From NCBI GenBank assembly GCA_963818965.1, contig CAWFUG010000011.1:64001-128000 (forward strand): a stretch of 64,000 nucleotides of DNA. The letters are read 5' to 3'. Made by a program: the position numbers and the translations under genes. Of the stretch, positions 1-64,000 are shown piece by piece (positions within the stretch are counted from its first letter, which is position 1; each line of letters opens with the position of its first letter). Source of the DNA: an uncultured Verrucomicrobiae bacterium (GTDB lineage Bacteria; Chlamydiota; Chlamydiia; Chlamydiales; Rhabdochlamydiaceae). The notes below the pieces were generated by a model. The model was given only the letters and a program-made list of their open reading frames with translations, did no database searches and was not told where the DNA came from.

Positions 1-593
1 TACTCGATGCAAAAAAAATTTCCTGGGGCTGGTATGCAGAAGGATGGGACGATGCGCTCGCAGGAAAGGACTCTCATGATTTCCCCTGTCACCACCAAGC
101 ACCGAGCTATTTTCCCCAATTCGCCCCAAATACGGCAGGCAGAAAAGCCCACCTGTTCGACCTAAGAGAATTCCACCTGCAGCTCCAGCGCAATGAACTC
201 CCCGCCGTCTGTTTCATCCGCTCTCTCGACTCTCACAGCGAACACCCTGGCGAAGGCTCTCTTTTAGAAGGACTCAACTGGTGCGCCGATCTCATCGAAA
301 CGATCCAAAAAAGCCCTGCCTGGGATACCTGTGTGATCGTCGTCACCTATGACGAAAATGGAGGCCGTTGGGACCACGTCGCCCCTCCCATTGTCGATGC
401 GTTCGGCCCCGGCACCCGCATCCCCACCCTCATCATCTCCCCTTTTGCCAAAAAAGGATTTGTCGATAAGACCACCTACGAGACCGTCTCCATCCTCAAA
501 TTCATCGAAGAGCGGTGGGGCCTCCCCTCCCTCTCCCCCCGTGACGCCAACGCCAACAACCTTCTCAACGCATTCGACTTCTCTAAAGAATAG
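1..593 (+). CDS. phosphoesterase family protein (acid phosphatase AcpA / phospholipase C type), 5' end outside window
   Basis: Frame open from position 3 (LDAKKISWGWYAEGW); C-terminal motifs TYDENGGRWDHV, GPGTRIP and ISPFAKKGFVD. Confidence 0.85.
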   Translation, partial: LDAKKISWGWYAEGWDDALAGKDSHDFPCHHQAPSYFPQFAPNTAGRKAHLFDLREFHLQLQRNELPAVCFIRSLDSHSEHPGEGSLLEGLNWCADLIETIQKSPAWDTCVIVVTYDENGGRWDHVAPPIVDAFGPGTRIPTLIISPFAKKGFVDKTTYETVSILKFIEERWGLPSLSPRDANANNLLNAFDFSKE

Positions 594-614
594 CGAATAT
601 GCTATACTCTTCCT

Positions 615-1826
615 ATGCAAACTCAAAAAAGAATTGTCATTATCGGAGGCGGTGCCTCGGGGATTTTCGCAGCAGCCCTCTGTGCGGAAAAGATTCCCAA
701 TAGCCACATCTCTGTCTTAGAAAAGACGCGACAACTGCTCGCGAAGGTGCGCATTTCAGGCGGAGGCCGCTGCAATGTCACCCACGCACAGTTCGACCCA
801 AAACTCCTGAGTGGTTTTTATCCGAGAGGGCATAAAGAATTGCTCGGTCCCTTCCACCACTTCCAACCCAAAGACACCATCGCCTGGTTCCAATCGAAAG
901 GAGTCGCTCTTAAAACAGAAGAAGATGGGAGAATTTTCCCCACGACAGACCGCTCAGAGACCATCATCGACTGCCTCCTCCACGCCGCTCAGTCCAAGGG
1001 CGTAGAGATCCAATGCGAGACGAGCCTTCAATCGATACAAAAAAATAAGGAGGGATTCCTCCTCACCACTCAAAAACAAGAAATCTTAGAATGCGACGCC
1101 CTCATCCTCGCTACAGGAAGCTCTTCTCAAGGCCATGTTCTCGCCGCCTCTCTAGGCCATACGATCGTGCCCTCCGTCCCCTCTCTCTTCACCTTTAACG
1201 TCCCCACATCTGCTCTTCTCGATCTCTCGGGCATCGCCCTCTCCGACGTCCAGCTCACCCTAAAGGGAACGCATTTTAAACAAAGAGGCAACCTGCTCCT
1301 CACCCATTTCGGCTTCAGCGGCCCTGCAGCTCTTAAACTCTCCGCCTGGGCAGCCCGAGAGCTTCACGCATGCCACTATGAGACATCACTTCAGATCAAC
1401 TGGATCCCCGAATACACAAGCGATAGAGCCCTCGCCACCCTAAAAGCCTTAAACCCCTGTAAAACCCTCTACGCGCAAAACCACTTCTCCCTTCCAGCAC
1501 AACTCTGGAAACGCCTGCTCACACTCGCCGCCATCCCAGAATCCACACCCCTCAACCACATCTCCCACGCCAAACTCCACACCCTCGCCAACCAGCTAAC
1601 GGCAGACACCTATGCGATCAAAGGAAAAACCGCCTACAAGCACGAGTTCGTCACCTGCGGCGGCGTTTCCCTAAAAGAGGTCGATTTCAAGACAATGCAA
1701 AGCCGCCTCGTCCCCTCCCTCTTTTTCGTAGGCGAGATCTTAGACATCGACGGCGTTACCGGCGGCTTCAATTTCCAAAACGCTTGGACCACCGCCTTCC
1801 TCGCTGCCGAAGCCCTAAAATTTTAA
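615..1826 (+). CDS. NAD(P)/FAD-dependent oxidoreductase, HI0933/YhiN/BaiN family
   Basis: GGGASG, KVRISGGGRCNVT, VTCGGV, GEILDIDGVTGGFNFQ. Confidence 0.93.
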   Translation: MQTQKRIVIIGGGASGIFAAALCAEKIPNSHISVLEKTRQLLAKVRISGGGRCNVTHAQFDPKLLSGFYPRGHKELLGPFHHFQPKDTIAWFQSKGVALKTEEDGRIFPTTDRSETIIDCLLHAAQSKGVEIQCETSLQSIQKNKEGFLLTTQKQEILECDALILATGSSSQGHVLAASLGHTIVPSVPSLFTFNVPTSALLDLSGIALSDVQLTLKGTHFKQRGNLLLTHFGFSGPAALKLSAWAARELHACHYETSLQINWIPEYTSDRALATLKALNPCKTLYAQNHFSLPAQLWKRLLTLAAIPESTPLNHISHAKLHTLANQLTADTYAIKGKTAYKHEFVTCGGVSLKEVDFKTMQSRLVPSLFFVGEILDIDGVTGGFNFQNAWTTAFLAAEALKF

Positions 1827-1827
1827 T

Positions 1828-2160
1828 CTATGCCCCAGGAGGTGCGTCCTCTTTCTCCAGAGCAACTGGCTCTTCCCGCTCTTCCTCTGGTGCCTTCTTA
1901 GAATTGATCTTATTTACGGAAATAGTCATCTCGTGCTTAAAGCAACACTTGTAAATCGCTTTAAATATTTTTTCGAGCCTAGTCCCAATCGCTTCAAAAA
2001 ACCGAGACAGACCATCAGAGACCGTATCCGCACTGACCGTAATCGTCGAAGGGGTATCGGCAATGCCCCCTCTTTTTACATTGAGCTTTACATTCTGTGG
2101 TTCCTCTGTCGTTGTCACTTTTGGACTTGGCCCGACGCCACTTACATCTGGATAACCCAT
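1828..2160 (-). CDS. hypothetical protein
   Basis: 110-aa ATG ORF filling the gap, G-rich RBS-like sequence upstream; no motif recognised. Confidence 0.55.
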   Translation of the reverse strand: MGYPDVSGVGPSPKVTTTEEPQNVKLNVKRGGIADTPSTITVSADTVSDGLSRFFEAIGTRLEKIFKAIYKCCFKHEMTISVNKINSKKAPEEEREEPVALEKEDAPPGA

Positions 2161-2259
2161 ATAACCCCCACACGTTAAAAAATTCGTTCGATGGGAGGAG
2201 ATTCTAATTAAACAGGAGTTAATTTAACATCGTTTTTCTGCAAAAAGGAGCCCAAAAAA

Positions 2260-2562
2260 TTGGACCCACGCGTCAAACAAAGAGAAGAGGGGATCGTCAT
2301 CTCCATCAAAGTCATTCCCAAAGCCGCTCGTAGCGCCATCGTCGGTTGGGAGAATGAGCTACTAAAGGTGCGCCTAAAAGCTGTCCCCGAAAAGGGGGAA
2401 GCCAACCGAGAGCTCATCGCCTTCCTCGCTACCACCCTCCACTGTCCCAAATCCCACCTCACCCTCCTCTCTGGCGAAACGAGCCGCCACAAAAAAGTGC
2501 TCATCACCCATATGGATGAAGAAACGTTCTTGAGTAAAATTTTTCCAAAAAACGAAGCTTAA
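2260..2562 (+). CDS. DUF167/YggU family protein
   Basis: VIPKAARSAIVG, AVPEKGEANRELIAFLA, GETSRHK. Confidence 0.9.
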   Translation: MDPRVKQREEGIVISIKVIPKAARSAIVGWENELLKVRLKAVPEKGEANRELIAFLATTLHCPKSHLTLLSGETSRHKKVLITHMDEETFLSKIFPKNEA

Positions 2563-2636
2563 AGAACCACTACTTTTTCCATTGCAAAATCACAACCTAT
2601 GCGCTACGATTTCCCTTCTTTTTCCAGGAGGACACA

Positions 2637-3257
2637 GTGAATAAAACAGTCGGCATTTATCTATCGGGCAGCATCAAAAAGGGACACGAAAACCCGCAAG
2701 AGTCCTTTTGGACAGAAAGTGATATGACTCTACTGCGCAACAGCTTCCAGGAACATCAGGTTCTTTTTTTAAATCCCGCTTTTCGAACAGATGATCTCAC
2801 GGACCAACACTCTATATTCGGAAGAGACATGACACAGGTCTTTTGCTCTCACGTGGTTTTAGTCGATGCGCGCGATCGGAGAGGTCTCGGCGTAGGCGCT
2901 GAGATGATGTGGGCAAAAATCAACAAAATCCCCCTCGTCTCTTGGGCACCCAAAGAATCTCATTACAACAAAAGTAAAGCCACCCTTCTAGGAGTGTCTG
3001 TAGATAATTTCATCCACCCCTTTGTCTCTGGGCTCAGCGATCAGATCGTCGAGACTCTCGAAGAAGCGGCTATGTGGATTGAGAAAATGCTCTTAGATCC
3101 GTCCCTCGAAATTAAGGGAATCGAGCACATTCAAGCTGCCATGGCCTATTACCAAGAAAACCAATTGCCCACCGATTTGCCCATGCGCGAAATTTTAAGC
3201 TGCAATGCCCTCCAGCAGCGCTTCAAAAGACCTCTTCCGGAAGTCGCCCTGAATTAA
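2637..3257 (+). CDS. nucleoside 2-deoxyribosyltransferase-like protein
   Basis: IYLSGSI N-terminus, FLNP, D...D and GVGAEM pattern typical of the NDT-like fold; GGAGG RBS. Confidence 0.6.
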   Translation: MNKTVGIYLSGSIKKGHENPQESFWTESDMTLLRNSFQEHQVLFLNPAFRTDDLTDQHSIFGRDMTQVFCSHVVLVDARDRRGLGVGAEMMWAKINKIPLVSWAPKESHYNKSKATLLGVSVDNFIHPFVSGLSDQIVETLEEAAMWIEKMLLDPSLEIKGIEHIQAAMAYYQENQLPTDLPMREILSCNALQQRFKRPLPEVALN

Positions 3258-3267
3258 AGGAGAAAAA

Positions 3268-3603
3268 ATGAAAAAGTTTTTGGCCCTAGCTTGTCTATCC
3301 TTGAGTCAGATCCAAGCAGTAGAACACGAAGTCCAATTCGAAAACGATCGAGTCTTTGTTTCCAAGGTAGTCATAGGACCCAAAGAAGAGATCGGTCTCC
3401 ACCGCGATGCCTTACCCCAAATCGTCTTTGGAGTCAAAGGCGGGACAATCACGCGCTTAGAAGCAGACGGCAGAGAAGTCGCCGTTGCCTTTCCAACCGG
3501 CGCGTCTGTCTATCGCCCTGTCGATCCAGAAGGCGAGATGCATAGGAGCGTAAATAAATCAGACGCCCCGATCGAACTCCTCATCATCCAGCTGAAAAAA
3601 TAG
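3268..3603 (+). CDS. secreted cupin-fold protein
   Basis: Signal-peptide-like N-terminus; FENDRV, LHRD and H..VN cupin pattern. Confidence 0.7.
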   Translation: MKKFLALACLSLSQIQAVEHEVQFENDRVFVSKVVIGPKEEIGLHRDALPQIVFGVKGGTITRLEADGREVAVAFPTGASVYRPVDPEGEMHRSVNKSDAPIELLIIQLKK

Positions 3604-3658
3604 ACAACTTTTGTCCAGCAGTCTGTTGGACAATTTTTAATCTCGCAAACTGAAAAAA

Positions 3659-4777
3659 ATGAAACGAGCCCTAATAAAGTTACTCTTGTTTCCTGTTGTT
3701 GCAATACAGGGTTACGCATATGAGCTTCAAAAAGACTGGCCCGAAGTTCCAGAAATCGAACAACGTTTCATTGACAATCCCTGCGATACCCATCATCAGA
3801 TTGAAGTGTTCACTCTCAAACCGAGAGGAACAGGCCCCTTTCCAGTCGTTTTTTTATTGCACGGCCATCAACCTCCCGACCATAGCACGGGAGGGAAACA
3901 ACTCATCGAGTTAGGTTACCTTCATCCTTTTGTAAGAGAGGGTGTGATAGCCGTTGCTATTTCCATCCCAGGATTTGGCCATTCTGATGGGGATAGAGAT
4001 TTTTCAGGACCTAATTCTCAAAAGGTCGTTGCAGCTGTAGTTGACCATTTTATGCAATTTCCCTTTGTGGATCCCCAAAAAATGGGAATTTACGGGATCA
4101 GTAAAGGAGCCACTCTTGCTAGCATGGTCCACAAGTACACTCCCACCCTTTTACTACAAATTTTGGAAGCGGGTTGGTATGACCTGACCACTTGTAGTTC
4201 CTTAATGCCCGATTATCTCGAGAAAATTAAAGAAAACATAGTCATCGAAACCGGTGGATCAAAGGACAGCTTAATAGAGAGATCCGCAATCTACAATACC
4301 CAACACATCCACTGCAAAACGTTAATTCTTTTGGGCGAATTTGACGATCGAAGGACCCTCCCCTCTTCTGTCGCATTACATGACAAGCTCATTTCAGAAG
4401 AAAAAGACAGCCAACTCATCATCTACCCAAATGAACTCCATTGTTTGTCAGAAGACAAATGGAGTGCGGTTATTTCCTTTGTTAGAAAACAGTTCTTTGG
4501 CCTCTATGGCATTGGAATTAATCTTTCGCTGATCATGCCTGCCATTCACGTGGCAAAAATTCACCCCAACTCCCCTGCCGCCTTATCAAAAGCACTCCAT
4601 GTGGGGGATGTCATCCTGCGTATTTCCCCCAATAACGATGAGGAAGAAATCGACGTATTGCGCATGCCCATCCCTCAAGTGGCAGCACTGATTTTGGGAA
4701 AGAAAGGGACTGCCGTTCGTCTTCATGTCCAGCACTTCGATAAAACTCATGAAGATATCGTGATCGAGAGAGGATGA
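3659..4777 (+). CDS. secreted alpha/beta hydrolase (S9-like peptidase) with C-terminal PDZ domain
   Basis: LLHG, GISKG nucleophile elbow, GEFDDR, H; C-terminal GIGI...SPAA..LHVGDVI PDZ signature. Confidence 0.8.
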   Translation: MKRALIKLLLFPVVAIQGYAYELQKDWPEVPEIEQRFIDNPCDTHHQIEVFTLKPRGTGPFPVVFLLHGHQPPDHSTGGKQLIELGYLHPFVREGVIAVAISIPGFGHSDGDRDFSGPNSQKVVAAVVDHFMQFPFVDPQKMGIYGISKGATLASMVHKYTPTLLLQILEAGWYDLTTCSSLMPDYLEKIKENIVIETGGSKDSLIERSAIYNTQHIHCKTLILLGEFDDRRTLPSSVALHDKLISEEKDSQLIIYPNELHCLSEDKWSAVISFVRKQFFGLYGIGINLSLIMPAIHVAKIHPNSPAALSKALHVGDVILRISPNNDEEEIDVLRMPIPQVAALILGKKGTAVRLHVQHFDKTHEDIVIERG

Positions 4778-4916
4778 AAAAAGTTCTGATGGGAAAATTG
4801 AACTAGATACGAGTACAGCTTCTACCGTGAAGACTCTGGACGTAACAGTTGCATACAACTCTATCCCATGCTATCCTCGCTGGCCGAAGGCCAAATCCCT
4901 CTCCCAAAGAAAACCT

Positions 4917-5897
4917 ATGTCAGACGTGATCCAAGTTACCGACCTGTGCAAGAATTTTGTCGTCCGTCAAAATTTTCCTGGGATTTGGGGCGCCTTTAAG
5001 GGACTTTTCTGCGGGAAAAACCTCCCCCTACCCGCGATCAAGAGCTTATCTTTTTCCATCGCACAAGGGGAACGCGTTGCCTTCATCGGACCGAATGGCG
5101 CTGGAAAGTCGACGACGATTAAAATGCTGACCGGCATCCTCCACCCTTCCTCTGGGAAGATCGAGGTGTTAGGACTCGTTCCTTGGAAAGACCGGCACAA
5201 GCTGGGCTATCGCATCGGAACTGTTTTCGGACAGCGCACGCAGCTATGGTACCACTTGCCTCCTGCCGACACCTTCGATTTGTTGGCGAAAATCTACGAA
5301 ATCGAACACGGTGTTTATCAAAAACGGCTGAAAGAACTCATAGAAGTCTTCGAAATCACTCCCTTTCTCCACAAACCCGTCCGCCAGCTCTCTTTGGGAG
5401 AACGGATGCGCTGCGAACTCGTCGCATCTCTCCTGCACAACCCCTCCATTCTCTTTCTCGATGAGCCCACCATCGGTCTAGATATCAATGCCAAATTAAA
5501 GATTCGGGCCCTGCTTAATAAGTTGTCTCACGACTATGGAACCACCCTCTTTTTAACCTCCCATGACACAGCGGACATCGAACAGGTCTGCGAGCGCGTC
5601 ATCGTTTTGGATCAAGGCACGATCATTCGAGATAGTTCCCTCAAAGAGCTGAAGAGAACGTATACCAAAAAGAAAATCCTCACCCTCATCACAGATGTCG
5701 AAAAAATCTCCTTGAACTTGCCGGGGGTGAAGATCTTAGAAAATGATCATTACCAGTTCATCTGCGAGGTCGATGTGACAGAGACTCCTATCGACCACGT
5801 CATTCAAGAGGCCTTAAAACGCACAGGCATCAAAGACATCACCATCGAAGATCCTTCCATGGAAGAGATCATCCGCACACTCTACGCACAGGAGTGA
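4917..5897 (+). CDS. ABC transporter ATP-binding protein
   Basis: GPNGAGKS, LSLGERMR, FLDEPT; ATG at 4917 preferred over upstream GTG. Confidence 0.93.
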   Translation: MSDVIQVTDLCKNFVVRQNFPGIWGAFKGLFCGKNLPLPAIKSLSFSIAQGERVAFIGPNGAGKSTTIKMLTGILHPSSGKIEVLGLVPWKDRHKLGYRIGTVFGQRTQLWYHLPPADTFDLLAKIYEIEHGVYQKRLKELIEVFEITPFLHKPVRQLSLGERMRCELVASLLHNPSILFLDEPTIGLDINAKLKIRALLNKLSHDYGTTLFLTSHDTADIEQVCERVIVLDQGTIIRDSSLKELKRTYTKKKILTLITDVEKISLNLPGVKILENDHYQFICEVDVTETPIDHVIQEALKRTGIKDITIEDPSMEEIIRTLYAQE

Positions 5898-6679
5898 AGA
5901 TGGGAAAATACCTGAAGATCTTCAGCCTAGCCGTGATCCATAGCCTTAAGAACTACAAAGCCCTGATCGGCTTGAGCATTTTTCTCATCACCTGCCTCAT
6001 CATCTTCGCCCACATTTGGAAAATCGCTGCCACTAAAACAGGAGCCATCGCCTTCCATCCCGATCAACTGCTCTGGTACATCGCTCTGAACGAATGGGTC
6101 CTCATCTCTTTTCCCGACATCCAAGAAGATATGGAACAAGATTTGCGCAGCGGCAGACTGGCGTATCTCCTCCCCCGACCGATCTCCTACCTAGCCTCTG
6201 TCTTTTGCGAAGGTCTCGGCATCCTGTGCACCAACCTCTTTGTATTGGGAATCGTGACATTTTGTTTTACCTGGATCCGCATTGGCGACGTCCCCTTCCA
6301 GCTGAGCGCCCTTCCCCTCATCATAGCCCTAGGTTTCCTCGCCGGCTGCGTGGGACTCCTTTTCCAGATGCTCATCGGATTATCGGCCTTTTGGTTGCAA
6401 CAGGTCGGCCCTTTTCATTGGATATGGGAAAAACTCCTACTCACCTTAGGCGGGCTCATGCTTCCGCTCGCCATCTACCCCCTGTGGCTACAAAAAATTG
6501 CCTACCTCACACCCTTTCCCGCCATTTTGGGTCAGAGAAGCGCCCTTGCCATCGATTTCAATCTCTCCGACGCCCTTCAGATAATGAACACTCTAATCCT
6601 CTGGGGACTTCTGGCATTCTTTGGCCTCATCCTCCTCTACCGCAGAGGCCTTCGCATTGTAAATGTAGCAGGAGGCTAG
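5894..6679 (+). CDS. ABC-2 family permease (DUF990-like)
   Basis: Multiple TM segments, G.LAYLLPRP, GG...PL..YP; coupled to the ATPase gene. Confidence 0.85.
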   Translation: MKMGKYLKIFSLAVIHSLKNYKALIGLSIFLITCLIIFAHIWKIAATKTGAIAFHPDQLLWYIALNEWVLISFPDIQEDMEQDLRSGRLAYLLPRPISYLASVFCEGLGILCTNLFVLGIVTFCFTWIRIGDVPFQLSALPLIIALGFLAGCVGLLFQMLIGLSAFWLQQVGPFHWIWEKLLLTLGGLMLPLAIYPLWLQKIAYLTPFPAILGQRSALAIDFNLSDALQIMNTLILWGLLAFFGLILLYRRGLRIVNVAGG

Positions 6680-7462
6680 ATGAACACACTTAAGTTCTTC
6701 GCAGCTCTTCTGCGCACCAGCATCCGCGCTTCGATCAGCGTCCGCGGCGCTTTTCTCTTAGAATCAGCACTGATGATCGCAAACAATCTGATCTTCGTAC
6801 TCATGTGGTGGATTTTTTTTAGGCAATTTCGAGAAATCGGCGGCTGGACACTGAAGGACATGATCGCTCTAAACGCGATTGGAATGGGAGCCTATGGCCT
6901 CATGCTCATCTGTTTCGGTGGAGTCAAGCAACTCTCTAGGATCCTCCTCAATGGCGATCTCGATCCCTTCATGACACAACCTAAAAACTTGCTGCTCCAC
7001 CTCATTTGCTCTAGATCCCTTTCCAGGGGATGGGGACTTTTGATGACAACCGCTATTCTGCTCATTTCAACCCACCTAACGAGCCCCTTCACACTCTTCT
7101 TAGTTGCCCTCAGTATGATCTGCGGCTGCTTGGTCTTTACCTCTATCGGAATCATGGCCCATAGCCTAGTCTTCTGGCTAGGTCCCGTAGAAAGCGTCTC
7201 CAGAAAGTACTGCGATTCCCTCATCATCTTCGTCCTCTACCCTTCCAACATCTACTCCGGCATCCTGCAATTCCTGATGTTCACCCTCATCCCCGCCGGC
7301 ATCATCGGCTACATCCCCGTCGAATTACTGCGCCATTTCTCCTGGCCCAACCTAGCCATCCTCATCGGCAGCTCCGCCGCCTTTTTCGCTCTGGCGTTTA
7401 CCGTTTTCTCCCTAGGCCTAAAAAGATACGAATCGGGCAACCAGTTCGGCATGCGCCTCTGA
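6680..7462 (+). CDS. ABC-2 family permease (DUF990-like)
   Basis: GGW, GDLD.FMTQP, YP..IY, GLKRYES. Confidence 0.85.
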   Translation: MNTLKFFAALLRTSIRASISVRGAFLLESALMIANNLIFVLMWWIFFRQFREIGGWTLKDMIALNAIGMGAYGLMLICFGGVKQLSRILLNGDLDPFMTQPKNLLLHLICSRSLSRGWGLLMTTAILLISTHLTSPFTLFLVALSMICGCLVFTSIGIMAHSLVFWLGPVESVSRKYCDSLIIFVLYPSNIYSGILQFLMFTLIPAGIIGYIPVELLRHFSWPNLAILIGSSAAFFALAFTVFSLGLKRYESGNQFGMRL

Positions 7463-7578
7463 CTATAGAAAATTTCCTTTAAATCTATAATAGTTCTCTG
7501 TAAATTGGACGCGAAATTCATGTTTGGGCTTACCTGAACTTCAAGATATATACTCAATGACATGCAAAAAAACAGGCC

Positions 7579-7607
7579 TTGACAAAGCACATAGATATAT
7601 GTACACT
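7579..7607 (+). promoter_or_regulatory. sigma66/sigma70-type promoter of hicAB with an overlapping palindrome
   Basis: TTGACA-17 bp-TACACT; ACATA-GATA-TATGT inverted repeat in the spacer (possible HicB operator). Confidence 0.7.
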
Positions 7608-7622
7608 TAAGGAAAGTGGGAG

Positions 7623-7805
7623 ATGAAAAAAGCGGATCTTGAAAAGCAACTCTCCAAATACGGCTGGAAATTTGCTCGCCATGGGGGGAACCATGATATA
7701 TGGACAAATGGAGAGAAGCACGAGGCTATTCCTAGACATCGAGAGATTAAAGAATACACTGCGAAGAAAATACTAAAAACAGCCCAAGACAACCCTCCTA
7801 AATAA
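7623..7805 (+). CDS. hicA: HicA family toxin
   Basis: GW...RHGGNHDIW, IPRHREI; 60 aa. Confidence 0.92.
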   Translation: MKKADLEKQLSKYGWKFARHGGNHDIWTNGEKHEAIPRHREIKEYTAKKILKTAQDNPPK

Positions 7806-7820
7806 CTCATAGGATTTTTA

Positions 7821-8249
7821 ATGGAATTAGAAGGAAGAGTTTGGAAAGATGGAAGATGGTGGATTATCGAAGTTCCTTGTCTGAATATCACAACTCAAGG
7901 AAAAACGAAAAAAAATGCATTTGTAATGATTCAAGATGCTGTGCTCGAACTTATGACAAGTTATTTCAACAATCTGAATGAAAAATTCGAAATATCTGTT
8001 CATGAATACAACGGAGATTGCTTCGGGTTGACTTCCAATAATAACAATCTTCTTCTGTCGTTTCTTCTCATAAGACAAAGAGAAGAGAGCGGCTTGAGTA
8101 TTCGTGAAGTAGCTAAACGTCTTTCAGCTAAGAGTCCAAATACCTATGCCCAGTATGAAAAAGGCAAAATCAGTTTTTCAATAGATCAATACGAAAAACT
8201 CATACACGCCATTAATCCCAGCCGAACCACGGTTTTAAGAGTGGTATAA
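7821..8249 (+). CDS. hicB: HicB family antitoxin with C-terminal HTH
   Basis: VP.L...TQGKT...A..MIQDA HicB motif plus XRE-like HTH. Confidence 0.88.
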   Translation: MELEGRVWKDGRWWIIEVPCLNITTQGKTKKNAFVMIQDAVLELMTSYFNNLNEKFEISVHEYNGDCFGLTSNNNNLLLSFLLIRQREESGLSIREVAKRLSAKSPNTYAQYEKGKISFSIDQYEKLIHAINPSRTTVLRVV

Positions 8250-8273
8250 AGCCTGAGTCAAGGTCTAAAAAAC

Positions 8274-8303
8274 AACCATTTTGGTGACGTCACCAAAATG
8301 GTT
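8274..8303. repeat. perfect 30-bp palindrome, possible DinD/BRO gene remnant
   Basis: AACCATTTTGGTGACGTCACCAAAATGGTT; reads NHFGDVTKMV. Confidence 0.7.
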
Positions 8304-8307
8304 AGGT

Positions 8308-8476
8308 TATACCCCGCGCGCTTAGGAATGGTGCATTTGAGCGCGTCAAAGCCCCGCGATTCCACGATCGAAGAGGGGGTCTGTATTTTTCTTCAATACA
8401 GGCCCCCTCTTCGATCGTGGAATCGCGGGAGCTGATCAAAGGCTCAAATGCACCATTCCTAAGCGCGCGGGGTATA
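8308..8476. mobile_element. palindromic MITE family A, subfamily A1, intergenic copy
   Basis: 169 bp from TATA to TATA with long terminal and internal inverted repeats; core homologous to the copies at 53942 and 59046. Confidence 0.92.
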
Positions 8477-8502
8477 GACTCCGGAAGCAAAAAAGAAGTC
8501 CC

Positions 8503-8610
8503 CGCACAGAGCATGGGCAGAAAATTGTCGTATCGCTGATACGACAATTGAGCTGGACTCATTTTATTGCCCTAATCCCCATCAAGCACGACATGAAGAG
8601 CGAATATTGC
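8503..8610 (+). pseudogene. YhcG/DUF1016 N-terminal domain fragment
   Basis: Reads RTEHGQKIVVSLIRQLSWTHFIALIPIK; contains hairpin 8523-8549. Confidence 0.7.
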
Positions 8611-8743
8611 GAAAGGACTCAGCTGCTCTATCAGAGTGCAGGTAAGATGTTTTTCTCAAAAAAATTGCTGCACTACCACTTGTATTATTTTGCTCAAAAA
8701 AGTACTATCTCCGTGAATCTACAACACGTAAGAAGGAGTAAAG

Positions 8744-9037
8744 ATGAAAAGTCTACTTGTTTTAGGGTTAGCTCTCAGTACGTTTGCTTTTGGAAATGAA
8801 TCCACGTATTCAGACGGAAAAATGGTTGAAGGGAAATATTATCCTCATCTTGAAGCAATTCATGTAAAGCAAAGCGGTATCTTTGTCGACTTTGAGGGGG
8901 AAGAACATCGAGTTGATGGACTGCATTCCGATGGACGAGGTATTTATGTTGTACGCATGCCCGTTAATGAATGGAGATGCTCAAAGGGTCATGCCAATCC
9001 ACCATGGGCTGAGCGTTGCTTAACTTGCCGTGAATAA
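8744..9037 (+). CDS. small secreted protein with C-terminal Zn-ribbon-like motif
   Basis: AGGAG RBS, signal peptide, WRCSKGH...CLTC. Confidence 0.75.
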   Translation: MKSLLVLGLALSTFAFGNESTYSDGKMVEGKYYPHLEAIHVKQSGIFVDFEGEEHRVDGLHSDGRGIYVVRMPVNEWRCSKGHANPPWAERCLTCRE

Positions 9038-9910
9038 ATGAGTTCTAGAGCTTATAAAACAACCCTGCTGGCGGGATCGATTTTGTTGATCGCCGCCAGC
9101 ACTCTATGTTTTTTTAGTTGCAAGTTTTCAAGAGCTCCTGTCGCTGCTTGCGATCAAGAAGCTATTGAGAGTTTTTTTAGAAGAGTATTTGTACGGGATG
9201 GCTTCGGATATACCTTCTTTGGAAATAAGCCCGCCTCCTGCATTGGGTATTTTGATCCCATTCCTATCGACAATTGGGACAGAACTCAAGCGAATAACAT
9301 TATAAAGGAGGGCTGGGAATCTTGGAAACATAGATTGCAAAAAATTAAGATTCGAGACTACCTCTTTATAGAAGAGATATCTGAAACCGATCCTAGTTTG
9401 AAAGTTATAACCTGCGTGAACAAACGAGCTTTTGTTAAGACTGTTGATACCTATCGCGAATTATTTGAACGAGTACTACAAAGAGAGATAACTGGGATAC
9501 AACTTCTGAAAGAGTTGGAGGATCATCGAGAAGGATTATTTGATGTTGTACACCATCATGAAGGGCTCTATGGCATTTTGTTAGGTTATGGGAAAGAAAA
9601 TGCCTTCTTATTCCAAAGACGTATGAATCTTAACATTTACAACCCTTGTCCTACCTTTTCTCTATGCGAAATTCATGGAAAAGAAGCCTCTTCTCTTGAA
9701 GAAGAGACCCACTTCCTGAAAAATTTAGATACAGTTGCGGAAGACACTCCCTTATCCCCCATTTCACTCCCTGTATTCATAGGCATCAAAGAGTCTGATG
9801 AAAGTCAAAGACTCATACAGCATTATCGCTCTGTCCGTAAAGAGCTCACACAAGTCTTGTATAGCGACAATTTTATGGATAAGATCGTACATCAGCTCAG
9901 TTCTGGATAG
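9038..9910 (+). CDS. hypothetical membrane-anchored protein
   Basis: 290 aa, abuts the upstream stop (TAA-ATG), N-terminal hydrophobic segment. Confidence 0.75.
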   Translation: MSSRAYKTTLLAGSILLIAASTLCFFSCKFSRAPVAACDQEAIESFFRRVFVRDGFGYTFFGNKPASCIGYFDPIPIDNWDRTQANNIIKEGWESWKHRLQKIKIRDYLFIEEISETDPSLKVITCVNKRAFVKTVDTYRELFERVLQREITGIQLLKELEDHREGLFDVVHHHEGLYGILLGYGKENAFLFQRRMNLNIYNPCPTFSLCEIHGKEASSLEEETHFLKNLDTVAEDTPLSPISLPVFIGIKESDESQRLIQHYRSVRKELTQVLYSDNFMDKIVHQLSSG

Positions 9911-9964
9911 ACCGAGAGCTGAATATTGGCAACTGGAAAGAAGCATTAGGATTTTCAATGGAAT

Positions 9965-9987
9965 TATACCCCGCGCGCTTAGGAATG
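9965..9987. mobile_element. solo terminal arm of MITE family A1
   Basis: TATACCCCGCGCGCTTAGGAATG identical to 8308-8330. Confidence 0.85.
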
Positions 9988-11151
9988 AGAGCGCATCGTG
10001 CGAAAATACTCAGCTGCACTCTCAGATTCCTGAACTGCAATTCTCACCCTGGCAAACATCTCCCTTTCAAATTGCTCTGTCAATCTTGGCCAGTCGATAG
10101 GTTTTGGAGAAGCAGCGAGTAGAGCTGATAAGACTCTGGCATCTTCGAGCACATTATTCCCACCGAGCGCTCGTTCTGGAGGCATGGCATGAGCGGAATC
10201 ACCTATCAGAGTCACTCTGCCCGTTGGAACCATAGGAAATTGGTCAGAGTTAGGGAATTGAGTCGTGCGTATGAACCAAGGCGCCATGATCGCTTCCGCT
10301 GGAGTATCGTGTACCAGTTTTTGCAAGTTCTCGTGCCAAGGTTCACTTCTCATCAAATACTTACAGCGCTCCAAGATGCGCATGCGCGATTCCACTCCTT
10401 GATCAAACTGATACCAAGGAGCACTGTGGTCTTTTATTTCTTCTGAAATTGCCCAGAAAATCGCAGGGCTTCTATCCTGCCTTTCTGAAAAGCAGACACC
10501 CATGTAATGGGAATTAACTCCCTGAAAACGGACGAATCCCGTTTTGTTTAGAGGAAGAAGCGCATCCCACTCTGGAGTCCGATCCATCTGTCCTCCCAAG
10601 AGGACACGATTGCTATCGACCCCCTTTGGAATCGATCCCAGGCCATTTTGGTATACTAATGGCAAAAGCTCTCTCACGGTTGATGTTGCCCCATCACATC
10701 CAACAAGCAAATCGCCCGTAGCAGATGAGCCATCTTCAAAATGAGCGATCACTCGATCGCCCTTATCTTCGAACAGGACGAGACGCTTGTTCCATTCTAT
10801 GTCGATCCCTTCCTGCAAAAGATTCCTGAGCTCTGAACGAAGAAACTGAACGGCGGCATCTTGGCCCTGTGAAACACTGAAAAAAGGTTCCATTTTTTCA
10901 TTCGTACAAGTAAATCCATCACCCACATCAGCCACCTTGGCCCTAGACAACCGACTCATTTTTTCAGGCGTTAGGAGTGCCGTTAATGCGCTCATTCCCA
11001 GCGAGCGAATTGAAATCCGATACCCTTGAGAGCGACTCGTAGGGCTCTCATCCCTTTCAAAAAGGGAGACATCGAACCCAGCCTTGACAAGGCCCTGAGC
11101 CAAAGCCAAACCACCGAGTCCCGCTCCGATAATCAATATTCGATTGCGCAT
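9979..11151 (-). CDS. FAD-dependent monooxygenase (group A flavoprotein hydroxylase-like)
   Basis: GAGLGGL, DLLVGCDG, VTLIGDSAHAMPP. Confidence 0.9.
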   Translation of the reverse strand: MRNRILIIGAGLGGLALAQGLVKAGFDVSLFERDESPTSRSQGYRISIRSLGMSALTALLTPEKMSRLSRAKVADVGDGFTCTNEKMEPFFSVSQGQDAAVQFLRSELRNLLQEGIDIEWNKRLVLFEDKGDRVIAHFEDGSSATGDLLVGCDGATSTVRELLPLVYQNGLGSIPKGVDSNRVLLGGQMDRTPEWDALLPLNKTGFVRFQGVNSHYMGVCFSERQDRSPAIFWAISEEIKDHSAPWYQFDQGVESRMRILERCKYLMRSEPWHENLQKLVHDTPAEAIMAPWFIRTTQFPNSDQFPMVPTGRVTLIGDSAHAMPPERALGGNNVLEDARVLSALLAASPKPIDWPRLTEQFEREMFARVRIAVQESESAAEYFRTMRSHS

Positions 11152-11152
11152 T

Positions 11153-11674
11153 TCAGTCTCCTTTCTCGTGACTTAGCCATTTCATTTCTGCTTCAAGATG
11201 AGAGATCCCGTATCTCAATGCCTTGAGGCGCGTTATTTTCTGGGGAAAATCCGCTATATTCTCTAGTCTCTCTTCGATTTTTTTATATTCTTCGTGCATC
11301 TTTTCCACTTTTTCGAATCTTTCCTGAAATAGCCGGATCATCTCGCTTCGATCGGTTACGAAAAAGAGTTTGAGAAGAAACTCATTACGTGGGGTTTCCT
11401 CACCTGTCGGACTTTCGAACCAAGTCTTAAATTCCATCCGTCCCATCTCTGTAATAGAAAAGATCTCTTTCTTTTTCTTTCCCACATAGACAACTTTGGA
11501 AAGCGCTTTTCCTTCTTCAGCCAAAACCCTTAACATCGGATAAATTGTCGAATCCGATTCGCGCCAGAAATAAACGGTCGATCGACCCATCAGAGATTTG
11601 ATTTCATATCCAGAACTAGGACCATCGAGGAGGATCCCCAAAATAGCGTATCGTGTTTTATTGACCAACTTCAT
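11153..11674 (-). CDS. PadR/AphA family transcriptional regulator
   Basis: AILGIL...SGYEI, FW......IYP.L, ITE.G. Confidence 0.9.
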   Translation of the reverse strand: MKLVNKTRYAILGILLDGPSSGYEIKSLMGRSTVYFWRESDSTIYPMLRVLAEEGKALSKVVYVGKKKKEIFSITEMGRMEFKTWFESPTGEETPRNEFLLKLFFVTDRSEMIRLFQERFEKVEKMHEEYKKIEERLENIADFPQKITRLKALRYGISHLEAEMKWLSHEKGD

Positions 11675-11679
11675 GAAAA

Positions 11680-11698
11680 ATACCCAGTTTCTAGGTAT
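11680..11698. promoter_or_regulatory. candidate PadR operator
   Basis: ATACCCAG-TTT-CTAGGTAT imperfect inverted repeat directly upstream of the padR start. Confidence 0.5.
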
Positions 11699-11820
11699 AT
11701 TACCTGAAATGGCGACTTTTCAGAAAGGCGAATCATTTTTTTAGAAAACAGATACAGGGATGTATCCCTGGATGAATGAAAATTTGAAACGGGGAATCGG
11801 AACGTTTCCAAATTTAAAAG

Positions 11821-11965
11821 ATTGTCGCCACATTGTGGCGACAATTGGCCATTGAATGTGGTAATGGATTCAATGACAAAAACTTAAGGCGCATGATGTA
11901 GTTTGCCGAAGTTTTTGACGAACAGATTGTCGTATCGCTGATACGACAATTGAGCTGGACTCATT
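11821..11965 (+). pseudogene. YhcG/DUF1016 N-terminal domain fragment with premature stop
   Basis: One frame reads IVATLWRQLAIECGNGFNDKNLRRMM*FAEVFDEQIVVSLIRQLSWTH; hairpins at both ends. Confidence 0.8.
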
Positions 11966-12081
11966 GTATGGTTCCATCTCTCCCTCCCTATACAAACACG
12001 CTCTATTTCTCTCTATTCGCCTTAAGCGAATAGAGAGGTACGGGGGCGCGGGGGATGATAAACCCCCGAAAAAGCGCGTAT

Positions 12082-12708
12082 TCACTTAACGCCGAAGAGC
12101 ACCTCTTTAGAGGTCACGAGCTTCCCACCGGCGGCGGTAATTGCGGCGAAGCTGAGCGCTTCGTCGTGGGGCTGCAGATTGATCGCCCGACAGGCATCTA
12201 CAACTACGCTTACCTGAAAACCTAATTGCAGGGCATCTAGCGAGGAATAGAGGACGCAGTACTCGGTGACGAGACCTGCGATATAGAGCTCAGTCACGTG
12301 GTAGAGCTTTAAGAAAGTGTCGACCCCGGTCGAAGCGTGCTTTTGGTTGTCGAAAAAAGCGCTATAGCTATCGATCTCTTTGTTTGTTCCCTTTAAAAAG
12401 CAGCGATTGATCTTGTCCTGGTCTAGACTAGCGGATAGCTCAGCGCCCTTGGTGCCATTTACGCAATGGACAGGCCACAGGATCTGTTCCCCACCGCCCA
12501 CTTGAATCACGTCCCCTATTTTTTTACCCAGATGAGAAGCGGCAAAGCTGACATGGTCGGCGGGATGGTAATCTTGGGTGGCGACGATGATCTCAAAACC
12601 GGGGATCAGAGTATTGACGATGGGGATGATTTCATCTCCTTGGGGCACGGCGAGGGCGCCGCCGAGGAGAAAATCGTTTTGTAAATCGACGATGAGAAGT
12701 GCTTTCAC
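12082..12708 (-). CDS. pncA: nicotinamidase/pyrazinamidase
   Basis: [37 protein letters not shown]. Confidence 0.95.
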
Positions 12709-14180
12709 GGGGAGTCTTTGGGTTTCAGGTCTTCGATGAGCCGCAGTTTGGTTTCATAGAGCGATTTTTCTAGGCCGACGAAATAGGGTTGGGGGAAGAG
12801 AAACCGGCGGATGGCGGGGTGAAATTGCCCTAGCTCTTGCAACGTCCTCTCGCGGATCTGTTGGAGGGGAAGATTGGGGTAGACCCGCTTTCCCTCTCTA
12901 AATACGGGGATGAGTAGGTCTTTATATTGAGCGTGCGAAGAGAGTGTCTTGGATCGGGCTGGATCGAGAGGATCAATGATCTGTGGGTTAGCAGGGAGAT
13001 CTGTGTGGATATCGAAGATCATGTCACCGAGATTGCCTCTCTCATCGGAGTAGCGACGCACCTGCAAGATCCCTGGATTTGTGACTTTGAGCATCTGCTC
13101 AGAGATTTTAACTTTGTATTGCCACTTCCCCTCTTGATCTTTTAAAGCGGAGAGTTTGTAAACACCATCGAGAGCAGGCTGATCTTTTCCCGTGACGAGA
13201 TTTGTGCCTACGCCCCAGAGGTCGATCTTCGCCCCTTGGTGCTTAAGGTCGCTGATGATGAGCTCATCGAGTTCATTGCTCGCCATGATTTTCGCCTTGG
13301 GAAAACCGGCTTCATCGAGAAGTTTGCGGATCTCAATACTCAAATGCGCTAAATCCCCTGAATCGAGACGGACGCCGAACATCTCTACGCCCCGCTTGCG
13401 CATCCGCCGAGCGGTCTCAATCGCCTTTTTAACCCCACCGATCGTATCGTAAGTGTCGACTAAAAAAATGCAATTGTGAGGCATCACATCGGCATATGCA
13501 TCGAAAGAGTCTTCCTCATCATCGAAGGCCATGATCCAACTGTGCGCATGCGTTCCTCGAACGGGAATGCCGTAGACTTTTCCGGCGAGGACATTTGAAG
13601 TGGAGTCGCAACCGCCGATGAAAGCCGCGCGGCTGGCGGCTAGCGCGCCATCGATCCCTTGCGCTCGACGCATGCCGAATTCGACGACGGGATCAGGTCT
13701 TGCGGCAAAACAGATCCGAGCCGCTTTCGTCGCAATCAGCGACTGAAAATTGATGATGTTGAGAAGAGCGCTCTCTAACAGCTGCGCATGGAGCATCGGT
13801 CCCCTCACGCGTAGAAGCGGCTCTTGTGGACAGATGGGAGTCCCTTCAGGAACCGCATCGATATCGCAGCGCAATTTTAAGGTGCTCAAGTAATCCAAAA
13901 AAGCGCGCTCGAAAAGAGGACTCCCATCCTCTGTTTTGAGCTGCTCGAGATAAGCTAAATCGCTTGGCTCATAGTGAAAGTTTTCCAAAAAATCGAGCGC
14001 AGTCCCCAACCCTGCGGCAATCGCAAATCCCCCGTTGAAGGGTTTTCTTCTGAAGAAGAGGTGAAAGACTGCCTCTCGCTCCGCCATCCCCTTTTTCCAG
14101 TAGCCATAGGCCATGGTCAATTCATAGAGATCTGTGAGGAGGGTAAGGGAATCGCGGTAGATCGAGTTATGTGTTTGCAT
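12705..14180 (-). CDS. pncB: nicotinate phosphoribosyltransferase
   Basis: [37 protein letters not shown]. Confidence 0.95.
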
Positions 14181-14541
14181 TGGGCTTGGGTTTAGCTTCT
14201 GGGTGCTCTTTTAGGATTTCTTCTCGGCGATTTTTAAGCGCGTCGATGTATTTTTGATTTTTGGCCATTTGCTCTTTATCCATATCTGCTTTTTCAAAAG
14301 CGCGCTTGGCCTCCTGCGTCATCCCCTGCTGAAATTGCCAACGAGAGCCCGCATCATTCCAACGCGTCATGGAGCGCTTAAGCCGTATCTGTTCATCATC
14401 CATCCGTCTAAGCTCTGTGTCGATCTCTGAAAGCTCTGTCTTCCAGTCTTGGTTTGCAAGTCTTTGCAAAAACGGAATCTCCTCAGAGTATAAAGAAAAA
14501 ACAGTAAAAAAACAACCCAAACTTAAAAACAATAGATGCAT
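14167..14541 (-). CDS. hypothetical secreted coiled-coil protein
   Basis: Signal-like N-terminus from MHLL, charged helical body; overlaps the pncB start. Confidence 0.6.
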
Positions 14542-14638
14542 TAGACCTCTCTTTCTTTTTTCAGAGTAAGAAGTTGACCAAAGGATTGCAAGAAGATATA
14601 TACCCAAGTGGACTCAATTGAGATAGACAAGGTGTAAA

Positions 14639-15574
14639 ATGGAGCATTCCCACGAAGGGTGTCAGGGGCACGGTGCGCATGTGCAGGGAAAGGCGCTCTA
14701 TCGCGCGCTCTGGATCGCTGCTTTTTTTATGCTCATCGAAGTGATCAGCGGAATCATCGCCAACAGCTTAGCTCTGATTAGCGATGCGGCTCATTTATTC
14801 ACCGATGTCGGAGCCTTGGGGCTCGGACTCATCGTCGTCAAAATCGCCCATCTCCCGCGGACCCCCAAGATGAGCTATGGTTACCAGCGCGCTGAAATCT
14901 TAGGCGCTTTAGGCAGTTCCCTCGCTCTCTGGGCGCTCTGCGGCGTGCTGATTTACGAAGCAATCACTCGCCTCATCCACCCGCAACCAGTCGCAGGGCC
15001 GATCGTCTTCGTCGTCGCAGTCATCGGGCTCATCGCTAACATCGTCATGATACGGATTTTGCACCCTTCTCAGGGACATAGTTTAAATATGCGCGCCGCT
15101 TACCTACATGTGTTAGGAGATCTGTTGGGCAGTGTCGGTGTACTTTTGAGCGGACTGCTCCTCTGGCTGACACACTGGTACCCTATCGACCCTTTGATCA
15201 CTCTCCTCTTCTCCCTCGGCATCCTCTATGGATCTGGAAAAGTGATCAAGCATACCGTCTCTATTTTAATGGAGTCTGCACCCGCCCATATCGACCCGAC
15301 CGCCGTCCAAAGCGACCTCTCAGCGATCCCAGGAGTGAAGGAAGTCCACGACCTGCACATCTGGTCGATCTCCGCTAAAAAAGTAGCCCTGAGCGCCCAT
15401 ATCGTAGCTGCAGACACCCACCGCGCGCTGCGCGAGGCGCATCTGATCATCGAAAAAAAATATAAAATTTCCCATATGACCTTGCAAATGGAAGACCCGG
15501 AGCACTTTGAGCCCCACTACTGCTACGATTGCGAAAATTTAGGCGCTCCAAAAGTAGAGCATGGGATAGAATGA
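14639..15574 (+). CDS. cation diffusion facilitator (CzcD/ZitB-like Zn exporter)
   Basis: SLALISDAAHLFTD, YGYQRAE, AYLHVLGD, VHDLHIW. Confidence 0.93.
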   Translation: MEHSHEGCQGHGAHVQGKALYRALWIAAFFMLIEVISGIIANSLALISDAAHLFTDVGALGLGLIVVKIAHLPRTPKMSYGYQRAEILGALGSSLALWALCGVLIYEAITRLIHPQPVAGPIVFVVAVIGLIANIVMIRILHPSQGHSLNMRAAYLHVLGDLLGSVGVLLSGLLLWLTHWYPIDPLITLLFSLGILYGSGKVIKHTVSILMESAPAHIDPTAVQSDLSAIPGVKEVHDLHIWSISAKKVALSAHIVAADTHRALREAHLIIEKKYKISHMTLQMEDPEHFEPHYCYDCENLGAPKVEHGIE

Positions 15575-16326
15575 GTGTAGGATTTATGACCAAAAGATTT
15601 TTTTTCTTTATTTTCGTGACACTGGTGGGTTTTTCTCTAACTGCGTTTGCAGAAGAGGGGTACCCCAGCTTCCAGGAGAAGTTCGCTTCGGCCAAAGAGG
15701 GGGACTACAGCGTCACAGCATTAGAGGGGCATTATTGCCTACTCCTCATTCGCGCCCTCACGCCGACACGACTCCTGTTAGAGGAGGTCACGGTGCCTGA
15801 GCGACAGATCGATTTAAAAAAGCAGAACTGGCAGAAATGGCTCAATCAGAAGGCTCCAGGGCACACCTCGTGGACCCTCTACACAATCGATCGAAAGGCA
15901 AATCGGCTCATCGACTGCTTTTCCTACAGCAAAAATGGATGGATCGTCTTAGGCGAAGGAGAGCAGTTCTTCTGCAAACTCCTCAGCCTCCCCCTAAAAC
16001 CTGTGTCTAAAGAAGCCCGCAAGAAAATCGGTTCTAATACTTCCAGCGAAGAGGCCGATCATCGCCCTCTGTGGAGTCCGCCTGTCGTGATCGAAGGCAA
16101 GAAAATCGCAAAACCGAGCATCGACGTCTTCTCTGCACAGTGGCCACAAGACTCCTCTCCCCTTTCCCGCTGCACCCTCGAGCTCTATTTTAACAGCCAA
16201 GACCCCGCATTTCCCTTCCCCTACTGGATCGAGGTTAAGACACCTCACTACACATTCAAGGTGCGCAGCGTCGATTCAGGCCACGGGCTCCGCTCCCCCA
16301 TGCAGAGGTTGCAGATCTCCCCATAA
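15571..16326 (+). CDS. conserved chlamydial hypothetical secreted protein
   Basis: Signal peptide; GDY, APGHTSW and FPYWIE blocks resembling a family recalled from Chlamydiota. Confidence 0.7.
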   Translation: MSVGFMTKRFFFFIFVTLVGFSLTAFAEEGYPSFQEKFASAKEGDYSVTALEGHYCLLLIRALTPTRLLLEEVTVPERQIDLKKQNWQKWLNQKAPGHTSWTLYTIDRKANRLIDCFSYSKNGWIVLGEGEQFFCKLLSLPLKPVSKEARKKIGSNTSSEEADHRPLWSPPVVIEGKKIAKPSIDVFSAQWPQDSSPLSRCTLELYFNSQDPAFPFPYWIEVKTPHYTFKVRSVDSGHGLRSPMQRLQISP

Positions 16327-16418
16327 AAAGTTTCAGTCGATTTCTGGGTTCTTTTGAGTCCACTTGGGTGGCCAAAATAATCCCGAAAAGCGACGAAAAA
16401 GTTTACTGGGAGAGGTTC

Positions 16419-16613
16419 TTATGAACAAACTTTCCCCAATAAGTATTTACAGAAGCTGGTAGCGGTTAAAAGCACTGGGGAGATAGGTTGTAAATATCTA
16501 ATAACCAGCATCTTACAAAACACTAAGAGAGAAGGGTTTCTTACGGTTCTAAGTCGCTGAAGCTGACGGTCTTCTCATCGAAAAGCGACCACTTATGAAC
16601 AGGTTTTCCACAA
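16419..16613. other. cluster of DnaA-box-like 9-mers with an IHF-like site (possible oriC)
   Basis: TTATGAACA twice, TTTTCCACA, and a TTGTAA...TTACAA element in an intergenic gap between convergent genes. Confidence 0.35.
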
Positions 16614-16631
16614 TGCGAGTGAGTCTCAGTA

Positions 16632-16746
16632 AGAAGCTTGGTGTTTCACCACAGAAGCTTGGTATTTCACCACAGAGAGAAAATAGATATAAAAAAATTT
16701 CTCTCTGTGGTGAAACTGCATCTATTCAGAACGGAATGATGGGGAA
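16632..16746. repeat. CCACAGAG-type palindromic repeat (family E)
   Basis: TTTCACCACAGAGAGA...TCTCTCTGTGGTGAAA with a tail shared with 43771-43816. Confidence 0.8.
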
Positions 16747-18309
16747 CTAAATCGTATTTAAGGGCTGAGGTACGCCTTCTTCAGGCGCTGAGAGGGGCTG
16801 TTTTGTAGTCGTAACCGCTTTGAACTGTTTCCCGAGCGATACGACCGAGTAGATCCAGGCGAGCAACACGACGAACAAGAGCCCTGCGATATAGGGCGTA
16901 GAGAGCGTGACGCTACCGAGCAAGATGATAAAGCCTTGGTAGGTCAGAGAAGAGCCTGATTTCCCGATTCCTGATCCCAAGCCGTCGATGGCAGCCTTCC
17001 CTTTTAATTTCGACTCAGGGGAAAGGGGCAAGAAGGCGAGTTCCTTTGTCGCATCGAAGACCGAGTATTTACCTGCTTTACTCACACAATTTTGCATAGA
17101 ACCGCAGTAGACAGTCATTGCCAAAGGGGTCACGCCAAAAAGGGCAGAGGAGACGGCAAACAGGGCATCTTGGCAGAACATAAAGGTGAAAAAGCCAATC
17201 GCCATGATGGTCATGAGCAATGGGGTGATAATCGCCGTAAACGTCCATCCGAGACGCGTGACCATGATGGAGAAGAAAACCCCTCCGATGGTCGCAAAGA
17301 TCCCAATCCCAATGGTGATCTTACTCATGTGCTCGATCATCTCATTGGGGTCGGAAAAAAACCGCTTTAACTGTTCTTTCCACAAGACGTCTGTGAAGTT
17401 AATACTGATGTTATAGCCTAAGACGATGATCGCTAGAGGGACGAGATAGGGAGAGCGGACGATGTACTTGATGCTCTCTCTCAAAGAAAGTTTACTCTTC
17501 TTGGATTCTGGAGAATCCCCTGCTACGGGCTCTTTCTTCTCTTCTTTGGGGAGCACGTAGCGATTGATCCACCAATAAAAACCCATCGCCAAAACTCCAA
17601 CAATAGAGACGACTAACACCAACTGGCAGAGAGTCTGTCCCCAAGGATCGGTCACCGAAGAAAGGAAGGAGAGAGCCATCGGCTGGCTGAAAAATAGAGC
17701 TAAGCTTCCCCCTACAATCGGAGCGAAATTAGAGCCGATGTTCAATAAGCCATAGGTTCGCTTGGCCTCATTGACCTGGGTGACATCGTTGGCAAAACCC
17801 CAATAGAGCACAGTGAGGACAAGCACAGCCCAAAGCTCTGAGATCACGTAAAATGTCGTAAACGTCCAGTTGCGTAAAAGAGCGATGAGCCCTTGAAATC
17901 CCTTAGGCAAAACAGAGGTTAAAAATTCTCCTAACCGGTCGAAATGGAGAGCCTCGCTGTTGGGATAGAGGACGAAGGCGAATAAGAGAAAATAGCTGAT
18001 AAAACTAGAAAGGAGGATATAAAAGGCGCTTTCCTTGCTGAAATAACGTCTGAGACGGGTGTAGACCCATGTCGCGATAAAGACACCGGGTAACATCCCC
18101 CAGACCTTGATAAAGGGGATCACTTCAGCGCCTGAGTGTTTCGCTGTCAAAATAATCGTATCTTTGAGATTGCGTAAGATCCCATAACAGATGCAAAGCA
18201 GAAAAAGCAGAAGGAGCATAGAAAGAACTTTTTTAACTTCCGTCCGATGGACGGGCCAAAAAACCGACCGAAGAAGACTAAATTGATCTTTTTTCTGCAC
18301 AGAAGCCAT
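16747..18309 (-). CDS. TLC/NTT family nucleotide transporter (ATP/ADP translocase family)
   Basis: FWP, LRNLKD, GAEVIPFIKVWG, FYVISELW, KYSVFDATKELAF, KGKAAID..G..IGKSG; alternative GTG start at 18357. Confidence 0.93.
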   Translation of the reverse strand: MASVQKKDQFSLLRSVFWPVHRTEVKKVLSMLLLLFLLCICYGILRNLKDTIILTAKHSGAEVIPFIKVWGMLPGVFIATWVYTRLRRYFSKESAFYILLSSFISYFLLFAFVLYPNSEALHFDRLGEFLTSVLPKGFQGLIALLRNWTFTTFYVISELWAVLVLTVLYWGFANDVTQVNEAKRTYGLLNIGSNFAPIVGGSLALFFSQPMALSFLSSVTDPWGQTLCQLVLVVSIVGVLAMGFYWWINRYVLPKEEKKEPVAGDSPESKKSKLSLRESIKYIVRSPYLVPLAIIVLGYNISINFTDVLWKEQLKRFFSDPNEMIEHMSKITIGIGIFATIGGVFFSIMVTRLGWTFTAIITPLLMTIMAIGFFTFMFCQDALFAVSSALFGVTPLAMTVYCGSMQNCVSKAGKYSVFDATKELAFLPLSPESKLKGKAAIDGLGSGIGKSGSSLTYQGFIILLGSVTLSTPYIAGLLFVVLLAWIYSVVSLGKQFKAVTTTKQPLSAPEEGVPQPLNTI

Positions 18310-18457
18310 ATGTTCATCCCAAACCTCCCTAGAGTAGCTTTCCATTCGATTTTTCACAAGGGAAATATTTTTTTTGACAAATTTAGGGAAATTCGATTAT
18401 TAAGTCCCCAGTGAACACCCAACCTGGCTCAAGGTTAGGGTATATCTTGGAGTCATC

Positions 18458-19786
18458 ATGTCGATAGCAGAACAATCGGCCCCTACAGAAGCTGTATCTT
18501 GGATCCGCACCCTCGCGGCTCCGCTGCTTTTAATTGCGGTTTGTCCCGCCCTCGTCATGCTCGTTTGGTTCACAAATGCCCATTTGGGCGGATCGACCGA
18601 TACCTTATTCTCCCTCTTTTCTCAAAAAGGAATTTTTGCGACGATCTATTCGATTTGGGCCCCTGTCTTTTTCGGCACTGCAAAAGCGTGGAAAATTTTG
18701 GCGGCATTTGCCGGCTTCGAGCTTTTATTGATGAAGGTTCTCCCTGGCAGAAAATTCCACGGACCCGTTACTCCCAAAGGGAATATCCCCGCCTATAAGG
18801 CCAATGGAGTCTCCGCTTTTTTGAGCACGCTCTTTCTCTTTTACTTTGCGACCCACTCGCTTAAGCTCTTTTCCGCCACTCTGATCTACGACAACTTCGG
18901 CGGTCTTCTCGGTGCTCTCAATATCTTCAGCCTCATCTTCTGTCTCTTCCTCTATTTCAAAGGCAGATACAAACCCTCCAGCACAGATGCAGTCAGCTCG
19001 CGCGGGCCGCTGGCCGATTATTTTTGGGGGATGGAGCTCTACCCTCGCCTCTTTGGCTGGGATGTCAAAATGTTTACAAACTGCCGTTTCGGCATGATGG
19101 GATGGGGTCTCATCCTCCTTTCCTTTGCTGCAAAACAACAAGAGCTCTATGGATTATCCAATTCGATGATCATCGCTGTGACCCTACAGCTCGCCTACAT
19201 TCTAAAATTTTTTTGGTGGGAAACCGGATATCTGCGTTCGATGGACATCATGTACGACCGCGCCGGCTTCTGCATTTGCTGGGGCTGTCTCGTCTGGCTG
19301 CCTGCGATCTACACCTCCCCTACCCTCTACCTTGTGAACCATCCCAATCACCTGCAACCACTCCTCGCTGCCGGCATCTTCCTCATCGGGATCAGTTGTA
19401 TTCTCGTCAATTACCTAGCCGATCGACAAAGGCAATACGTCCGTCTGAAAAATGGAGACTGCACGATCTGGAGAAAAAAACCCGACCTTATCTTCGCCAA
19501 TTACAAAACCGACTGGGGCGAAGAAAAACAGAACCTGCTGCTCGTCTCTGGCTGGTGGGGAATCTCTCGGCACTTCCATTACATCCCTGAACTCCTCGGC
19601 GCCGTCTGTTGGAGCATTCCCGCTCTTTTCACTCACTACATCCCTTATTTCCATTTGACCTTTCTCGTCCTTCTCCTCATGGACCGCACCTACCGTCGGG
19701 AAAAGCAATGCGCGACGAAATACGGCAAAGACTGGGAAAAATACTGCGAACGGGTCCCCTTTCGCTTCATCCCTTTCCTGTATTAA
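18458..19786 (+). CDS. 7-dehydrocholesterol reductase-like sterol reductase (ERG4/ERG24 family)
   Basis: YFWGMELYPR, FTNCRFGMM, DIMYDRAGF, LLVSGWWGISRHFHY, C..KYG..W..YC..VP. Confidence 0.93.
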   Translation: MSIAEQSAPTEAVSWIRTLAAPLLLIAVCPALVMLVWFTNAHLGGSTDTLFSLFSQKGIFATIYSIWAPVFFGTAKAWKILAAFAGFELLLMKVLPGRKFHGPVTPKGNIPAYKANGVSAFLSTLFLFYFATHSLKLFSATLIYDNFGGLLGALNIFSLIFCLFLYFKGRYKPSSTDAVSSRGPLADYFWGMELYPRLFGWDVKMFTNCRFGMMGWGLILLSFAAKQQELYGLSNSMIIAVTLQLAYILKFFWWETGYLRSMDIMYDRAGFCICWGCLVWLPAIYTSPTLYLVNHPNHLQPLLAAGIFLIGISCILVNYLADRQRQYVRLKNGDCTIWRKKPDLIFANYKTDWGEEKQNLLLVSGWWGISRHFHYIPELLGAVCWSIPALFTHYIPYFHLTFLVLLLMDRTYRREKQCATKYGKDWEKYCERVPFRFIPFLY

Positions 19787-19807
19787 AAAGTCGTTTTCCT
19801 CTAAACC

Positions 19808-19870
19808 GTGGTTTCCCCTCTCTGTGGTGAAAATTTTTTAACCACAGAGAGGGGAAACCACAGAGAGGAA
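19808..19870. repeat. CCACAGAG-type palindromic repeat (family E)
   Basis: GTGGTTTCCCCTCTCTGTGGT...ACCACAGAGAGGGGAAACCAC. Confidence 0.8.
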
Positions 19871-19925
19871 AGAGATTGGGTTTTCCCTTGCGTTTATTCA
19901 GGTTTGCTTCCTACAATTGTCCTTT

Positions 19926-20648
19926 ATGTTTTTCCGTTTCTTAATCAAAATTTTTGCAAGTTTGCTCATGTGCGCCTCTTCCCCTCTACCGGCTCAAGAA
20001 AAAGAGCCACGACCTCTCGCTCTCATTCTCCTCGGCCCTCCAGGATCGGGTAAAGGAACACAGGCTACTCTCCTCAAGGAAGCCTTGCACCTGCCCCACA
20101 TTTCGACGGGAGATCTCTTGCGCGAGCACATCCGTCGCGATACAGAGCTCGGAAGAGAAGCGAAGACGTTCATGGACAAAGGACAACTGGTCCCCGACCC
20201 ATTGATTTTGAATATGTTCTTCGAGAGAATCGAAGCGCCCGACTGTCACAAGGGATATATCCTCGACGGCGTTCCACGCACTCTTCCTCAAGCAGAGAGC
20301 GTCCAGTCCCATCTCGAAAAAAAGGCAAAAATCGTCGTCGTCAACCTCTCGTTGAACGATGACAAGGTGATCGAAAGACTGGCCAACCGCCTCACTTGCG
20401 AAAAATGTGGGACGTCCTATCACCTTCTCTATTCTCCTCCTAAGCATAAAGGAATCTGCGATCGCTGCTCGGGGAAACTCATCCAGCGTTCCGATGACAC
20501 AGAAACAGTCATCCGCGAACGGCTCAACGTCTACCGGAAACAAACAGAGCCACTCATCGCTTTTTATACGCATCTGGGATTGCTGCACACTATCCCCTGC
20601 GATCAGCCCAAAGAAAAGATTTACGCCACACTCATCGCCTTCTTGTAA
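19926..20648 (+). CDS. adk: adenylate kinase, zinc-lid type, with N-terminal hydrophobic extension
   Basis: GPPGSGKGTQ, HISTGDLLR, GYILDG.PR, CEKC/CDRC lid, QRSDD. Confidence 0.95.
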   Translation: MFFRFLIKIFASLLMCASSPLPAQEKEPRPLALILLGPPGSGKGTQATLLKEALHLPHISTGDLLREHIRRDTELGREAKTFMDKGQLVPDPLILNMFFERIEAPDCHKGYILDGVPRTLPQAESVQSHLEKKAKIVVVNLSLNDDKVIERLANRLTCEKCGTSYHLLYSPPKHKGICDRCSGKLIQRSDDTETVIRERLNVYRKQTEPLIAFYTHLGLLHTIPCDQPKEKIYATLIAFL

Positions 20649-20695
20649 ATAAATCAGGGTCTGCTAAGATCAATTTTTAAATGTGATTTTAGGAG

Positions 20696-21847
20696 ATGAA
20701 GATGAAGACCGGCCTTGTGCTCTCGATTCTATCCACACTGTTCTCTCTTTCCGCCTATGAGGATGGCAACCCAGCAAATCCCAACCAGCTGGGCTATCTC
20801 GAAGCCTCTATCGATGATCTCAAAAAACAGATGGCAGATCTCAAAGAACAGTGTCAAGAGCAGGCGATCTATCCCCCTGCAGGACCTGCTGTCAGCAGCG
20901 GCGCAAGCATATTCATCACAGGAGATCTCCTCTGTTGGAAGGCGAATGAGAATGGGCTCGGTTACGTGCTCAAAACTAAAGTCGTCGATCCAGTCAATGG
21001 AATCTTAGGCAATGGGATCATTGCGACGCCCCACTTCGATTGGGATACGGGATTTCGCGTGGGCCTCGGATGGAACATGGGACACGATGACTGGGATGCT
21101 TATCTCTCTTGGACACGACTGCACACCGCAGCACACAGCCACCGACACGATAACGATGGCCGTTTCCTGTTCCCCGTCTTTGCAGACGCTTCCTTTGCAG
21201 AAAATCCCACACTAAAAGCGACTGCACATTTAAAACTGCACCTCAACGTCATCGATTTGGGACTAGGCCGCAGCTTCTACATCGGCAAACACCTCTCCGT
21301 ACGTCCCCATGCAGGAATCGAAAATGTCTGGATTTCGCAACACTATGGCACAGACTATCGCGGCGTCGCCGCTTTTAATCTCAATCCTGAATCGGATAGG
21401 GACCGCAATAACATCTCCTTCCGCAATCACTTTTGGGGCATCGGCGCGCGCTTTGGTGCGAACACAGAATGGGAACTGCGGTGGGGCTTTAGCTTTTATG
21501 GAGATATCGCCTGGGCTCTTCTCTACGGCAATTTCAACCTCAAGCGGACGAGCGAATTGGATCAAACTGCCCTAGTCCCGCCCGCCCATCGTAGAGCTCA
21601 TACCGATGAAAAATTCGCTCAAGCAAAAGCTGCGTTAGAATGCGCCCTCGGCTTTCAGTGGGATTGCATGTTCGCTCACGACAGATTTCACTTAGGAGCA
21701 AAAATCGGTTGGGAACAACACATCTACTTCGGACAAAATCAGATCTTTACCCCCGTCGCCTCTCCTAATCTGCCCGGCAAAATTGTCGGCGTGGACGACG
21801 ATCTGACCTTCCAGGGCTTTACCTTCTCGCTGCGTTTTGATCTATGA
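20696..21847 (+). CDS. MOMP-like / Lpg1974-family outer membrane beta-barrel
   Basis: Signal peptide, coiled coil, FDWDTGFRVGLG, DDWD, amphipathic strands, terminal RFDL. Confidence 0.8.
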   Translation: MKMKTGLVLSILSTLFSLSAYEDGNPANPNQLGYLEASIDDLKKQMADLKEQCQEQAIYPPAGPAVSSGASIFITGDLLCWKANENGLGYVLKTKVVDPVNGILGNGIIATPHFDWDTGFRVGLGWNMGHDDWDAYLSWTRLHTAAHSHRHDNDGRFLFPVFADASFAENPTLKATAHLKLHLNVIDLGLGRSFYIGKHLSVRPHAGIENVWISQHYGTDYRGVAAFNLNPESDRDRNNISFRNHFWGIGARFGANTEWELRWGFSFYGDIAWALLYGNFNLKRTSELDQTALVPPAHRRAHTDEKFAQAKAALECALGFQWDCMFAHDRFHLGAKIGWEQHIYFGQNQIFTPVASPNLPGKIVGVDDDLTFQGFTFSLRFDL

Positions 21848-22747
21848 GACTTTCTTCATGCGGCTATGGTAGACTTGAATGAGACCGCCGAGGCACACGA
21901 GAACAGCGCCGACTATTGAAAGGAGATTGGGTAATTGATGAAAGATCAGCCAATCGAGAAACCCGGAAGAAATGAGAGAGAGATACAAAAAAGGCGCAAG
22001 ACTAGAGGCTTTTCCGTGCTTATAAGCCAATCCTCTAAGTGACTGATTAAAAATACTCGCAAGTCCTAGAGCGATTGCATTCAAATAAATCCAAGAAGCG
22101 CCAGCGCTCTCTAGCATCGGATGCTCTACGAGGAATTCTCCTGAACACAAATAGACGACTCCACTGGCAACGGCGCTCAAGAAAAAGAAATAAAACAGGC
22201 TCGAAGACTGATTCTCATTCCGCGCCTGGTGTCCATAGAGCACTTGGGAGCCCGCCTGTCCTAAAATAGCGAATAAACCCGCCACACTCAAGCTCCCGAT
22301 CAATTCCCGATCAGGCTGTAAAATACACAAGACTCCGACAAATGAAATGAAGATGCTGATCATCGCTTTAAAGCTAAAGCGCATCTTAAAAAAGAACCAT
22401 TCGAGGATGGGCAGCAAGAGAGGCGCTGTGTTTTGAAGCACCGTCGCATCGAGTACAGAAGCATGCAACAAATAATAAAAGAGCGAATACTGATAGACTA
22501 AAGTGCACGCTGCGCGCAAGAACTGTAATTTCAAGTTTTTTACGATGAAGAGATCGTGAACCGTATGACGCCAAAGCAGAAAGGGAAGCAAGAGAATGAA
22601 GGGCACGGCGAATCGGAAAAAGACCAACAGAAAAAATGGGAGATTTGCAGTCCCAAACTTCCCAAAGAGAGTAAATACGGACAGCATGACCGCAGAAGCG
22701 GTCATGTAGAGCGCCCCTCGCTCAAACTCCCGTAAGCTTTGACGCAT
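21842..22747 (-). CDS. DMT/EamA family transporter
   Basis: Ten hydrophobic segments, FFRF, AY...KASSLAPF.Y. Confidence 0.88.
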   Translation of the reverse strand: MRQSLREFERGALYMTASAVMLSVFTLFGKFGTANLPFFLLVFFRFAVPFILLLPFLLWRHTVHDLFIVKNLKLQFLRAACTLVYQYSLFYYLLHASVLDATVLQNTAPLLLPILEWFFFKMRFSFKAMISIFISFVGVLCILQPDRELIGSLSVAGLFAILGQAGSQVLYGHQARNENQSSSLFYFFFLSAVASGVVYLCSGEFLVEHPMLESAGASWIYLNAIALGLASIFNQSLRGLAYKHGKASSLAPFLYLSLISSGFLDWLIFHQLPNLLSIVGAVLVCLGGLIQVYHSRMKKVS

Positions 22748-22751
22748 CAGA

Positions 22752-23759
22752 TCACTTCCCTGTCATCGCCGTTAAAATGCGGCGCTTGCCCGAAAATACA
22801 GCCCGCCCATGCATAGCGAGGACATTATCTAAAATCAATACATCCCCTCTTTGCCAAGGGAAATAAACGGTATGCGCATCGAGCACATCGAAGATGTGGT
22901 AGAGATCTCTTTTCGGAATCCGCGATCCATCGCCAAAAAACACTTCGTGTAATTTCATGTGCTTGCGACAATAAAACGCCTTCACTGCTAAGTATTTCCA
23001 CATCCCTAAAAACTTCCGATTGAAATCGTAGAGATGCGCCTGATTAAACCACACCTTTTCTTGTGTCGTTGGATGGATTAAAGTCGCAGGGCGCGTCTGT
23101 GCGATCTGGATCCAGTCATTTTGATTCCATTGGAATTCAAACTCATTCTCCAGACACTTCATCTCGACCTCTTTTTTATCATCTGTTTCAAAGACATCGA
23201 GCCACGTCTTGTGCGAACGCTGCATGCTATTGATGAAATCCATCAATTTACTCTTGTGGTAGTAACAAGAGAGGTACTTCAATCCCTTTTCCTCAAAACG
23301 CGCCCTGACAGCCGGATCGATCGCCTGGTAGACCTTCCGCGCATCGGCGATGATCGTCTCTCCGCCAACAACCGGAGGGGTCTCGCAGTAAAAATAGATG
23401 TGCTGCGGATAATTTTTGACGAAAGAGAGCTCGTTGTGCAGAGGCAATTTAAAGTGAGCGGGAGCCTCTGTCGACGTATAAACGCCTTCTGTGATTTTCG
23501 TCCGCGGACTATCTCCCCCGATGTAGCTGATGAAATTCCCAAAATCCAGCGTCCGGATCACCGTCTCAAAATCCAGCGCATTTTCCACTGGAAAATTGCG
23601 CAAGAGAATCGCGCCCCCTTCCAGCAATTGCCGCTGAATCTCCCCTTTTTCCGCCTTCACCCATTCCAAAAACTCCCCTAGACTAAAGTCCTCCCCCTCT
23701 GGCTGAATGACAAGTGGAAACTGCTCTTTCGTGATAAAATTTGAGACGACCTGACCCAT
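22752..23759 (-). CDS. TauD/TfdA family Fe(II)/2-oxoglutarate dioxygenase, SyrP-like
   Basis: GAILLRNF, VYTSTE, LHNELS, GGET.IAD, WFNQAH, DN.LAMHGR. Confidence 0.9.
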   Translation of the reverse strand: MGQVVSNFITKEQFPLVIQPEGEDFSLGEFLEWVKAEKGEIQRQLLEGGAILLRNFPVENALDFETVIRTLDFGNFISYIGGDSPRTKITEGVYTSTEAPAHFKLPLHNELSFVKNYPQHIYFYCETPPVVGGETIIADARKVYQAIDPAVRARFEEKGLKYLSCYYHKSKLMDFINSMQRSHKTWLDVFETDDKKEVEMKCLENEFEFQWNQNDWIQIAQTRPATLIHPTTQEKVWFNQAHLYDFNRKFLGMWKYLAVKAFYCRKHMKLHEVFFGDGSRIPKRDLYHIFDVLDAHTVYFPWQRGDVLILDNVLAMHGRAVFSGKRRILTAMTGK

Positions 23760-23887
23760 AAATACTGCCCCCTAAAAACTCAATGCTATAGCAGGGATGA
23801 GTCGGTTCGTCAATCAGAGTTTATAAAGTTTTTTATTTAAAATGATGTGCGCTCCCCTTGCAGGAGCAGAGGGGGTAGGTTGGGCGC

Positions 23888-24104
23888 CAGGATACCTGCA
23901 AAGTCGTTTAGGGCGAGTACAAGGAAATGATAGGAAGGATAAAATGATATGAATGATAGGGATTGGCGCACATCCAAAGAGCACCTATTCAGCCCCCTCG
24001 GGGACTGAATAGGTGCTCTTTGGATGTGCGCTTTCATCGCTTGCGCGAAAAAAAACCTTCCATCATTTCCTTTCCCCACCTCGACGGACTTTGCAGGTGT
24101 CCTG
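23888..24104. mobile_element. MITE family C, 217 bp, 18-bp TIR, perfect 10-bp target duplication
   Basis: CAGGATACCTGCAAAGTC...GACTTTGCAGGTGTCCTG flanked by GGTTGGGCGC on both sides; long internal hairpin. Confidence 0.9.
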
Positions 24105-26375
24105 GGTTGGGCGCAGTATAGAAGCTGATGGAGGACGAGTAGGTGAAGGCTGGGGGGCACATTTTTCTAGGACCCGACGTTCCGATGAATGCAATTCTCG
24201 ATCGGTGAAGGAAACGAGGGTCGATGCCTGAAAAGCGATATCGCGTGCAAGAGCGAAATTTCCCTTGTTTTCTGCACAACGGATCATATTTATGAGGGTA
24301 CTGAGCCAATCGCTATTTTTGTCTTGCTCCTCAATAGCCATTTTGCAACAGAGTTCAGCGATTTGGAGAACCTGTTCAGAAGCTGCTTGTTTTTCCGCTA
24401 GTGCAGCACCGAGACATCCGATTGCTATTGATTTTTTTCCGTTTGTAGACATTCTTTTAGCACAGAGGACAGCGATATCGACCACTTGATCAAAACAATC
24501 TTTCTCAGCAAATGCGTAACCCATGGCCTCAAAAAGTCTCGCATTGTCAGGAGACCCCTCAAAAACGATACCAGTGGGTAATGAAAACGCTCTATAAATG
24601 CCCGAAGCCGCTGAATCAATATGCAGATCTATTAACCGAGCACCAATCGAGCGAAGAGCCTTGTTTCTTTCTGGGAAGTCACCAAAGATCTGTCGAACAA
24701 CTTTTCTTTTTTCAGGAAAGTCTTGCAAGAGCATTTTAAGATCCTTTTCCCTTTCGTTGCCATCTACAAAGAGCGTTTCGAAACACACCGCTGCGATTGT
24801 CCAACAATCCGACTCGCTCCAACCCTTTTTTTCTGCTGCAATGACTGCTGTGCAATAAATTTCAGCAAATTTAACAAGCCGTACCATAGCGGCTTCTTTC
24901 TTCATTAATTGATCGTATATCCTTCCGGGACTATCCTCTAAATTTTCAGATACTCCCCCTTTCGTACATTGTTGGCGCAACAGCTGGCTTTCTTGAGAAG
25001 AAAGAAATCCTTCAATTTCCATAGAGGCCTCCGGAAGCAACCGCATGGATTCTTCTAATAAAGGCTCAATGGTCGCGTACCTTTCGTAAGCCTCTCCACA
25101 CACATCTTCCCAGATATCCTTCAATTCCCTGATCCCCTCACTAAACCACTCTCGTCCCAAAGGATTGTCTCTTCGGATCACATACTGCGCCAGAATAAGT
25201 GTATCTGTATCTGCAATCGTATGCGTATCTTCAATCTCATTGAAATCGATCTGCTTTTCTTCTGTTAAAAAGCGCTGAAATTCCTCTGATGTTTCAGAAC
25301 ACTCCCGAAATACAGCGAAAATCCGGATGAGGAGATTGAGATCGTAGTCCATCTCTGCATCCTTTTCGATGATTTCTTTGATACCATTCGTTCGATCGAA
25401 CTTGAGCCAAGCCTCCCAAAGGCAGTTGGCTTTTACTGTAAGATCAGAAGATTCCAATAGAGGATGGTTCTTCTGCAAAATGAAATAAATAGTACCGAGA
25501 ACAGCCGCCTCAAAGCTCGTACGCGAACAAGAACGAGCCCATTGATCTAATAAAGGCAAATAGACTGCGTGCTGCCTTTCTTGAAAAAAATCGATGAGCT
25601 CCTTAATAGATAGGGTCTTCATTTCATCCGTCAATTGATACAAACGCACACCAGAATACAGCCCAGATTCCTTCCCTCGATTCCCAATAGCAATTTGATC
25701 TTGATAAAGGGTAACACTGATCCAATGCATATCATCACACACATTACTCCCCGTATCTGAGAAGAGGACCATTCTTCCTCCCCACTTTTCCTGGACTTCT
25801 TGGAAACTCAAATCCTTAAAATCTTTCGAACAAGAAGTACAATGAGTGTCATTCACAACTGTTAAAAACTCTTCGGTGCAACCAGTATCCCACAACGGCT
25901 CCTCTACAGATTCTTTAAAAAACGCTTCCAAAGAACGGCAAAGATAGGGAATCAGATAATCGTGATGCGTCACATGATCTACCCCTGGATCAAAAGACAC
26001 GCCGTCGATTTTGTAGTCCCCTTCAATTTCATAACGGTGCAGCGCATCGCACTTCATCGCGATGAATCTCTTTGTAAACCCTGCTTCTCGCTGCGCGATG
26101 AAAGGAGTTAAATCTTTACGCCCATGGTCTAAAGCATACAGGTAAGGCGTATAGTCAGCGATTGGAATCAACCGACTTCCCTGCACCTTCACCCGAAGAG
26201 AGATCGTCCTCGCCAACCCATACCAGAGCTTAGAGACAGCCGAGAAGTTTTTAAAAAGCTCTATTTTGATGAGTCCAGCGTCGTCTTCTCCCCGCATATG
26301 CTCAAAGGAGGAGCGGAAGAAATCAAAAACCTCACCAACGAACTGCTTATCATTAAATCGATCTATTGACGACAT
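24063..26375 (-). CDS. putative effector: degenerate F-box-like motif, AnkH-like cysteine-protease-like domain, helical repeats
   Basis: 770 aa; FSAVSKLW; HWIS...GNRG...QWARSCS; N-terminal half highly similar to 26504-28618. Confidence 0.7.
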   Translation of the reverse strand: MSSIDRFNDKQFVGEVFDFFRSSFEHMRGEDDAGLIKIELFKNFSAVSKLWYGLARTISLRVKVQGSRLIPIADYTPYLYALDHGRKDLTPFIAQREAGFTKRFIAMKCDALHRYEIEGDYKIDGVSFDPGVDHVTHHDYLIPYLCRSLEAFFKESVEEPLWDTGCTEEFLTVVNDTHCTSCSKDFKDLSFQEVQEKWGGRMVLFSDTGSNVCDDMHWISVTLYQDQIAIGNRGKESGLYSGVRLYQLTDEMKTLSIKELIDFFQERQHAVYLPLLDQWARSCSRTSFEAAVLGTIYFILQKNHPLLESSDLTVKANCLWEAWLKFDRTNGIKEIIEKDAEMDYDLNLLIRIFAVFRECSETSEEFQRFLTEEKQIDFNEIEDTHTIADTDTLILAQYVIRRDNPLGREWFSEGIRELKDIWEDVCGEAYERYATIEPLLEESMRLLPEASMEIEGFLSSQESQLLRQQCTKGGVSENLEDSPGRIYDQLMKKEAAMVRLVKFAEIYCTAVIAAEKKGWSESDCWTIAAVCFETLFVDGNEREKDLKMLLQDFPEKRKVVRQIFGDFPERNKALRSIGARLIDLHIDSAASGIYRAFSLPTGIVFEGSPDNARLFEAMGYAFAEKDCFDQVVDIAVLCAKRMSTNGKKSIAIGCLGAALAEKQAASEQVLQIAELCCKMAIEEQDKNSDWLSTLINMIRCAENKGNFALARDIAFQASTLVSFTDRELHSSERRVLEKCAPQPSPTRPPSASILRPTQDTCKVRRGGERK

Positions 26376-26416
26376 CTTATTTAACCGGTTAATTTTTACT
26401 ACATTTAAATAATATA

Positions 26417-26445
26417 ATTATACTTCGTTTTTAGGTTTTCGTCAA
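26417..26445 (-). promoter_or_regulatory. sigma66-type promoter
   Basis: TTGACG-17 bp-TATAAT upstream of the 26375 start. Confidence 0.75.
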
Positions 26446-26475
26446 TTAATAATTTATTTTTTAAAAAAGCAGTTA

Positions 26476-26503
26476 TTTAAGAGCCTGTTTACAGGCTCTT
26501 AAA
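26476..26503. repeat. 28-bp palindrome (terminator or collapsed family-D-like element)
   Basis: TTTAAGAGCCTGT-TT-ACAGGCTCTTAAA immediately after the stop of 26504-28618. Confidence 0.55.
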
Positions 26504-28618
26504 CTAGAGATAGCCGTAGGGCTTCGGATTGCATAAATACAGTATCTGATTTTGAATCGAGCCGGGGATATCGGCAGTGGTCCGGGGAATCCCAGCCAAT
26601 GCTTGAAGGGCGATATCGCTTCCGAGATCAGAGTCCGCTTTCGAGGCCATAAGGGCGAGGACCTCCAGCCAAATTTGTAGATCCTCTTGGTTAGCCGTTT
26701 GGCCACAGATCTCAGAGATCAGCTGATCTATCTGAAGGGCTTGTTTCGAGGCTCCCTGTGTTTCCGCTAACGCGACACCAATCGCGCCTATTCCTGCTGC
26801 ACTTACTGAAGATTTAGAAATCCTCTTCGCACAGATGATAGCTATCTCGAGAGCTTGATCAAAAAAGGCTCCCTTGGCAAATGCACAACCAATTCTCGCC
26901 AAAATGATCCCTGCCTCTTCTGGATATTGAAAAGCTCTGCCAGAAGGGAGCATTTTCTGTCTTTTAGTCAATTCAAGATACTCTGAATCGATGTACAGTT
27001 GGATTAATTTAGCCCCCATCGAACGAAGGGCTTCGGTTCTTTCTGGGAAATCTTCGAATAGCATTTCAGAACACACGCATGCGATGATCAAACAACAGAA
27101 CTCGCCCCAACGCTTTTTGTCTGCTTCAACGACTGTTTTACAATAGGCCTTAGCAAATTTGGCATCGGACAGATCTAGATTCAGATACTGTCTGCGCAAC
27201 CGCCTGCTTTCTCGAGTAGAGAGAAGGGGGTCCACCTGTTTAATAAATCGCCGGATCCGTTCAATAGAGGCATTCGAAAGCACATGCAGCGATTCCTCTA
27301 CAGACGGTTGAATCGCTCGGTAATTGCAGATCTCTTGCCATACCGTTTGCTTTTGCTCTCTGCTTTTTTTCTCCAATCTCTCGATTTCCTCACAAAACCA
27401 CTTTCGTCCCAGAGCACTGTTTCTTTGCATCGCGTAGTGCGCAGGCAGCCCTTCATACCCATCTACAGTCTCATTGAACACGCTCCAATTGATTTGTTTT
27501 TCTTCTCTTAGAGACCGATAAAATGCCTCTGCCGTTTCAGCACAGTCCTGAAATACAGCGAGAACCCGGATGAGGAGATGGGGGTCGTAGCCCATCTCTG
27601 TATCTTTTTCCATGATCCCCTTTAGACCCACTGTCCGATCGAACTTGAGCCATGCCTCCCAAATGCCGTTAGCTTTTACTGCAAGAGCAGAAGATCCCAA
27701 AGCGGGATGCTTCTTCTGTAAAATCAAATAAATACCCCCGAGAAAAGCCGCCTCAAAGCTCGTACGCGAACAAGAACCGCTCCATTGCGGTACTAAAGGC
27801 AAATAAGCTGTGGGGCGCCTCGCTTGAAAAAAATCGATCAACTTCTCAATAGAAAAGGTCTTCATTTCATCCGTCAGTCGATACACACGCACTCCAGGAT
27901 ACCGTCCAGCCCCCTGTCCTCGATTCCCAATCGCAATTTGATCTTGGGAAAGGACAAAACTGATCCAATGACTACGGTTACAGATATTGCTTGCACTATC
28001 TGAGAAGAGAATCATTCTCTCTCCCCACTTCTCCTGCAATTCCAGTAAGGTCAAGTCCTTAAAATCTTCTGAGCAAGAAGTACAATGCGTGTCATTCACA
28101 ACTCTTAAGAGCTCTTTGCTGCAAGTCGTATCCCACAACGGTTCCTCTACAAACCCTTTAAAAAACGCTTCCCAAGAACGGCAAAGATGGGGAATTAGAT
28201 AATCGTGATGTGTCACATGATCCACTCCCGGCCCAAAAGACACCCCGTCGACTTTGTAGTCTCCCTCGATTTCGTAACGGTGTAGAGCATCGCACTTCAT
28301 CGCGATAAATCTCTTTGTAAACCCCGCCTCGTGCTGCGCGATGAAAGAAATCAAGTCCTTACGCCCATGGTCCAAAGCGTACAGGTAAGGCGTATAGTCA
28401 ACGCTTGGAATCAACCGACTTCCCTGCACCCTTACCCGAAGAGAGATCGTCAGCGCAAACTCAGACCAGAGCTTAGAGACCACCGAGAAGTTTTTAAAGA
28501 GTTCAATTTTGACGAGTCCAGAATCATCCTTTCCTTGCATGTGCTCGAAGGAGGAGCGGAAGAAATCAAAAAACTCACCAACAAATTGTTTGCTATTGAA
28601 TCGATCTATTGACGACAT
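26504..28618 (-). CDS. putative effector, tandem paralog of 24063-26375
   Basis: 704 aa; same MSSIDRFN start and HWIS/GNRG/SCS motifs. Confidence 0.7.
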   Translation of the reverse strand: MSSIDRFNSKQFVGEFFDFFRSSFEHMQGKDDSGLVKIELFKNFSVVSKLWSEFALTISLRVRVQGSRLIPSVDYTPYLYALDHGRKDLISFIAQHEAGFTKRFIAMKCDALHRYEIEGDYKVDGVSFGPGVDHVTHHDYLIPHLCRSWEAFFKGFVEEPLWDTTCSKELLRVVNDTHCTSCSEDFKDLTLLELQEKWGERMILFSDSASNICNRSHWISFVLSQDQIAIGNRGQGAGRYPGVRVYRLTDEMKTFSIEKLIDFFQARRPTAYLPLVPQWSGSCSRTSFEAAFLGGIYLILQKKHPALGSSALAVKANGIWEAWLKFDRTVGLKGIMEKDTEMGYDPHLLIRVLAVFQDCAETAEAFYRSLREEKQINWSVFNETVDGYEGLPAHYAMQRNSALGRKWFCEEIERLEKKSREQKQTVWQEICNYRAIQPSVEESLHVLSNASIERIRRFIKQVDPLLSTRESRRLRRQYLNLDLSDAKFAKAYCKTVVEADKKRWGEFCCLIIACVCSEMLFEDFPERTEALRSMGAKLIQLYIDSEYLELTKRQKMLPSGRAFQYPEEAGIILARIGCAFAKGAFFDQALEIAIICAKRISKSSVSAAGIGAIGVALAETQGASKQALQIDQLISEICGQTANQEDLQIWLEVLALMASKADSDLGSDIALQALAGIPRTTADIPGSIQNQILYLCNPKPYGYL

Positions 28619-28666
28619 ATTATTACAATTGTTAATTTTTAACTTTATTTAATTAACGTAAATGCA

Positions 28667-28694
28667 ATCATACTCGTTTTTTATTTTACGTCAA
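28667..28694 (-). promoter_or_regulatory. sigma66-type promoter, paralogous to 26417-26445
   Basis: TTGACG-16 bp-TATGAT. Confidence 0.6.
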
Positions 28695-28734
28695 TTGATG
28701 TTTTATTTTTAAATACATTAAGCGAGTGGAGTAT

Positions 28735-28926
28735 CAGGACACTTGCAAAGTCCATCGAGGCCGGGAAAGGAAATGATAGAAAGGATAAAATGATAGGAAT
28801 GATGGAAGAATTTTTTTTTCGCGCAAGCGATGAAAGCGCATACCCAAAAAGCACCTATTCAGCCCCCTCAAGTGGGCTGAATAGGTGCTTTTTGGGCTCG
28901 CCCTAAACGACTTTGCAGGTGTCCTA
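28735..28926. mobile_element. MITE family C, second copy, inverted and internally rearranged
   Basis: CAGGACACTTGCAAAGTC...GACTTTGCAGGTGTCCTA; flanks AGTGGAGTAT / AGTGGGGTGT (8 of 10 match). Confidence 0.85.
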
Positions 28927-29002
28927 AGTGGGGTGTAAAACAGAACACGCCACCACCCCCTTGCGAAAGTATCAAGGAGGAGGTGGGTGGTGGCGCACGC
29001 AG

Positions 29003-30943
29003 CTAGAGAAGCTCAGGTCCAAGTCTCACAAAGGATAGCTGGAGCTCGAAATTCTTCAAATCTATAGACCTAGCTACATCATCCTGTCCCAACTTGTTCG
29101 CTACATGAGCCATATGGCGCAGGGCGCCTATCCAATCTTCGAGATTTTCTTTAGTAGCCGATTCGCAACAGAGTTGAGTAATGGTGGCAACAAGATGACG
29201 ATACCCGTTCCTAATCAATTCGCCCCCGATGCCCCCAATCGCCTGTGCCTTTTCAGGAATATCAGAAACTGTTGTAGAACAAAGTATGGCCACATCAAAA
29301 GCAAGCGGATGGCTAAGGTTAGTCGATGCGCAGCCGAGCGCTTTAAAAGCCTCTGCTTTTTCTGGAAGATCCTTAGGAAGTGTGTCAGCGCAGAGTTCAG
29401 CAATGCGATGAGCAGCAGTCTGAGTCCTGATACCATCGATAGAACAGTCCTGCTTCAACAGTTCGACACCGATGGTTGCAAGAGTCTGCGCCTTCCTCCA
29501 AGGCTCCTCAGAACTCATTGTGGCATATATTTCAGCTAGCGGAATAGCTGTAATAAAATTTCCCACTTCGGCCTCTGCAATAGCCAATCTTGAGATCTCC
29601 TCACGATGACCCATGTTCTCTATAATCTTTTTGGAAACCAGCGCTATGATCTCAGAGCTCAATCGAGGATATCCACATTCGACTGCCCAATTGGCATCAT
29701 CAATCGTCGAGACTATCTCTTGAAGAACGTGGCCCCAATTTTCCATATCTTCTTCAATAGCCATTGTCACACAGAGTTCGACGAGCTGAAGAATGTGCTC
29801 GAAGGCTTCTGCTTTGACCAACTCGCCGCCGATTCGACTGGCGGTGGCTACTCTCTCTGCAAGTATAGAATCGATTTTGGAACAGAGAACAACCGTCGCA
29901 ACTGCTTCGTCAAAAGCTCCTTTTGCAGCAAATTCACTACTAATGGATCCGATAACACGCGCTTTCTCCCCAAGGATCCCCTCAGAGCCTATTTTGGAAT
30001 AGAGCTCCATTATTTGAAAAACAGCAGGAAAATCGTCTCTCTTCATTAATTGGAGAGCAATCTCTTTAAACGCATCGCTATCGATAGGCCAATCAGGAAC
30101 TATTTCAGAATAGATTGTAACCAACTGTAGAGCTAGGGTAGAATCGCCTTTTTCAGATTCTTCACGAGCTTGCAATAGTATATTTTCTAATATACCAGGC
30201 AGATTTGTTCTTGAAATATAGGGGTTAGTATCGAGAAGAGCATTGAGACTCTTCTGGTCCTTTTGGGCTCCCTCTTGCGAAAGCGGGGTGTATTTTATAA
30301 TGAAATTTAAGAAGCGCGCTAAATTGTTATCTTTGCTGAAGTCTGAAAATTCAAAAAAAGCCGCGATCTCTTCCGCGCTTAAGTCTCGTAATAATCCCGC
30401 AACCTCTACTTGCGCTAGATCCTCGAGCATTTCTACTTGAGCGAGATCCTCCACGTCTTTTCTATCAGGCAAAATGCCCTTTAATATTTGCTCGATAATC
30501 TCTTTGCCTTCAGAAGTGATGTTGGGGTGAACTGCAAAATGCTCTCTCAGGAGCCCCAACGTTTTTCTTAAAGGTTCAAAGCGCTTACTGATTGCAGCAT
30601 TTTTCTCATTAAGCGTTAATCGATCCAAGCCGTTGTTCCAGTGACGACAGACAAGGTGGGTAATCACTCTCTCTCGAGGACCCAAAAAGGAAAGAAGATG
30701 CAAAAAAGTATCTGATCTGAGCGTACGGAAGGGGGATGTGTTGCTTTGTCCTCTAGCGATAGAATCAAATAATTCCTCAACACCTTTGACCAAGTGAAAT
30801 GTGGCGACGTGTTGGTTTAATCCTTTGCCAACAAAGGCCACAGCTCGTTGGGAGTCCTGATCTAAGTAAGACAGAATCTGACAAGCTAGCTGTTGATATA
30901 CGGGAAGGTTAGGCTCTGAACCTAAGCGGTGTAATGTAGACAT
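29003..30943 (-). CDS. F-box-like protein with helical repeats, putative effector
   Basis: ILSYLDQDSQRAVAFV and LLSFLGPRERVITHLVCRHWN (two F-box-like motifs). Confidence 0.75.
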   Translation of the reverse strand: MSTLHRLGSEPNLPVYQQLACQILSYLDQDSQRAVAFVGKGLNQHVATFHLVKGVEELFDSIARGQSNTSPFRTLRSDTFLHLLSFLGPRERVITHLVCRHWNNGLDRLTLNEKNAAISKRFEPLRKTLGLLREHFAVHPNITSEGKEIIEQILKGILPDRKDVEDLAQVEMLEDLAQVEVAGLLRDLSAEEIAAFFEFSDFSKDNNLARFLNFIIKYTPLSQEGAQKDQKSLNALLDTNPYISRTNLPGILENILLQAREESEKGDSTLALQLVTIYSEIVPDWPIDSDAFKEIALQLMKRDDFPAVFQIMELYSKIGSEGILGEKARVIGSISSEFAAKGAFDEAVATVVLCSKIDSILAERVATASRIGGELVKAEAFEHILQLVELCVTMAIEEDMENWGHVLQEIVSTIDDANWAVECGYPRLSSEIIALVSKKIIENMGHREEISRLAIAEAEVGNFITAIPLAEIYATMSSEEPWRKAQTLATIGVELLKQDCSIDGIRTQTAAHRIAELCADTLPKDLPEKAEAFKALGCASTNLSHPLAFDVAILCSTTVSDIPEKAQAIGGIGGELIRNGYRHLVATITQLCCESATKENLEDWIGALRHMAHVANKLGQDDVARSIDLKNFELQLSFVRLGPELL

Positions 30944-31018
30944 TTTAGTCTCCTGATTATTTCTTATAATAAAATCAATAAGTACGTTTCTTTAAACGAC
31001 TACGCAAAGCGTCTAAAT

Positions 31019-32764
31019 CTAAGAACGCAGCTGAGACAGCTGCTCCTTGATCAACTTCTCTACTCGCTCATCCCACCCCCGCTTCGCTTCGGATAACATC
31101 TTTTCAAGGGCAGCTTTTGAATTAGAACAGAGTTTCACCATTTGATTCACGCGTTGGAATCCTGCGAATCCTTTGATGAAGGCACAGCCGATATTTCCCA
31201 TCATCTCAGCTTTCTCTGGAATGTGATCAGAGACTGTATCGGCACAGAGTGTAACTACCTCAGTAGCCTCTTCCCATAACTCTTGCTCCATCAGCACCTG
31301 GGCAATGGAGTCAAAGAGTTTTACCTTTTCGGAGGAATCCTTAGGCAGGCTTGCGGCACAGAGTTGAGTGACTTCCAAAACCGCTGGGACAGACAGGGAG
31401 AGACAACCGCCGAAAAAACTTTTCCATCGATTCTTGGGGTTTCCAAAACCTTCTTCGCGGGTAAAGACAGCTGCGATGGTTTTCGCAACCACTTCAGTTA
31501 CTTTTACAGGCTCAGCAGAGTGCATTTTGATGTATTCTTTCACTAAGGGGAAAGCCGTTAACCAGCGCCCTTGGACTCCCTCTTTAATAGCTAATGGGGC
31601 GAGGTCTTTTCTATCTCCCATTTTTTCTGTGATCTTTGCAGCAACCAATGCGGCGATCTCAGACCTAAGAGCGTCGCTCTCCTGGACATTGTATGCCATG
31701 ATCTTATAAAGAACCTCTGCCCAAACGTCCATATTTTCTTCAATAGCCAAGGTGCAGCAGAGTTCAACCAGCTCGAGAAATTGCTTCTTAGCTCCGACGT
31801 TACTTAATCTTTCAGAAGCCAGAAAGACATACTCTGCCCTCTTGCTGATTGCAACATCTTCGTTTAAAATCACTTGCAATGGTTGAAGACATTCAATAAA
31901 AAATCCTGCATTAATTATTCCAGAGAAACTCGCATAAAGCGTGTATAATTTCTCCTCCATCGAATCACTACCGTGCTCAAAATACAATGTCGCCCACTCC
32001 GCCGCTAGCTTTGGATGTCCTTTGATTTTATCGATTATGTTAAAGGATAGGGCTCCTTCTAAGCTCCAACCTGATTCCAAATCTGATTTCATATTTTCCA
32101 TGATAGCACCCTTTTCATCACCTTCCTGTTCGCACAGCAAAGCGTATCGGATCAAGCAATCTAAATGACGTGCTAACGAATTATCCTTGTTAAATTCTGA
32201 AAATTGCAGCAATGCTGCCACCTTTTTCTCAGACATCTCCCCCAAATTAAATACAAAATCATTAATTTTTTTGAGCGCTTCTGATTCAAGTCTCTCCACC
32301 TCAGCAACACTCCTCACTGTGTTTCTATCTGGTAGAATACTCCCCAGAGTCTGCGCGATCAAGGCTCTCTGCCCAAGAGTGATGTCGGAGTAAGTGGAAA
32401 AATGTTCTGCTAATTGCACCAAAGTCTTTTTGGAGGAATCGAAGCGAAAAAAAAGCGCTCTATTTAGCTCTTCAGCTGATAATCGAGTGAAGCTCTGATT
32501 CCAGTAACGAGAGACACAACAGACAACTTTTCTGTCCTCAGAAGTCAGAAAAGGCAAAACACAACAAAGAATATCCTTGGAAAAGAATCCATCATAGGGA
32601 ATTTGCTCGTTACATTCGTTGACATTCCTAAGCGCTTCAAAGATTAATCCAACGATTATCTTGTTTATCAAATCTTCATGGTTAGATCCTGCGCAAATTG
32701 GATTTGCACCAGACAACGGTGTTGCCCTAGTTGTTGTAATTGTCGTGGTTGTCGTAGTAGACAT
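31019..32764 (-). CDS. F-box-like protein with helical repeats, putative effector
   Basis: Thr-rich N-terminus MSTTTTTTITTT; VLPFLTSEDRKVVCCVSRYWN; paralogous to 29003-30943. Confidence 0.75.
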   Translation of the reverse strand: MSTTTTTTITTTRATPLSGANPICAGSNHEDLINKIIVGLIFEALRNVNECNEQIPYDGFFSKDILCCVLPFLTSEDRKVVCCVSRYWNQSFTRLSAEELNRALFFRFDSSKKTLVQLAEHFSTYSDITLGQRALIAQTLGSILPDRNTVRSVAEVERLESEALKKINDFVFNLGEMSEKKVAALLQFSEFNKDNSLARHLDCLIRYALLCEQEGDEKGAIMENMKSDLESGWSLEGALSFNIIDKIKGHPKLAAEWATLYFEHGSDSMEEKLYTLYASFSGIINAGFFIECLQPLQVILNEDVAISKRAEYVFLASERLSNVGAKKQFLELVELCCTLAIEENMDVWAEVLYKIMAYNVQESDALRSEIAALVAAKITEKMGDRKDLAPLAIKEGVQGRWLTAFPLVKEYIKMHSAEPVKVTEVVAKTIAAVFTREEGFGNPKNRWKSFFGGCLSLSVPAVLEVTQLCAASLPKDSSEKVKLFDSIAQVLMEQELWEEATEVVTLCADTVSDHIPEKAEMMGNIGCAFIKGFAGFQRVNQMVKLCSNSKAALEKMLSEAKRGWDERVEKLIKEQLSQLRS

Positions 32765-32890
32765 TTTACCCTCATAATTTAATGCATAAAATTAAAACGT
32801 TATATTATCTATTATTTACTGATTTATTCTTTTTTGTAAATATTTAAAATTATTTTAATATAGATTAAATTTTAGTCTTCAGACTCTTAA

Positions 32891-33052
32891 GAGTCTGTCT
32901 ACAATCTCGGCCATTTTGCTTTTCGCGCCTTTTGCTTTTGCCTTGGATTCGATTCCTTGGCCTAGTTAATTTAACTATGTCCTGCGGAATCGAATCCAAG
33001 GCAAAACCAAAATCCATCAAAAATCAAAACGGCCGAGATTGTAGACTGACTC
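32891..33052. mobile_element. palindromic MITE family D, 162 bp, TAA duplication
   Basis: 22-bp TIR GAGTC(T/A)GTCTACAATCTCGGCC, internal hairpin TTTGCCTTGGATTCGATTCC/GGAATCGAATCCAAGGCAAA, TAA on both flanks. Confidence 0.88.
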
Positions 33053-33444
33053 TAATCGCCAGAAGGGCGCCGGAGTGTTTTTTTAAGGGAATGGCGCCTT
33101 TTTTGTTCGAGGACCTTTTCCTGGCCGCCTCGCGTGCGTTTGCGCTTTTGCCGCTTGCGCTTCTCCCGCTCCTGCTGGTCTGCTAAGAGCCTTTGCCTCT
33201 CTCTTTGTCGCAGTCGTTTGAGCAGCTCCTCTCTTGCCAGCTGCCGATTGAGCTCTCGAGAGCGCTCTGACTGGCATTTGACCTCGATCCCTGAGGGGAT
33301 GTGTTTTAAATACACACAGGAAGAGGTTTTATTGATCTTCTGCCCCCCCTTGCCCGTCCCGAGGATGAATTTTTCAACCAAATCCCCCTCGTTTAACTCG
33401 ATCTGATCCAGTTTTGTCTGGAGTGCATCTTTTTTTTTACTCAC
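33052..33444 (-). CDS. arfB: peptidyl-tRNA hydrolase / ribosome rescue factor, ArfB (YaeJ)-like
   Basis: GKGGQKINKT GGQ motif, RSRELNR, basic C-terminal tail. Confidence 0.85.
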   Translation of the reverse strand: MSKKKDALQTKLDQIELNEGDLVEKFILGTGKGGQKINKTSSCVYLKHIPSGIEVKCQSERSRELNRQLAREELLKRLRQRERQRLLADQQEREKRKRQKRKRTRGGQEKVLEQKRRHSLKKTLRRPSGD

Positions 33445-33609
33445 ATGACCTCTCTATGACCTTACACCCAAGTTATTTTTGAGGATTGGTATTACTTCTT
33501 ATATTTACGCTATGGGGAAAAAAATACAACTGACAAAAAAGCAGCAATTGGTAAACTGATTAGCTATTTTTGTGTGTAAAATGAATAAAAGCTCTTTTTT
33601 GGATGTAAA

Positions 33610-34896
33610 ATGATTACATTAGATCGTATAACCGTCCCTGCTCAGACCTGCGTTGATTTCAATGAGCAAATACCACAAGAGCTCATTCCGCAAATTATTG
33701 CAGTCGCAGAGCTGGTCGATTCCCTAAAATTCAGATTGGTCTGTAAGGAGTGGAATGATTGGCTTCCCTATTTTTTGCAAGATGCATGCCTTGGTTTTTT
33801 AAAGGGGAATCGGCTCAATGGTTATCTTTTACTAGATCCAAACAAATACGCCCATGGGAAATTAGCTGAAATCAAAATCTTGGAAAGCTATTTAGGAATT
33901 TCTTACCAAAGAAATCGTTTTTATTTGGAGCGGTGTTGTGTCGATATTTTGAAAACCTCTGCGACAAGGAAATTTCACGATCTGGTAGATCTCAATCGCG
34001 CAGTGCAATCCACCTATGAGGTGCAGGGGACAGTCTCTCTATTTCAAAGGCGCTGTCTACTGCGAGACTCCTTTGAGGCTATGCATGAAACGGCCATCCA
34101 AAAGACGCAAGAAGCATTATGCGTGGCTTGGGAAAAGGGGGTATACCAAGCGGTTCTCAATGCCGATACTTCCGGTACCCTACAAATCCCCAATCCACAC
34201 GCCAGATACGATGAAATTGTCGCACTCTTGAAAAGCCAAGAGGCGGAAGCTCTCCTAAAAGCCGTTGAGGAAATCGATCTCTCTAATAGCGGTCTCGAAT
34301 TTATCCCCAATGAGATCAATTATTTTACTCATCTGGAACGTCTAAGATTACATCACAATCAAATTACTGCCCTTCCCTATTTGCAGTTGCCCCATCTCAA
34401 ACTACTAGATGTCAGCTATAATCAAGTGACCAGGCTCCCCTCGCATCTAAATCTGCCCAATCTACAATCCTTGCTCCTCGATTATAACCATATCACGGAA
34501 GTATCCCCCTCCGTCAACTTGCCCGAGCTCAAAAAGCTCCTTTTGAACTGCAATCAAATCACCAAATGGCCTCAAGAGATCCTTCTCCCGAATCTCACAG
34601 CTCTGCGTTTGAATTACAATCAGATCACTGAACTGCCTCCCAGTATGGATCTACCACAACTCGAGCACCTATCCCTATGCGGCAATGAACTCACTGACAT
34701 ACTCTCCGAATTAAAACTTCCCAATCTCATATTTCTAGACATCAGGGAAAATGAGATCTGGAAATACCCCTATCTTCCTCTTTGTCCTCAATTGAGCCAA
34801 GTGCGCATCTTTTCCTTTAAAAGCATTGACATGGCCGTACACCTTTTCCAAGATCTATGGGATCGAGACCCCAGTAACGACGGCCTAGGCCTCTGA
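33610..34896 (+). CDS. F-box-like plus leucine-rich repeat protein, putative effector
   Basis: IPQELIPQII...FRLVCKEWN; multiple LP.L..L.L..N.I repeats. Confidence 0.85.
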   Translation: MITLDRITVPAQTCVDFNEQIPQELIPQIIAVAELVDSLKFRLVCKEWNDWLPYFLQDACLGFLKGNRLNGYLLLDPNKYAHGKLAEIKILESYLGISYQRNRFYLERCCVDILKTSATRKFHDLVDLNRAVQSTYEVQGTVSLFQRRCLLRDSFEAMHETAIQKTQEALCVAWEKGVYQAVLNADTSGTLQIPNPHARYDEIVALLKSQEAEALLKAVEEIDLSNSGLEFIPNEINYFTHLERLRLHHNQITALPYLQLPHLKLLDVSYNQVTRLPSHLNLPNLQSLLLDYNHITEVSPSVNLPELKKLLLNCNQITKWPQEILLPNLTALRLNYNQITELPPSMDLPQLEHLSLCGNELTDILSELKLPNLIFLDIRENEIWKYPYLPLCPQLSQVRIFSFKSIDMAVHLFQDLWDRDPSNDGLGL

Positions 34897-35201
34897 TTTT
34901 ACTAGAGCTCTGGTCTTAAAAGTTCCTTTCTAAAAGCATAAACCACAGAAAACAAGCAACATATAGAAATTTTTAATTAAAAAAATACATTTATATCAAT
35001 TTAATAATAAAAATATTATAATTTAACACATATTAAAACAAAAAAACAACGGCTAATATGAATATACTACTTCCCAGCAACAATATCTTAGCCATTGCCC
35101 CAAACCCAGTAAAATCTCAGGTGTAATTAATTGGTAATGTGCATTTATAAATTTACATTAAAACCAGCCTTTAAGACTCGCTAAATAAAAAGGAAATTAA
35201 A

Positions 35202-36584
35202 ATGACCGTACAAAACAAAACAGTCAGTCCTAGTAACGATTTTCTCTATAACGATGGACTCTCAGAAGAGGTCAGCTTTGAGGACTTTCATGTCTATTTC
35301 AACGATCAATTCCCTCCAGAAATTATAATGAAATTAATTACACAAGCCAAACTCGTTAACTCTTTAAAATTCAGGCTAGTTTGTAAACAATGGAATGACC
35401 TCCTTCCCTATTTTGTACAAAACGCCTGTTTGCATTTCACAGGAGGAAGGCCTCAACCCACCGGTTATCCATTAGAAACTCCCCAACCCTATGCCCAAAG
35501 AAAACTCTCCGAATGCTCTTGGGACCATGAAAGAACCCCTCTCGAAGAAAGTCGCCTTCAATTAGAGCTATGCTGTCTCAATATTTTGTCGATGGCATCT
35601 CAAGGCAACGCATTTAGCGACCTCGTCTTTCTTAATCGCGCCGTAAAGCAGACCTATGATGATCGGGGAATGGGCTTTTTCTTCCAAAAACAAGTCTTGA
35701 GTTTTTCCTTCAAACGCATGGAGAAAAAAGCGACTAAAGAATTGAAATGGACTTTACGCCATGCTTGGAAGTGCGGGTTAAGTAGGCAAATCGATGAACA
35801 CAACACTCCCACCAATAATCCCCATGATATCCCGATCCCAAAAAAAAGAGCTTCCTACAATAAAGTTATCGCGTTTTTGAACAACCCAGCAGCCGGACAG
35901 CTCCTAAAAAGTATTACAGAAATCGATATCAGTAATGCTGAACTCGAATTCATCCCCATGGAAATAGCTTTTTTTAGAAATCTCGAAAAATTGACTCTTT
36001 CCAAAAACGACATCGATCAATGGCCTTCAGCTTTAAAACTTCCTAAACTGAAACTTTTAAATTTGGCAAAGAATCAAATTTCTCAATTGCCCCCTAACGC
36101 GTGTGTACCCAAGCTGAAATATTTAGATTTGGAAAATAATCAAATCTTCCAATTACCCTCTAATCTGTGTTTCCCTAAACTGAAAGTTTTAGATTTGGCA
36201 AAAAATAAAATTTCTCAATTGCCCTCCAACGCGTGTTTACTTAAGCTAAAATGGTTAAGTTTGGCAAAGAATCAAATTTCTCAATTCCCCTCCAATGCGT
36301 ATTTACCTAAGCTAAAATGGTTAATTTTGGTACAGAATCAAATTTCTCAATTGCCCTCCGACCCTAATTTACCTAACCTTAAGATACTCAGGTTAGGTTT
36401 CAATCCGCTCAGCGCAATTCCTGAAGACCTTATACTACCCAACCTAAGGATATTATCGCTTTCGGAGGGGAGGGGGTTCACGGATGGTGTTTGGTCCTGT
36501 CCTCATCTCGGCAATTGCCCAAAACTTAGAGACGTCCACGGTGCGACTTTTTGGGCAGGATACTCGATGTCAGATTTTTCGTGA
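35202..36584 (+). CDS. F-box-like plus leucine-rich repeat protein, paralog of 33610-34896
   Basis: FPPEIIMKLI...FRLVCKQWN; 22-aa LPKLK.L.LAKNQISQLPSN repeats. Confidence 0.85.
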   Translation: MTVQNKTVSPSNDFLYNDGLSEEVSFEDFHVYFNDQFPPEIIMKLITQAKLVNSLKFRLVCKQWNDLLPYFVQNACLHFTGGRPQPTGYPLETPQPYAQRKLSECSWDHERTPLEESRLQLELCCLNILSMASQGNAFSDLVFLNRAVKQTYDDRGMGFFFQKQVLSFSFKRMEKKATKELKWTLRHAWKCGLSRQIDEHNTPTNNPHDIPIPKKRASYNKVIAFLNNPAAGQLLKSITEIDISNAELEFIPMEIAFFRNLEKLTLSKNDIDQWPSALKLPKLKLLNLAKNQISQLPPNACVPKLKYLDLENNQIFQLPSNLCFPKLKVLDLAKNKISQLPSNACLLKLKWLSLAKNQISQFPSNAYLPKLKWLILVQNQISQLPSDPNLPNLKILRLGFNPLSAIPEDLILPNLRILSLSEGRGFTDGVWSCPHLGNCPKLRDVHGATFWAGYSMSDFS

Positions 36585-36723
36585 TATTTCTATAGACACG
36601 GCCTTTAAGAAAAAAGATGACGCGCATTTCGCTTAAAAATTGTAACTAATTGCAGGTAAGCTATTTAAAAATATGACAAATTATTTTTTATAAAAAGTGG
36701 AACATCGAGGGATAGATATCTGC

Positions 36724-37956
36724 CTAAGAATCGATATGAATCTCATTGAAGAGGCCTAGATGATCGGAAAGGGCCTCTTTTTGAAAGACTGTCCCATCGA
36801 AGCCTACGTCGATGAGCGTCGTGCGGATCGTCCCCCGCGATTTTTTAGTGAGCAGGCTGTGATCGAGATTGAGAGGATGAGATGCGCGCTTGCCCATGAT
36901 TTGAGTGCAGTAGGCGTCTCCACCCCACGTCTTTATTTTATCTAAGGAAGAGAGATCCTTTTTGAAGAGATGCTGCCAAGAAGAGGCTTCGTATTCAGCA
37001 TCATCGAGATTGAGATCGCCTGTTAGGATAACGCACTTGTCGGTTTCTTGTTCGATTTTATTTAAGATCAATTCCATCTGTTTTTCTCGAGAGATCCTTT
37101 CTTCTTCTGTAGAAAATGCAGGCTCTTCTGAGTGCTGAAGGTGGGTCGTAAAGATCCGGGCAAAGTTCTCGCCTTCGCTTTGTAAGTCAAAAGCAAAGAC
37201 TCCCTTTTCGACATTTTTGGTTCTGCCGACTAAAGACTCTAGGGGAAAAGGAGTGAATTCAGGGTTTGCGATGGCATATTTACTTGCGACGAAAATTCCC
37301 GAGGAGGCGCCGATGATTTTCGGGCCGATGTTGAAGTAGAAATGGGAATAACCCGCTTTTTTTAGCCTTTCGTACATGTAAAAGGCGGAGCTGGTATCGA
37401 ATGTCTCATAGAGACAGTTCACATCTGCATCTTGTGCGATGATTTTGTCGATGACGGGATCGATCCGAGAGACCCAAGGGAGAACGCCGCCGTCGCTGAT
37501 GGGATACCCCGCTCCAACAAAACAGACATTCCAAGAGAAAAGAGTAAAGGCGCGATCTTTCGGTAGTTCCTTGGTGGGGTTGTCTTTCTCATAAAAGTGG
37601 AGGAAGGGCTCTTTTTGGAGATTGACAGCGAGAGCTCTTAACGCCATGGCAGGTAGCGTCGAGATCGTCGCCTGTCGCACCTTTTCTGCTAACCGGACAA
37701 AAAGCAAACACTTCCTTCCTGCATCGGAAATCCTAAAAGGTGTGGGATGTAGCTCCTCTTCGATATGAAAACGCCTGAGGTATTCGTGAGCCCTACAAAT
37801 GGGATCAGTCCAATGAGCTGCAATCTGAAAAAGAGCACTGCGCATCTGATGTAGAGGAGAAGAAGGACTATCTTTTTCCTCATGGGGTATTGCTGTTCCC
37901 AAAGATAAGATCGCTGCGCCTAAAGTTAAATATAAAAAGACTTTACTTCTTTTCAC
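36724..37956 (-). CDS. endonuclease/exonuclease/phosphatase family protein (sphingomyelinase-like)
   Basis: SWNV, CLYE, SSG...ASKY, KG, TTHLQ, GDLN, LDH, LSDH; GTG start inferred. Confidence 0.82.
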   Translation of the reverse strand: MKRSKVFLYLTLGAAILSLGTAIPHEEKDSPSSPLHQMRSALFQIAAHWTDPICRAHEYLRRFHIEEELHPTPFRISDAGRKCLLFVRLAEKVRQATISTLPAMALRALAVNLQKEPFLHFYEKDNPTKELPKDRAFTLFSWNVCFVGAGYPISDGGVLPWVSRIDPVIDKIIAQDADVNCLYETFDTSSAFYMYERLKKAGYSHFYFNIGPKIIGASSGIFVASKYAIANPEFTPFPLESLVGRTKNVEKGVFAFDLQSEGENFARIFTTHLQHSEEPAFSTEEERISREKQMELILNKIEQETDKCVILTGDLNLDDAEYEASSWQHLFKKDLSSLDKIKTWGGDAYCTQIMGKRASHPLNLDHSLLTKKSRGTIRTTLIDVGFDGTVFQKEALSDHLGLFNEIHIDS

Positions 37957-38065
37957 AAAACCACCAGTTAAACAAGAACCAGTAATTGTAATAAAAATAA
38001 CAATTAAAATCAAGAATCAAAACAAAGCAAAACAAAGAAAGTCAAAAAAGATCTTGTTACTATTT

Positions 38066-38134
38066 TTTTACCACAGAGAGGAAATTCATATTAAAAAATT
38101 TCCTCTCTGCGGTTTCCCCTCTCTGTGGTAAAAA
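38066..38134. repeat. CCACAGAG-type palindromic repeat (family E)
   Basis: Near reverse complement of 43700-43765. Confidence 0.8.
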
Positions 38135-38158
38135 CTTCCGAATAACGTCGCTTTTACC

Positions 38159-39370
38159 TCATGTCGGAAGCCGCTGCGCCCGCCGTTCGTACCAGAAAAG
38201 CGTAGGCAGGGCTATGGCTAAAGAGCCTAAGACTACCCCGATCAGGGGGTAAGCGGTGCCGTTGTAGATGCTACTCGCGAACCCGATGACGAGGGCGGAG
38301 AGCAGGAGGCGAAAGCTCGTGAATAAGCTCGCCGTCGTTCCCTTAATCTCGGGGAGGAGTTCCATCCCCTCTGGGAAATAGAGGCCGAAGACCCAATTTG
38401 CTCCAAAGGTGTAGAACATCATGCCGAAGGTGAGCCAGTAGGGATTAGCGGGAGCGAGAAGGGCCGTAATTCCCAATAAAACCCCACCCAACGCACAGCA
38501 GAAAATGCCCATCTTTTTGACTTTAAAAGTGCCCCATTGCGCAAGGCGCGATTTTAAGAGGAGGCTCCCTGCGACCCAGCTGCCCAAAATCGCCACTTGA
38601 AAGAAGGGAAAGAGAGCTTTGCTAACCCCAAACTCGATGATAAAGAGGACGGAGGTCGCCGCTACGAAAGTGATATAGGCGGCAAAGAGAAGACTTGTGA
38701 TGATAGTCACCTGCCAAAAGCCCAAATGGCCGAGGGCTTGTTTGAAATCTCTACCGATTTTGTTCAGTTGAAAGGGCGCCCACTTTTCTTTCGGCAGTGT
38801 TTCTTTAAAAAGAGCTAAACAGATGACTAAACTCACCAATACAAAGAGCAGGATGGCTACAAAGTTAGAGCGGAACCCGAAATTATAATTAAGATACCCC
38901 CCTAATAGAGGAGCTGTCGCCATGATAATGGGGATGATCATGTTGAGGCTATTGATCGCATTGATCGCTTTTTCCTTTTGGAAGACATCGAAGAGAATCG
39001 CCGTACCGAGGGTAAAGCATCCCCCACTTCCGACCCCTTGGAGGATTCTTCCCCAGAGCATTTGGTCTAGGTTAGTGCCGAATAAAGTCAATAGACTCCC
39101 TATGAAGAACAGGAAAAGAGCGACTAGAAGGGGTCTTTTGCGACCAAACGCATCGGATAGGGGGCCATAAAAGGGACCGGCTAGGCAGATTCCGACGAAG
39201 TTCCAGGTAAGAAGGCTCTGAATCGCTCCTTCTGAGACGGAGAAGAACCGCATCATATCGGGTAACGCCGGCAGAAAGATATCTGTCTCCACGCAAGCTG
39301 CGATGAAGATGACGACGGTTAGAAATAAATACTTTAATTCAGTCTTTTGGGATTCTTTTTTCGAGGACAT
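38159..39370 (-). CDS. MFS drug efflux transporter, Bcr/CflA-like
   Basis: TDIFLPALP, GPLSDAFGRKRP, GRILQG, AP.LGG. Confidence 0.9.
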   Translation of the reverse strand: MSSKKESQKTELKYLFLTVVIFIAACVETDIFLPALPDMMRFFSVSEGAIQSLLTWNFVGICLAGPFYGPLSDAFGRKRPLLVALFLFFIGSLLTLFGTNLDQMLWGRILQGVGSGGCFTLGTAILFDVFQKEKAINAINSLNMIIPIIMATAPLLGGYLNYNFGFRSNFVAILLFVLVSLVICLALFKETLPKEKWAPFQLNKIGRDFKQALGHLGFWQVTIITSLLFAAYITFVAATSVLFIIEFGVSKALFPFFQVAILGSWVAGSLLLKSRLAQWGTFKVKKMGIFCCALGGVLLGITALLAPANPYWLTFGMMFYTFGANWVFGLYFPEGMELLPEIKGTTASLFTSFRLLLSALVIGFASSIYNGTAYPLIGVVLGSLAIALPTLFWYERRAQRLPT

Positions 39371-39493
39371 AGTCTTTCTGGGGGTGTTGTCTTAACTGAG
39401 AAGCATTTTACCCCTACAACTAATTAATTGTCACACAAAAAGAAAAAGGCGCGAATTGTAGATCTCGCGCCTTAAATTTTATAACAAGAATGA

Positions 39494-39883
39494 CTATTTC
39501 TTGATGTGCTTGCTGAGAATACCTGCGAGCTTGAGCATGTCGACAGGCTTCTTACCGATGACGTCCTCGAGCTTGCGGTCGGGAACGATCATTCTTCTGT
39601 TCTTCGCATCTTGGCACTTATGCGCCTTGATGTAGACCCAGAGTTTTTTAACGATTTGAGGACGGGTCACACGACCAGAACCGATAATCGCTTGTAATTC
39701 TGGAGATACAGAATAAGTAAGTTGAGTTAAACCCGATTTTCTACCTGTACCTGTTTTCTTTTTTGCTTTTGGTTTTTTCGCAGCGACCTTTTTCTTTACT
39801 GCGGGCTTTCTCGCCGCAGGCTTTTTCTTTGTTGTCTTAGCCTTTGGTCTTGCTTTTGCTTTTGCTTTTTTAGCCTTTGCCAT
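39494..39883 (-). CDS. SWIB/MDM2 domain protein with histone-H1-like K/A/P-rich N-terminus
   Basis: SPELQAIIG...RPQIVKKLWVYIK....QD..NRR.I.PD. Confidence 0.9.
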   Translation of the reverse strand: MAKAKKAKAKARPKAKTTKKKPAARKPAVKKKVAAKKPKAKKKTGTGRKSGLTQLTYSVSPELQAIIGSGRVTRPQIVKKLWVYIKAHKCQDAKNRRMIVPDRKLEDVIGKKPVDMLKLAGILSKHIKK

Positions 39884-39991
39884 AAACATTCCCTCTTTTT
39901 TAAAAGCTTCTAGGAAATTGCATGATTGCATTTTCCTGTTCTTCTAAATATTGATGTAAGAGCTTTGGAATATTCGTGCAAGTAATTTTTT

Positions 39992-41227
39992 TTACTTTTT
40001 TCCCCACGCGTTGTTTCTTCTGGGGCGAAAATCGTTCGTTCTAGGACGAAAATCGTTCGATCGCTGTTTCTTGAGGAAAGGTTTTTTCTTCTTTTTATCA
40101 GGTGCAGCAGCAGCAGTTCCTTCAATCTTAATTCCAGAGAATTTTTCGATCTCTTTTTGGATCTGGCGATCTTTGTAAGAAAAGAAAGAAAAAGCGAGCC
40201 CCTTGCCCCCTGCTCTTCCCGTACGACCGATTCGGTGGATGTAATCGTCTAGGGTGCTAGGCGCATCGAAATTGATCACGTGGCTGATCGAAAGGACATC
40301 GATCCCTCGTGCCGCGACGTCAGTTGCGACGAGGATCTGGATCTTTTTTATGCGAAAGGAGTGGATGGTACGGGTGCGCTGATTTTGACGCATGTCCCCG
40401 TGGAGAGCTCCGACATTGAACCCTTTTTCACTCAATTCGTCGACGAGACGCTCTGTCTGCATCTTAGTCGCAGAAAAGACGATCGCTTGTTCTAGATTTT
40501 CTTGAGAGAGAATTTGCTCGAGGCGATTGAGTTTATCATCTAAGCCATTCGTGTGGAAAAAGGATTGCTCAATGTGTTCTTGTTTTCTCTCTGCAGAAGA
40601 TAAGGAAATCTCAAAGGGGTTGTTAAGCAGAGTTTCTGAGAGCTTCTTCATCGACTTGCCGAAAGTAGCTGAAAACATGACGGTTTGCCGTGTGGAGGGC
40701 ATCTTCGATGCGATCTCTTCGACGGGGCCGATAAATCCCATGTCCAGCATCCGATCTGCCTCATCGAGGATGAACATCTGTATGTGATCTAACCGCGCTC
40801 GCTTTCTCTCGACATGGTCGATTAAGCGCCCCGGAGTTGCGATCAAGATGTCGTGTGGTTTCGCCAAATCGCGGTACTGTTTATCATAAGGGACTCCCCC
40901 GAAGAGAGAAACGATGACTAACCCTAAATTTTTTGCCAACGTTGCCGCATCCCTTGCGATCTGCATCGCGAGCTCGCGAGTAGGAGCTAGGATCAGTACG
41001 CGGGGCAGTTTTTTTCCCCTCTCTTGGGTCAACTTCATAAGGGCGGGAAGGAGAAAGGCAGCGGTCTTGCCCGATCCAGTCTGGGAAATCGCGCGCAAAT
41101 CCCCTCCTTTCATCAGTTCAGGAATCGCTTCGGCTTGGATGGGTGTCGGCTCCTTAAACCCTAGCTGCTCAAGGGTCTGTAGGATCTTCTCGTGGGAAAT
41201 TAGGTCTTTAAATTGCATGGGCTCCAT
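39992..41227 (-). CDS. DEAD-box RNA helicase
   Basis: QTGSGKT, PTRELA, TPGR, DEAD, SAT, HRIGRTGR. Confidence 0.95.
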   Translation of the reverse strand: MEPMQFKDLISHEKILQTLEQLGFKEPTPIQAEAIPELMKGGDLRAISQTGSGKTAAFLLPALMKLTQERGKKLPRVLILAPTRELAMQIARDAATLAKNLGLVIVSLFGGVPYDKQYRDLAKPHDILIATPGRLIDHVERKRARLDHIQMFILDEADRMLDMGFIGPVEEIASKMPSTRQTVMFSATFGKSMKKLSETLLNNPFEISLSSAERKQEHIEQSFFHTNGLDDKLNRLEQILSQENLEQAIVFSATKMQTERLVDELSEKGFNVGALHGDMRQNQRTRTIHSFRIKKIQILVATDVAARGIDVLSISHVINFDAPSTLDDYIHRIGRTGRAGGKGLAFSFFSYKDRQIQKEIEKFSGIKIEGTAAAAPDKKKKKPFLKKQRSNDFRPRTNDFRPRRNNAWGKK

Positions 41228-41359
41228 AATTTTGTTGAAAATTGTCGCCTAAGAGTAGCATAGGGGCAGATACAAAGCATGCAAAAAGCGATGGACTGAA
41301 AAGTTAAATTTTAGGATATTGCTTTCGACTAGCCCTCAATTTACACAGGATAACGCCCC

Positions 41360-42031
41360 ATGAGAAAACTTTTAATTCTAGCTTGCTCATTCTTCGCATT
41401 GACTCAAGGATTTGCTAAAAGCTGCTGTGAAGTGACAGATAACGCCTTATTGATCGGTCGACCTGCCCCTACTATCAGTACAAAAGCCGTCCTCGGACCC
41501 ACTATCCTGGAGGATTTCAATTTAGAAGCCTTCCAAGGACAATACGTGATCCTTTTCTTTTACCCCTTAGATTTCACTTTCGTCTGCCCCACCGAGCTCC
41601 TCGCCTTTCAGGACAAACTAGAAGAGTTTCAAGCGAGAAACGCCCAAGTCATCGCCTGTTCGGTCGACAGTCCTTTTAGTCATCTCGCTTGGCTCAATAC
41701 ACCGACGTCTGAAGGAGGAATCGCAGGAGTCGAATTCCCGATCATCGCCGATCTCGATAAATCGGTCTCTCGCAGCTTCCGCGTTCTCAATGAAAAAGAG
41801 GGAATCGCCTACCGCGGACTCTTCCTTATGGATCGAGATGGGGTGATCCGCCACCAACTCGTCAACGATCTGGCATTAGGGCGCAACATCGACGAGGCGC
41901 TCCGTCTATTGGATGCTCTCATCGCCCATGAAGAAGAGGGCAACGTCTGTCCCGCAAACTGGCGCCCTGGCGATACGACCCTGACCCCCACGATGGAAGG
42001 CCTTCTCGAGTTCCTTAAACAAGCGCACTGA
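41360..42031 (+). CDS. ahpC: 2-Cys peroxiredoxin (AhpC type) with signal-peptide-like N-terminus
   Basis: FYPLDFTFVCPTE, VCPANW. Confidence 0.9.
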   Translation: MRKLLILACSFFALTQGFAKSCCEVTDNALLIGRPAPTISTKAVLGPTILEDFNLEAFQGQYVILFFYPLDFTFVCPTELLAFQDKLEEFQARNAQVIACSVDSPFSHLAWLNTPTSEGGIAGVEFPIIADLDKSVSRSFRVLNEKEGIAYRGLFLMDRDGVIRHQLVNDLALGRNIDEALRLLDALIAHEEEGNVCPANWRPGDTTLTPTMEGLLEFLKQAH

Positions 42032-42043
42032 TTACGAGAATCC

Positions 42044-42103
42044 CCCTCTCTGTGTTCCCTGTAGTGAAAAAAACCACCACAGAGAACACAGGGCACACAG
42101 AGG
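42044..42103. repeat. CCACAGAG-type palindromic repeat (family E variant)
   Basis: CTCTCTGTGTTCCCTGTAGTG...CACCACAGAGAACACAGGGCACACAGAG. Confidence 0.7.
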
Positions 42104-42233
42104 ATCGTAAAAAAGCATGTCGATCCTTTCCCAATAACTGGCGCCGTAGCGATACACCACCCAGACCCCAACGACAGAAGATCTTGTCGAGTTCCTTAAA
42201 ATAAGCGCCTCCCATTTTTTCCCTTTAATCAAG

Positions 42234-42662
42234 ATGGAAGAAAAAAATGTAGGAAAGACCATTGAATTAATTCATCAGGAACTTGAGAAAATAGGACTCG
42301 TCATAAAAAATCCAGTGCTACAGCCCGAAGGAGCAGACTTGAATTCTTTTTCTAATCCTACTCTCCAATTTACAATTGAACAATTGGTAGACGCAACAAA
42401 CACCCCCCTTCCCGTCTTACATGCCACACTTGCCATAAGCAATGTAGCTGAACTCGGAAAAATTAAAGAATTGATGTCAATAGACACAAATCGTTGGTCT
42501 ATCTATCTGGAGAAAACAAACGATATCGAAAAGATAATTAAGAAGACGCTCCCTTACCTGCTCAAGGAATTTAATGCAGAGTTCCAAGCGACCAACACGA
42601 ATGGTCAAAAGCCTACATTCTCTATTAGCTATGATGGTTCTTGGTGGAAAACTCCAACATAA
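42234..42662 (+). CDS. hypothetical protein
   Basis: 142-aa AT-rich ATG ORF. Confidence 0.55.
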   Translation: MEEKNVGKTIELIHQELEKIGLVIKNPVLQPEGADLNSFSNPTLQFTIEQLVDATNTPLPVLHATLAISNVAELGKIKELMSIDTNRWSIYLEKTNDIEKIIKKTLPYLLKEFNAEFQATNTNGQKPTFSISYDGSWWKTPT

Positions 42663-42669
42663 AAACGCC

Positions 42670-43548
42670 TTACGCATTTTTAGCTAAGTCTTTGAATGTG
42701 AAACTGGGATCCAGTTTCAATTCAGAGACTACTCCCTTCAGAGCGCGAAAAGGAGTCGTATATGAAATTTTCTCCCCATCTCTGCCGGTAAACACAAATC
42801 CTTTTTTGCGGCCTACTATGTAAGCCTCTATATTCTTAAACAAATGTCGAGGATAGGAGACTTCTTCATCAAAACATAGCACAGAACGATTAAAATCGAT
42901 GTCTTCTATTTTCAATGAGAGAATTTCTTCCAGAGGCCTATACCCACCCAGATAGAATAATTTGACCAAGATTTGTTCTCGGAGATCCATTCGGTCTAAT
43001 AGATCTATATAAGATTCAAAAGCGAGCAACCTTCTTTGCGTTCGAATCCGATCAAGATCTTTTGCCTCAGGGATATAGCCACAAGTCTCTTTAGACAGCC
43101 ATTCGGCAAAATTTTTATACAACAAAACATAATCTTCCCGCTTGGTGACAGACCAATCCTCGAAACAACGGACTTCCTCTATAACAAAAGAAGGGTCCTG
43201 CAAGGATAGATCTTCTAGGACAACCGTTTTTTTCTGATTTGAAACAAGAAGAACAAGTCCTGCGCCAACAAGGTCATGCATCATTCGAAGATACCTTTCT
43301 CCAAATATCCTATCATTGCGCATCCCGCCCCCCCATAAAAGAACCAAAGCAGAAAACGGCACCTGAGCAATCTCGTTTCTAAAGAGAGCTATTTGCCTAT
43401 GTTGATCCTCAGAACACCTCGAAAAATCAATCTTTAGGGCGGATAGATTCTCTTCGTTCTGCTCAGGATCGACAGAAAGACAAATCTCAAGCAATTGCTC
43501 ATAAGCAGGCCTTTCTTTTCCGTTTGTATATATTTTTTTATTCCCCAT
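42670..43548 (-). CDS. protein with a truncated tyrosine-recombinase-like C-terminal domain
   Basis: LFYLGGYRPLEEILSLKIEDIDF box-I-like motif, GFVF; no HxxR or terminal Tyr segment. Confidence 0.6.
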   Translation of the reverse strand: MGNKKIYTNGKERPAYEQLLEICLSVDPEQNEENLSALKIDFSRCSEDQHRQIALFRNEIAQVPFSALVLLWGGGMRNDRIFGERYLRMMHDLVGAGLVLLVSNQKKTVVLEDLSLQDPSFVIEEVRCFEDWSVTKREDYVLLYKNFAEWLSKETCGYIPEAKDLDRIRTQRRLLAFESYIDLLDRMDLREQILVKLFYLGGYRPLEEILSLKIEDIDFNRSVLCFDEEVSYPRHLFKNIEAYIVGRKKGFVFTGRDGEKISYTTPFRALKGVVSELKLDPSFTFKDLAKNA

Positions 43549-43685
43549 ATTTTCCCTAAAAACCTGAGTTATCCCTTCAGTTTACAGGGAGTTATTGCAT
43601 ATTTCGAGCAATTTTTAAAGTCCTCATTTTTTTCCATAGATTGTTAAGCCGTCATTTACGTTGCTGCCTCCCGAAGGGAGCAGCT

Positions 43686-43818
43686 GTCTGTGGTGATCTT
43701 TTTTACCACAGAGAGGGGAAACCACAGAGAGGGAATTTTTTAATATGAATTTCCTCTCTGTGGTTTTCCCTCTCTGTGGTGAAATTGCATATATTCAGAA
43801 TGGAGTGATGGAGAGCTA
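43686..43818. repeat. CCACAGAG-type palindromic repeat (family E), longest copy
   Basis: Two ACCACAGAGAGG units facing two CCTCTCTGTGGT units, plus the shared tail. Confidence 0.85.
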
Positions 43819-43955
43819 GATTAGGTTCTCATGAATTACGCAACAAAGCCGCTTGCCTATCCTATAAATTTTCAAGGGGATATATTTTTTCTTTACATTT
43901 TTTATAACCTATGCAAAACAAAAGAATATAATCACAAACAAAAAGGGTGAGGGTT

Positions 43956-44303
43956 ATGACGAACATAAAGAAAATCATCGGTGTTGTTTTATGCGTTCTC
44001 GGGATTGCCGGAATTATCGTATCTAACTACATCTCAAACCAAGTTGCAGAGGGCAAACTTAAAATTGCCAAAGGACAAAGCCAAGTCAATCAGGGAAAAA
44101 GGCTCTTTTCCTTAACTCCTGCGACAAAAGAGATGGGCAAGGGAATGACAGATTCCGCTCAAAGAAAAATCGATGCTGGAAAAGGGCAAGTGCAGGACTA
44201 TGAAATGATCGCACGTGAGCTCGAGATCGGTGGAATCATTTTGATCGTAGCAGGTGCTGTGGTATTCCTCCTAGGTTGCGGACATAAGGAAAAAAAGCGC
44301 TAA
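43956..44303 (+). CDS. hypothetical two-TM membrane protein
   Basis: Hydrophobic N- and C-terminal segments; GAGG RBS. Confidence 0.7.
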   Translation: MTNIKKIIGVVLCVLGIAGIIVSNYISNQVAEGKLKIAKGQSQVNQGKRLFSLTPATKEMGKGMTDSAQRKIDAGKGQVQDYEMIARELEIGGIILIVAGAVVFLLGCGHKEKKR

Positions 44304-44343
44304 GAAACAGGTTCTTAGGATACCCAAAATTGTCTCCCCCTGA

Positions 44344-44383
44344 TATACTGCGCCCGGTCAGGAATTGCGAATTTGAGCTGCGT
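44344..44383. mobile_element. solo left arm of MITE family A2
   Basis: TATACTGCGCCCGGTCAGGAATTGCGAATTTGAGC identical to 59046-59080. Confidence 0.85.
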
Positions 44384-44443
44384 GAAAGCTCCCGAAGCCC
44401 GATTTTGCAGCAACTTAGAATTTTTAAAGGGGGAGGGCCAAAA

Positions 44444-45634
44444 ATGGGAAAGACAGCGCAAACACTCATCCGCCATCGCAGTGTTCAGATCCTCCTGGTT
44501 CTCATGCTCTATTGGGCTGCAGGGGATTTTCTTCCCAAAGAGATCCATGCTCTTTTTTACACGATTAGCTTGCTCATCAAAGACGTCTTGCTGTGGATCT
44601 TGCCGATTACGGTCGGTTTTTTCATCGCTCATGCGATCGCTTCATTTGAAAGGCGCGCTCCCCTTTTCATCTTGTGCTTATTTCTCTTTGAGGCGCTCTC
44701 TAATTCGGCAAGTGTTTGGTACGCCTATGGTTGGGGACATCTGGCCAGCGCTTATCTTCCTGCCATAGAACCACACGCCCTCGATGATACTTTCCATGCG
44801 CTGTGGCGCCTTCCCTTCATCCGTCCTGCGTGGTGGGCGGCAGATAAGGGTGTTCTCGCAGGGATTCTCTTCGGGCTCATCGCAGCTTTCCGGTTCCCTG
44901 CTGTGAAAAGGGGGATCGCTTTAGGGAAAGAAAAGGTGGAGTGGATTTTAACCCGCGGTTTTTCTCGATTGATTCCCCTCTTCATCCTCGGATTTATCGC
45001 GAAGGTCTTTCAAACGCATCTCTTCCACCAGATGTTCGCGCACTCTATCAGTTTGCTCTTATGGCTCCTCGTGTCCTTGGTCCTGTATATCGCCTTTCTC
45101 TTCTTTTTAGGCAGCGGAAGATCATTGAGCACGTTCTCGAGAAGTATCAAGAATCTCTTACCGGCGGCGGGGGTGGCTTTGGGCTCTGGCTGCAGTCTGT
45201 CCACGCTCCCCTGGACGATCGAGGGCACGTCTAAAAATCTGAACGATCCTTCGCTTGCCAAAGCAGTGATTCCCGCTTCGACGAATATCCAGCAGATCGG
45301 AGATTGCTTGACACAAGCCTTTCTGTGCTGTCTGATCTACACCCACTTCAACGGTCACCCTCCCTCTCTTGCCACTTGGAGTGCTTTTACTACTGTCTTT
45401 GTCCTCGCGCGCTTTGCTACAGCTGCTGTCCTCGGAGGCGCGATTTTTATCATGCTCCCTATCTACGAAGCCTATCTCCATTTTACCCCTGAAATGATCG
45501 CCATCATTCTCGCTTTCAATGCGATCCTCGACCCGATCATCACCTCTTCCAACGTGATCTCCAATGGAGCTCTCTGCCGCGTGTTTGAAAAAATGTGGAA
45601 CCTTTGTACTCAGATCATTGTGAGGAAAACCTAA
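44444..45634 (+). CDS. cation:dicarboxylate/amino acid symporter family protein
   Basis: [33 protein letters not shown]. Confidence 0.8.
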
Positions 45635-45635
45635 G

Positions 45636-46490
45636 ATGTTTCGCTACCATCCGCTCTCTTTTAAAGAAGAAGAAATCATCGTCCACAAACACACAGAACC
45701 TCCCGGCAGTGGAGAATTCGACACCTTCTCCCACCCAGGCGTTTTCGTCTGCAGACGGTGCGATGCGCCGCTCTATCTCTCCAGAGATAAATTTTCCTCT
45801 GGGTGTGGCTGGCCGAGTTTTGATGAAGAGATCGAGGGAAGTGTCGAGAAACTCCCCGATCCAGATGGAAGGCGCACGGAAATTCTCTGCCGGCGTTGCC
45901 ATGCGCATTTGGGACATGTCTTTGTTGGCGAGCGATTAACTGAAAAAAATGTGCGGCACTGCGTCAACTCCCTTTCGATGTCCTTTATCCCCGCTTTTAC
46001 GCATGAGGGGTATGAGCGCGCTCTCTTCGCAGGGGGCTGTTTTTGGGGTGTGGAGCACCTGCTTCAAGCAGAAGAGGGTGTGATCCGCACGAATGTAGGC
46101 TACACGGGTGGGCACGTCATCGATCCCTCTTATGAGGAGGTCTGTTCTGGATTGACAGGCCATGCAGAGGCGGTAGAGGTCATCTTCGATCCTTACAAGA
46201 CCTCCTATGAAACTCTGCTGAAGCTCTTCTTAGAAATCCACGATCCGACGCAAAAGATGCGCCAGGGCCCCGATATCGGACCCCAGTACCGCTCTGCGAT
46301 TTTCTACCTGACAGAAGAGCAGCGCCAAACGGCAGAAAATCTACTCCATTTTTTAAAACACCGGGGTCTCTCTCTTGTGACAGAGCTCACTCCTGCAGGG
46401 CCTTTTTATCTAGCGGAAGAAAAACACCAACATTACTATGACAAAACAGGACAAGTTCCCTATTGCCATCAAAGAGTAAAGCGTTTTTAG
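45636..46490 (+). CDS. msrAB: bifunctional methionine sulfoxide reductase, MsrB-MsrA order
   Basis: [20 protein letters not shown] (MsrB); GGCFWG, GHAE, QYRSAIF, AEEKHQ (MsrA). Confidence 0.95.
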
Positions 46491-49151
46491 ATGCAATACT
46501 ACGGCAGGACGATCTTTCACCACCTGTTTTCCTGGGCGAGACGCGCGGAGTGGAAAGAGTTCGCCGTGTCCCAAGAAATCCGCGAGCATCTCTCACAATC
46601 CGCTAAAGTTCCCTTAAATGAGCTTTTTGCTCAGCTTAAGACGCAAGAGAAGGGATTGACACCAAGAGAAGCGCGGCAACGCCTCTTAGAATATGGACCA
46701 AATACCATCGTCTCTGAGCGCCCTATAACGTGGTACTACACGCTATTTAAGAATTTCGGAAACCCTTTTGTCTTGCTTCTTTTAGCTTTGAGCATCTTCT
46801 CCTATTTGCTTGGAGACATTCCCGGAATGACGATCATTTTGGTGATGGTGGTCTTGAGTGTTTTGATGCGCTTTATTCAGGAGTACCGCTCCAATAAATC
46901 TGCCGAAAAGCTCAAAGCGCTCGTCAGCAATAAAGCCACCGTTTACCGCGGATCAGATACGGTTCAGGAGATTCCCTTTCAGACACTGGTCCCAGGAGAC
47001 ATTGTATCCCTCTCTGCGGGAGACATGCTACCCGCAGATGTCCGATTGATCTCTTCTCACGACTTGTTCCTCAGCCAGGCTTCCCTGAATGGGGAGGCTT
47101 TCCCTTTAGAAAAGTCTGAGACGATGGATCCTAAACAGATGGAAAATAAGCCCCCTCTTGAAATGGCAAACCTCTGTCTGATGGGGACAAGCGTCGTGAG
47201 TGGCGTGGGGCGCGCAGTGGTGATCTCTACGGGCAGCCACACCTATTTCGGCTCGATCGCTAAGACGATCGTAGGTCTGCGCCCACCGACGAGCTTCGAC
47301 ATCGGGATCAACAAAGTCAGCTGGCTCTTAATCCGGATCATGCTCTTTATGGCCCCGGTTGTCTTCATCGTCAATGGGATCGGAAAAGGAGACTGGTTTG
47401 AATCGCTCCTATTCGCCCTCTCTGTCGCTGTAGGCCTAACCCCTGAAATGCTCCCGATGATCGTGACAAGTACACTTGCGAGGGGAGCTGTCGCGATGGC
47501 GCGCAGCAAAGTGGTCGTCAAGCAGCTCAATAGCATTCAGAACTTCGGTGCTATGAACATTTTGTGTACGGACAAAACGGGCACTCTGACAGAGGATCGG
47601 ATCATCTTAGAGCAGCATCTCGATCTCGATGGGCACTCTGATGAAAAAGTGCTCGATTTCGCCTATCTCAACAGCCATTTCCAAACAGGTCTTAAGAACT
47701 TGCTCGATGTCGCGATTTTGGAGCATAAGGATCGAGAAAAACCCCTCTTGGAAACATACAAAAAAATCGACGAGATCCCCTTCGATTTTTCGCGCAAGAG
47801 GATGTCTGTCATTGTACAATCTGATCCTGGAGAACACCTTCTGATCTGCAAGGGATCTTTTAGCACCATACTCTCCGCTTGCACGACAGCCCTGAACAAA
47901 GAGAACACTGTTTCCCTCTCTGAAGAGCTCATCGCAAAAGCCACCCATCTGCACGACACGCTGAATAATGAGGGCTTGAGAGTACTCGCAGTAGCCTACA
48001 AAAAAGTCCCGGCGAATACCGCTCAGGCTTACCACACAAAAGATGAAAACTCTCTTGTCTTAATGGGATTTCTCTCCTTTCTCGACCCTCCGAAACAAAC
48101 GGCTCCTCAGGCGATTCAAGAGCTCAAAACCCTCGGCATTAGCATCAAGGTGCTCACGGGAGACAATGAGGTCATTACGAAGAGGATCTGCGACTGGGTA
48201 GGGCTAGAGACGAAGGAAATCCTCTTAGGATCTGAAATCGACACACTGGATCCCCACGTTGTAGAAGAGAGGATCGAAAAGACGACTGTCTTTGCCAAGC
48301 TCAACCCCATGCACAAATCGCTCATCATCCACTACCTCAAATCAAAAGGGCATACAGTGGGCTATTTGGGAGATGGGATCAATGATGCACCCGCTCTTCG
48401 GGAGGCAGATCTCGGCATCTCCGTGAATACCGCAGCCGACATTGCCAAGGAATCCTCCGATATAATCATGCTCGAAAAGAGCCTACTCTTCCTAGGTCAA
48501 GGGGTCATCGAAGGACGAAAGACATTTGGGAATATCATCAAGTACATCAAAATGGCGATCAGTTCCAATTTCGGGAACGTCTTTAGTGTGATAGGAGCGA
48601 GCCTCTTTTTCCCTTTCCTCCCTATGCTTCCTCTCCAGCTCTTATTGCAGAACTTGCTCTACGACATCTCTCAAATCGCGATCCCCTTCGACAAAGTGGA
48701 TAAAGAATACCTCCTGGTGCCGCGTCGATGGGATCCCCAAGGGATCTCTCGATTCATGCTCTACCTCGGTCCGCTCAGCTCTATTTTCGACTACACGACT
48801 TTTGGGGTGATGTGGTTCATCTTTCAGGCGAATACCCCTGCAAAACAAGCACTCTTCCAATCGGGCTGGTTCGTCGAAGGACTTCTCTCTCAGGTCTTGA
48901 TCGTCCATATGATCCGCACGCAAAAAATCCCCTTTATCCAGAGTTTCCCAGCACCTGCTCTTCTTTTTATGACGCTGAGCGTGATGGTTATAGGGATCTT
49001 CATCCCTTATTCTTGGGTCGGCCACACCATTGGCCTAACGCCACTGCCTTCCTCTTATTTCCTATGGCTCATCCCCACGCTTCTCTGTTACTGCGCCACT
49101 GTCCAAATCGTCAAGTTATGGTTCATTAGAAAGTTCCAGTCTTGGTTGTAA
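46491..49151 (+). CDS. mgtA: magnesium-translocating P-type ATPase
   Basis: GLTPEMLP, DKTGT, TGDN, GDGIND, SSNFGN, HMIRT. Confidence 0.93.
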   Translation: MQYYGRTIFHHLFSWARRAEWKEFAVSQEIREHLSQSAKVPLNELFAQLKTQEKGLTPREARQRLLEYGPNTIVSERPITWYYTLFKNFGNPFVLLLLALSIFSYLLGDIPGMTIILVMVVLSVLMRFIQEYRSNKSAEKLKALVSNKATVYRGSDTVQEIPFQTLVPGDIVSLSAGDMLPADVRLISSHDLFLSQASLNGEAFPLEKSETMDPKQMENKPPLEMANLCLMGTSVVSGVGRAVVISTGSHTYFGSIAKTIVGLRPPTSFDIGINKVSWLLIRIMLFMAPVVFIVNGIGKGDWFESLLFALSVAVGLTPEMLPMIVTSTLARGAVAMARSKVVVKQLNSIQNFGAMNILCTDKTGTLTEDRIILEQHLDLDGHSDEKVLDFAYLNSHFQTGLKNLLDVAILEHKDREKPLLETYKKIDEIPFDFSRKRMSVIVQSDPGEHLLICKGSFSTILSACTTALNKENTVSLSEELIAKATHLHDTLNNEGLRVLAVAYKKVPANTAQAYHTKDENSLVLMGFLSFLDPPKQTAPQAIQELKTLGISIKVLTGDNEVITKRICDWVGLETKEILLGSEIDTLDPHVVEERIEKTTVFAKLNPMHKSLIIHYLKSKGHTVGYLGDGINDAPALREADLGISVNTAADIAKESSDIIMLEKSLLFLGQGVIEGRKTFGNIIKYIKMAISSNFGNVFSVIGASLFFPFLPMLPLQLLLQNLLYDISQIAIPFDKVDKEYLLVPRRWDPQGISRFMLYLGPLSSIFDYTTFGVMWFIFQANTPAKQALFQSGWFVEGLLSQVLIVHMIRTQKIPFIQSFPAPALLFMTLSVMVIGIFIPYSWVGHTIGLTPLPSSYFLWLIPTLLCYCATVQIVKLWFIRKFQSWL

Positions 49152-49191
49152 AATATCGTCCCTAGATTGTATAAGATCTCGTTATACCCAA

Positions 49192-50880
49192 ATGGACAAT
49201 CCCATGCGCAAAACCACAATACTTCTTCTCTCGTTCATTTCCCTATGCTCTTCTGTTTTTTCCACTGATTCTTCAATTTCTTTTGGCGTAAATAACACTT
49301 ATACCGATCACATACAACATTTCCAAAAACTCTTTACACACACTGAAATCGACTCTTTTCTCGAATTTGGGCTTGGGTTAGGGACAAAGCACTTTCTAGA
49401 CCACTGTAAAGAGGTGACCTCTTGCGAAATTCTCCTTCCTTCCCAATCTACGGAAGGGTTCGAGAGAGTACGTTCGCTTTTCTCAAGGGCCTCCCACTGG
49501 ACGCCCCTCTTAAAACGCGCTAGCCCGTCCATGCAATGCGCAGATCGGCTGCTTGGCGAAGAAAAAAAAGATCCCTCTTTCTATGACGCCACCTACATAC
49601 TCGAGCTCAAAGAGATTTGCGATGAGCTCTTTGCAAAAAAAGCGTTCGAGGTCGCCTTCGTCGCTCCTGAATTTCATATGAGAGGCGATTTGGTCAATGA
49701 ACTCTTCGGACGCACTCCCATCATCGTCGCGCACGCCACTAATAATCCCTCCTATCTATGGAACAAAGTAGACACCCCCTCTGATTATGAAAAGATCACC
49801 TTTACCCAAGGAGAGGGAACGACTTTTTGGATCCACAAAGATCTAATAGATCTCATCACTGCGCTCAAAGGAGCCCCTCCCTCCCCCATTTCTAACGGAA
49901 AAAAATTGCGCATTTTTTTTCCCGATATGCACGGGACATTCACTCAGTCGATGCTCACTGCGATGAGCGCCCTAGGGCATACACTGGTCCTACCAGGCGA
50001 ATCGTTTAACCCAAAGTCTTCCTCACGTAGAGGACATAAACTCCATCAGACCGCTTTTTACAAAAAAGACCCCTCCCATCCTTTCGAAGTGATAGAAAAC
50101 GATGAAATTTTATCCAACCCGCCCGACATTCTCTGTGTTAATTGCATTGAATCATCCCGTGAGGTTTGCAGGATCTGGCGGCATTTAAAGGAGCTTGGCT
50201 ACTCTCCTAAACTCATGCACTACTCTGGGAATAACGACGTTGGATACGATACGAGCTTCGTTAAAAACCTCATCGCGACTGATGCCTATACCGCAAACCG
50301 ATTCGATCCCTCTAAAGTCAATATCATCTCCTGGATCCCCTGGATCGATTTTGAACAACTCCCCTTTGAAGGAGTGAGTGATCATCCCGTTATCAATACC
50401 TACCTCGGGCATTATTACCATGGGGGGTCACTGCAAAAAAGCGCTGCATGTTTCTATGAAACAGTGCATCGAGCTGCAGCAGATTTTCCTGACGTCTCTA
50501 TTGGGCTATTTCCCTTAGAACATCAATTTCTATCCCATGAAGAACTCTTAAGCCACATCACTCTCAGCTGTGCTACCTTGCAAATTAAAGAGACAGAAGG
50601 GCTCGGCTATACGATCATCGAGAGCCTCGCAAAAGGAAGACCCCTCTTTTTGAAGCGCTCTTTTTCGACAGGAAACCGGCTCATGAATTGGTGTATCGAG
50701 GGAAAAACCGCTTTTTTCTTCGACAGCTATGAAGAATTTCGGGATAAATTTCAAAAATACATAGAAGATCGGGAATACCGCCATCGGATCCAAAGAGAAT
50801 GCGCGACGACCGTGCGCCGCTTGATCGACAATGAAAAGCAGCTGAAGATCTTGGAGAATTTCATCAACAATCTAGAGTAA
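49192..50880 (+). CDS. two-domain protein with C-terminal glycosyltransferase (GT-B-like) domain
   Basis: Signal-like N-terminus, FLEFGLGLGT, C-terminal EGLGYTIIESLAKGRP. Confidence 0.6.
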   Translation: MDNPMRKTTILLLSFISLCSSVFSTDSSISFGVNNTYTDHIQHFQKLFTHTEIDSFLEFGLGLGTKHFLDHCKEVTSCEILLPSQSTEGFERVRSLFSRASHWTPLLKRASPSMQCADRLLGEEKKDPSFYDATYILELKEICDELFAKKAFEVAFVAPEFHMRGDLVNELFGRTPIIVAHATNNPSYLWNKVDTPSDYEKITFTQGEGTTFWIHKDLIDLITALKGAPPSPISNGKKLRIFFPDMHGTFTQSMLTAMSALGHTLVLPGESFNPKSSSRRGHKLHQTAFYKKDPSHPFEVIENDEILSNPPDILCVNCIESSREVCRIWRHLKELGYSPKLMHYSGNNDVGYDTSFVKNLIATDAYTANRFDPSKVNIISWIPWIDFEQLPFEGVSDHPVINTYLGHYYHGGSLQKSAACFYETVHRAAADFPDVSIGLFPLEHQFLSHEELLSHITLSCATLQIKETEGLGYTIIESLAKGRPLFLKRSFSTGNRLMNWCIEGKTAFFFDSYEEFRDKFQKYIEDREYRHRIQRECATTVRRLIDNEKQLKILENFINNLE

Positions 50881-50896
50881 ACTGGGATAGGTTCGC

Positions 50897-52274
50897 ATGC
50901 TCTTTCTGTCGATCGCACAACCTGAGTCAATTCCACATACTCCTCATGAGACAGTCGGCCTTGAGCTGCGGCTAGATCTTTTTCAAACTATTGATACAGA
51001 GCACATTAAGAACTTACTCCAAAACACCACCCATCCTGTTCTCTTAACCCTGCGCAAGACCTCTCAAGGGGGAAAGTTTCGAGGAACAGAGCGGGAAAGA
51101 GAAGGGCTGATCGAGCAGCTCCTGACCCTAAATCCTCCCCTTTTCGACCTCGAATATGACATGAGACCGGCATTCCTTCAAGAAATGATGCAAAGACACC
51201 CCCTGACCCAGTTTCTCCTCTCTTACCATGATTTTCAAAGCATTCCAGCCGATTTGGAGGAGATCTACCATTCCATGCAAGACCTTCCCGCTTTCAGCTA
51301 CAAAATCGCCGTGAGGGTTCGTTCTACAAATGAAGCGCTTAAGGTACTCCTCTTCGCCAAAAAATATCCAAAAATAAGCGTCGTTTGTATGGGAGCGGAA
51401 GGAGCGTTTGCCCGCGTACTCGGGCCCATTGTCGGAAATCAGATCGATTACGCGAGCGTCGATTCTAAAGAGAAAACGGGGCCAGGACAGCTATCCGAAC
51501 GAGAATTCATGGATATTTACCACTACCCCTCCCTAAACCCTGCCACGGCCATTTATGGGCTCATCGGAGATCCAATTGAACACAGCATCGGACATCTCCA
51601 CCACAACGCCGTTTTTCGAAAACGCAACCAAAACGCTGTCTATGTGAAGATGACCGTCAAACCAGAGGAGCTAGCTGAATTTATCCCTCTTGCAAAAGCA
51701 TTAGGGATGCGGGGGCTCAGCGTGACAGCTCCCCTCAAAGAAGCGATCATCCCTTTTGTCGATGAGTTAGATGACGCCGCACGGCAAATAGGAGCGGTCA
51801 ACACCCTCCTCTTTAAAGAAGGGCGCATCCTGGGAACGAATACAGATGGAGTCGGAGCTCTCGATGCGATTGAAAACAAGCTCCCTGTTTCTGGCAAAAA
51901 AGTGGTGCTTCTCGGCGCAGGCGGCGCAGCGCGCAGCATCGCCTTTGAAGCAAAGAGGCGCGGTGCCGCTGTCTTAGTGCTCAATAGAACCCCTCAGCGT
52001 GCTCAGCAGCTCGCAGCCGATCTCGGCTGCGCAGCAGGAAACCTCGCTGAAGTTCCCGATCGATTACGACATTCTCATCAACTGCTCTTCTCACCCTCAA
52101 GCGATTGATCCAGAGAAGATCTTGCCAGAAACTGTCTCAATGGACGTCGTCTATTCCCCTAAAGAAACCCCCTTTCTCAAAGAAGCCGCATTAAAAAACT
52201 GCTCAATCGTGTACGGAGAGGAGATGTTCTTGAATCAGGCAGCGCGGCAAACAGCTTTTTGGATCGAATCATGA
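50897..52274 (+). pseudogene. aroDE: bifunctional 3-dehydroquinate dehydratase / shikimate dehydrogenase, frameshifted near 52055
   Basis: ELRLD, SYHDF (AroD); SVTAPLKE, GAVNT, NTD, GAGGAA (AroE); DILIN, DVVY.P.ET and GEEMF..QA continue in the +1 frame. Confidence 0.85.
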
Positions 52275-53335
52275 AAAAAATGCTCATTCAGCCCTTCCTG
52301 ACACCGCCTTCTACTGAAATCTATTTCGGGGAAGGTTTTCTCAGAGATGCCGTCACCACATTCTTAGCTCCCTTAAAGAAAAAAGTGGTCATCATCGCCG
52401 ATTCAACGGTTGCAGATCTATACGCCACAGATCTCGCGAAGTGCATCCCTGCCACACTTCTTACAATCGACAGCGGAGAAAAAACCAAGACTCAAGAGAC
52501 AGTGACCCATCTGATCGAACAGCTTTTTACAATCGGTGCAGGAAGAGACACTACTCTCATCGCACTAGGCGGAGGGGTGACGACAGATGTCGTCGGCTTT
52601 GTCGCTTCCATTTATATGCGTGGAATTTCTCTCCTACTCATTCCGACCACTCTTATAGGCTGCGTCGATGCTGCAATTGGGGGGAAAACGGGAATCGACA
52701 CACGCTATGGAAAGAATCTCATTGGAACTATTTACCATCCAAAAGCTGTTTTCATCGACTTGAATACCCTAAAGACCCTTCCTGAAAAAGAATGGCGCCA
52801 TGGTTTTTCTGAAGTTTTGAAAATGGGACTCATTCAGGATCCCTCGATCTGGGAACTCTCTGGAAAAAATAGGAAAGATCCGAACCTTATCCTCAAAGCC
52901 ATTGAAGGGAAAATCACCGTAGTCGAACAAGACCCTAATGAGCACGGACTGAGGCGCATTTTAAACTTCGGACACACGATCGGCCATGCGTTGGAAGCTA
53001 CAGCCCACTATGAAATGCCTCATGGAGAAGCTGTCGCTCTCGGTTGTGTGGTAGAGAGCTATTTAAGTAAAGAGCTGGGTTATCTCTCAGAAAAGGAGTT
53101 TCTGGACATTCAGGAGAAATATGCTTTCTTTTCCCTTAAGTTACCTGAGACTTATAACCGAGACAAACTCTTGAAGGCGATGTCCCACGACAAAAAAAGG
53201 CAAGCGGGAGAAATCCGTTTTGTCCTCATCGATCAGATCGGACATGCGCTCCCCTTTGAAGGGACCTATTGCCGGACTGTTTCGTTAGACCAATTAGACT
53301 CTACGCTCCAGTGGATGGAAAGTACTTACTTATGA
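52271..53335 (+). CDS. aroB: 3-dehydroquinate synthase
   Basis: GGGVTTD, PTTL...DAAIGGKTG, LNFGHTIGHA, HGEAV. Confidence 0.95.
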   Translation: MKKMLIQPFLTPPSTEIYFGEGFLRDAVTTFLAPLKKKVVIIADSTVADLYATDLAKCIPATLLTIDSGEKTKTQETVTHLIEQLFTIGAGRDTTLIALGGGVTTDVVGFVASIYMRGISLLLIPTTLIGCVDAAIGGKTGIDTRYGKNLIGTIYHPKAVFIDLNTLKTLPEKEWRHGFSEVLKMGLIQDPSIWELSGKNRKDPNLILKAIEGKITVVEQDPNEHGLRRILNFGHTIGHALEATAHYEMPHGEAVALGCVVESYLSKELGYLSEKEFLDIQEKYAFFSLKLPETYNRDKLLKAMSHDKKRQAGEIRFVLIDQIGHALPFEGTYCRTVSLDQLDSTLQWMESTYL

Positions 53336-54732
53336 ATTTATTGCAGAGCATTCGAGTGCCCGGTTCGAAAAGCTATACCAATCGCGCGCTGATCATGGCT
53401 GCGCTCGCAAAGGGGCCTGTCGTCTTAAAAAATCCCTTGCATAGCGATGACACTGAGGCGATGATCGATTGTTTAAGAACCCTGGGGGTAGACATTCAAA
53501 CACCCCCCAACCAAATCATCGTCCATGGCCCTGTCAGCCCTATCGCAGACAAGAGCTACCAGTTGTCCGCACGGGATTCTGGCACTACGGTTCGGTTTCT
53601 GTTGGCTTTACTGTGTATTGTGCCAGGCGTGAAGACGATCCAGGGCAGCAAGCGGCTCAATGAGAGGCCCATCACCGATTTAGTGGATGCTTTGCAAGAA
53701 CTAGGCGCCCAGATTGAATATGGCGAGAAAGAAGGAATGCTCCCCGTAACAGTCACTACCTCTTCCCTATCTGGCAATTCTGTTCATCTCAAGAGCGATT
53801 TGAGCAGTCAATTTTGTTCCGCACTCCTTCTCATCTCTCCCTACATCCCACAAGGGCTTACTCTCCATAGGATAGGCCCCACCCTTTCAAAACCTTACAT
53901 CGAGATGACCCTTCGCTGTATGGAAGAATGGGGCGTAAAGGTATACCGCGCCCGGTCAGGAATTGCGAATTTGAGCGCGTCAAAGCCCCGCGATTCCACG
54001 ATCGAAAAGGGGGCCAGTATTGAGGAAATACAGGCCCCCTTTTCGATCGTGGAATCGCGGGAGCTGATCAAAAACTCAAATTCGCAATTCCTGACCGGGC
54101 GCGGTATAATAGCAAAAGAAAACGAGAGTTATTTTGTCCCAGCGGGCCAATGTTATCGGAAAAAAGAGTACGTGATCGAAGGCGATTTTTCGAGTGCCGG
54201 GTATTTTTTTGCCATCGCCGCCTTAATACAGTCGACGATCACTGTAGAAAATTTAAATCCTTTCTCTTTACAAGCAGACCGAAAGTTTTTGGATATTTTG
54301 GCGAAGATGGGAAACGTTATAACCTATGGCGAAAATGAGATCTGTGTCCAAGGAAAACAAATTATTCCCTTAAGTGTGGACATGGAAGACTGTCCCGATC
54401 AAGTCATGACTCTAGCGGTATTAGCTGCCTTTGCAGACGGCGTTACCCACATCTCAGGGGTGCGCTCTTTGCGCTACAAAGAGACAGAGCGCGTTTTAGC
54501 CCTTAAAAAAGAATTGGGAAAAATGGGAATTAAAACAGAGGACACCTACGATACCCTGACGATTTACGGCGGATCTCCTCACGCAGCTGAAATCGACACC
54601 TATAATGATCACAGAATGGCCATGGCTTTTGCTGTTGCTACAATGCGGCTTGAAGGAATGAGCATTCGCCATCCTGAGGTCGTGAATAAGACCTTCCCGA
54701 CCTTTTGGGAAGTTTTAGGGAGTTTGAGATGA
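53332..54732 (+). CDS. aroA: EPSP synthase containing a 55-aa MITE-derived insertion
   Basis: PGSKSYTNR, SGTTVRF, SSQF, KETER, DHRMAM, KTFP; ATGA overlap with aroB. Confidence 0.95.
   Translation: MNLLQSIRVPGSKSYTNRALIMAALAKGPVVLKNPLHSDDTEAMIDCLRTLGVDIQTPPNQIIVHGPVSPIADKSYQLSARDSGTTVRFLLALLCIVPGVKTIQGSKRLNERPITDLVDALQELGAQIEYGEKEGMLPVTVTTSSLSGNSVHLKSDLSSQFCSALLLISPYIPQGLTLHRIGPTLSKPYIEMTLRCMEEWGVKVYRARSGIANLSASKPRDSTIEKGASIEEIQAPFSIVESRELIKNSNSQFLTGRGIIAKENESYFVPAGQCYRKKEYVIEGDFSSAGYFFAIAALIQSTITVENLNPFSLQADRKFLDILAKMGNVITYGENEICVQGKQIIPLSVDMEDCPDQVMTLAVLAAFADGVTHISGVRSLRYKETERVLALKKELGKMGIKTEDTYDTLTIYGGSPHAAEIDTYNDHRMAMAFAVATMRLEGMSIRHPEVVNKTFPTFWEVLGSLR
53942..54108. mobile_element. palindromic MITE family A2 inserted in frame in aroA
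   Basis: 167 bp: 34-bp perfect outer arms, 29-bp perfect inner arms; TA duplication. Confidence 0.95.
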
Positions 54733-55235
54733 ATATCGTTTTGATCGGTTTTATGGGTGCTGGAAAATCGAGCGTAGCAAAGCACTTGAGTCAGCGGATG
54801 GGTCTTCTCCACGTCGAAACAGATGAACTCGTCTACAAAAAAACAGATACCAAAAATATGCATGAGGTATTTGCACAGGGAGGAGAGCTGCTTTTGCGTG
54901 AGACGGAAATTGCCATTGCAAGAGAATACGCAGCGAAAAAAAATCTGGTCCTCTCCACAGGCGGTGGAATCATACTCAATAAAATCGCTCTCGATTATTT
55001 CAAAAATAAGGGTGGGAAAGTGATTTTCTTAAATGCTAGCTTTGCTACCATCGCACAGCGATTGGCAGAAGATGATTCAAGGCCCTTGTTCAAACAAGCC
55101 GCAAGCGCAAAAGAGCTCTACGATTTTCGGTTCCCCCTTTATTTGAATTACGCAGATGAAGTGATCGACGTCGATTCCCTATCGGTAGATGAAATTGTAG
55201 AGAAGATCAAAGAAAGGGTGGCAGATGGCCTCTAA
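54729..55235 (+). CDS. aroK: shikimate kinase
   Basis: IGFMGAGKS, R..E, STGGG, RPL. Confidence 0.93.
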   Translation: MNIVLIGFMGAGKSSVAKHLSQRMGLLHVETDELVYKKTDTKNMHEVFAQGGELLLRETEIAIAREYAAKKNLVLSTGGGIILNKIALDYFKNKGGKVIFLNASFATIAQRLAEDDSRPLFKQAASAKELYDFRFPLYLNYADEVIDVDSLSVDEIVEKIKERVADGL

Positions 55236-56319
55236 TTTTTTTGGACAGATTTTTCGCATCACCACCTTTGGGGAATCGCATGGGCCAGGCATCGGCGTCG
55301 TCATCGATGGGTGCCCTGCCGGATTGCCTTTGACAAATCAAGATATCGAAGAACAATTGGCCTTTAGGCGGCCCGGTACAAATGCCTACACTTCCCCTCG
55401 GAAAGAAGCAGATCTAGCCGAAATCCTCTCTGGAGTCTTCGAGGGGAAGACCACAGGGGCACCGCTGACCATTTTCATTCGCAATAAAGATGTAGACAGC
55501 TCCTCCTATGAAGCCATTAAAGAGCTCTATCGTCCGGGCCACGCCAACTTCACCTACCTAGAAAAATATGGGATCTTCGACTATCGAGGAGGAGGGAGAT
55601 CCTCCGCAAGAGAAACCGCAGCCCGCGTTGCAGCGGGTGCAGTGGCGAAAAAACTACTGAAGAGGCACCAGATCGAATGCACAGCCTTTGTCTTTGAAAT
55701 CGGAGGGATCGCCATCCCCGATCCCGATCTAGCGCATTTGGACACTTTGCGAGAAAAAACCTATGCGAGTCCGATCTTTTGTCCTGACGAAAAAACCGCA
55801 CAGGCGATGATGGAAAAAATCGCTCAAGCCAAGGAAGATAACGATTCGGTAGGGGGTATCGTCGCTTGTGTCGCCCATGCCCCAGTCGGATTGGGAGATC
55901 CCGTCTATTGCAAACTAGAAGCGCTGCTGGCCTTTGCCATGCTCTCCCTGCCAGCGACTAAAGGGTTTGAGATTGGGTCGGGGTTTGAAGCGGCTAGAAT
56001 GAAGGGATCTGAGCACAATGATCTCTTCACTACCGACAGCGAAGGGCACGTTCATACAGCTAGCAACTGCGCAGGGGGGACCTTAGGGGGAATCTCTACC
56101 GGCTCCCCTCTTTTCTTCAAAGTCGCCTTCAAACCCCCCTCGAGCATTAAAAAGCCCCAAGCGACGGTTAATCTCAAGGGAGAAAAAGTCACCCTTCAAC
56201 TTCCAGAAACGGGGCGACACGACCCTTGTGTCGCCATTCGCGCCGTGCCCATCATCGAAGCGATGACAGCGCTCGTCCTCGTAGATGCGCTCCTCATGAA
56301 CAGAAGTTCAAAACTGTAA
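55225..56319 (+). CDS. aroC: chorismate synthase
   Basis: TFGESHG, RPGHA, GGGRSSARET, GRHDPCV. Confidence 0.96.
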   Translation: MASNFFGQIFRITTFGESHGPGIGVVIDGCPAGLPLTNQDIEEQLAFRRPGTNAYTSPRKEADLAEILSGVFEGKTTGAPLTIFIRNKDVDSSSYEAIKELYRPGHANFTYLEKYGIFDYRGGGRSSARETAARVAAGAVAKKLLKRHQIECTAFVFEIGGIAIPDPDLAHLDTLREKTYASPIFCPDEKTAQAMMEKIAQAKEDNDSVGGIVACVAHAPVGLGDPVYCKLEALLAFAMLSLPATKGFEIGSGFEAARMKGSEHNDLFTTDSEGHVHTASNCAGGTLGGISTGSPLFFKVAFKPPSSIKKPQATVNLKGEKVTLQLPETGRHDPCVAIRAVPIIEAMTALVLVDALLMNRSSKL

Positions 56320-56342
56320 TCATGAGACGTTGCCGCAAAGGG

Positions 56343-56381
56343 AGGGGAAAACCACAGAGAGCACAGAGCACACAGAGAGAA
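56343..56381. repeat. CCACAGAG-type repeat (family E), half copy
   Basis: AGGGGAAAACCACAGAGAGCACAGAGCACACAGAGAG. Confidence 0.7.
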
Positions 56382-56428
56382 AATGAAAAAATATACGTCC
56401 ACAAACACCTGGTAATCAGGGTTCTATC

Positions 56429-56598
56429 TATACCCCTTCCACCTCAATCGTAACCACAAGCAAACCGATTAAAAGCCTCAAAATTCGAACCAAAGGTCGG
56501 GGTCAATATTGAATTTAATATTAACCCCGACCTTTGATTCGAATTTTGAGAACTTTTCATTCGGTTTTCTTGGGTACGATTGAGGTGGAAGGGGTATA
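56429..56598. mobile_element. palindromic MITE family B, 170 bp, TA-flanked
   Basis: TATACCCCTTCCACCTCAATCGTA / TACGATTGAGGTGGAAGGGGTATA ends plus a long inner hairpin. Confidence 0.9.
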
Positions 56599-56693
56599 TA
56601 CCCCGCCCGGTCAGGAATTGCGAATTTGAGCTGCGTGGGATCCCAGGGCTTATGTACCGCTTAAATGCACCACCCTCAAGTGCACGGGGTATA
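56597..56693. mobile_element. internally deleted hybrid family A element (A2 left arm, degenerate A1 right arm)
   Basis: TATACCCCGCCCGGTCAGGAATTGCGAATTTGAGC...GCTTAAATGCACCACCCTCAAGTGCACGGGGTATA. Confidence 0.8.
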
Positions 56694-56766
56694 TTTATAG
56701 ACACAAGCGCCTTATAATCAATACACTAATGGTTGTTTTTGTCGTGTTCAGAACTTCTCATAAAAT

Positions 56767-56881
56767 CGACATTTGTCATTCCTATGGTATAAAAAAACCA
56801 CAGGTCTCCATGTCATAGGATTGACATTTGTCATTCTTATGGTATAGAATTAGGCTAAAATCTCATACCACAGGAATGACA
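56767..56881 (+). promoter_or_regulatory. promoter with three operator-like 17-bp repeats
   Basis: TGTCATTCYTRTGGTAT at 56774, 56829 and inverted at 56865; TTGACA-18 bp-TAGAAT at 56821-56850. Confidence 0.7.
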
Positions 56882-58353
56882 TGAAAAAGGCGGTAGTAAG
56901 ATTTGATGCAAAGCAAAGGAAGTTCATAGGAAGAAAAAAAGAACTGGAAGATCTGAATCTTTTACTAAAAAAAAGAACATCTAGTCTTGTTGTTATTCGA
57001 GGGCGAAGGCGCGTAGGAAAGAGTCGTCTTATCCAAGAATTTGTAAAAGATAAAAATAGCTGGACCTTCGTCGGCCTTCCCCCGATTAAAATGACTAGAG
57101 AAAGACAGATCGATGAATTTTTATCACAACTTTCCCAAAACTTGAAAATACCGAAAATCCAACCTAGCAATTGGAATTGGAGCGAATGTTTTTCTTTTTT
57201 GGCCGCTCATGCACAAAAACAAAAAATAGTGATCGTTTTTGATGAAATCTCGTGGATGGGTTCAGAAGACCCTGACTTTCTAGGCCACTTAAAAAATGCC
57301 TGGGATCTCTATTTTTCTGCTAATCCAAATTTGATCCTGATTCTATGCGGTTCCGTATCAATCTGGATAGAGGAAAATATTCTCAGCAATACGGGATTCG
57401 TTGGGAGAGTCTCCATCGATATGAAATTAGAAGAACTTTCGATATCTCAAAGTCAAGAGTTTTGGGGAAGACAAAAGGATAGACTCAGTTCTTATGAGAA
57501 ATTTAAACTCTTAGCTGTAACAGGAGGAATCCCCAAATATCTTGAGGAAATTATCCCAGAGCAAACTGCTGAAGAAAACATCCAAAGACTATGCTTTCAA
57601 TCCAATGGGCTATTATATCGCGAATATGACCAAATATTCTCAGATCTTTTTTCAAAGCGAGCTAAAACTTATAGTCATATCATAAGTACGTTAAACAAAA
57701 AGGCTTTAACCTTAGACGAAATTTGCAAAATTTTGAAGAAGGAAAAAAGTGGCAACATCTCAAAATATTTGCACGGTCTAATTTCCGCTGGTTTTGTATC
57801 AGAAGATGGAACATGGAATTTAAAGGAAGAAAAAGCATCCCAACTTAAAAAATTTCGACTTAAAGATAACTATATCAGATTTTACTTAAGATATATTGAG
57901 CCCAATAAGAGAAAGATATCGAAAAATTTTTTTGATTCAGGAGTGCTGAATTTGCCGGGGTGGGAATCGATTATGGGGTTGCAATTTGAAAACTTGGTTG
58001 TGAATAATCTTAAAGAGCTCTGCAAAATTCTTAAAATTGATACTCAGGATATAGTCATGGAAGGGCCCTTTTTTCAAAGAGCCACAAAAAGACAAAAAGG
58101 ATGCCAGATTGACCTCCTGATTCAAACTCGACACAATACCCTTTACCTTTGCGAAATTAAGTTTAAAATAAGACAAGTCGACACATCGATTATAGAAGAG
58201 ATTGAGAGAAAAATGAGCAGCATTTCAATTCCAAAAAGTTATTCAATTAGAACTGTTCTTATTCATGTTAACGGAGTAAGCCAAAATGTTGTAGAAAGCG
58301 AGATATTCAGCCATATCGTAGACTTTTCCAATTTCTTAACTTTGCAAATTTGA
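56881..58353 (+). CDS. archaeal-type ATPase with wHTH and C-terminal PD-(D/E)xK-like (DUF234-type) domain
   Basis: FIGRKKEL, GRRRVGKS, VFDE, LCGS, TGGIPKYL, QIDLL, CEIKF; AT-rich. Confidence 0.88.
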   Translation: MKKAVVRFDAKQRKFIGRKKELEDLNLLLKKRTSSLVVIRGRRRVGKSRLIQEFVKDKNSWTFVGLPPIKMTRERQIDEFLSQLSQNLKIPKIQPSNWNWSECFSFLAAHAQKQKIVIVFDEISWMGSEDPDFLGHLKNAWDLYFSANPNLILILCGSVSIWIEENILSNTGFVGRVSIDMKLEELSISQSQEFWGRQKDRLSSYEKFKLLAVTGGIPKYLEEIIPEQTAEENIQRLCFQSNGLLYREYDQIFSDLFSKRAKTYSHIISTLNKKALTLDEICKILKKEKSGNISKYLHGLISAGFVSEDGTWNLKEEKASQLKKFRLKDNYIRFYLRYIEPNKRKISKNFFDSGVLNLPGWESIMGLQFENLVVNNLKELCKILKIDTQDIVMEGPFFQRATKRQKGCQIDLLIQTRHNTLYLCEIKFKIRQVDTSIIEEIERKMSSISIPKSYSIRTVLIHVNGVSQNVVESEIFSHIVDFSNFLTLQI

Positions 58354-59823
58354 AGTCCTGAGAGAGCACGCATCTAAAATAACGAGACACTCGACGTGCA
58401 TCGTCTGGGGGAACATGTCGAAAGGCTGCACGGTCGTAACGCGGTACCCCGCTTGGCTTAAAAATTGCAAGTCGCGCGCCAAGGTCGCTGGGTCGCAGGA
58501 GATGTAGGCGATCCGGTGGGGCTTAAGCACCACGAGCGCCTCGAGGAAAGGGCGCTCACATCCTTTTCTGGGGGGATTGATGAGGGCGAGATCGATCTGA
58601 TTCAGCTCTGCGATCTTTTCTTCTGCGAGACCACAGATGAAATGAGTGTTTTCGATCCCATTGCGCTGTGCATTCTCTTTTGCATCGACGATCGCTTCGG
58701 GGACAGATTCGATGCCGATGACCTCTTTCGCCTTTTGTGCAAAGAAGAGAGAGAGCGTTCCCACGCCGCAATAGGCATCTAAGACCCTTTCTCGACCCGT
58801 CAACTCACTGAGCTCCAGCGCCTTTTTGTAAAGCGCCTCCGCTTGAGGCGGGTTGACCTGAAAAAAGGAAGCGGGAGAGACTTTAAAATAGAGACCACCT
58901 AGAGTCTCTTCGATCCAGCCCTGTCCGATGAGCGTGCGAAATTCCCGTCCTAAGATCACATTTGTCTCGAGTGGGTTGATGTTCTGCACCACCCCTTTAA
59001 TCTCAGGACTTGTGTGGAAGATCTCTTCTGCGAGCTGAGTGATGCTATACTGCGCCCGGTCAGGAATTGCGAATTTGAGCGCGTCAAAGCCCCGGGATTC
59101 CACGATCGAAAAGGGGGCCTGTATTTCCTCAATACTGGCCCCCTTTTCGATCGTGGAATCGCGGGAGCTGATCAAAGGCTCAAATTCGCAATTCCTGACC
59201 GGGCGCAGTATGGACTCATTTGAAGTGACGAGGATGACGAGGATCTCATTTTTATGGACGGCTGTTTTGATCAAAACATGCTTAATCCCTAATTCTGAAT
59301 GCTTCTCTAGAATGCGCTGTATGGAGCTGAGCGCCTTTTCTCCTAGAGGACAGTGGATGGCACAATTTTCGATCTCGATGAGATCGTGGGTGTTGCGCGC
59401 GTAGAGCCCTAAACGGTTCTCTTTACTGACGGGTAACTGGATCTTATTGCGATAAGACAAGGTTTGAGGCGAAGCGATACAGGGCAGCACCTCCGCATCG
59501 ATCTTCGCGATGCGCTGCAACGCATCGACGACGCGCATGCGTTTGGCCTCTAACTGCTTGGAATAACTCAGATGCATCAGCTGACACCCGCCACACCGTC
59601 CGAAGAGCGGACAAGGGGGCTCGGTACGATCGGGAGAGCGATTTAAGAACTCCACCACACGAGCGCGTGCAAAGCTCTTTCTGCGCTCATAGATTGCAGC
59701 GCGCACCCTTTCACCGGGTAGGGCCCCTTCGACAAAGAGGGTGTAGCCATCGACCTTACCGACCCCCTCTCCATGGATGCCTAGGCGTTCGACCAGGACT
59801 TCTATTTCTTTACTCTCTTCCAT
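58336..59823 (-). CDS. rlmD: 23S rRNA (uracil-C5)-methyltransferase RlmD containing a MITE-derived insertion
   Basis: TRAM domain, CPLFGRCGGCQ, SFFQVN, DAYCGVG, NPPRKG, YISC, DMFPQT. Confidence 0.95.
   Translation of the reverse strand: MEESKEIEVLVERLGIHGEGVGKVDGYTLFVEGALPGERVRAAIYERRKSFARARVVEFLNRSPDRTEPPCPLFGRCGGCQLMHLSYSKQLEAKRMRVVDALQRIAKIDAEVLPCIASPQTLSYRNKIQLPVSKENRLGLYARNTHDLIEIENCAIHCPLGEKALSSIQRILEKHSELGIKHVLIKTAVHKNEILVILVTSNESILRPVRNCEFEPLISSRDSTIEKGASIEEIQAPFSIVESRGFDALKFAIPDRAQYSITQLAEEIFHTSPEIKGVVQNINPLETNVILGREFRTLIGQGWIEETLGGLYFKVSPASFFQVNPPQAEALYKKALELSELTGRERVLDAYCGVGTLSLFFAQKAKEVIGIESVPEAIVDAKENAQRNGIENTHFICGLAEEKIAELNQIDLALINPPRKGCERPFLEALVVLKPHRIAYISCDPATLARDLQFLSQAGYRVTTVQPFDMFPQTMHVECLVILDACSLRTSNLQS
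59046..59212. mobile_element. palindromic MITE family A2 inserted in frame in rlmD
   Basis: 167 bp, near-identical to 53942-54108 with the central 17 bp inverted; right end TATG instead of TATA. Confidence 0.95.
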
Positions 59824-59879
59824 ATAAACACATAAGTTTTCCTGCTATTTTATAGCATAAAAACTAAATGTAAAACAAA

Positions 59880-60779
59880 TTATAAATTAATTTGTTTATG
59901 GGATTCGAGGAAGTTCACGAGTTGGGCGGGATAATCGGTGATCAGCCCATCGACTCCTAGCCCCAAAAGCCCTTCCCAGTTCTCTTGACTATTGGGTGTC
60001 CAGGGGATGACGCGCAGTCCCATCTTCTGGAAATACTCCACCTCTTCTATACTCGATACTAGGGAATACTCGGGAGAGACGATCTGCACTCCTAGATAAG
60101 AGAGCAAAAAAGAGAGTGAATCTTTAGCTGGTCCCGGAAAGCGGGACTCCAAATAATCCAAACTCGGCTGTGCAAAAATAAAACCCCGAATCGCTTTGGA
60201 GTCTAAACTGCCCACGCAACTCAAAATCTCAGGATCGAATGAGGAATAGTATACCCGATCGGAAAATCCATTTTCTTTCACCACGCGGACCACTGCCTCT
60301 GCAAACTCTTGGGCAGCGAGTGTATAATCCGGGTATCCGGGATGACGCTTGAGTTCGAGATTAAGACGCACGCGCTTTGCATTGGGATGAGCTGAAGTCT
60401 GGATCCAATCGAACAGCTCTTGCAAAGTAGGGATCTGCACACCAGCGATTGTCAATTGATCGGGAAATTCAGGGTTTTTCTTGCTTCCACAATCCAACGC
60501 CTTGATCTGCTCCATTGTCCACAAGCTGATCAACTCTCTTTCTTCACAAGAACAGAGCTCTGGGGCTGTAAAGAAATCGTGGTGGATAAAGACCACCCCA
60601 TCCTTTGAGACCAAGAGGTCTAGTTCGAGGACATCGACACCGGCACAAATCGCTTCCTCAAATGCAGGGAGCGTATTCTCAGGCATTGTCCCTCGTGAAC
60701 CGCGGTGCCCTTGTACCTCGATCGCATATGTTGAAGAAAAGAAAAGAGTCATAAAAAGAATACCTATATTCCTGATCAT
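59880..60779 (-). CDS. glycerophosphodiester phosphodiesterase, secreted
   Basis: GHRG...PENT, ELDL..SKDG, HD, NLELK, SSF, WT.N, GLITDYP. Confidence 0.93.
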   Translation of the reverse strand: MIRNIGILFMTLFFSSTYAIEVQGHRGSRGTMPENTLPAFEEAICAGVDVLELDLLVSKDGVVFIHHDFFTAPELCSCEERELISLWTMEQIKALDCGSKKNPEFPDQLTIAGVQIPTLQELFDWIQTSAHPNAKRVRLNLELKRHPGYPDYTLAAQEFAEAVVRVVKENGFSDRVYYSSFDPEILSCVGSLDSKAIRGFIFAQPSLDYLESRFPGPAKDSLSFLLSYLGVQIVSPEYSLVSSIEEVEYFQKMGLRVIPWTPNSQENWEGLLGLGVDGLITDYPAQLVNFLESHKQINL

Positions 60780-60828
60780 AAAATCACCTCGCAAAAATGT
60801 ACAAAGTCGAGTTGAACCGATCTCAGTT

Positions 60829-61290
60829 TCAAGTTCTGCTGTTTATCGGTTGGTCTGTAAGGTAAGTGCGCAGCGCCTCAATGCGCTCGCGATTGATTCC
60901 TCCATCAGAATAACCCATGCGTGACGCAGAACGGACTTTAACGGTTCCATTCTGTCGATCTACGGCAAATTCCAAATCATCTTTAAAGCGCATCATAGGA
61001 GTGGTCACTACGACATCGAGATACTCGGGAGTTCTCCGAACGACTTGTCCATTGTAATGCGCTATTAAAAACGCCTGAATCTGGTCCAAAGTTGCCTCAG
61101 AGGTAAAGGGAAGGGGAGCGATGTAGTGCGTTTCATCGTCATGGCAACAACACACGCAATTAGGAGTGTTTGGGCAAGGGTGTAAGCGCCCATTCACCAG
61201 TCCCACCGTCTTCGGCTTCGTTAAATTCTGCCAAAAGAAAAAACCGACAATCGCCACGAGCACAGCGATACCACCTACAATCCAACGCAT
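60829..61290 (-). CDS. DUF1499 family protein
   Basis: CPNTPNCV, F.DDLEF, VRSASRMGYSD.G.NR.R. Confidence 0.88.
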   Translation of the reverse strand: MRWIVGGIAVLVAIVGFFFWQNLTKPKTVGLVNGRLHPCPNTPNCVCCCHDDETHYIAPLPFTSEATLDQIQAFLIAHYNGQVVRRTPEYLDVVVTTPMMRFKDDLEFAVDRQNGTVKVRSASRMGYSDGGINRERIEALRTYLTDQPINSRT

Positions 61291-61514
61291 CCTCCCCCCC
61301 TTTTTTGATTTCTTGAGATTGTACCCCTTTAACTTGTTTTTGAGCAAACCCAGGATTTCTCTTTCACAACCTATTCATCATTAAGAGCATGTAGTTTTTC
61401 TAATCCCAGTAAAAAATTCCCGTCGCTTTTCACGTTCTTTACCACGCTGTTCTTTACCCAGACTAGGTCGAAAGTTGGCCGTGGAAATGCGTGTTTTTTA
61501 CAGGTAAAAGAGTC

Positions 61515-62918
61515 TTAGAAGAATGGATTGGAACCGAGCTGGAAAGCGCCAAAGAAGCCAAGAGCGCATGTGCCTACAAGCCCAGCGGTGGCGACAGCTA
61601 GATGGACCTTGCTCCTTTTGGCGATGTCCCCAAAATCTCCATCTTTGCTTTTCATTACAGAAAGGCCAGCATAGAGCAATTCTCCTGTCATGTGTACAAT
61701 GGCTCCAGCTTCCAAAAGAAGGGTCACAGGTCGGGGAAGGTAATCGCTCATTGCAGCTGCCGCAACGAGCTGAGCTGAAGAAAAAGCCATCTGCAGGAGG
61801 GGCCCGGCTGCATCAGTGATAGAGTGTTGCCAACTCGGTAGAGGCTCATCTGAATCGCAATAAAAAGTACGTCCTCCGATGGTCGTTGTGTAAATTTTGA
61901 TGGTTTGAGAATCCTTCTGAGTAAAATACCGATCGCTTAAGAGATGGCCCGTTTCATGCACTAAAACGTGTAGGGGCGCCAAGGATAATAATCGAAATAG
62001 CCGATTCTTTTGACAGCGCATGACGAGATCTGAAATAACGCCTGCTCCTTCAAAAGTGAAGGGAGACTTTATGTCTTTGAATGCGATTTTTACGCCCCCA
62101 ACCCGATAGAAACCTTCCTCTCCCAAAAGTAATGCCTGAAAAAAGTGGGCTATTTTTTTGTCTGCTTTTTTAGAGACGCGATACTCTTTGATTTTTTGCA
62201 AGGCATCCTGGCCGCTCAGATTCCAAATCTGCCAATGCTTACTGGTTCTAACATGCAGATAGATCCCATCGCATCGCATCTCTTTTACATCCCTCTTTTT
62301 GCTCACATCGATTGTCCCCAAGAAACGGCCTAGGCAATGGACATGAATCTGGTGTCCGGCGGCCGTAGGGCCTGTGCCCTGAAGAAAAAACCAGGGTTGG
62401 CGAGTATGAAAAAAAGAGACTTGAGAGTGTTTGAGAACGGGATCGGCGAGAAGAGGTGTTATTTGGTCGCGTCTAAATCTCTTAAATTCCCGAAAGAAGA
62501 GTCGATCGTCTTCTAGGGTATAAAGGCCGTCGCTATCGGTCTCGAAATGGCTGCAATTTTCCAGCTCCAGTAATTGCATTCCTTGTCTTTCGTCAGTCCC
62601 ATAAAAACCTTTATTGCGCATGAGGAGAAAGCCGAGATCCCCCGCAGCTGCGGTTTGAGTGGCACCGGGAGAGGAAAAAAAATCGAGTATCTTCCCGTAC
62701 ACTTTGTCAATGGATTTTTGCAATGCATACACTGTGAGATCTGCATCGGGGCGTCTTGTGAGAAAGAGCATTTGATTCTGCAATTTCCTGCATTTGTAAA
62801 TGAGATGGTTGAAGAATACATCAGACACCTTGTCTTTTGGTCGGGCGTGCAAAGAGGAGATGCTGCTTTCGAGCTCTAAATACCGCTCGCGGCATTCTAA
62901 AAAACAAGATATAGACAT
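61515..62918 (-). CDS. protein with C-terminal M50-like membrane metallopeptidase domain
   Basis: HETGH, AAGP, GDF, hydrophobic C-terminus. Confidence 0.7.
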   Translation of the reverse strand: MSISCFLECRERYLELESSISSLHARPKDKVSDVFFNHLIYKCRKLQNQMLFLTRRPDADLTVYALQKSIDKVYGKILDFFSSPGATQTAAAGDLGFLLMRNKGFYGTDERQGMQLLELENCSHFETDSDGLYTLEDDRLFFREFKRFRRDQITPLLADPVLKHSQVSFFHTRQPWFFLQGTGPTAAGHQIHVHCLGRFLGTIDVSKKRDVKEMRCDGIYLHVRTSKHWQIWNLSGQDALQKIKEYRVSKKADKKIAHFFQALLLGEEGFYRVGGVKIAFKDIKSPFTFEGAGVISDLVMRCQKNRLFRLLSLAPLHVLVHETGHLLSDRYFTQKDSQTIKIYTTTIGGRTFYCDSDEPLPSWQHSITDAAGPLLQMAFSSAQLVAAAAMSDYLPRPVTLLLEAGAIVHMTGELLYAGLSVMKSKDGDFGDIAKRSKVHLAVATAGLVGTCALGFFGAFQLGSNPFF

Positions 62919-63076
62919 AGTTTTGAGCGCCGGTTTTTATTTATGCTTTATTATATTATATAAATTAATAAAAACACACCAAAACTAACAATATTAAAAT
63001 GCGTGTTTTTTACTTAAAAAAGAATATAGATGGGAGCTTATGTTCAGTAAAATTTTACTGGACATATCCCCGTTCC

Positions 63077-64000
63077 TTAAAAGAAAGAACCCAGCTGAGA
63101 AGCTCCAAAAATACCGATGGCGCATGTGGCTACAAGTCCAGCGGTAGCTACAGCGAGATGGGCCGTGCTTATTTGAGCGATGTGTCCGAAATCCCCATCA
63201 TCTCTTTTCACTGCAGAAGTATAGGCATACAAGAGCTCACCTGCCATCTGCACCATCGCTCCCCCTTCCAAAAGAAGGGTGACAGGTCGAGGGAGGTAGG
63301 GTTTTAGGGCAACGGCTGTTGCCAGTTGAGCAGAAGACAAGACCGCATGCAAAAGAGGGCCTGCTGCATCGATCGCAGATCTCTGCCAATCGGGTAAAAC
63401 GTGACATAAGAAATGATACTCGGTGTTTCCCCCAAGAGCCTCTGTGGCAATTGTAATTTTTTTAGGTTTTTGCCCTGTAAAACCCTCGATTGCTAAAGCG
63501 TGACCCATCTCATGCCCCAAAACATGCAGAGGGGAAAGAGATAATTGTCGCAAAATAGGGATCTGGGCGCAACGGTTAGCAACAGCTGAAATTACCCCCG
63601 CCCCTTCGAAAGAGGCCACCTTTATGTCTGCGAATTGGATTTCTATTCCCCGGAAGTGGAAGGTACCCTCTCGTCCCAAGAGGAGGGATTGAAAAAAGCT
63701 CGCGGTTTTCTTCTCTGTTTTCCAACCGATCGGTTGTGTTCTCGTTTTGCAATCGAAAGCATCGTACTTTTGCAGCCGTTGCACCCATTTTGGATTTGTC
63801 AAATCCCAAATCTGCCAGTGCTTATTCATCCGCACATGCAGGTAGTTCTCATCGCAGTGCATGCTTTTAACGTCCTCTTTTTGGCTTAAATCGATGGTAT
63901 GCAGACGCTCCCCACTCTCTAAGGAAAACATATGGATGGTACGGACATCGGTTCTTACGGTCAGCGAAAGGAAAAGACGGTCCTGGGAGATGTGAAAAAG
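63077..64000 (-). CDS. paralog of 61515-62918 (M50-like), 5' end outside window
   Basis: HEMGH, AAGP, GDF; frame stays open to 64000. Confidence 0.7.
   Translation of the reverse strand, partial: LFHISQDRLFLSLTVRTDVRTIHMFSLESGERLHTIDLSQKEDVKSMHCDENYLHVRMNKHWQIWDLTNPKWVQRLQKYDAFDCKTRTQPIGWKTEKKTASFFQSLLLGREGTFHFRGIEIQFADIKVASFEGAGVISAVANRCAQIPILRQLSLSPLHVLGHEMGHALAIEGFTGQKPKKITIATEALGGNTEYHFLCHVLPDWQRSAIDAAGPLLHAVLSSAQLATAVALKPYLPRPVTLLLEGGAMVQMAGELLYAYTSAVKRDDGDFGHIAQISTAHLAVATAGLVATCAIGIFGASQLGSFF

Follow-up and report, generated by a model that had tools for sequence, protein, structure and literature searches.

The window, the whole 64,000-nucleotide stretch of DNA that was analysed, carries two short pieces of YhcG/DUF1016 genes separated by a block of four other genes (Table 1). 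YhcG/DUF1016 refers here to Pfam PF17761 plus PF06250 (PADLOC candidate PDC-S02). Intact genes of the type-1 subfamily contain two hairpin-forming palindromes, termed H1 and H2, and both pieces include at least one of them. A hicA/hicB toxin-antitoxin pair (7623..8249) is the left neighbour of the locus. The right neighbours are two genes that we take to be pncA and pncB; a pair of this kind is also present in relatives (G001, G003, G005, G011, and others).

Table 1. Features of the locus, with positions in the window
Feature	Position	Strand	Evidence or remark
hicA toxin	7623-7805	+	Pfam HicA_toxin, E 4.4e-13
hicB-type antitoxin with HTH domain	7821-8249	+	HTH_3, E 1.4e-8
Palindromic MITE	8307..8477	no strand	Truncates the left DUF1016 piece at its 5' side
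Segment A, DUF1016 DNA normally upstream of H1	8478..8523	+	Reads RLRKQKRSPRTEHGQK
Left copy of the 40-bp repeat	8524..8563	+	H2-type hairpin 8524-8548 plus 15 nt reading (L)SWTH
Segment C', DUF1016 DNA downstream of H2, end of left piece	8564..8605	+	FIALIPIKHDMKSE
Monooxygenase 3'-end relic	8597..8635	-	82% identity to 9988-10026
97-aa protein, signal-like N-terminus	8744-9037	+	First of gene pair 8744..9910
290-aa protein, large lineage-specific paralogue family	9038-9910	+	Second of gene pair
Scar: 20-nt copy of the hicA/hicB junction	9947-9966	+	95%
Scar: 24-nt copy of the MITE end	9964-9987	+	100%
FAD-dependent monooxygenase	9979-11151	-	Pfam FAD_binding_3, E 9.8e-24
PadR-family regulator	11153-11674	-	PadR, E 1.2e-8; Vir_act_alpha_C, E 6.4e-11
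Right DUF1016 piece	11817..11972	+	H1 11821-11845, B 11846-11925, H2 11926-11950, plus 15-22 nt
pncA-like isochorismatase	12082-12708	-	Pfam Isochorismatase, E 3.9e-24
Nicotinate phosphoribosyltransferase-like gene	within 12082..14180	-	Adjoins the pncA-like gene; conserved right neighbour

Pfam confirmed the monooxygenase and the PadR regulator expected between the pieces. These two genes form one module, as the same pair occurs in a genome from a different family (G029; 72% and 75% amino-acid identity), where no DUF1016 sequence adjoins it. The other two genes of the block matched no family in Pfam or PADLOC, and their description as secreted was judged by eye from the N-terminal sequences only. 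The 290-aa protein has nine matches within this genome, and 67 of 121 genomes from the family contain a match.

The original prediction raised the possibility of an undescribed cassette system, yet the four-gene block is a patchwork with scars of its own (8597-8635 and 9947-9987). The copy of the MITE end supplies the monooxygenase stop codon (9979-9981). The counterpart of the left-hand relic, 9988-10026, encodes the true C-terminus of the monooxygenase, given that the homologue in G029 aligns almost to the end. That alignment, which reaches to within 4 residues, also rules out derivation of the monooxygenase tail from the antisense strand of DUF1016.

The 171-bp element at 8307-8477 is a MITE, or palindromic element. 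It has 35-nt terminal inverted repeats (100% identity) and an inner 35-nt pair (97%), folds at -47 kcal/mol, and recurs at ~12 further sites in the genome with 75-91% identity. In a search of Rfam, the MITE hairpin gave nothing beyond microRNA-like matches below threshold, and H1 and H2 gave none. As a palindromic element present in multiple copies in a bacterium of intracellular type, the MITE resembles the palindromic elements of Rickettsia, a likeness that does not extend to H1 and H2. Unlike the MITE, H1 and H2 are ancestral parts of a gene and not insertions.

Two remnants of DUF1016 genes

Both pieces are DUF1016 fragments, as had been proposed. The right piece matches positions 46-98 (E 2.8e-11, 44.3 bits) or 47-97 (E 1.5e-12) of the Pfam DUF1016_N model, with 44.3-48.3 bits against a cut-off of 32.8, and positions 165-323 of a DNA model of type-1 genes (nhmmer, E 2.7e-33), on which H1 occupies 169-193 and H2 277-301. 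For the left piece, the Pfam match to positions 81-114 falls below the same cut-off (E 0.002, 18.6-20.1 bits), and the DNA model gives E 4.3e-16. The left copy of the 40-bp repeat corresponds to model positions 272-313, and the alignment reaches model position 358 at window position 8605.

The left piece had been predicted to lack just the inter-hairpin segment that the right piece holds, and this is borne out. The 21 nt that precede the left hairpin fit the sequence upstream of H1 (weight-matrix score +10.6 bits; among 200,000 random 21-mers of genomic DNA, a fraction of 1e-5 scores as high) and do not fit the sequence upstream of H2. Segment A also contains the RLRK 12-mer at offset -48 (weight matrix, p 0.003). 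It was missed by nhmmer, and by Pfam when segment A plus the hairpin was searched alone.

The right piece was said to start exactly at one hairpin and to end just after a second. The actual boundaries are 0-4 nt before H1 and 15-22 nt past H2. This 152-nt stub is interrupted by an in-frame TAG (11899-11901), with a TAA one codon ahead of H1, and is one codon shorter than intact genes (hairpins 105 nt apart versus 108). The C-terminal PD-(D/E)XK nuclease domain (PF06250) has no match at the locus, and the only match in the genome is itself a fragment (C8:367177-367575). Given the stops and the lack of a PF06250 match, the pieces are pseudogene fragments rather than genes.

Three perfect 11-bp stems with 3-nt loops lie within the pieces, as predicted. 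The pattern ATTGTCG-N11-CGACAAT occurs at 8524, 11821, and 11926, where ~0.01 matches were expected in the window, and three matches were reached in 0 of 100 shuffles. Folded as single-stranded DNA, the local hairpins have energies of -10.7 and -12.4 kcal/mol. The 40-bp repeat at 8524-8563 and 11926-11965 is exact, and the match extends to 43 of 44 nt. However, this 40-mer is the most conserved DNA stretch of the family, and of 79 unrelated genes, one matches it at 40/40 and nine at 37/40 or better. Given this conservation, the 40-bp identity proves neither a recent duplication nor an attachment site.

A covarying palindrome pair in type-1 genes

We searched for related loci with six type-1 sequences and fetched 80 type-1 loci, 79 of which span the palindrome region. 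In all 79, from Chlamydiae to Methanosarcina, H1 and H2 are exactly 108 nt apart. Of 11 possible positions, a mean of 8.28 are paired in H1 and 9.89 in H2, compared with a gene-wide background of 2.80 +/- 0.87, a maximum of 5.8 elsewhere, and 4.3 and 4.9 after resampling of synonymous codons. Paired cells make up 85.9%, versus 72.4% in shuffles and 29-57% in slid controls. Changes on both sides of a pair were seen in 212 cells against 72 expected, a count reached in 0 of 500 shuffles. Thus, H1 and H2 show the covariation of a conserved nucleic-acid helix, with compensatory changes beyond shuffled, slid, and codon-choice controls. In E. coli K-12, yhcG carries a perfect stem of 15 bp at the place of H2.

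Within a gene, H1 and H2 show fewer arm differences (6.21) than when they are taken from different genes (7.62), a result reached in 0 of 10,000 permutations. Among H2 mismatches, G-T plus T-G are as frequent as A-C plus C-A (21 versus 21). A structure in the sense-strand RNA is disfavoured by this lack of a G-T excess, and we do not favour an RNA-hairpin reading of the palindromes. Dead copies keep their palindromes: of 21 hairpins located outside full-length type-1 genes, 12 have perfect inner four pairs (10 of 18 once two hairpins in type-2 genes and one non-palindromic match are removed), versus 9 of 27 in intact genes.

We found no published description of palindromes in YhcG/DUF1016 genes, and the available text of a report on the YhcG domain (PMC1189080) does not mention one. 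A PDB sequence search with an intact relative gave no matches.

Inverted repeats in mitochondrial coding DNA are likewise perfect and lie inside conserved coding sequence, so that protein function and DNA symmetry are kept together. They are numerous, reach 284 bp, and are restricted to a few mitochondrial genomes, whereas here two 25-nt palindromes hold fixed positions in one prokaryotic nuclease family.

Breakpoints at the palindromes

DUF1016 fragments often end at hairpins, both in this genome and in others, as the original prediction expected. The left piece carries an exact deletion from H1 to H2, in which sequence from upstream of H1 runs in register through one hairpin into sequence from downstream of H2 (8478-8605). 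The same junction, segment A-hairpin-SWTH, recurs in two other genomes, G111 (L171) and G108 (L172, 3671-3776), so that the junction expected of deletion between direct repeats that flank or form a palindrome has been seen repeatedly. Elsewhere, the central 11 nt of H1 have been lost (G173), or the break falls on the 3' edge of H2 (L137). Further fragments and solo hairpins end no more than 9 nt from the hairpin, six in the comparison set (L147, L152, L167, L169, L174, and L175) and two in the genome itself (C11:307787 and C9:264848). Three DUF1016 pieces of G108 alternate with a HEPN/nucleotidyltransferase pair and further accessory genes.

Most fragments and solo hairpins of other genomes were located via the hairpin pattern itself, so their boundaries are biased toward hairpins. 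For fragments identified from protein searches, ~4 of ~12 boundaries lie at hairpins, a hand count that is only suggestive and to which one search contributed the best 150 of 425 matches.

Origin of the locus

We consider it reasonably probable, at about 60%, that the two pieces are YhcG/DUF1016 debris left by gene decay that the palindromes drove. H1 and H2 share their outer arms and are therefore also direct repeats, and palindromes that double as direct repeats are natural sites for slippage, template switching, and breakage. One or two type-1 nuclease genes would have become dead remnants at a rearrangement-prone spot, the two pieces stemming from a single gene or from one gene each. For the left piece, a deletion from H1 to H2, presumably by slippage or template switching, would have been followed by truncation by the MITE on one side and fusion to the monooxygenase relic on the other. 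The right piece would have been cut 0-4 nt before H1 and ~20 nt after H2, and the four intervening genes would have been assembled in several steps rather than delivered as a single cassette. The same rearrangement-prone spot also holds the toxin-antitoxin pair, the MITE, and accessory genes. Against palindrome-driven decay, the palindromes known to be cleaved by SbcCD are far longer than 11-bp stems. As a counterpoint, the pieces are neatly complementary and both touch H1/H2, an outcome that a reciprocal site-specific event would also give.

A close parallel is with E. coli, where imperfect inverted repeats are mutation hot spots at which one arm is copied from the other by template switching or slippage, making the arms alike and producing deletions that end at repeats, according to the available text of PMC7202029. 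The present case differs in that the palindromes hold two fixed places in a protein-coding family across bacteria and archaea, and in that the route is putative.

The original prediction had the hairpins act as recombination sites that move or capture cassettes. However, they are built into every intact type-1 gene examined and so mark no cassette. Integron attC sites are hairpin-forming recombination sites that bound gene cassettes able to excise as circles, and the locus resembles them in having hairpins that bound genes. In contrast to integrons, there is no integron integrase nearby and there are no GTTRRRY-type core sites at the locus, its genes lie on both strands with a regulator of their own, and the hairpins are perfect and inside coding sequence. 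No tyrosine recombinase stands beside the array: none of the six matches to PF00589 in the genome is above the cut-off within ~30 kb of the locus, and the nearest (42685-42996, 25.5 bits) is below it. The Y1 (HUH) transposase of IS200/IS605 or REP/RAYT systems (PF01797) had no match in the 87.85%-complete genome.

Excision of a ~3.4-kb circle, also predicted, is formally possible by crossover of the 40-bp direct repeats. Public runs share at most 0.12 of the sampled words with the stretch, and the short contigs obtained from runs X1, X2, X3, and X6 contain no circle and no deletion joint, and none of them spans the whole locus. The sole joint, in run X6, links 8549 to 11924 across 80 letters and belongs to an intact DUF1016 gene of another organism. 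Relatives with the block present or absent at these boundaries, a further expectation, were not found. The same-genus genome G001 has pncB-pncA with unrelated neighbours, so that no empty site can be read; in G001 and in other relatives with the pair, the adjoining genes map elsewhere or nowhere in the genome studied here. In G003 and G015 the ABC-2 genes and pncAB are on different contigs, and the ancestral arrangement could be read from none of the closely related genomes compared.

A dedicated hairpin recombination system is possible but unsupported. The palindromes could nevertheless be true recombination sites, where a structure-specific enzyme acting on extruded hairpins or cruciforms, conceivably the YhcG nuclease itself, exchanges DNA at their edges; we regard this as unlikely. 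A circle with a hairpin and cargo would have inserted at the hairpin of a DUF1016 remnant already in place, and could be excised again via the 40-bp repeat. The present order would follow in one step from a hairpin-edge crossover that joins a circle (H2-s-C'...X) to a resident A-H1-B-H2-s-Y. Consistent with this are the one-sided homology at hairpin edges in several genomes, the interleaving in G108, the likeness of H1 and H2 within genes, and the predicted resemblance of the YhcG catalytic domain to Holliday-junction resolvases, as given in the available text of PMC1189080. However, the genome contains only fragments and no intact DUF1016 gene, the recombinase and transposase searches were negative as described above, and the block bears unrelated scars. 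Moreover, neither outer end of the left piece lies at a hairpin, nor does the right piece end at one on its 3' side, and the model requires two earlier DUF1016 remnants anyway.

Retention of the stubs could be explained if their hairpins were re-used as transcript-end or insulator elements, the right piece ending pncBA transcripts before the PadR promoter, a role we think quite improbable. H1 on the minus strand (11845-11821) followed by CTTTTAAATT matches the terminator consensus, convergent open frames flank the solo hairpin at C11:307787 with their 3' ends, and in E. coli a perfect 11-3-11 hairpin follows gltD at a distance of 16 nt. This putative support consists of consensus matches only, and the solo hairpin at C9:264848 lies between divergent frames. 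A terminator role would account for retention and not origin, and is compatible with palindrome-driven decay.

An assembly chimera at the repeated 40-mer is very improbable: repeats can mislead assemblers and this metagenome-assembled genome is in 12 contigs at 87.85% completeness, but 40 bases are shorter than reads and usual assembly words, and run X1, which could be the source sample, yields 151-nt contigs that cover 11762-11912 (the X|H1 junction) and 9970-10120 with no differing letters.

The YhcG/DUF1016 nucleases form a very widespread and uncharacterised family, which occurs on mobile elements and in defence loci according to the available text of two reports (PMC4316617, PMC9881135). 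This analysis adds a second palindrome (H1) for type-1 genes, the concerted pattern of H1 and H2 within a gene, breakpoints that recur at the palindromes, and the persistence of perfect palindromes in dead copies. For annotators, hairpin-bounded DUF1016 debris and solo hairpins are common. It is doubtful that YhcG-type nucleases use H1 and H2, once extruded as hairpins or cruciforms, as cis-acting DNA sites, so that the genes rearrange themselves at their own palindromes. If they do, YhcG genes would delete, duplicate, and exchange DNA and take up neighbouring accessory genes, solo hairpins would be the footprints of these events, and the present locus would be the spent product of such an exchange. 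A covarying palindrome pair that also marks breaks offers a handle on how an enzyme or the replication machinery acts at such DNA.

Palindromes within type-1 DUF1016 genes

The hairpins belong to the DUF1016 gene itself. DUF1016 matches were present in 22 of 41 genomes (the relatives searched plus the source genome), and intact genes are common in the relatives. In the closest subfamily, which we call type 1, near-perfect palindromes occupy two places inside the coding sequence, H1 and H2; in more distant subfamilies the H2 place is still palindromic, with different sequences. We fetched 80 type-1 loci (57-100% amino-acid identity) from Chlamydiae, Verrucomicrobia, Legionella, delta-proteobacteria, Planctomycetes, and Methanosarcina. 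The region is spanned in 79, all with H1 and H2 108 nt apart. At least 10 of 11 pairs form in 45 of 53 distinct H2 sequences and in 24 of 65 distinct H1 sequences (at least 8 of 11 in 47 of 65). Mean pairing is 8.28 of 11 at H1 and 9.89 at H2, versus 2.80 +/- 0.87 at all other gene positions (maximum elsewhere, 5.8); resampling synonymous codons for the same peptides gives 4.3 and 4.9, respectively.

In the alignment of these 79 sequences, 85.9% of cells are paired, versus 72.4% in shuffles. Changes on both sides of a pair occupy 212 cells versus 72 expected, a figure matched by 0 of 500 shuffles, and such double changes are present at 16 of the 22 pairs. Sliding the partner by 1-3 columns lowers pairing to 29-57%. 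Mismatches at H2 are symmetric (G-T plus T-G, 21; A-C plus C-A, 21), which points to symmetry at the DNA level, and not to a sense-strand RNA helix. The arms of H1 and H2 differ by 6.21 within a gene and by 7.62 between genes (reached by 0 of 10,000 permutations), and 18 of 76 genes have the same 5' arm in both; part of this likeness may stem from codon usage shared within a genome. In Escherichia coli K-12, the H2 position of yhcG is occupied by a perfect 15-bp stem, and two shorter CAGAC/GTCTG copies lie just upstream of it. The Methanosarcina type-1 genes (L085, L088, L090, and L099) share 63-65% amino-acid identity with the chlamydial reference, which implies cross-domain transfer.

PADLOC assigns intact relatives to its candidate defence family PDC-S02 (E 1.2e-127), and a PDB sequence search with an intact relative returned no solved structure. 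The passages on DUF1016 available in PMC4316617, PMC9881135, and PMC1189080 do not mention palindromes, and a survey of E. coli inverted repeats (PMC5941160) does not name yhcG. The closest described parallels are the coding palindromes of Nematomorpha, as outlined in PMC6649704, and quasipalindrome mutagenesis.

DUF1016 pieces and the four-gene block

Three matches to ATTGTCG-N11-CGACAAT occur in the window versus ~0.01 expected, and 0 of 100 shuffles contained at least three. Each is a perfect 11-bp stem with a 3-nt loop, and single-stranded DNA folding energies are -10.7 and -12.4 kcal/mol. The two pieces flanking the four-gene block are DUF1016 fragments, as originally predicted. Specifically, the right piece matches positions 46-98 of Pfam DUF1016_N above the cut-off (E 2.8e-11) and the left piece scores below it, at positions 81-114. 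A DNA profile from 78 type-1 genes, with H1 at model positions 169-193 and H2 at 277-301, places the right piece at 165-323 and the left piece at 272-358. The right piece is one codon short and carries a TAG, plus a TAA one codon upstream of H1. The source assembly (2.24 Mb, 12 contigs) was searched and contains no intact DUF1016 gene. It does encode a YhcG C-terminal nuclease-domain fragment within an open frame of 175 aa; there is no match to the type-1 DNA profile there, so this fragment is probably from another subfamily.

The left piece was also correctly predicted to lack the inter-hairpin segment. The 21 nt upstream of its hairpin fit the sequence normally upstream of H1 (RAEYGxx; +10.6 bits; among random genomic 21-mers, 1e-5 score as high) and do not fit the sequence upstream of H2. 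The left piece is therefore segment A, the DUF1016 sequence that normally precedes H1, followed by one hairpin and SWTH, the peptide read just after H2; H1 and the inter-hairpin segment have been lost precisely and in register. The 21 nt upstream of H1 in the right piece fit nothing.

The exact 40-bp repeat was confirmed and lies within a longer match of 43 of 44 nt. We rejected its identity as a sign of recent duplication or of an attachment site. H2 and the next 15 nt are the most conserved DNA of the type-1 family, so identity of two such 40-mers is not proof of either; among 79 genes the window 40-mer is matched at 40/40 in one (from a Pseudomonadota metagenome-assembled genome), 39/40 in one, 38/40 in three, and 37/40 in four.

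The four-gene block is a patchwork. Its monooxygenase-PadR module also occurs, without an adjoining DUF1016, in G029, from a different family (72% and 75% amino-acid identity); G014 has the PadR gene only. The 290-aa protein matches no Pfam family and is one of a large set of paralogues specific to the lineage. It has nine matches in the source genome and as many as 15 in one relative; 67 of the 121 family genomes have a match. A scar zone combines adjoining copies of the hicA/hicB junction and of a MITE end; the former resembles a scar left by an earlier duplication or rearrangement, and the latter is the source of the monooxygenase stop codon. The left piece is bounded on its 5' side by the MITE and adjoins a relic of the monooxygenase 3' end on its 3' side. 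In G001, of the same genus, pncB-pncA is present, the other neighbours differ, and an empty site is not readable.

Features of the DUF1016 pieces, the block and compared loci (window positions unless a source-genome contig, C, or a fetched locus, L, is named)
Feature	Position	Detail
Palindromic MITE	8307-8477	171 bp; 35-nt terminal inverted repeats; ~12 further places in the source genome
40-mer, left copy	8524-8563	hairpin starts at 8524
Monooxygenase 3'-end relic	8597-8635	39 nt; 82% identity to 9988-10026
290-aa gene	9038-9910	
Scar zone	9947-9987	
hicA/hicB-junction copy	9947-9966	20 nt; 19/20 identical to 7810-7829
MITE-end copy	9964-9987	24 nt
Monooxygenase-PadR homology	9999-11713	
H1 of right piece	11821-11845	
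TAG of right piece	11899-11901	
40-mer, right copy	11926-11965	hairpin starts at 11926
Solo hairpin	C11:307787-307811	outside window; perfect 11-3-11
Solo hairpin	C9:264848-264872	outside window
YhcG nuclease-domain fragment	C8:367177-367575	outside window
New palindrome	L137:560-610	perfect; 20-bp stem, GAAA loop
Scrambled DUF1016 locus	L172 (G108:C116) 2438-5644	
A-hairpin-SWTH/TGAGCT junction	L172 3671-3776	
E. coli K-12 yhcG palindrome	L179 8205-8237	perfect; 15-bp stem
E. coli K-12 hairpin after gltD	L179 633-657	perfect 11-3-11

Breakpoints in other genomes

Of 121 family genomes, 33 (the source genome among them) contain the strict hairpin pattern and none contains the reversed control pattern; many matches are paired 108 nt apart. 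About half of the classified hairpins (27 of 48) lie in full-length genes, and the remainder are in fragments or stand alone. Pairing is no worse in hairpins that lie outside full-length type-1 genes: all four inner pairs form in 12 of 21 of these versus 9 of 27 in intact genes, or in 10 of 18 once two hairpins of type-2 genes and one non-palindromic match are dropped. These fragment and solo loci were found via the hairpin pattern itself, which biases the set toward hairpins. Among fragments from the protein search, ~4 of roughly 12 boundaries are at hairpins, by hand count over the best 150 of 425 matches.

Several loci break at the palindromes. The A-hairpin-SWTH/TGAGCT junction recurs in G111 (L171) and G108 (L172). 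In L186 (G173:C4), H1 has collapsed to ATTGTCGCGACAAT, and loss of the central 11 nt frameshifts an otherwise full-length gene. In L137, from a Chlamydiia metagenome-assembled genome, a type-1 gene breaks off at the 3' edge of H2, and a new palindrome takes the place of its 5' part. H2-SWTHF is joined to residue ~204 in L167. Little beyond the hairpin is kept in L147, L152, L169, L174, L175, and the two solo hairpins of the source genome, which have no flanking gene homology. L172 also carries three DUF1016 pieces interleaved with a HEPN/nucleotidyltransferase-like pair, a P-loop gene, and a putative RhuM-like fragment read from translation; L172 is a second example of a locus scrambled in this way.

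Origin of the rearrangements

On the minus strand, H1 resembles a terminator after pncA, and this may explain why the right stub persists. H1 and the CTTTTAAATT that follows it there together match a terminator consensus and lie between pncA and the promoter region of PadR. The solo hairpin on C11 lies between convergent open frames, and in E. coli K-12 (L179) gltD is followed, at a distance of 16 nt, by a perfect 11-3-11 hairpin.

The original prediction had the coding hairpins act as recombination sites of an undescribed cassette system. The present order would also follow from one crossover, at hairpin edges, of a cargo circle with a resident remnant, and the YhcG nuclease domain is predicted to resemble Holliday-junction resolvases (PMC1189080), which keeps enzyme action on hairpin structures conceivable. 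A dedicated system is opposed by the lack of an intact DUF1016 gene and of any detected Y1 transposase in the source genome, of a tyrosine recombinase above cut-off within ~30 kb, and by three of five fragment boundaries that lie away from hairpins. The prediction is thus supported only in part: the hairpins are rearrangement sites, but capture of cassettes by them is not supported.

The two pieces could be remnants either of one gene that was duplicated in tandem and then suffered deletions, or of two copies that decayed separately. H1 and H2 are palindromes and direct repeats at once; the outer arms that they share measure 7 and 9 nt. Quasipalindromes are known to mutate by slippage or template switching (PMC7202029), and we infer this route here from sequence: acting between and within H1 and H2, it would account for the recurrent 108-nt deletion, the deletion of the centre, and the arms being kept alike.

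Follow-up and report, generated by a model that had tools for sequence, protein, structure and literature searches.

The systems closest to the element described here are short palindromic repeats of other bacteria, which are compared as set out in the available parts of the cited sources. Rickettsia palindromic elements (RPEs) are likewise hairpins (~150 nt) of an intracellular bacterium that lie in frame in unrelated conserved genes and give rise to peptide inserts; their mobiliser is given as unidentified (PMC10969869, PMC2229807). ERIC, IRU and RU-1 of enterobacteria share with the present element TA duplication, TATAC-like ends and folding as one long hairpin, and ERIC is also mostly intergenic, with occasional in-frame fusions and an unidentified mobiliser (PMC2759123, PMC2229807). 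The movement of ERIC- and RPE-type elements was called open in a 2007 review (PMC2229807). TA termini and TA duplication are further common to RUP of pneumococcus, which is mobilised by IS630, and to the Correia/NEMIS repeats; NEMIS, like the present family, has a species with an open frame that enters genes and a stop-rich species that remains in intergenic DNA (PMC2229807). REPINs are also non-autonomous hairpins with motifs at fixed spacing, arms that are variable yet complementary, compensatory changes, and insertion beside existing copies (PMC3116915). YPAL/RU-2 of Yersinia is similar in length (167-168 nt), in being GC-rich and in carrying an open frame of ~56 aa (PMC2759123, PMC2229807).

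The window, which is the whole 64,000-nt stretch of DNA analysed, carries a hairpin element within aroA (Table 1). We read this feature as a recent insertion of a non-autonomous hairpin MITE from a family that ranges across the chlamydial order (probability approximately 0.8). General MITE characters were found, the element being short, multicopy, bounded by terminal inverted repeats and without a transposase of its own. The behaviour is already known from Rickettsia, and the repeat family itself appears to be new. New here are its order-wide range, the control provided by its subfamilies, an empty site, and the anatomy of core, ends and targets. A chlamydial host had been proposed in the initial annotation, and the names of homologs and the titles of motif matches agreed with this.

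Table 1. Coordinates of the aroA element, its parts and related features in the window.
Feature	Position	Strand	Remarks
Full-length MITE copy, subfamily A1	53942..54108		167 nt, TATA to TATA
Left outer arm, aroA element	53942..53975	+	34 nt, target TA included
Right outer arm, aroA element	54075..54108	-	34 nt, 100% complementary to left arm
Inner hairpin, aroA element	53987..54061		With TATT/AATA cap
Short linker and left half of family-conserved core	53976..53995	+	AAAGCCCCG.G.TT, ~41 nt from end
Long linker and right half of conserved core with bulged A	54053..54074	+	AATCGCGGGAGCT
aroA, EPSP synthase, 466 aa	53332..54732	+	Element is residues 205-259
Operon aroDE, aroB, aroA, aroK, aroC	50897..56319	+	Gene order as in relative G015
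Second full-length A1 copy, in frame in rlmD	59046..59212		ORF 58336-59823, minus strand
Intergenic tandem 3' of aroC	56429..56693		Subfamily B (170 nt) and partial A1, common terminal TA
Intergenic full-length A2 copy	8308..8476		169 nt
Half-element remnant, A1	44344..44407		

Arms and linkers of the aroA element were re-measured, and the same 34/11/29/17/29/13/34 geometry from TATA to TATA was obtained as had been reported initially, the outer and inner arms being separated by linkers of 11 nt and 13 nt. The inserted unit comprised a 163-nt core with duplicated TA on either side, a net gain of 165 nt. Its 17-nt centre folded on through a mismatch, a 5-bp stem and a loop, giving inner arms of 35 nt (53987-54021 and 54027-54061) with one mismatch and a 5-nt loop. 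The folding energy was -139.7 kcal/mol (z = -20.8), which was equalled by 0 of 200 shuffles. Comparison of the element with Rfam gave sub-threshold hairpin matches only and no family at gathering score.

The aroA open reading frame matched TIGR01356 at 419 bits (cut-off 287). Excision of 165 nt in silico restored the frame, as had been predicted, giving a stop-free protein of 411 aa that reads ...WGVKVIAKENESYFVP... across the junction. Orthologs were expected to show a clean 55-aa gap, and homologs without the segment were indeed found: the gap was clean against 18 of 18 relatives whose AroA spanned the site (19 aligned). A wider alignment was made from the best 120 of 856 matches, minus one fusion, and the insert was private to one of these 119 sequences. 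The inter-anchor loop was 9-14 residues long in the 103 homologs having both anchors, compared with 68 in the insert-bearing AroA. Conserved columns were retained at 141 of 142 positions, the sole change being I to L; 59 of 100 near-complete homologs carried 0-1 such changes. The insertion site corresponds to residues 216-221 of E. coli AroA. In an AlphaFold2 model (85-sequence alignment; mean pLDDT 87.6) only residues 212-261 fell below 50, the predicted fold matched EPSP synthases, and the insert sat in a beta-hairpin between strands 205-208 and 265-269. The earlier claims of intact AroA motifs and of a loop position were both upheld, the loop being a variable beta-hairpin loop by the 119-sequence alignment and the model.

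In aroA the insertion fell within a beta-hairpin loop that was already variable in length. The resulting loop is probably surface-exposed and away from the active site. We think it probable that translation of the 55 residues yields a disordered loop and that AroA most likely still works, perhaps less well; the insert would then be passively tolerated rather than serve a function. As a precedent, a guanylate kinase carrying an RPE is described as being translated and active, with an altered affinity (PMC2229807). The tryptic peptide proposed for detection of the insert is common to RlmD, MenC and other carriers, so its detection could not prove translation of AroA.

Around aroA, aroB, aroK and aroC were intact in the window, and no second aroA was found in the source genome. 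The fused aroDE (50897-52274) shifts frame near 52055-52065, where the relative G015 has one intact 458-aa ORF; the break may be a real lesion or an assembly error. Because aroDE is frame-broken, the shikimate pathway may be under relaxed selection, and after a recent insertion decay of aroA could not yet show. The AroA of the window is of the GSKS/SSQF type, common to relatives G015 and G027. Among the relatives compared (L012-L030), most, including the same-genus genome G001, have a divergent AroA with PPSKS/DSQPVS motifs. Judging from these sequences, operon replacement or differential loss is possible.

Profile and BLAST searches of the source genome yielded 193 merged element loci (20 kb in total), or 192 once one mirror copy was dropped, of which 104 had both ends. 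Many copies were eroded, and 63 were full-length (164-173 nt). Net length was a multiple of three in 48 of these 63. Five subfamilies were set by the first bases of the copies. Contig C5, a 94%-identical duplicate of part of C12, is without the copy seen at C12:76253 and has a single TA there, so the mobile unit is a 163-nt core plus a TA duplication. The multicopy, TA-duplicating MITE proposed in the initial annotation was thus supported, TA duplication resting on this one nucleotide-level empty site plus the 55-aa protein gaps in AroA, RlmD and MenC. Tandem copies of different subfamilies with a common terminal TA were observed at C1:178232, C8:290537, C11:419356 and C11:120429. Since tandem copies share the terminal TA, elements insert at the ends of earlier ones.

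Twelve 47-nt deletion derivatives (15 codons net; e.g. C8:205413, C9:192779, C9:400402) were also present in the source genome. In four of them long open frames extended to either side, and another lay just after a signal peptide. These forms may have arisen by repeated deletion or may be a mobile mini-form.

Automated placement of the 63 full-length copies assigned 12 in frame in genes, 40 to intergenic positions and 11 as broken. When the broken calls were checked by hand, the copies in sulP and yhcG were really in frame (sulP is also frame-shifted in this genome), four sat where the gene end itself is doubtful, and another five rows, representing four sites, were mid-gene breaks. The in-frame call upstream of namZ was doubtful by hand, and the number of full-length copies in frame in genes was taken as about 13. 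As 75% of TA sites in the genome fall in long ORFs, genic copies are strongly depleted. Four mid-gene sites were broken by an element, and a genic position is therefore no proof that a copy is tolerated.

The rlmD copy is read in a different phase from the aroA copy and gave a 53-55 aa gap against 3 orthologs. MenC showed a clean 55-aa gap against 4 of 4 orthologs, and RecC a clean gap of about 53-60 aa against 5 orthologs. Together with the other genic copies, these gaps substantiate the suggestion that the element invades proteins in frame in the manner of RPEs. Orthologs of PepF were too distant to give a clean gap, and in PlsX a 23-aa remnant replaces host residues with no clean gap. Short in-frame derivatives (35-86 nt) occurred in msrAB, an ABC permease, methyltransferases, plsX and others; the many shorter in-frame copies suggest that inserts are perhaps trimmed later by deletion. 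Two in-frame copies (L062, C11:165270; L049, C9:46272) lay in or just after the apparent signal peptides of an FAD-linked oxidase and a collagen-like protein.

Comparison of subfamilies A1 and B made the source genome a natural control, in which an open-frame subfamily enters genes and a stop-rich one stays out. The mean number of open frames out of 6 was 2.6 for A1 and 0.55 for B. Copies were in frame in genes in 7 of 13 cases for A1 and 0 of 22 for B (Fisher p 0.0003), or 1 of 22 for B when judged by hand (p 0.002), the copies being not fully independent. The near-absence of stop-rich B from genes indicates that inserts are probably translated, not spliced out. Within genes, copies persist where phase and frame are open.

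The range of the family was determined with a covariance model built from 22 copies (E up to 1e-5; 18 candidates scored per genome). Matches were obtained in at least 48 of 150 other genomes of the order, and the best match was recovered in 27 of 29 genomes fetched, all with the same anatomy. The core pattern occurred in at least 119 stretches of GTDB genomes; among the 119 listed, 88 had chlamydial titles, 12 were titled 'bacterium' only and 19 belonged to other groups. For most of the tested stretches with non-chlamydial labels, the flanking genes were as near to source-genome proteins as those of chlamydial-labelled stretches, and these labels are likely to be mislabelling. Distribution across genomes was patchy, and a DNA search of G001, from the same genus, yielded no element.

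Among 88 closed copies listed outside the source genome, 3 were in frame and flanked on each side by 60 codons or more; these lay in rlmD-like, recC-like and biotin-ligase-like genes (named by eye). Independent in-frame copies in other genomes were located at L176:884-1048, L186 and L167. The outside rlmD-like and recC-like copies lay in the same genes as in the source genome, at other sites. Heavy in-frame invasion is thus a trait of genomes with a stop-poor variant. Net length was a multiple of three in 55 of 80 copies outside the source genome, and full-length sizes peaked at 164, 167 and 170 nt across genomes (loci L075-L223), although the majority of these copies are without an open frame. 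Selection for triplet length was considered; against it, other lengths are masters in several genomes and 76 of the 88 outside copies had 0-1 open frames. In-frame protein-invading repeats, known mainly from Rickettsia, are extended to Chlamydiae, recurring in several genomes. In practice, core genes of chlamydiae that carry such inserts will be prone to distorted annotation and phylogenies.

DNA searches with the element gave no match in E. coli genomes and a chance 25-nt match only in plasmids; a core-pattern search of viral contigs gave no match. A protein search with the insert returned proteins of this genome only, which is weak evidence. The initial annotation had not recognised the family as described, and no description was found in the literature searched, most subscription papers lying outside that search. 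The main text of PMC11602168 contains no 'Chlamyd'; its supplement may list chlamydial MITEs.

Arms were 98% complementary within a copy and 61% identical between copies (34 non-B copies). Changes on both sides occurred in 44 of 60 arm pairs, compared with 16-27 in slid controls, the structure being derived from the same alignment. The conserved part comprised the core with its bulged A, starting 40-43 nt from either end, plus the TATT/AATA cap. The inner mismatch states flip relative to the linkers (GG/TT 7, CC/AA 5, GG/AA 3; 22 parsed of 51), a pattern suggestive of nested inversions. Target preference goes with end type: TAGT-ended copies lay at CTAG in 15 of 21 cases (background 3%) and TATA-ended copies in 1 of 59, with adjacent TA favoured in 17 of 59. 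Insertion sites in the source genome were YTAR in 46 of 88 cases against a background of 26%, a weak symmetric preference. In a family so diverged, whose core is fixed while ends and targets vary together, the question of mobility becomes testable by comparative genomics.

These characters also separate the family from the described systems. Nearly half of RPEs are given as genic and their arms are listed as 12 bp, compared with about one-fifth of full-length copies and near-perfect 34-bp arms here. The chlamydial family uses several frames and phases, and its TA duplication is backed by the empty allele. Comparison of five insert peptides with NCBIfam gave 0 families at E up to 10. TIGR01045 (RPE1) had no match in the source genome, but its positive control was silent too. 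The family is set apart from RPE by peptide comparison and by the published descriptions.

ERIC, given as 127 nt in the available text, differs from the 160-171 nt of the chlamydial family. It carries a similar ..CCC.GGAGCTT motif ~44 nt from one end, facing the other way relative to that end. The covariance model scored ERIC at 5.5 bits (E 7.6). The core matrix ranked two stretches of E. coli 2nd and 6th of 59,924 windows, with scores lower than that of any family member; we take these to be ERIC copies, which are unannotated in the record and were identified via the sequence in PMC2759123. The weak 14-nt motif apparently shared by ERIC and the core is a lead only. REPINs are described as extragenic and clustered beside a RAYT gene (PMC3116915), whereas the chlamydial family duplicates TA. 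RUP repeats resemble the ends of IS630-Spn1 (PMC2229807), whereas no IS630 locus with element ends was found here and the arm sequence varies between copies. YPAL, compared by the description in the papers, is without TA termini and has internal repeats and variable 3-26 bp duplications. The family appears to work like RPE and ERIC, yet showed no homology to either in the tests made.

Searches for a cognate transposase covered four transposase families in incomplete genomes. PF01797 (the absence of which is a further difference from REPINs), PF13358, PF00078 and PF13586 had no match in the source genome (88% complete). In relatives, neither 50 transposase loci nor 14 half-core loci yielded a transposase with element ends, and 20 DDE_3 loci of relatives gave no covariance-model match. 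Among 30 Y1 loci of relatives there was 1 short match, ~670 nt from the Y1 match; the Y1 genes were not element-flanked. Y1 was present in 33 of 48 element-positive and 40 of 101 element-negative genomes, DDE_3 in 24 of 48 and 25 of 102, and 8 of 48 element-positive genomes had neither. As both rise alike and kin are not independent, co-occurrence points to neither.

Several candidate sources were rejected. Facing half-elements on C4 were a mirror artefact, ORFs between neighbouring copies in the source genome were ordinary genes by eye, and an apparent 4.8-kb element in genome G065 was two separate full copies. The IS4-like and IS110-like repeats of the source genome have different ends. The former occur as three near-identical 1.2-kb copies (C1:260607-261808, C2:149485-150685, C9:457884-459084) and the latter as two 1.7-kb copies with an ORF in two frames (C2:48810-50536, C9:448489-450216); both were named by eye.

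Mobilisation may depend on an enzyme acting in trans, which would recognise the conserved bulged core (40-43 nt from each end) rather than arm sequence. The enzyme would measure from the core to the terminal TA, cut there and integrate at TA, and a hairpin or cruciform intermediate would keep the arms complementary. IS630 elements prefer CTAG targets. TA duplication and the CTAG preference favour an IS630-like DDE transposase, which we propose tentatively, at somewhat below even odds. The unconstrained arm sequence and the conserved bulges speak for HUH-type recognition, an argument also made for REPINs (PMC3116915); an HUH/Y1-type enzyme is a more doubtful candidate, and another or a host enzyme is doubtful to the same degree. 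Of the earlier proposal of IS630/Tc1-type chemistry with TA duplication, the duplication stood and the CTAG preference of TAGT-ended copies fits; the chemistry itself was not borne out, as the source genome gave no PF13358 match and no transposase locus with element ends was found. We speculate that the order-wide hairpins are recognised by structure, with co-changing ends and targets and a fixed core about four helical turns from the ends, are moved by an enzyme outside the usual MITE transposases, and perhaps have an ancient recognition motif in common with ERIC; we regard this combination as unlikely. If true, hundreds of diverged natural variants would be available for finding what mobilises elements of the ERIC/RPE type, as would a collection of core enzymes with recent natural peptide insertions.

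Other explanations of the aroA feature were weighed against recent insertion of a tolerated MITE. The insertion may be real and the allele inactive or badly impaired, the shikimate operon decaying and the open frame being an accident of length. Strong mRNA hairpins can stall ribosomes or be cut by RNase III, and one of -140 kcal/mol could have either effect here; moreover, aroDE is frame-broken where G015 is intact, and an element breaks four mid-gene sites elsewhere in the source genome. An RNase III-type effect is reported for Correia elements in the available text of PMC10969869. As the conserved columns of AroA are kept as well as in most homologs, aroB, aroK and aroC are intact with no second aroA found, the loop tolerates length change and the aroDE break may be a sequencing error in an assembly with artefacts, we judge decay to be unlikely, though it deserves weight. 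A normal AroA could also be made if the hairpin were removed from the message by splicing or ribosome bypass. The perfect hairpin does bring the two junctions together, and excision leaving one TA restores the frame. Stop content would then be irrelevant, yet B is almost absent from genes and A1 is not, and Rfam gave no family at gathering score; removal from RNA is very improbable.

Copies might instead be kept for host use, for example to adjust the stability of mRNA along operons, a role proposed for ERIC and Correia, where such effects are reported (PMC10969869, PMC2229807, in their available parts). The intergenic position of most full-length copies and the conservation of structure across the order would fit. 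Structural conservation is equally explained by mobility, however, and all orthologs examined have an empty aroA site, many copies are eroded and the distribution is patchy, extending to none in G001 by DNA search; host use seems improbable. The element could, finally, be an artefact of assembly, produced by long-read fold-back or a chimera. Contig C4 forms a self-palindrome of 21.6 kb, parts of C12 or C8 recur in C5, C6 and C7 at 90-99% identity, and the assembly contains fold-back artefacts plus strain variants or paralogous blocks. Among the matches listed from three sequencing runs (X1-X3; low cover), no contig spanned the aroA junction, and one small-share DNA run had short identical pieces, none of those listed lying across it; no RNA run was among the matches listed. 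An artefact would not account for dozens of distinct copies of fixed length with asymmetric linkers and conserved mismatches, for the family in at least 48 other genomes, or for gaps of about 55 aa in several proteins, and is the least probable of these explanations.

A second repeat family with an ACCACAGAG motif was seen at C1:118867-118997 and on C2 near 50500, one copy being TATA-ended. It adjoins the IS110-like element and nests with the hairpin family. Within the window, an AT-rich gene for an archaeal-type ATPase with DUF234 lies between aroC and rlmD (56881-58353) and has element copies on either side, at 56429 and 59046.

What the first reader, a model, noticed from the sequence alone, without database searches (positions are those of the whole stretch)
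59046..59212. Second in-frame insertion (rlmD) with opposite polarity and a flipped core, yet the same central peptide
Seen: rlmD is on the minus strand, so the element is read in the opposite orientation and the outer arm in a different frame (ILRPVRNCEFE here, YRARSGIANL in aroA). The central 17 bp is reverse-complemented relative to the aroA copy (TGTATTTCCTCAATACT vs AGTATTGAGGAAATACA). Together with the 11/13-nt bulge asymmetry, this makes both proteins contain the identical 24-mer RDSTIEKGASIEEIQAPFSIVESR. The ORF track shows at least three frames open across this copy. The unflipped core would give ACISSILA with no stop, so stop avoidance does not explain it. Inference: the core inverts by recombination between the inner arms, and the acidic version may be selected. 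With two copies, chance is not excluded.
Basis: partly seen in the sequence, partly recalled or inferred. Interest (0 to 1): 0.85.

Follow-up and report, generated by a model that had tools for sequence, protein, structure and literature searches.

The report
Flipped hairpin tip in in-frame mobile palindrome
A 167-base hairpin-forming mobile element sits in frame inside a chlamydial rRNA methyltransferase gene, and its small central loop has been turned round many times in the element family, so the matching peptide in the aroA copy is a real but largely expected outcome whose selection is unproven.

Summary
Window 59046-59212 is a 167-nt hairpin element (DNA fold -90.5 kcal/mol, z -19.7) lying in frame in rlmD. 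It adds 55 residues that all 31 aligned homologues lack and that AlphaFold2 models as a low-confidence coil. The aroA copy (53942-54108) has the same spacer polarity on the + strand but a reverse-complemented 17-nt core, so both proteins carry the same 24-mer.

This scan had already described the family as a Rickettsia-RPE-like in-frame MITE, in other parts of this environmental Chlamydiota genome. What is new here is the flip.

- **Both core states are common.** Of 31 copies with an intact centre, 20 have one core orientation relative to the unequal spacers and 11 have the other.
- **The flip recurs.** On a tree of the arms it needs 9 changes (at least 6 forced), as scattered as shuffled labels. 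This fits the known inverted-repeat spacer inversion by template switching.
- **Most of the 24-mer is automatic.** 18 of its 24 residues follow from the palindromic arms. Only 6 depend on the flip.

All 7 gene-supported full copies show the purine loop (EE or DE) on the coding strand. Fisher p is 0.045 under a debatable null, and for aroA alone chance is about 0.16-0.35. Selection is therefore suggestive, not shown. No reads were available to test for an artefact or for mixed orientations.

The parts
59046..59212 (.). Full copy of the palindromic MITE-like element (167 nt counting both terminal TA; net insertion 165 nt = 55 codons)
   Evidence: hairpin, z -19.66; family boundaries from the alignment of 24 copies; 55-residue gap in homologues
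59046..59080 (.). Left outer arm (terminal inverted repeat, 35 nt)
   Evidence: outer-arm blast gives 59 hits in the genome
59178..59212 (.). Right outer arm (35 nt; last base G where most copies have A)
59081..59096 (+). Short ('alpha') spacer, 16 nt, unpaired or poorly paired with its partner
   Evidence: my partition of the printed sequence
59160..59177 (+). Long ('beta') spacer, 18 nt; the 2-nt excess shifts the outer-arm reading frame
59097..59119 (.). Left inner arm, perfect inverted repeat of 59137-59159
59137..59159 (.). Right inner arm
59120..59136 (+). 17-nt core: mismatch position, 5-bp stem, 5-nt pyrimidine loop (59126-59130), 5-bp stem, mismatch position; the invertible unit
59047..59211 (-). 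The 55 inserted codons as read in rlmD (beta spacer first, purine loop on the coding strand)
58336..59823 (-). rlmD-type 23S rRNA (uracil-5)-methyltransferase gene, otherwise intact (TRAM, Fe-S cysteines, catalytic Cys column conserved)
   Evidence: Pfam PF05958, PF01938; invariant columns C71, C77, C80, C154, C443; PDB 5xj1 E 3.8e-82 with the alignment split at query 207/259; AF2 mean pLDDT 86.7
53942..54108 (+). aroA copy of the same element: alpha spacer first on the coding strand, core flipped (core 54016-54032)
   Evidence: PF00275 E 6.3e-109 in two stretches; PDB 2qfq alignment split at query 229/289
8308..8476 (+). Third full copy in the window (169 nt, unflipped configuration, 2-nt longer loop); no long spanning ORF
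44344..44392 (+). Solo outer arm plus alpha spacer (half element)
56597..56636 (+). Solo outer-arm fragment abutting a copy of a second palindromic family

Best explanation
The feature is one copy of a non-autonomous, hairpin-shaped mobile element (a MITE that behaves like the palindromic elements of Rickettsia) in an environmental Chlamydiota genome. It inserted at a TA inside rlmD and added exactly 55 codons, which are tolerated as a flexible surface loop. The element has a fixed asymmetry, a 16-nt and an 18-nt spacer, and a 17-nt tip held between perfect 23-nt inverted arms. That tip is a mutational hot spot. It is turned round as a unit again and again, most likely by template switching of the replicating strand across the inverted arms (inverted-repeat spacer inversion); intramolecular recombination between the arms is the alternative. 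The aroA copy sits in the opposite orientation and carries a derived flip. Most of the shared 24-mer (18 residues) follows automatically from the palindromic arms read in the same phase, and the flip supplies the other 6. Genes tolerate only a few readings of the element, overwhelmingly one orientation and frame. The flip at aroA itself needs no selection to be explained, and the data cannot separate a mild preference for the acidic tip from chance. Shown: the anatomy, the in-frame insertions, the empty sites, the recurrent flipping and the derived state at aroA. Inferred: the TA duplication, template switching as the mechanism, and neutrality of the aroA flip.
For: Hairpin: (z -19.66). Family: 86 loci in the assembly. 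No comparable copies in relatives: 13 of 41 related genomes, counting the window's own, match the DNA, and none of the others exceeds 78% identity over part of the element. The 55-aa peptide matches 8 of 401 genomes of the order, counting the window's own, and every foreign match is weak (E >= 6.5e-6, open frame <= 96 aa). Empty sites: 7 of 7 and 31 of 31 RlmD homologues lack the 55 residues. In relatives, the conserved 233-aa protein at C9:220299-220997 matches as two abutting stretches, query 10-68 and 124-221. The repeat unit is 167 nt but the net gain is 165 nt, which fits a 2-nt TA duplication. Tolerance: in the AF2 model of RlmD (mean pLDDT 86.7, pTM 0.83) residues 206-256 have pLDDT < 50 and no secondary structure, between strand 193-200 and helix 261-269. 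Flipping: 31 intact centres, classified by me as 20 versus 11. The arm tree needs 9 changes, at least 6 forced; shuffles average 9.4, and 243-247 of 500 are as low. aroA is the one flipped copy in a 97/99-supported clade of six. Flipped copies also occur outside genes: 9 of 19 non-genic copies. Known mechanism: spacer inversion between perfect inverted repeats in yeast coding genes, reversible and recurrent, swapping residues such as E and F (PMC8604942, passages); loop inversions in hairpins of bacteria and animals (PMC8794818, passages). No serine invertase family match in the genome, and the neighbouring genes are an ATPase, a GDPD and a DUF1499 protein. My arithmetic on the branch lengths printed: about 1.3 flips per unit branch length, giving an expectation of 0.17 flips on the aroA terminal branch.
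Against: The pattern across genes leans towards a filter on the tip. All 7 gene-supported full copies (rlmD, aroA, WbuC cupin, MenC-like, SulP, the conserved 233-aa protein, the LRR protein) have the purine loop on the coding strand in the same inner frame, while non-genic copies split 10:9. Fisher 6:0 versus 10:9 gives p = 0.045, and 9:0 (adding 3 unverified ORFs) gives p = 0.013. The two stop-free readings that would carry the pyrimidine loop in that frame are used by no full-length genic copy. Template switching versus recombination is not distinguished by any result here. No autonomous parent element and no DDE_3 transposase were found (assembly 87.85% complete), so mobility is inferred from the copies and the empty sites only. 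The TA duplication cannot be separated from the palindromic termini at DNA level, because the closest RlmD homologue is only 73% identical in protein.
Confidence: 0.55

Rival explanations
1. The acidic tip is selected. Loop inversion supplies both states at a high rate, and purifying selection on the host proteins keeps the purine-loop reading (SIEEIQ-type, hydrophilic, no Cys) and removes the pyrimidine-loop reading (CISSIL, hydrophobic, Cys). An element inserted in either orientation therefore converges on the same central peptide.
For: 7 of 7 gene-supported full copies, and 10 of 10 when 3 unverified long ORFs are added, read the purine loop in the same inner frame. Non-genic copies are 10:9. 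Fisher p = 0.045 or 0.013, and the probability under the non-genic frequencies is 0.010 or 0.0015. The pyrimidine-loop readings are stop-free yet unused. The only genic copy in the opposite orientation is the only flipped member of its clade. The core octapeptide has a hydropathy of 0.16 versus 2.16 for the unflipped version, and the insert is modelled as an exposed coil.
Against: Six of the seven share one orientation, frame and configuration, so they may simply descend from unflipped source copies and be filtered on their arms and spacers rather than their tip. Only aroA tests the tip independently (n = 1; neutral probability about 0.16 from branch length, 0.23-0.35 from family frequencies). 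The expected number of flips on the nine terminal branches of the majority-frame genic copies is only about 0.9, so seeing none is unremarkable (P about 0.4; my arithmetic). One unverified genic copy reads NA rather than acidic residues at the tip (C8:368870). A truncated half copy in the msrA-msrB linker keeps the unflipped-type half reading. The test was framed after seeing the data.
Confidence: 0.35
2. Assembly artefact: the assembler threaded the hairpin tip in the wrong direction at aroA, or mixed near-identical copies.
For: The arms are perfect palindromes and the copies are 93-99% alike. The assembly contains at least one obvious fold-back artefact, a 1.6-kb perfect palindrome on contig C4. 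No reads could be examined (no run was listed).
Against: The flipped state is an exact reverse complement of all 7 asymmetric positions and recurs in 11 copies of several subfamilies in different contexts. The nearest spacer asymmetry is about 26-32 nt from the asymmetric core positions (my count), so ordinary reads link them. A divergent copy from an unrelated metagenome contig also shows the beta-first, pyrimidine-loop arrangement (L096).
Confidence: 0.04
3. A programmed invertible switch: a site-specific recombinase flips the core to toggle two protein isoforms.
For: Inverted repeats flank a short invertible segment, and both orientations exist in the family.
Against: No Resolvase/invertase family match in the genome, while the control found the family in 12 of 14 known genomes. 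No recombinase lies next to the locus. The flips are scattered over dozens of dispersed copies, many of them non-genic. The 5-nt loop and 17-nt core are far smaller than known invertible segments (recalled, not tested).
Confidence: 0.03

Closest known systems
Rickettsia palindromic elements (RPEs; Ogata et al. 2000, 2002, as summarised in the review PMC10969869, passage read)
   Same: A hairpin-forming repeat of about 150 nt. Many copies are inserted in frame in unrelated housekeeping genes, each encoding a conserved peptide in one preferred reading, in positions compatible with the host protein fold, in an obligate intracellular lineage.
   Different: The phylum differs (Chlamydiota, judged from the titles of the closest RlmD loci). 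No sequence comparison with RPEs was made. Here the element has a fixed two-spacer asymmetry and a tip found in both orientations. I do not know of a reported flipped RPE tip (recalled, not searched specifically).
Inverted-repeat spacer inversion by replication template switching (yeast coding genes, PMC8604942; RNA hairpin loops, PMC8794818; passages read)
   Same: Perfect arms, a short spacer replaced by its exact reverse complement with length kept, recurrent and reversible, changing one or two residues when it lies in a coding sequence.
   Different: Those cases are single-copy loci followed along strain or species trees. Here the states are compared among dispersed copies of a mobile element, so a flip before and a flip after insertion cannot be separated.
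Hairpin-associated small inversions in plastid non-coding DNA
   Same: The loop between short inverted repeats flips homoplastically, without a dedicated enzyme.
   Different: The plastid cases are non-coding and not mobile elements.
Flip/flop isomers of parvovirus terminal hairpins (recalled, not searched)
   Same: Two orientations of the asymmetric tip of a hairpin, at comparable frequency.
   Different: Those arise by hairpin transfer at the ends of a linear genome. Here the hairpins are internal chromosomal insertions.

Membership tests
MITE (non-autonomous terminal-inverted-repeat element) | Terminal inverted repeats | tested here: met
   35-nt outer arms 59046-59080 / 59178-59212, within the 41-nt, 93% complementary arms, conserved across copies
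MITE (non-autonomous terminal-inverted-repeat element) | Many dispersed copies too small to encode a transposase | tested here: met
   86 loci, about 19 full length at about 167 nt
MITE (non-autonomous terminal-inverted-repeat element) | Target-site duplication and empty sites | tested here: inconclusive
   Empty sites are shown at protein level. A 167-nt unit with a 165-nt net gain fits a TA duplication, but the TA is also part of the palindromic terminus, and no DNA-level empty site close enough was found.
MITE (non-autonomous terminal-inverted-repeat element) | Related autonomous element with the same ends | tested here: not met
   No pair of outer arms at IS-like spacing apart from the C4 fold-back artefact. 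No DDE_3 match. The assembly is 87.85% complete, so absence is not shown.
Rickettsia palindromic elements (as a functional class, not sequence homology) | In-frame insertion in unrelated genes with one conserved peptide reading | tested here: met
   7 gene-supported full copies; 6 share one orientation and frame, and all 7 share the inner frame
Rickettsia palindromic elements (as a functional class, not sequence homology) | Sequence relationship to RPE-1 to RPE-10 | not tested
   No RPE sequence was fetched. A different phylum makes membership by descent unlikely.
Rickettsia palindromic elements (as a functional class, not sequence homology) | Insert lies outside the folded core of the host protein | tested here: met
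   AF2: residues 206-256 are coil with pLDDT < 50 between well-modelled elements. The PDB alignments split cleanly at the insert. This is a prediction only.
Inverted-repeat spacer (hairpin loop) inversion | Exact reverse complement of the spacer, same length, between perfect arms | tested here: met
   all 7 asymmetric core positions swapped; arms identical
Inverted-repeat spacer (hairpin loop) inversion | Recurrent, homoplastic occurrence | tested here: met
   9 changes on the arm tree, at least 6 forced, equal to shuffles
Inverted-repeat spacer (hairpin loop) inversion | Arises during replication by template switching | not testable with these tools
   Mechanism inferred from the literature
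Programmed invertible DNA switch | Dedicated site-specific recombinase | tested here: not met
   PF00239 not found in the genome. The neighbouring genes are unrelated. Tyrosine recombinases were not searched.
Programmed invertible DNA switch | Both orientations at one locus within a population | not testable with these tools
   No sequencing run was listed, so no reads were laid

The most novel reading that the evidence does not exclude
The hairpin tip acts as a fast two-state codon cassette (acidic EE versus SS with Cys/Leu flanks) that replication flips at a rate comparable to a few per cent of sequence divergence. Selection on host proteins then fixes the acidic state whichever way the element went in. 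A selfish palindrome would thus 'self-correct' its encoded loop, and opposite insertions would converge on one peptide. This would be a concrete case of template-switch mutation being used to domesticate mobile DNA inside essential genes.
Probability: 0.35. Interest if true: 0.6.

Novelty: new member of a known kind. Interest (0 to 1): 0.4.

Why it matters
In-frame palindromic elements are a rare natural experiment in how proteins absorb 55 random-looking residues. Outside Rickettsia they are little documented: my search for 'palindromic element', 'in-frame' and 'Chlamydiae' listed no paper on such elements in Chlamydiae among the 15 papers shown. This family adds a clean, countable example of hairpin-loop inversion acting inside coding sequence, with a two-state amino-acid outcome. 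If more genomes of the lineage show that genic copies are fixed for one state while non-genic copies drift between both, that would measure selection on mobile-element-encoded peptide loops directly. If not, the case is a useful warning that matching peptides from opposite insertions of a palindrome are mostly automatic.

Tried and rejected
- **Reads for mixed orientations or an artefact:** The look-up of sequencing runs on window 53500-59700 listed no run.
- **More copies from public metagenomes:** one pattern scan returned a single divergent copy at a contig end (L096). This is too little for statistics.
- **More copies from relatives:** the DNA search of 41 genomes and the peptide search of 401 genomes of the order found only weak, partial or stop-containing matches outside the window's genome, so the family in this form is confined to this genome among those searched.
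- **DNA-level empty sites in the same-genus genome G001:** its best RlmD and AroA matches are only 46% and 36% identical, too distant to be useful.
- **Parent transposon:** none was found. The apparent pair of arms on contig C4 is a fold-back palindrome.
- **Insertion bias relative to replication as the cause of the orientation preference:** the element's orientation splits 19 lagging to 12 leading against local GC skew, and genic copies lie in 6 leading-strand and 6 lagging-strand genes. Rejected as the main cause.
- **Known RNA family:** no Rfam match reaches its gathering score. Only spurious microRNA-hairpin hits appear.
- **Stop avoidance as the reason for the flip at aroA:** rejected, because the unflipped reading is open. 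Stop avoidance does apply in another frame, where the purine loop creates TGA.
- **Gene support for two long ORFs with in-frame copies** (343 aa at C10, 300 aa at C9:362971-363870): no family or homologue was found, so they are counted only as unverified.
Full report
**What is at the coordinates.** Window 59046-59212 is a 167-nt nested palindrome. From my reading and the fold, its parts are:
- 35-nt outer arms, 59046-59080 and 59178-59212;
- two unequal spacers, 16 nt at 59081-59096 and 18 nt at 59160-59177;
- perfect 23-nt inner arms, 59097-59119 and 59137-59159;
- a 17-nt core at 59120-59136, made of a mismatch position, a 5-bp stem, a 5-nt pyrimidine loop, the stem again and a second mismatch position.

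As single-stranded DNA it folds at -90.5 kcal/mol, against a mean of -27.0 for 200 shuffles (z = -19.66), and no shuffle folds as well. It lies inside a 495-codon minus-strand ORF (58336-59823). That ORF matches tRNA_U5-meth_tr and TRAM in Pfam and the RlmCD/RumA structures (5xj1 E 3.8e-82, 1uwv E 2.3e-57).

The three-way alignment shows that the aroA copy (window 53942-54108, + strand, coding) agrees with the rlmD copy's + strand in both spacers. In the core it agrees with the rlmD copy's minus (coding) strand. All seven asymmetric core positions are exchanged together. Both proteins therefore contain the same 24-residue stretch with different readings of the outer arms. Three of six frames are open across the rlmD copy. 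The unflipped core read in the shared inner frame has no stop.

**The element is a mobile in-frame insertion.**
- Seven of 7 and 31 of 31 chlamydial and other RlmD homologues lack exactly the 55 residues, between a conserved strand and the following helix.
- The alignment to the solved structure 5xj1 breaks at query residues 207 and 259.
- The AlphaFold2 model built on the 32-row alignment is confident overall (mean pLDDT 86.7, pTM 0.83). Residues 206-256 are coil with pLDDT below 50, between strand 193-200 and helix 261-269.
- AroA behaves the same way: the EPSP synthase Pfam match comes in two stretches, and the alignment to 2qfq splits at query 229/289.
- The repeat unit, counted from its terminal TA to its terminal TA, is 167 nt, while the proteins gain 165 nt. 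This fits a duplicated TA target, though the TA is also part of the palindromic end, so the duplication is inferred.

**The family.** blastn finds 150 hits that merge into 86 loci in the 2.24-Mb, 12-contig assembly. About 19 are full length; the rest are halves, solo arms and internally deleted copies. The titles of the closest RlmD loci place the organism among environmental Chlamydiota. Relatives hold only distant or partial versions:
- 13 of 41 related genomes, including the window's own, match the DNA, and none of the others exceeds 78% identity over part of the element.
- The 55-residue peptide matches 8 of 401 genomes of the order, including the window's own, and all foreign matches are weak.

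No parent transposon, DDE_3 transposase or serine recombinase was found. The assembly is only 87.85% complete, so absence is not shown. This scan had already described the family as RPE-like at two other places in this genome (e1-7655021, e1-3868245). I re-found both host genes: the WbuC cupin by TIGR04366 and SulP by PF00916.

**The core flips, and often.** A pattern search found 31 copies with an intact central hairpin. I oriented each with the pyrimidine loop on the shown strand. From the printed spacers I then read which side carries the short and which the long spacer. This classification is mine, by spacer length (16 versus 18 nt) and sequence signature, not a tool output. Every copy has one short and one long spacer.
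- Twenty copies have the arrangement of the rlmD copy.
- Eleven have the arrangement of the aroA copy.
- A maximum-likelihood tree of the arms and spacers with the core removed (31 rows, 158 columns) needs 9 changes of this state. Well-supported branches force at least 6. Label shuffles average 9.4, and 243-247 of 500 are as low.

The state is therefore unlinked to the history of the arms. The aroA copy sits in a clade of six supported at 97/99, together with the rlmD copy and four others, all unflipped. Its state is therefore derived. A divergent copy on an unrelated metagenome contig also has the long spacer first with the pyrimidine loop.

**Mechanism.** Exact inversion of a short spacer between perfect inverted repeats is a described mutation type. 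In yeast coding genes, ten spacer inversions of 2-5 bp were attributed to intermolecular template switching. They were recurrent and reversible, and they changed one or two residues (PMC8604942, passages). Loop inversions of up to 7-8 nt were found in hairpins of bacterial rRNA and a primate microRNA (PMC8794818, passages). Plastid hairpin inversions are a further parallel; I saw that paper only in a search listing.

**How much of the shared peptide needs explaining.** The inner arms are perfect palindromes. Any insertion that puts them in the same phase therefore yields the same nine residues on each side, which accounts for 18 of the 24. Only the six residues across the core depend on the flip, and four of those six differ between the two states.

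**Is the acidic state selected?** Natural copies show which readings are open.
- An unflipped copy of the rlmD type, and a second copy with the same spacers, each have three open readings.
- The two unflipped copies with the other long-spacer variant each have four.
- The flipped aroA copy has two.
- In one further frame the purine loop creates a TGA.

Genes with family or homologue support that carry a full copy are rlmD, aroA, the WbuC cupin, a MenC-like enzyme, SulP, a conserved 233-residue protein and an 834-residue LRR protein. The conserved protein's relatives match it on both sides of the insert. The LRR protein has Pfam support on one side only. Six use one reading (long spacer first, unflipped), and aroA uses the opposite orientation with the flip. 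All 7 present the purine loop in the same inner frame, as SIEEIQ, SIDEIQ or CIEEIQ.

Three further long ORFs without homologues or with N-terminal copies read the same way: 343 aa, 523 aa and the Wzy-like 514 aa. One of them has NA rather than acidic residues at the tip. One 300-residue ORF without homologues uses a different frame. A copy at residues 8-63 of a UGP3-like open frame may lie upstream of the true start.

Non-genic copies split 10 to 9. Fisher's test of the 6 supported majority-frame copies (6:0) against these 19 gives p = 0.045. It leaves out aroA, the three unverified ORFs, the 300-residue ORF and the UGP3-like case. Adding the three unverified ORFs (9:0) gives p = 0.013.

**Evidence against selection.**
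- The six or nine majority copies may simply derive from unflipped sources and be filtered on their arms and spacers, not their tip.
- From the branch lengths printed I estimate about 1.3 flips per unit length (my arithmetic). That gives about 0.9 expected flips on their nine terminal branches, so seeing none has P of about 0.4. It gives about 0.17 on the aroA branch.
- The family frequencies of the flipped state (3 of 13 in the closest subfamily, 11 of 31 overall) give 0.23-0.35.
- A truncated half copy in the linker between the MsrA and MsrB domains keeps the unflipped-type reading up to its break.
- Orientation relative to GC skew shows no strong bias (19:12; genes 6 leading, 6 lagging). 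Replication-linked insertion bias therefore does not explain the preferred reading.

I conclude that a filter on the encoded peptide as a whole is likely, as for RPEs (PMC10969869, passage). A filter on the tip itself is about a one-in-three proposition.

**Artefact and switch.** No reads could be examined. The assembly does contain a 1.6-kb perfect fold-back on contig C4, so it is not free of palindrome artefacts. However, the flipped state recurs exactly in eleven copies in different contexts. The asymmetric core positions also lie within about 26-32 nt of the nearest spacer asymmetry, by my count. A programmed switch is unlikely: no serine invertase was found, the neighbouring genes are unrelated, and the flips are spread over many non-genic copies.

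**Verdict.** The inversion inference is supported and generalised, while the selection inference remains open. This is a new member of known kinds: an RPE-like in-frame MITE combined with inverted-repeat spacer inversion. It is of moderate interest, mainly as a countable system for testing selection on mobile-element-encoded loops.

Noticed in passing
window 56429-56598: A second, unrelated-looking palindromic element family of about 170 nt. It has the same TATAC...GTATA ends (28-nt outer arms 96% complementary, 37-nt inner arms abutting with no loop). At least 24 near-full copies at 92-100% identity are in the genome, several directly next to copies or fragments of the first family (here a solo arm at 56597-56636). 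The shared ends suggest one mobilising enzyme.
   Followed up: partly
G000 contig C4:9800-13100 (locus L141): A 3.3-kb stretch that is one large near-perfect palindrome (arms of 523, 925 and 135 nt at 99-100%). It is most likely a fold-back assembly artefact, and it duplicates a partial element copy in mirror image.
   Followed up: partly
G000 C12:93629-94822 (locus L136): An MsrA-MsrB fusion protein (PF01625 + PF01641) carries an 84-nt half copy of the element in frame in the inter-domain linker. It is cut off at the hairpin tip. Several other half copies also end near the centre, as if hairpins break or delete at the tip.
   Followed up: partly
G000 C10:33738-33815, C12:7544-7642, C12:69959-70035, C8:394030-394076: Internally deleted copies in which the two outer arms are only 1-32 nt apart. 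This points to frequent loss of the hairpin interior.
   Followed up: no
L039:1001-2449 (Parachlamydiaceae MAG RlmD homologue): This homologue has its own unrelated insertion of about 55 residues at a different site (alignment columns 176-231 of A1), upstream of the site used here. Another lineage may have acquired a different in-frame insert in the same enzyme.
   Followed up: no
window 59126-59130 and 54022-54026: On the coding strand of every gene-supported copy the hairpin loop reads as a Shine-Dalgarno-like purine pentamer. The opposite state would put an anti-SD-like pyrimidine pentamer in the mRNA. An RNA-level effect was not examined.
   Followed up: no
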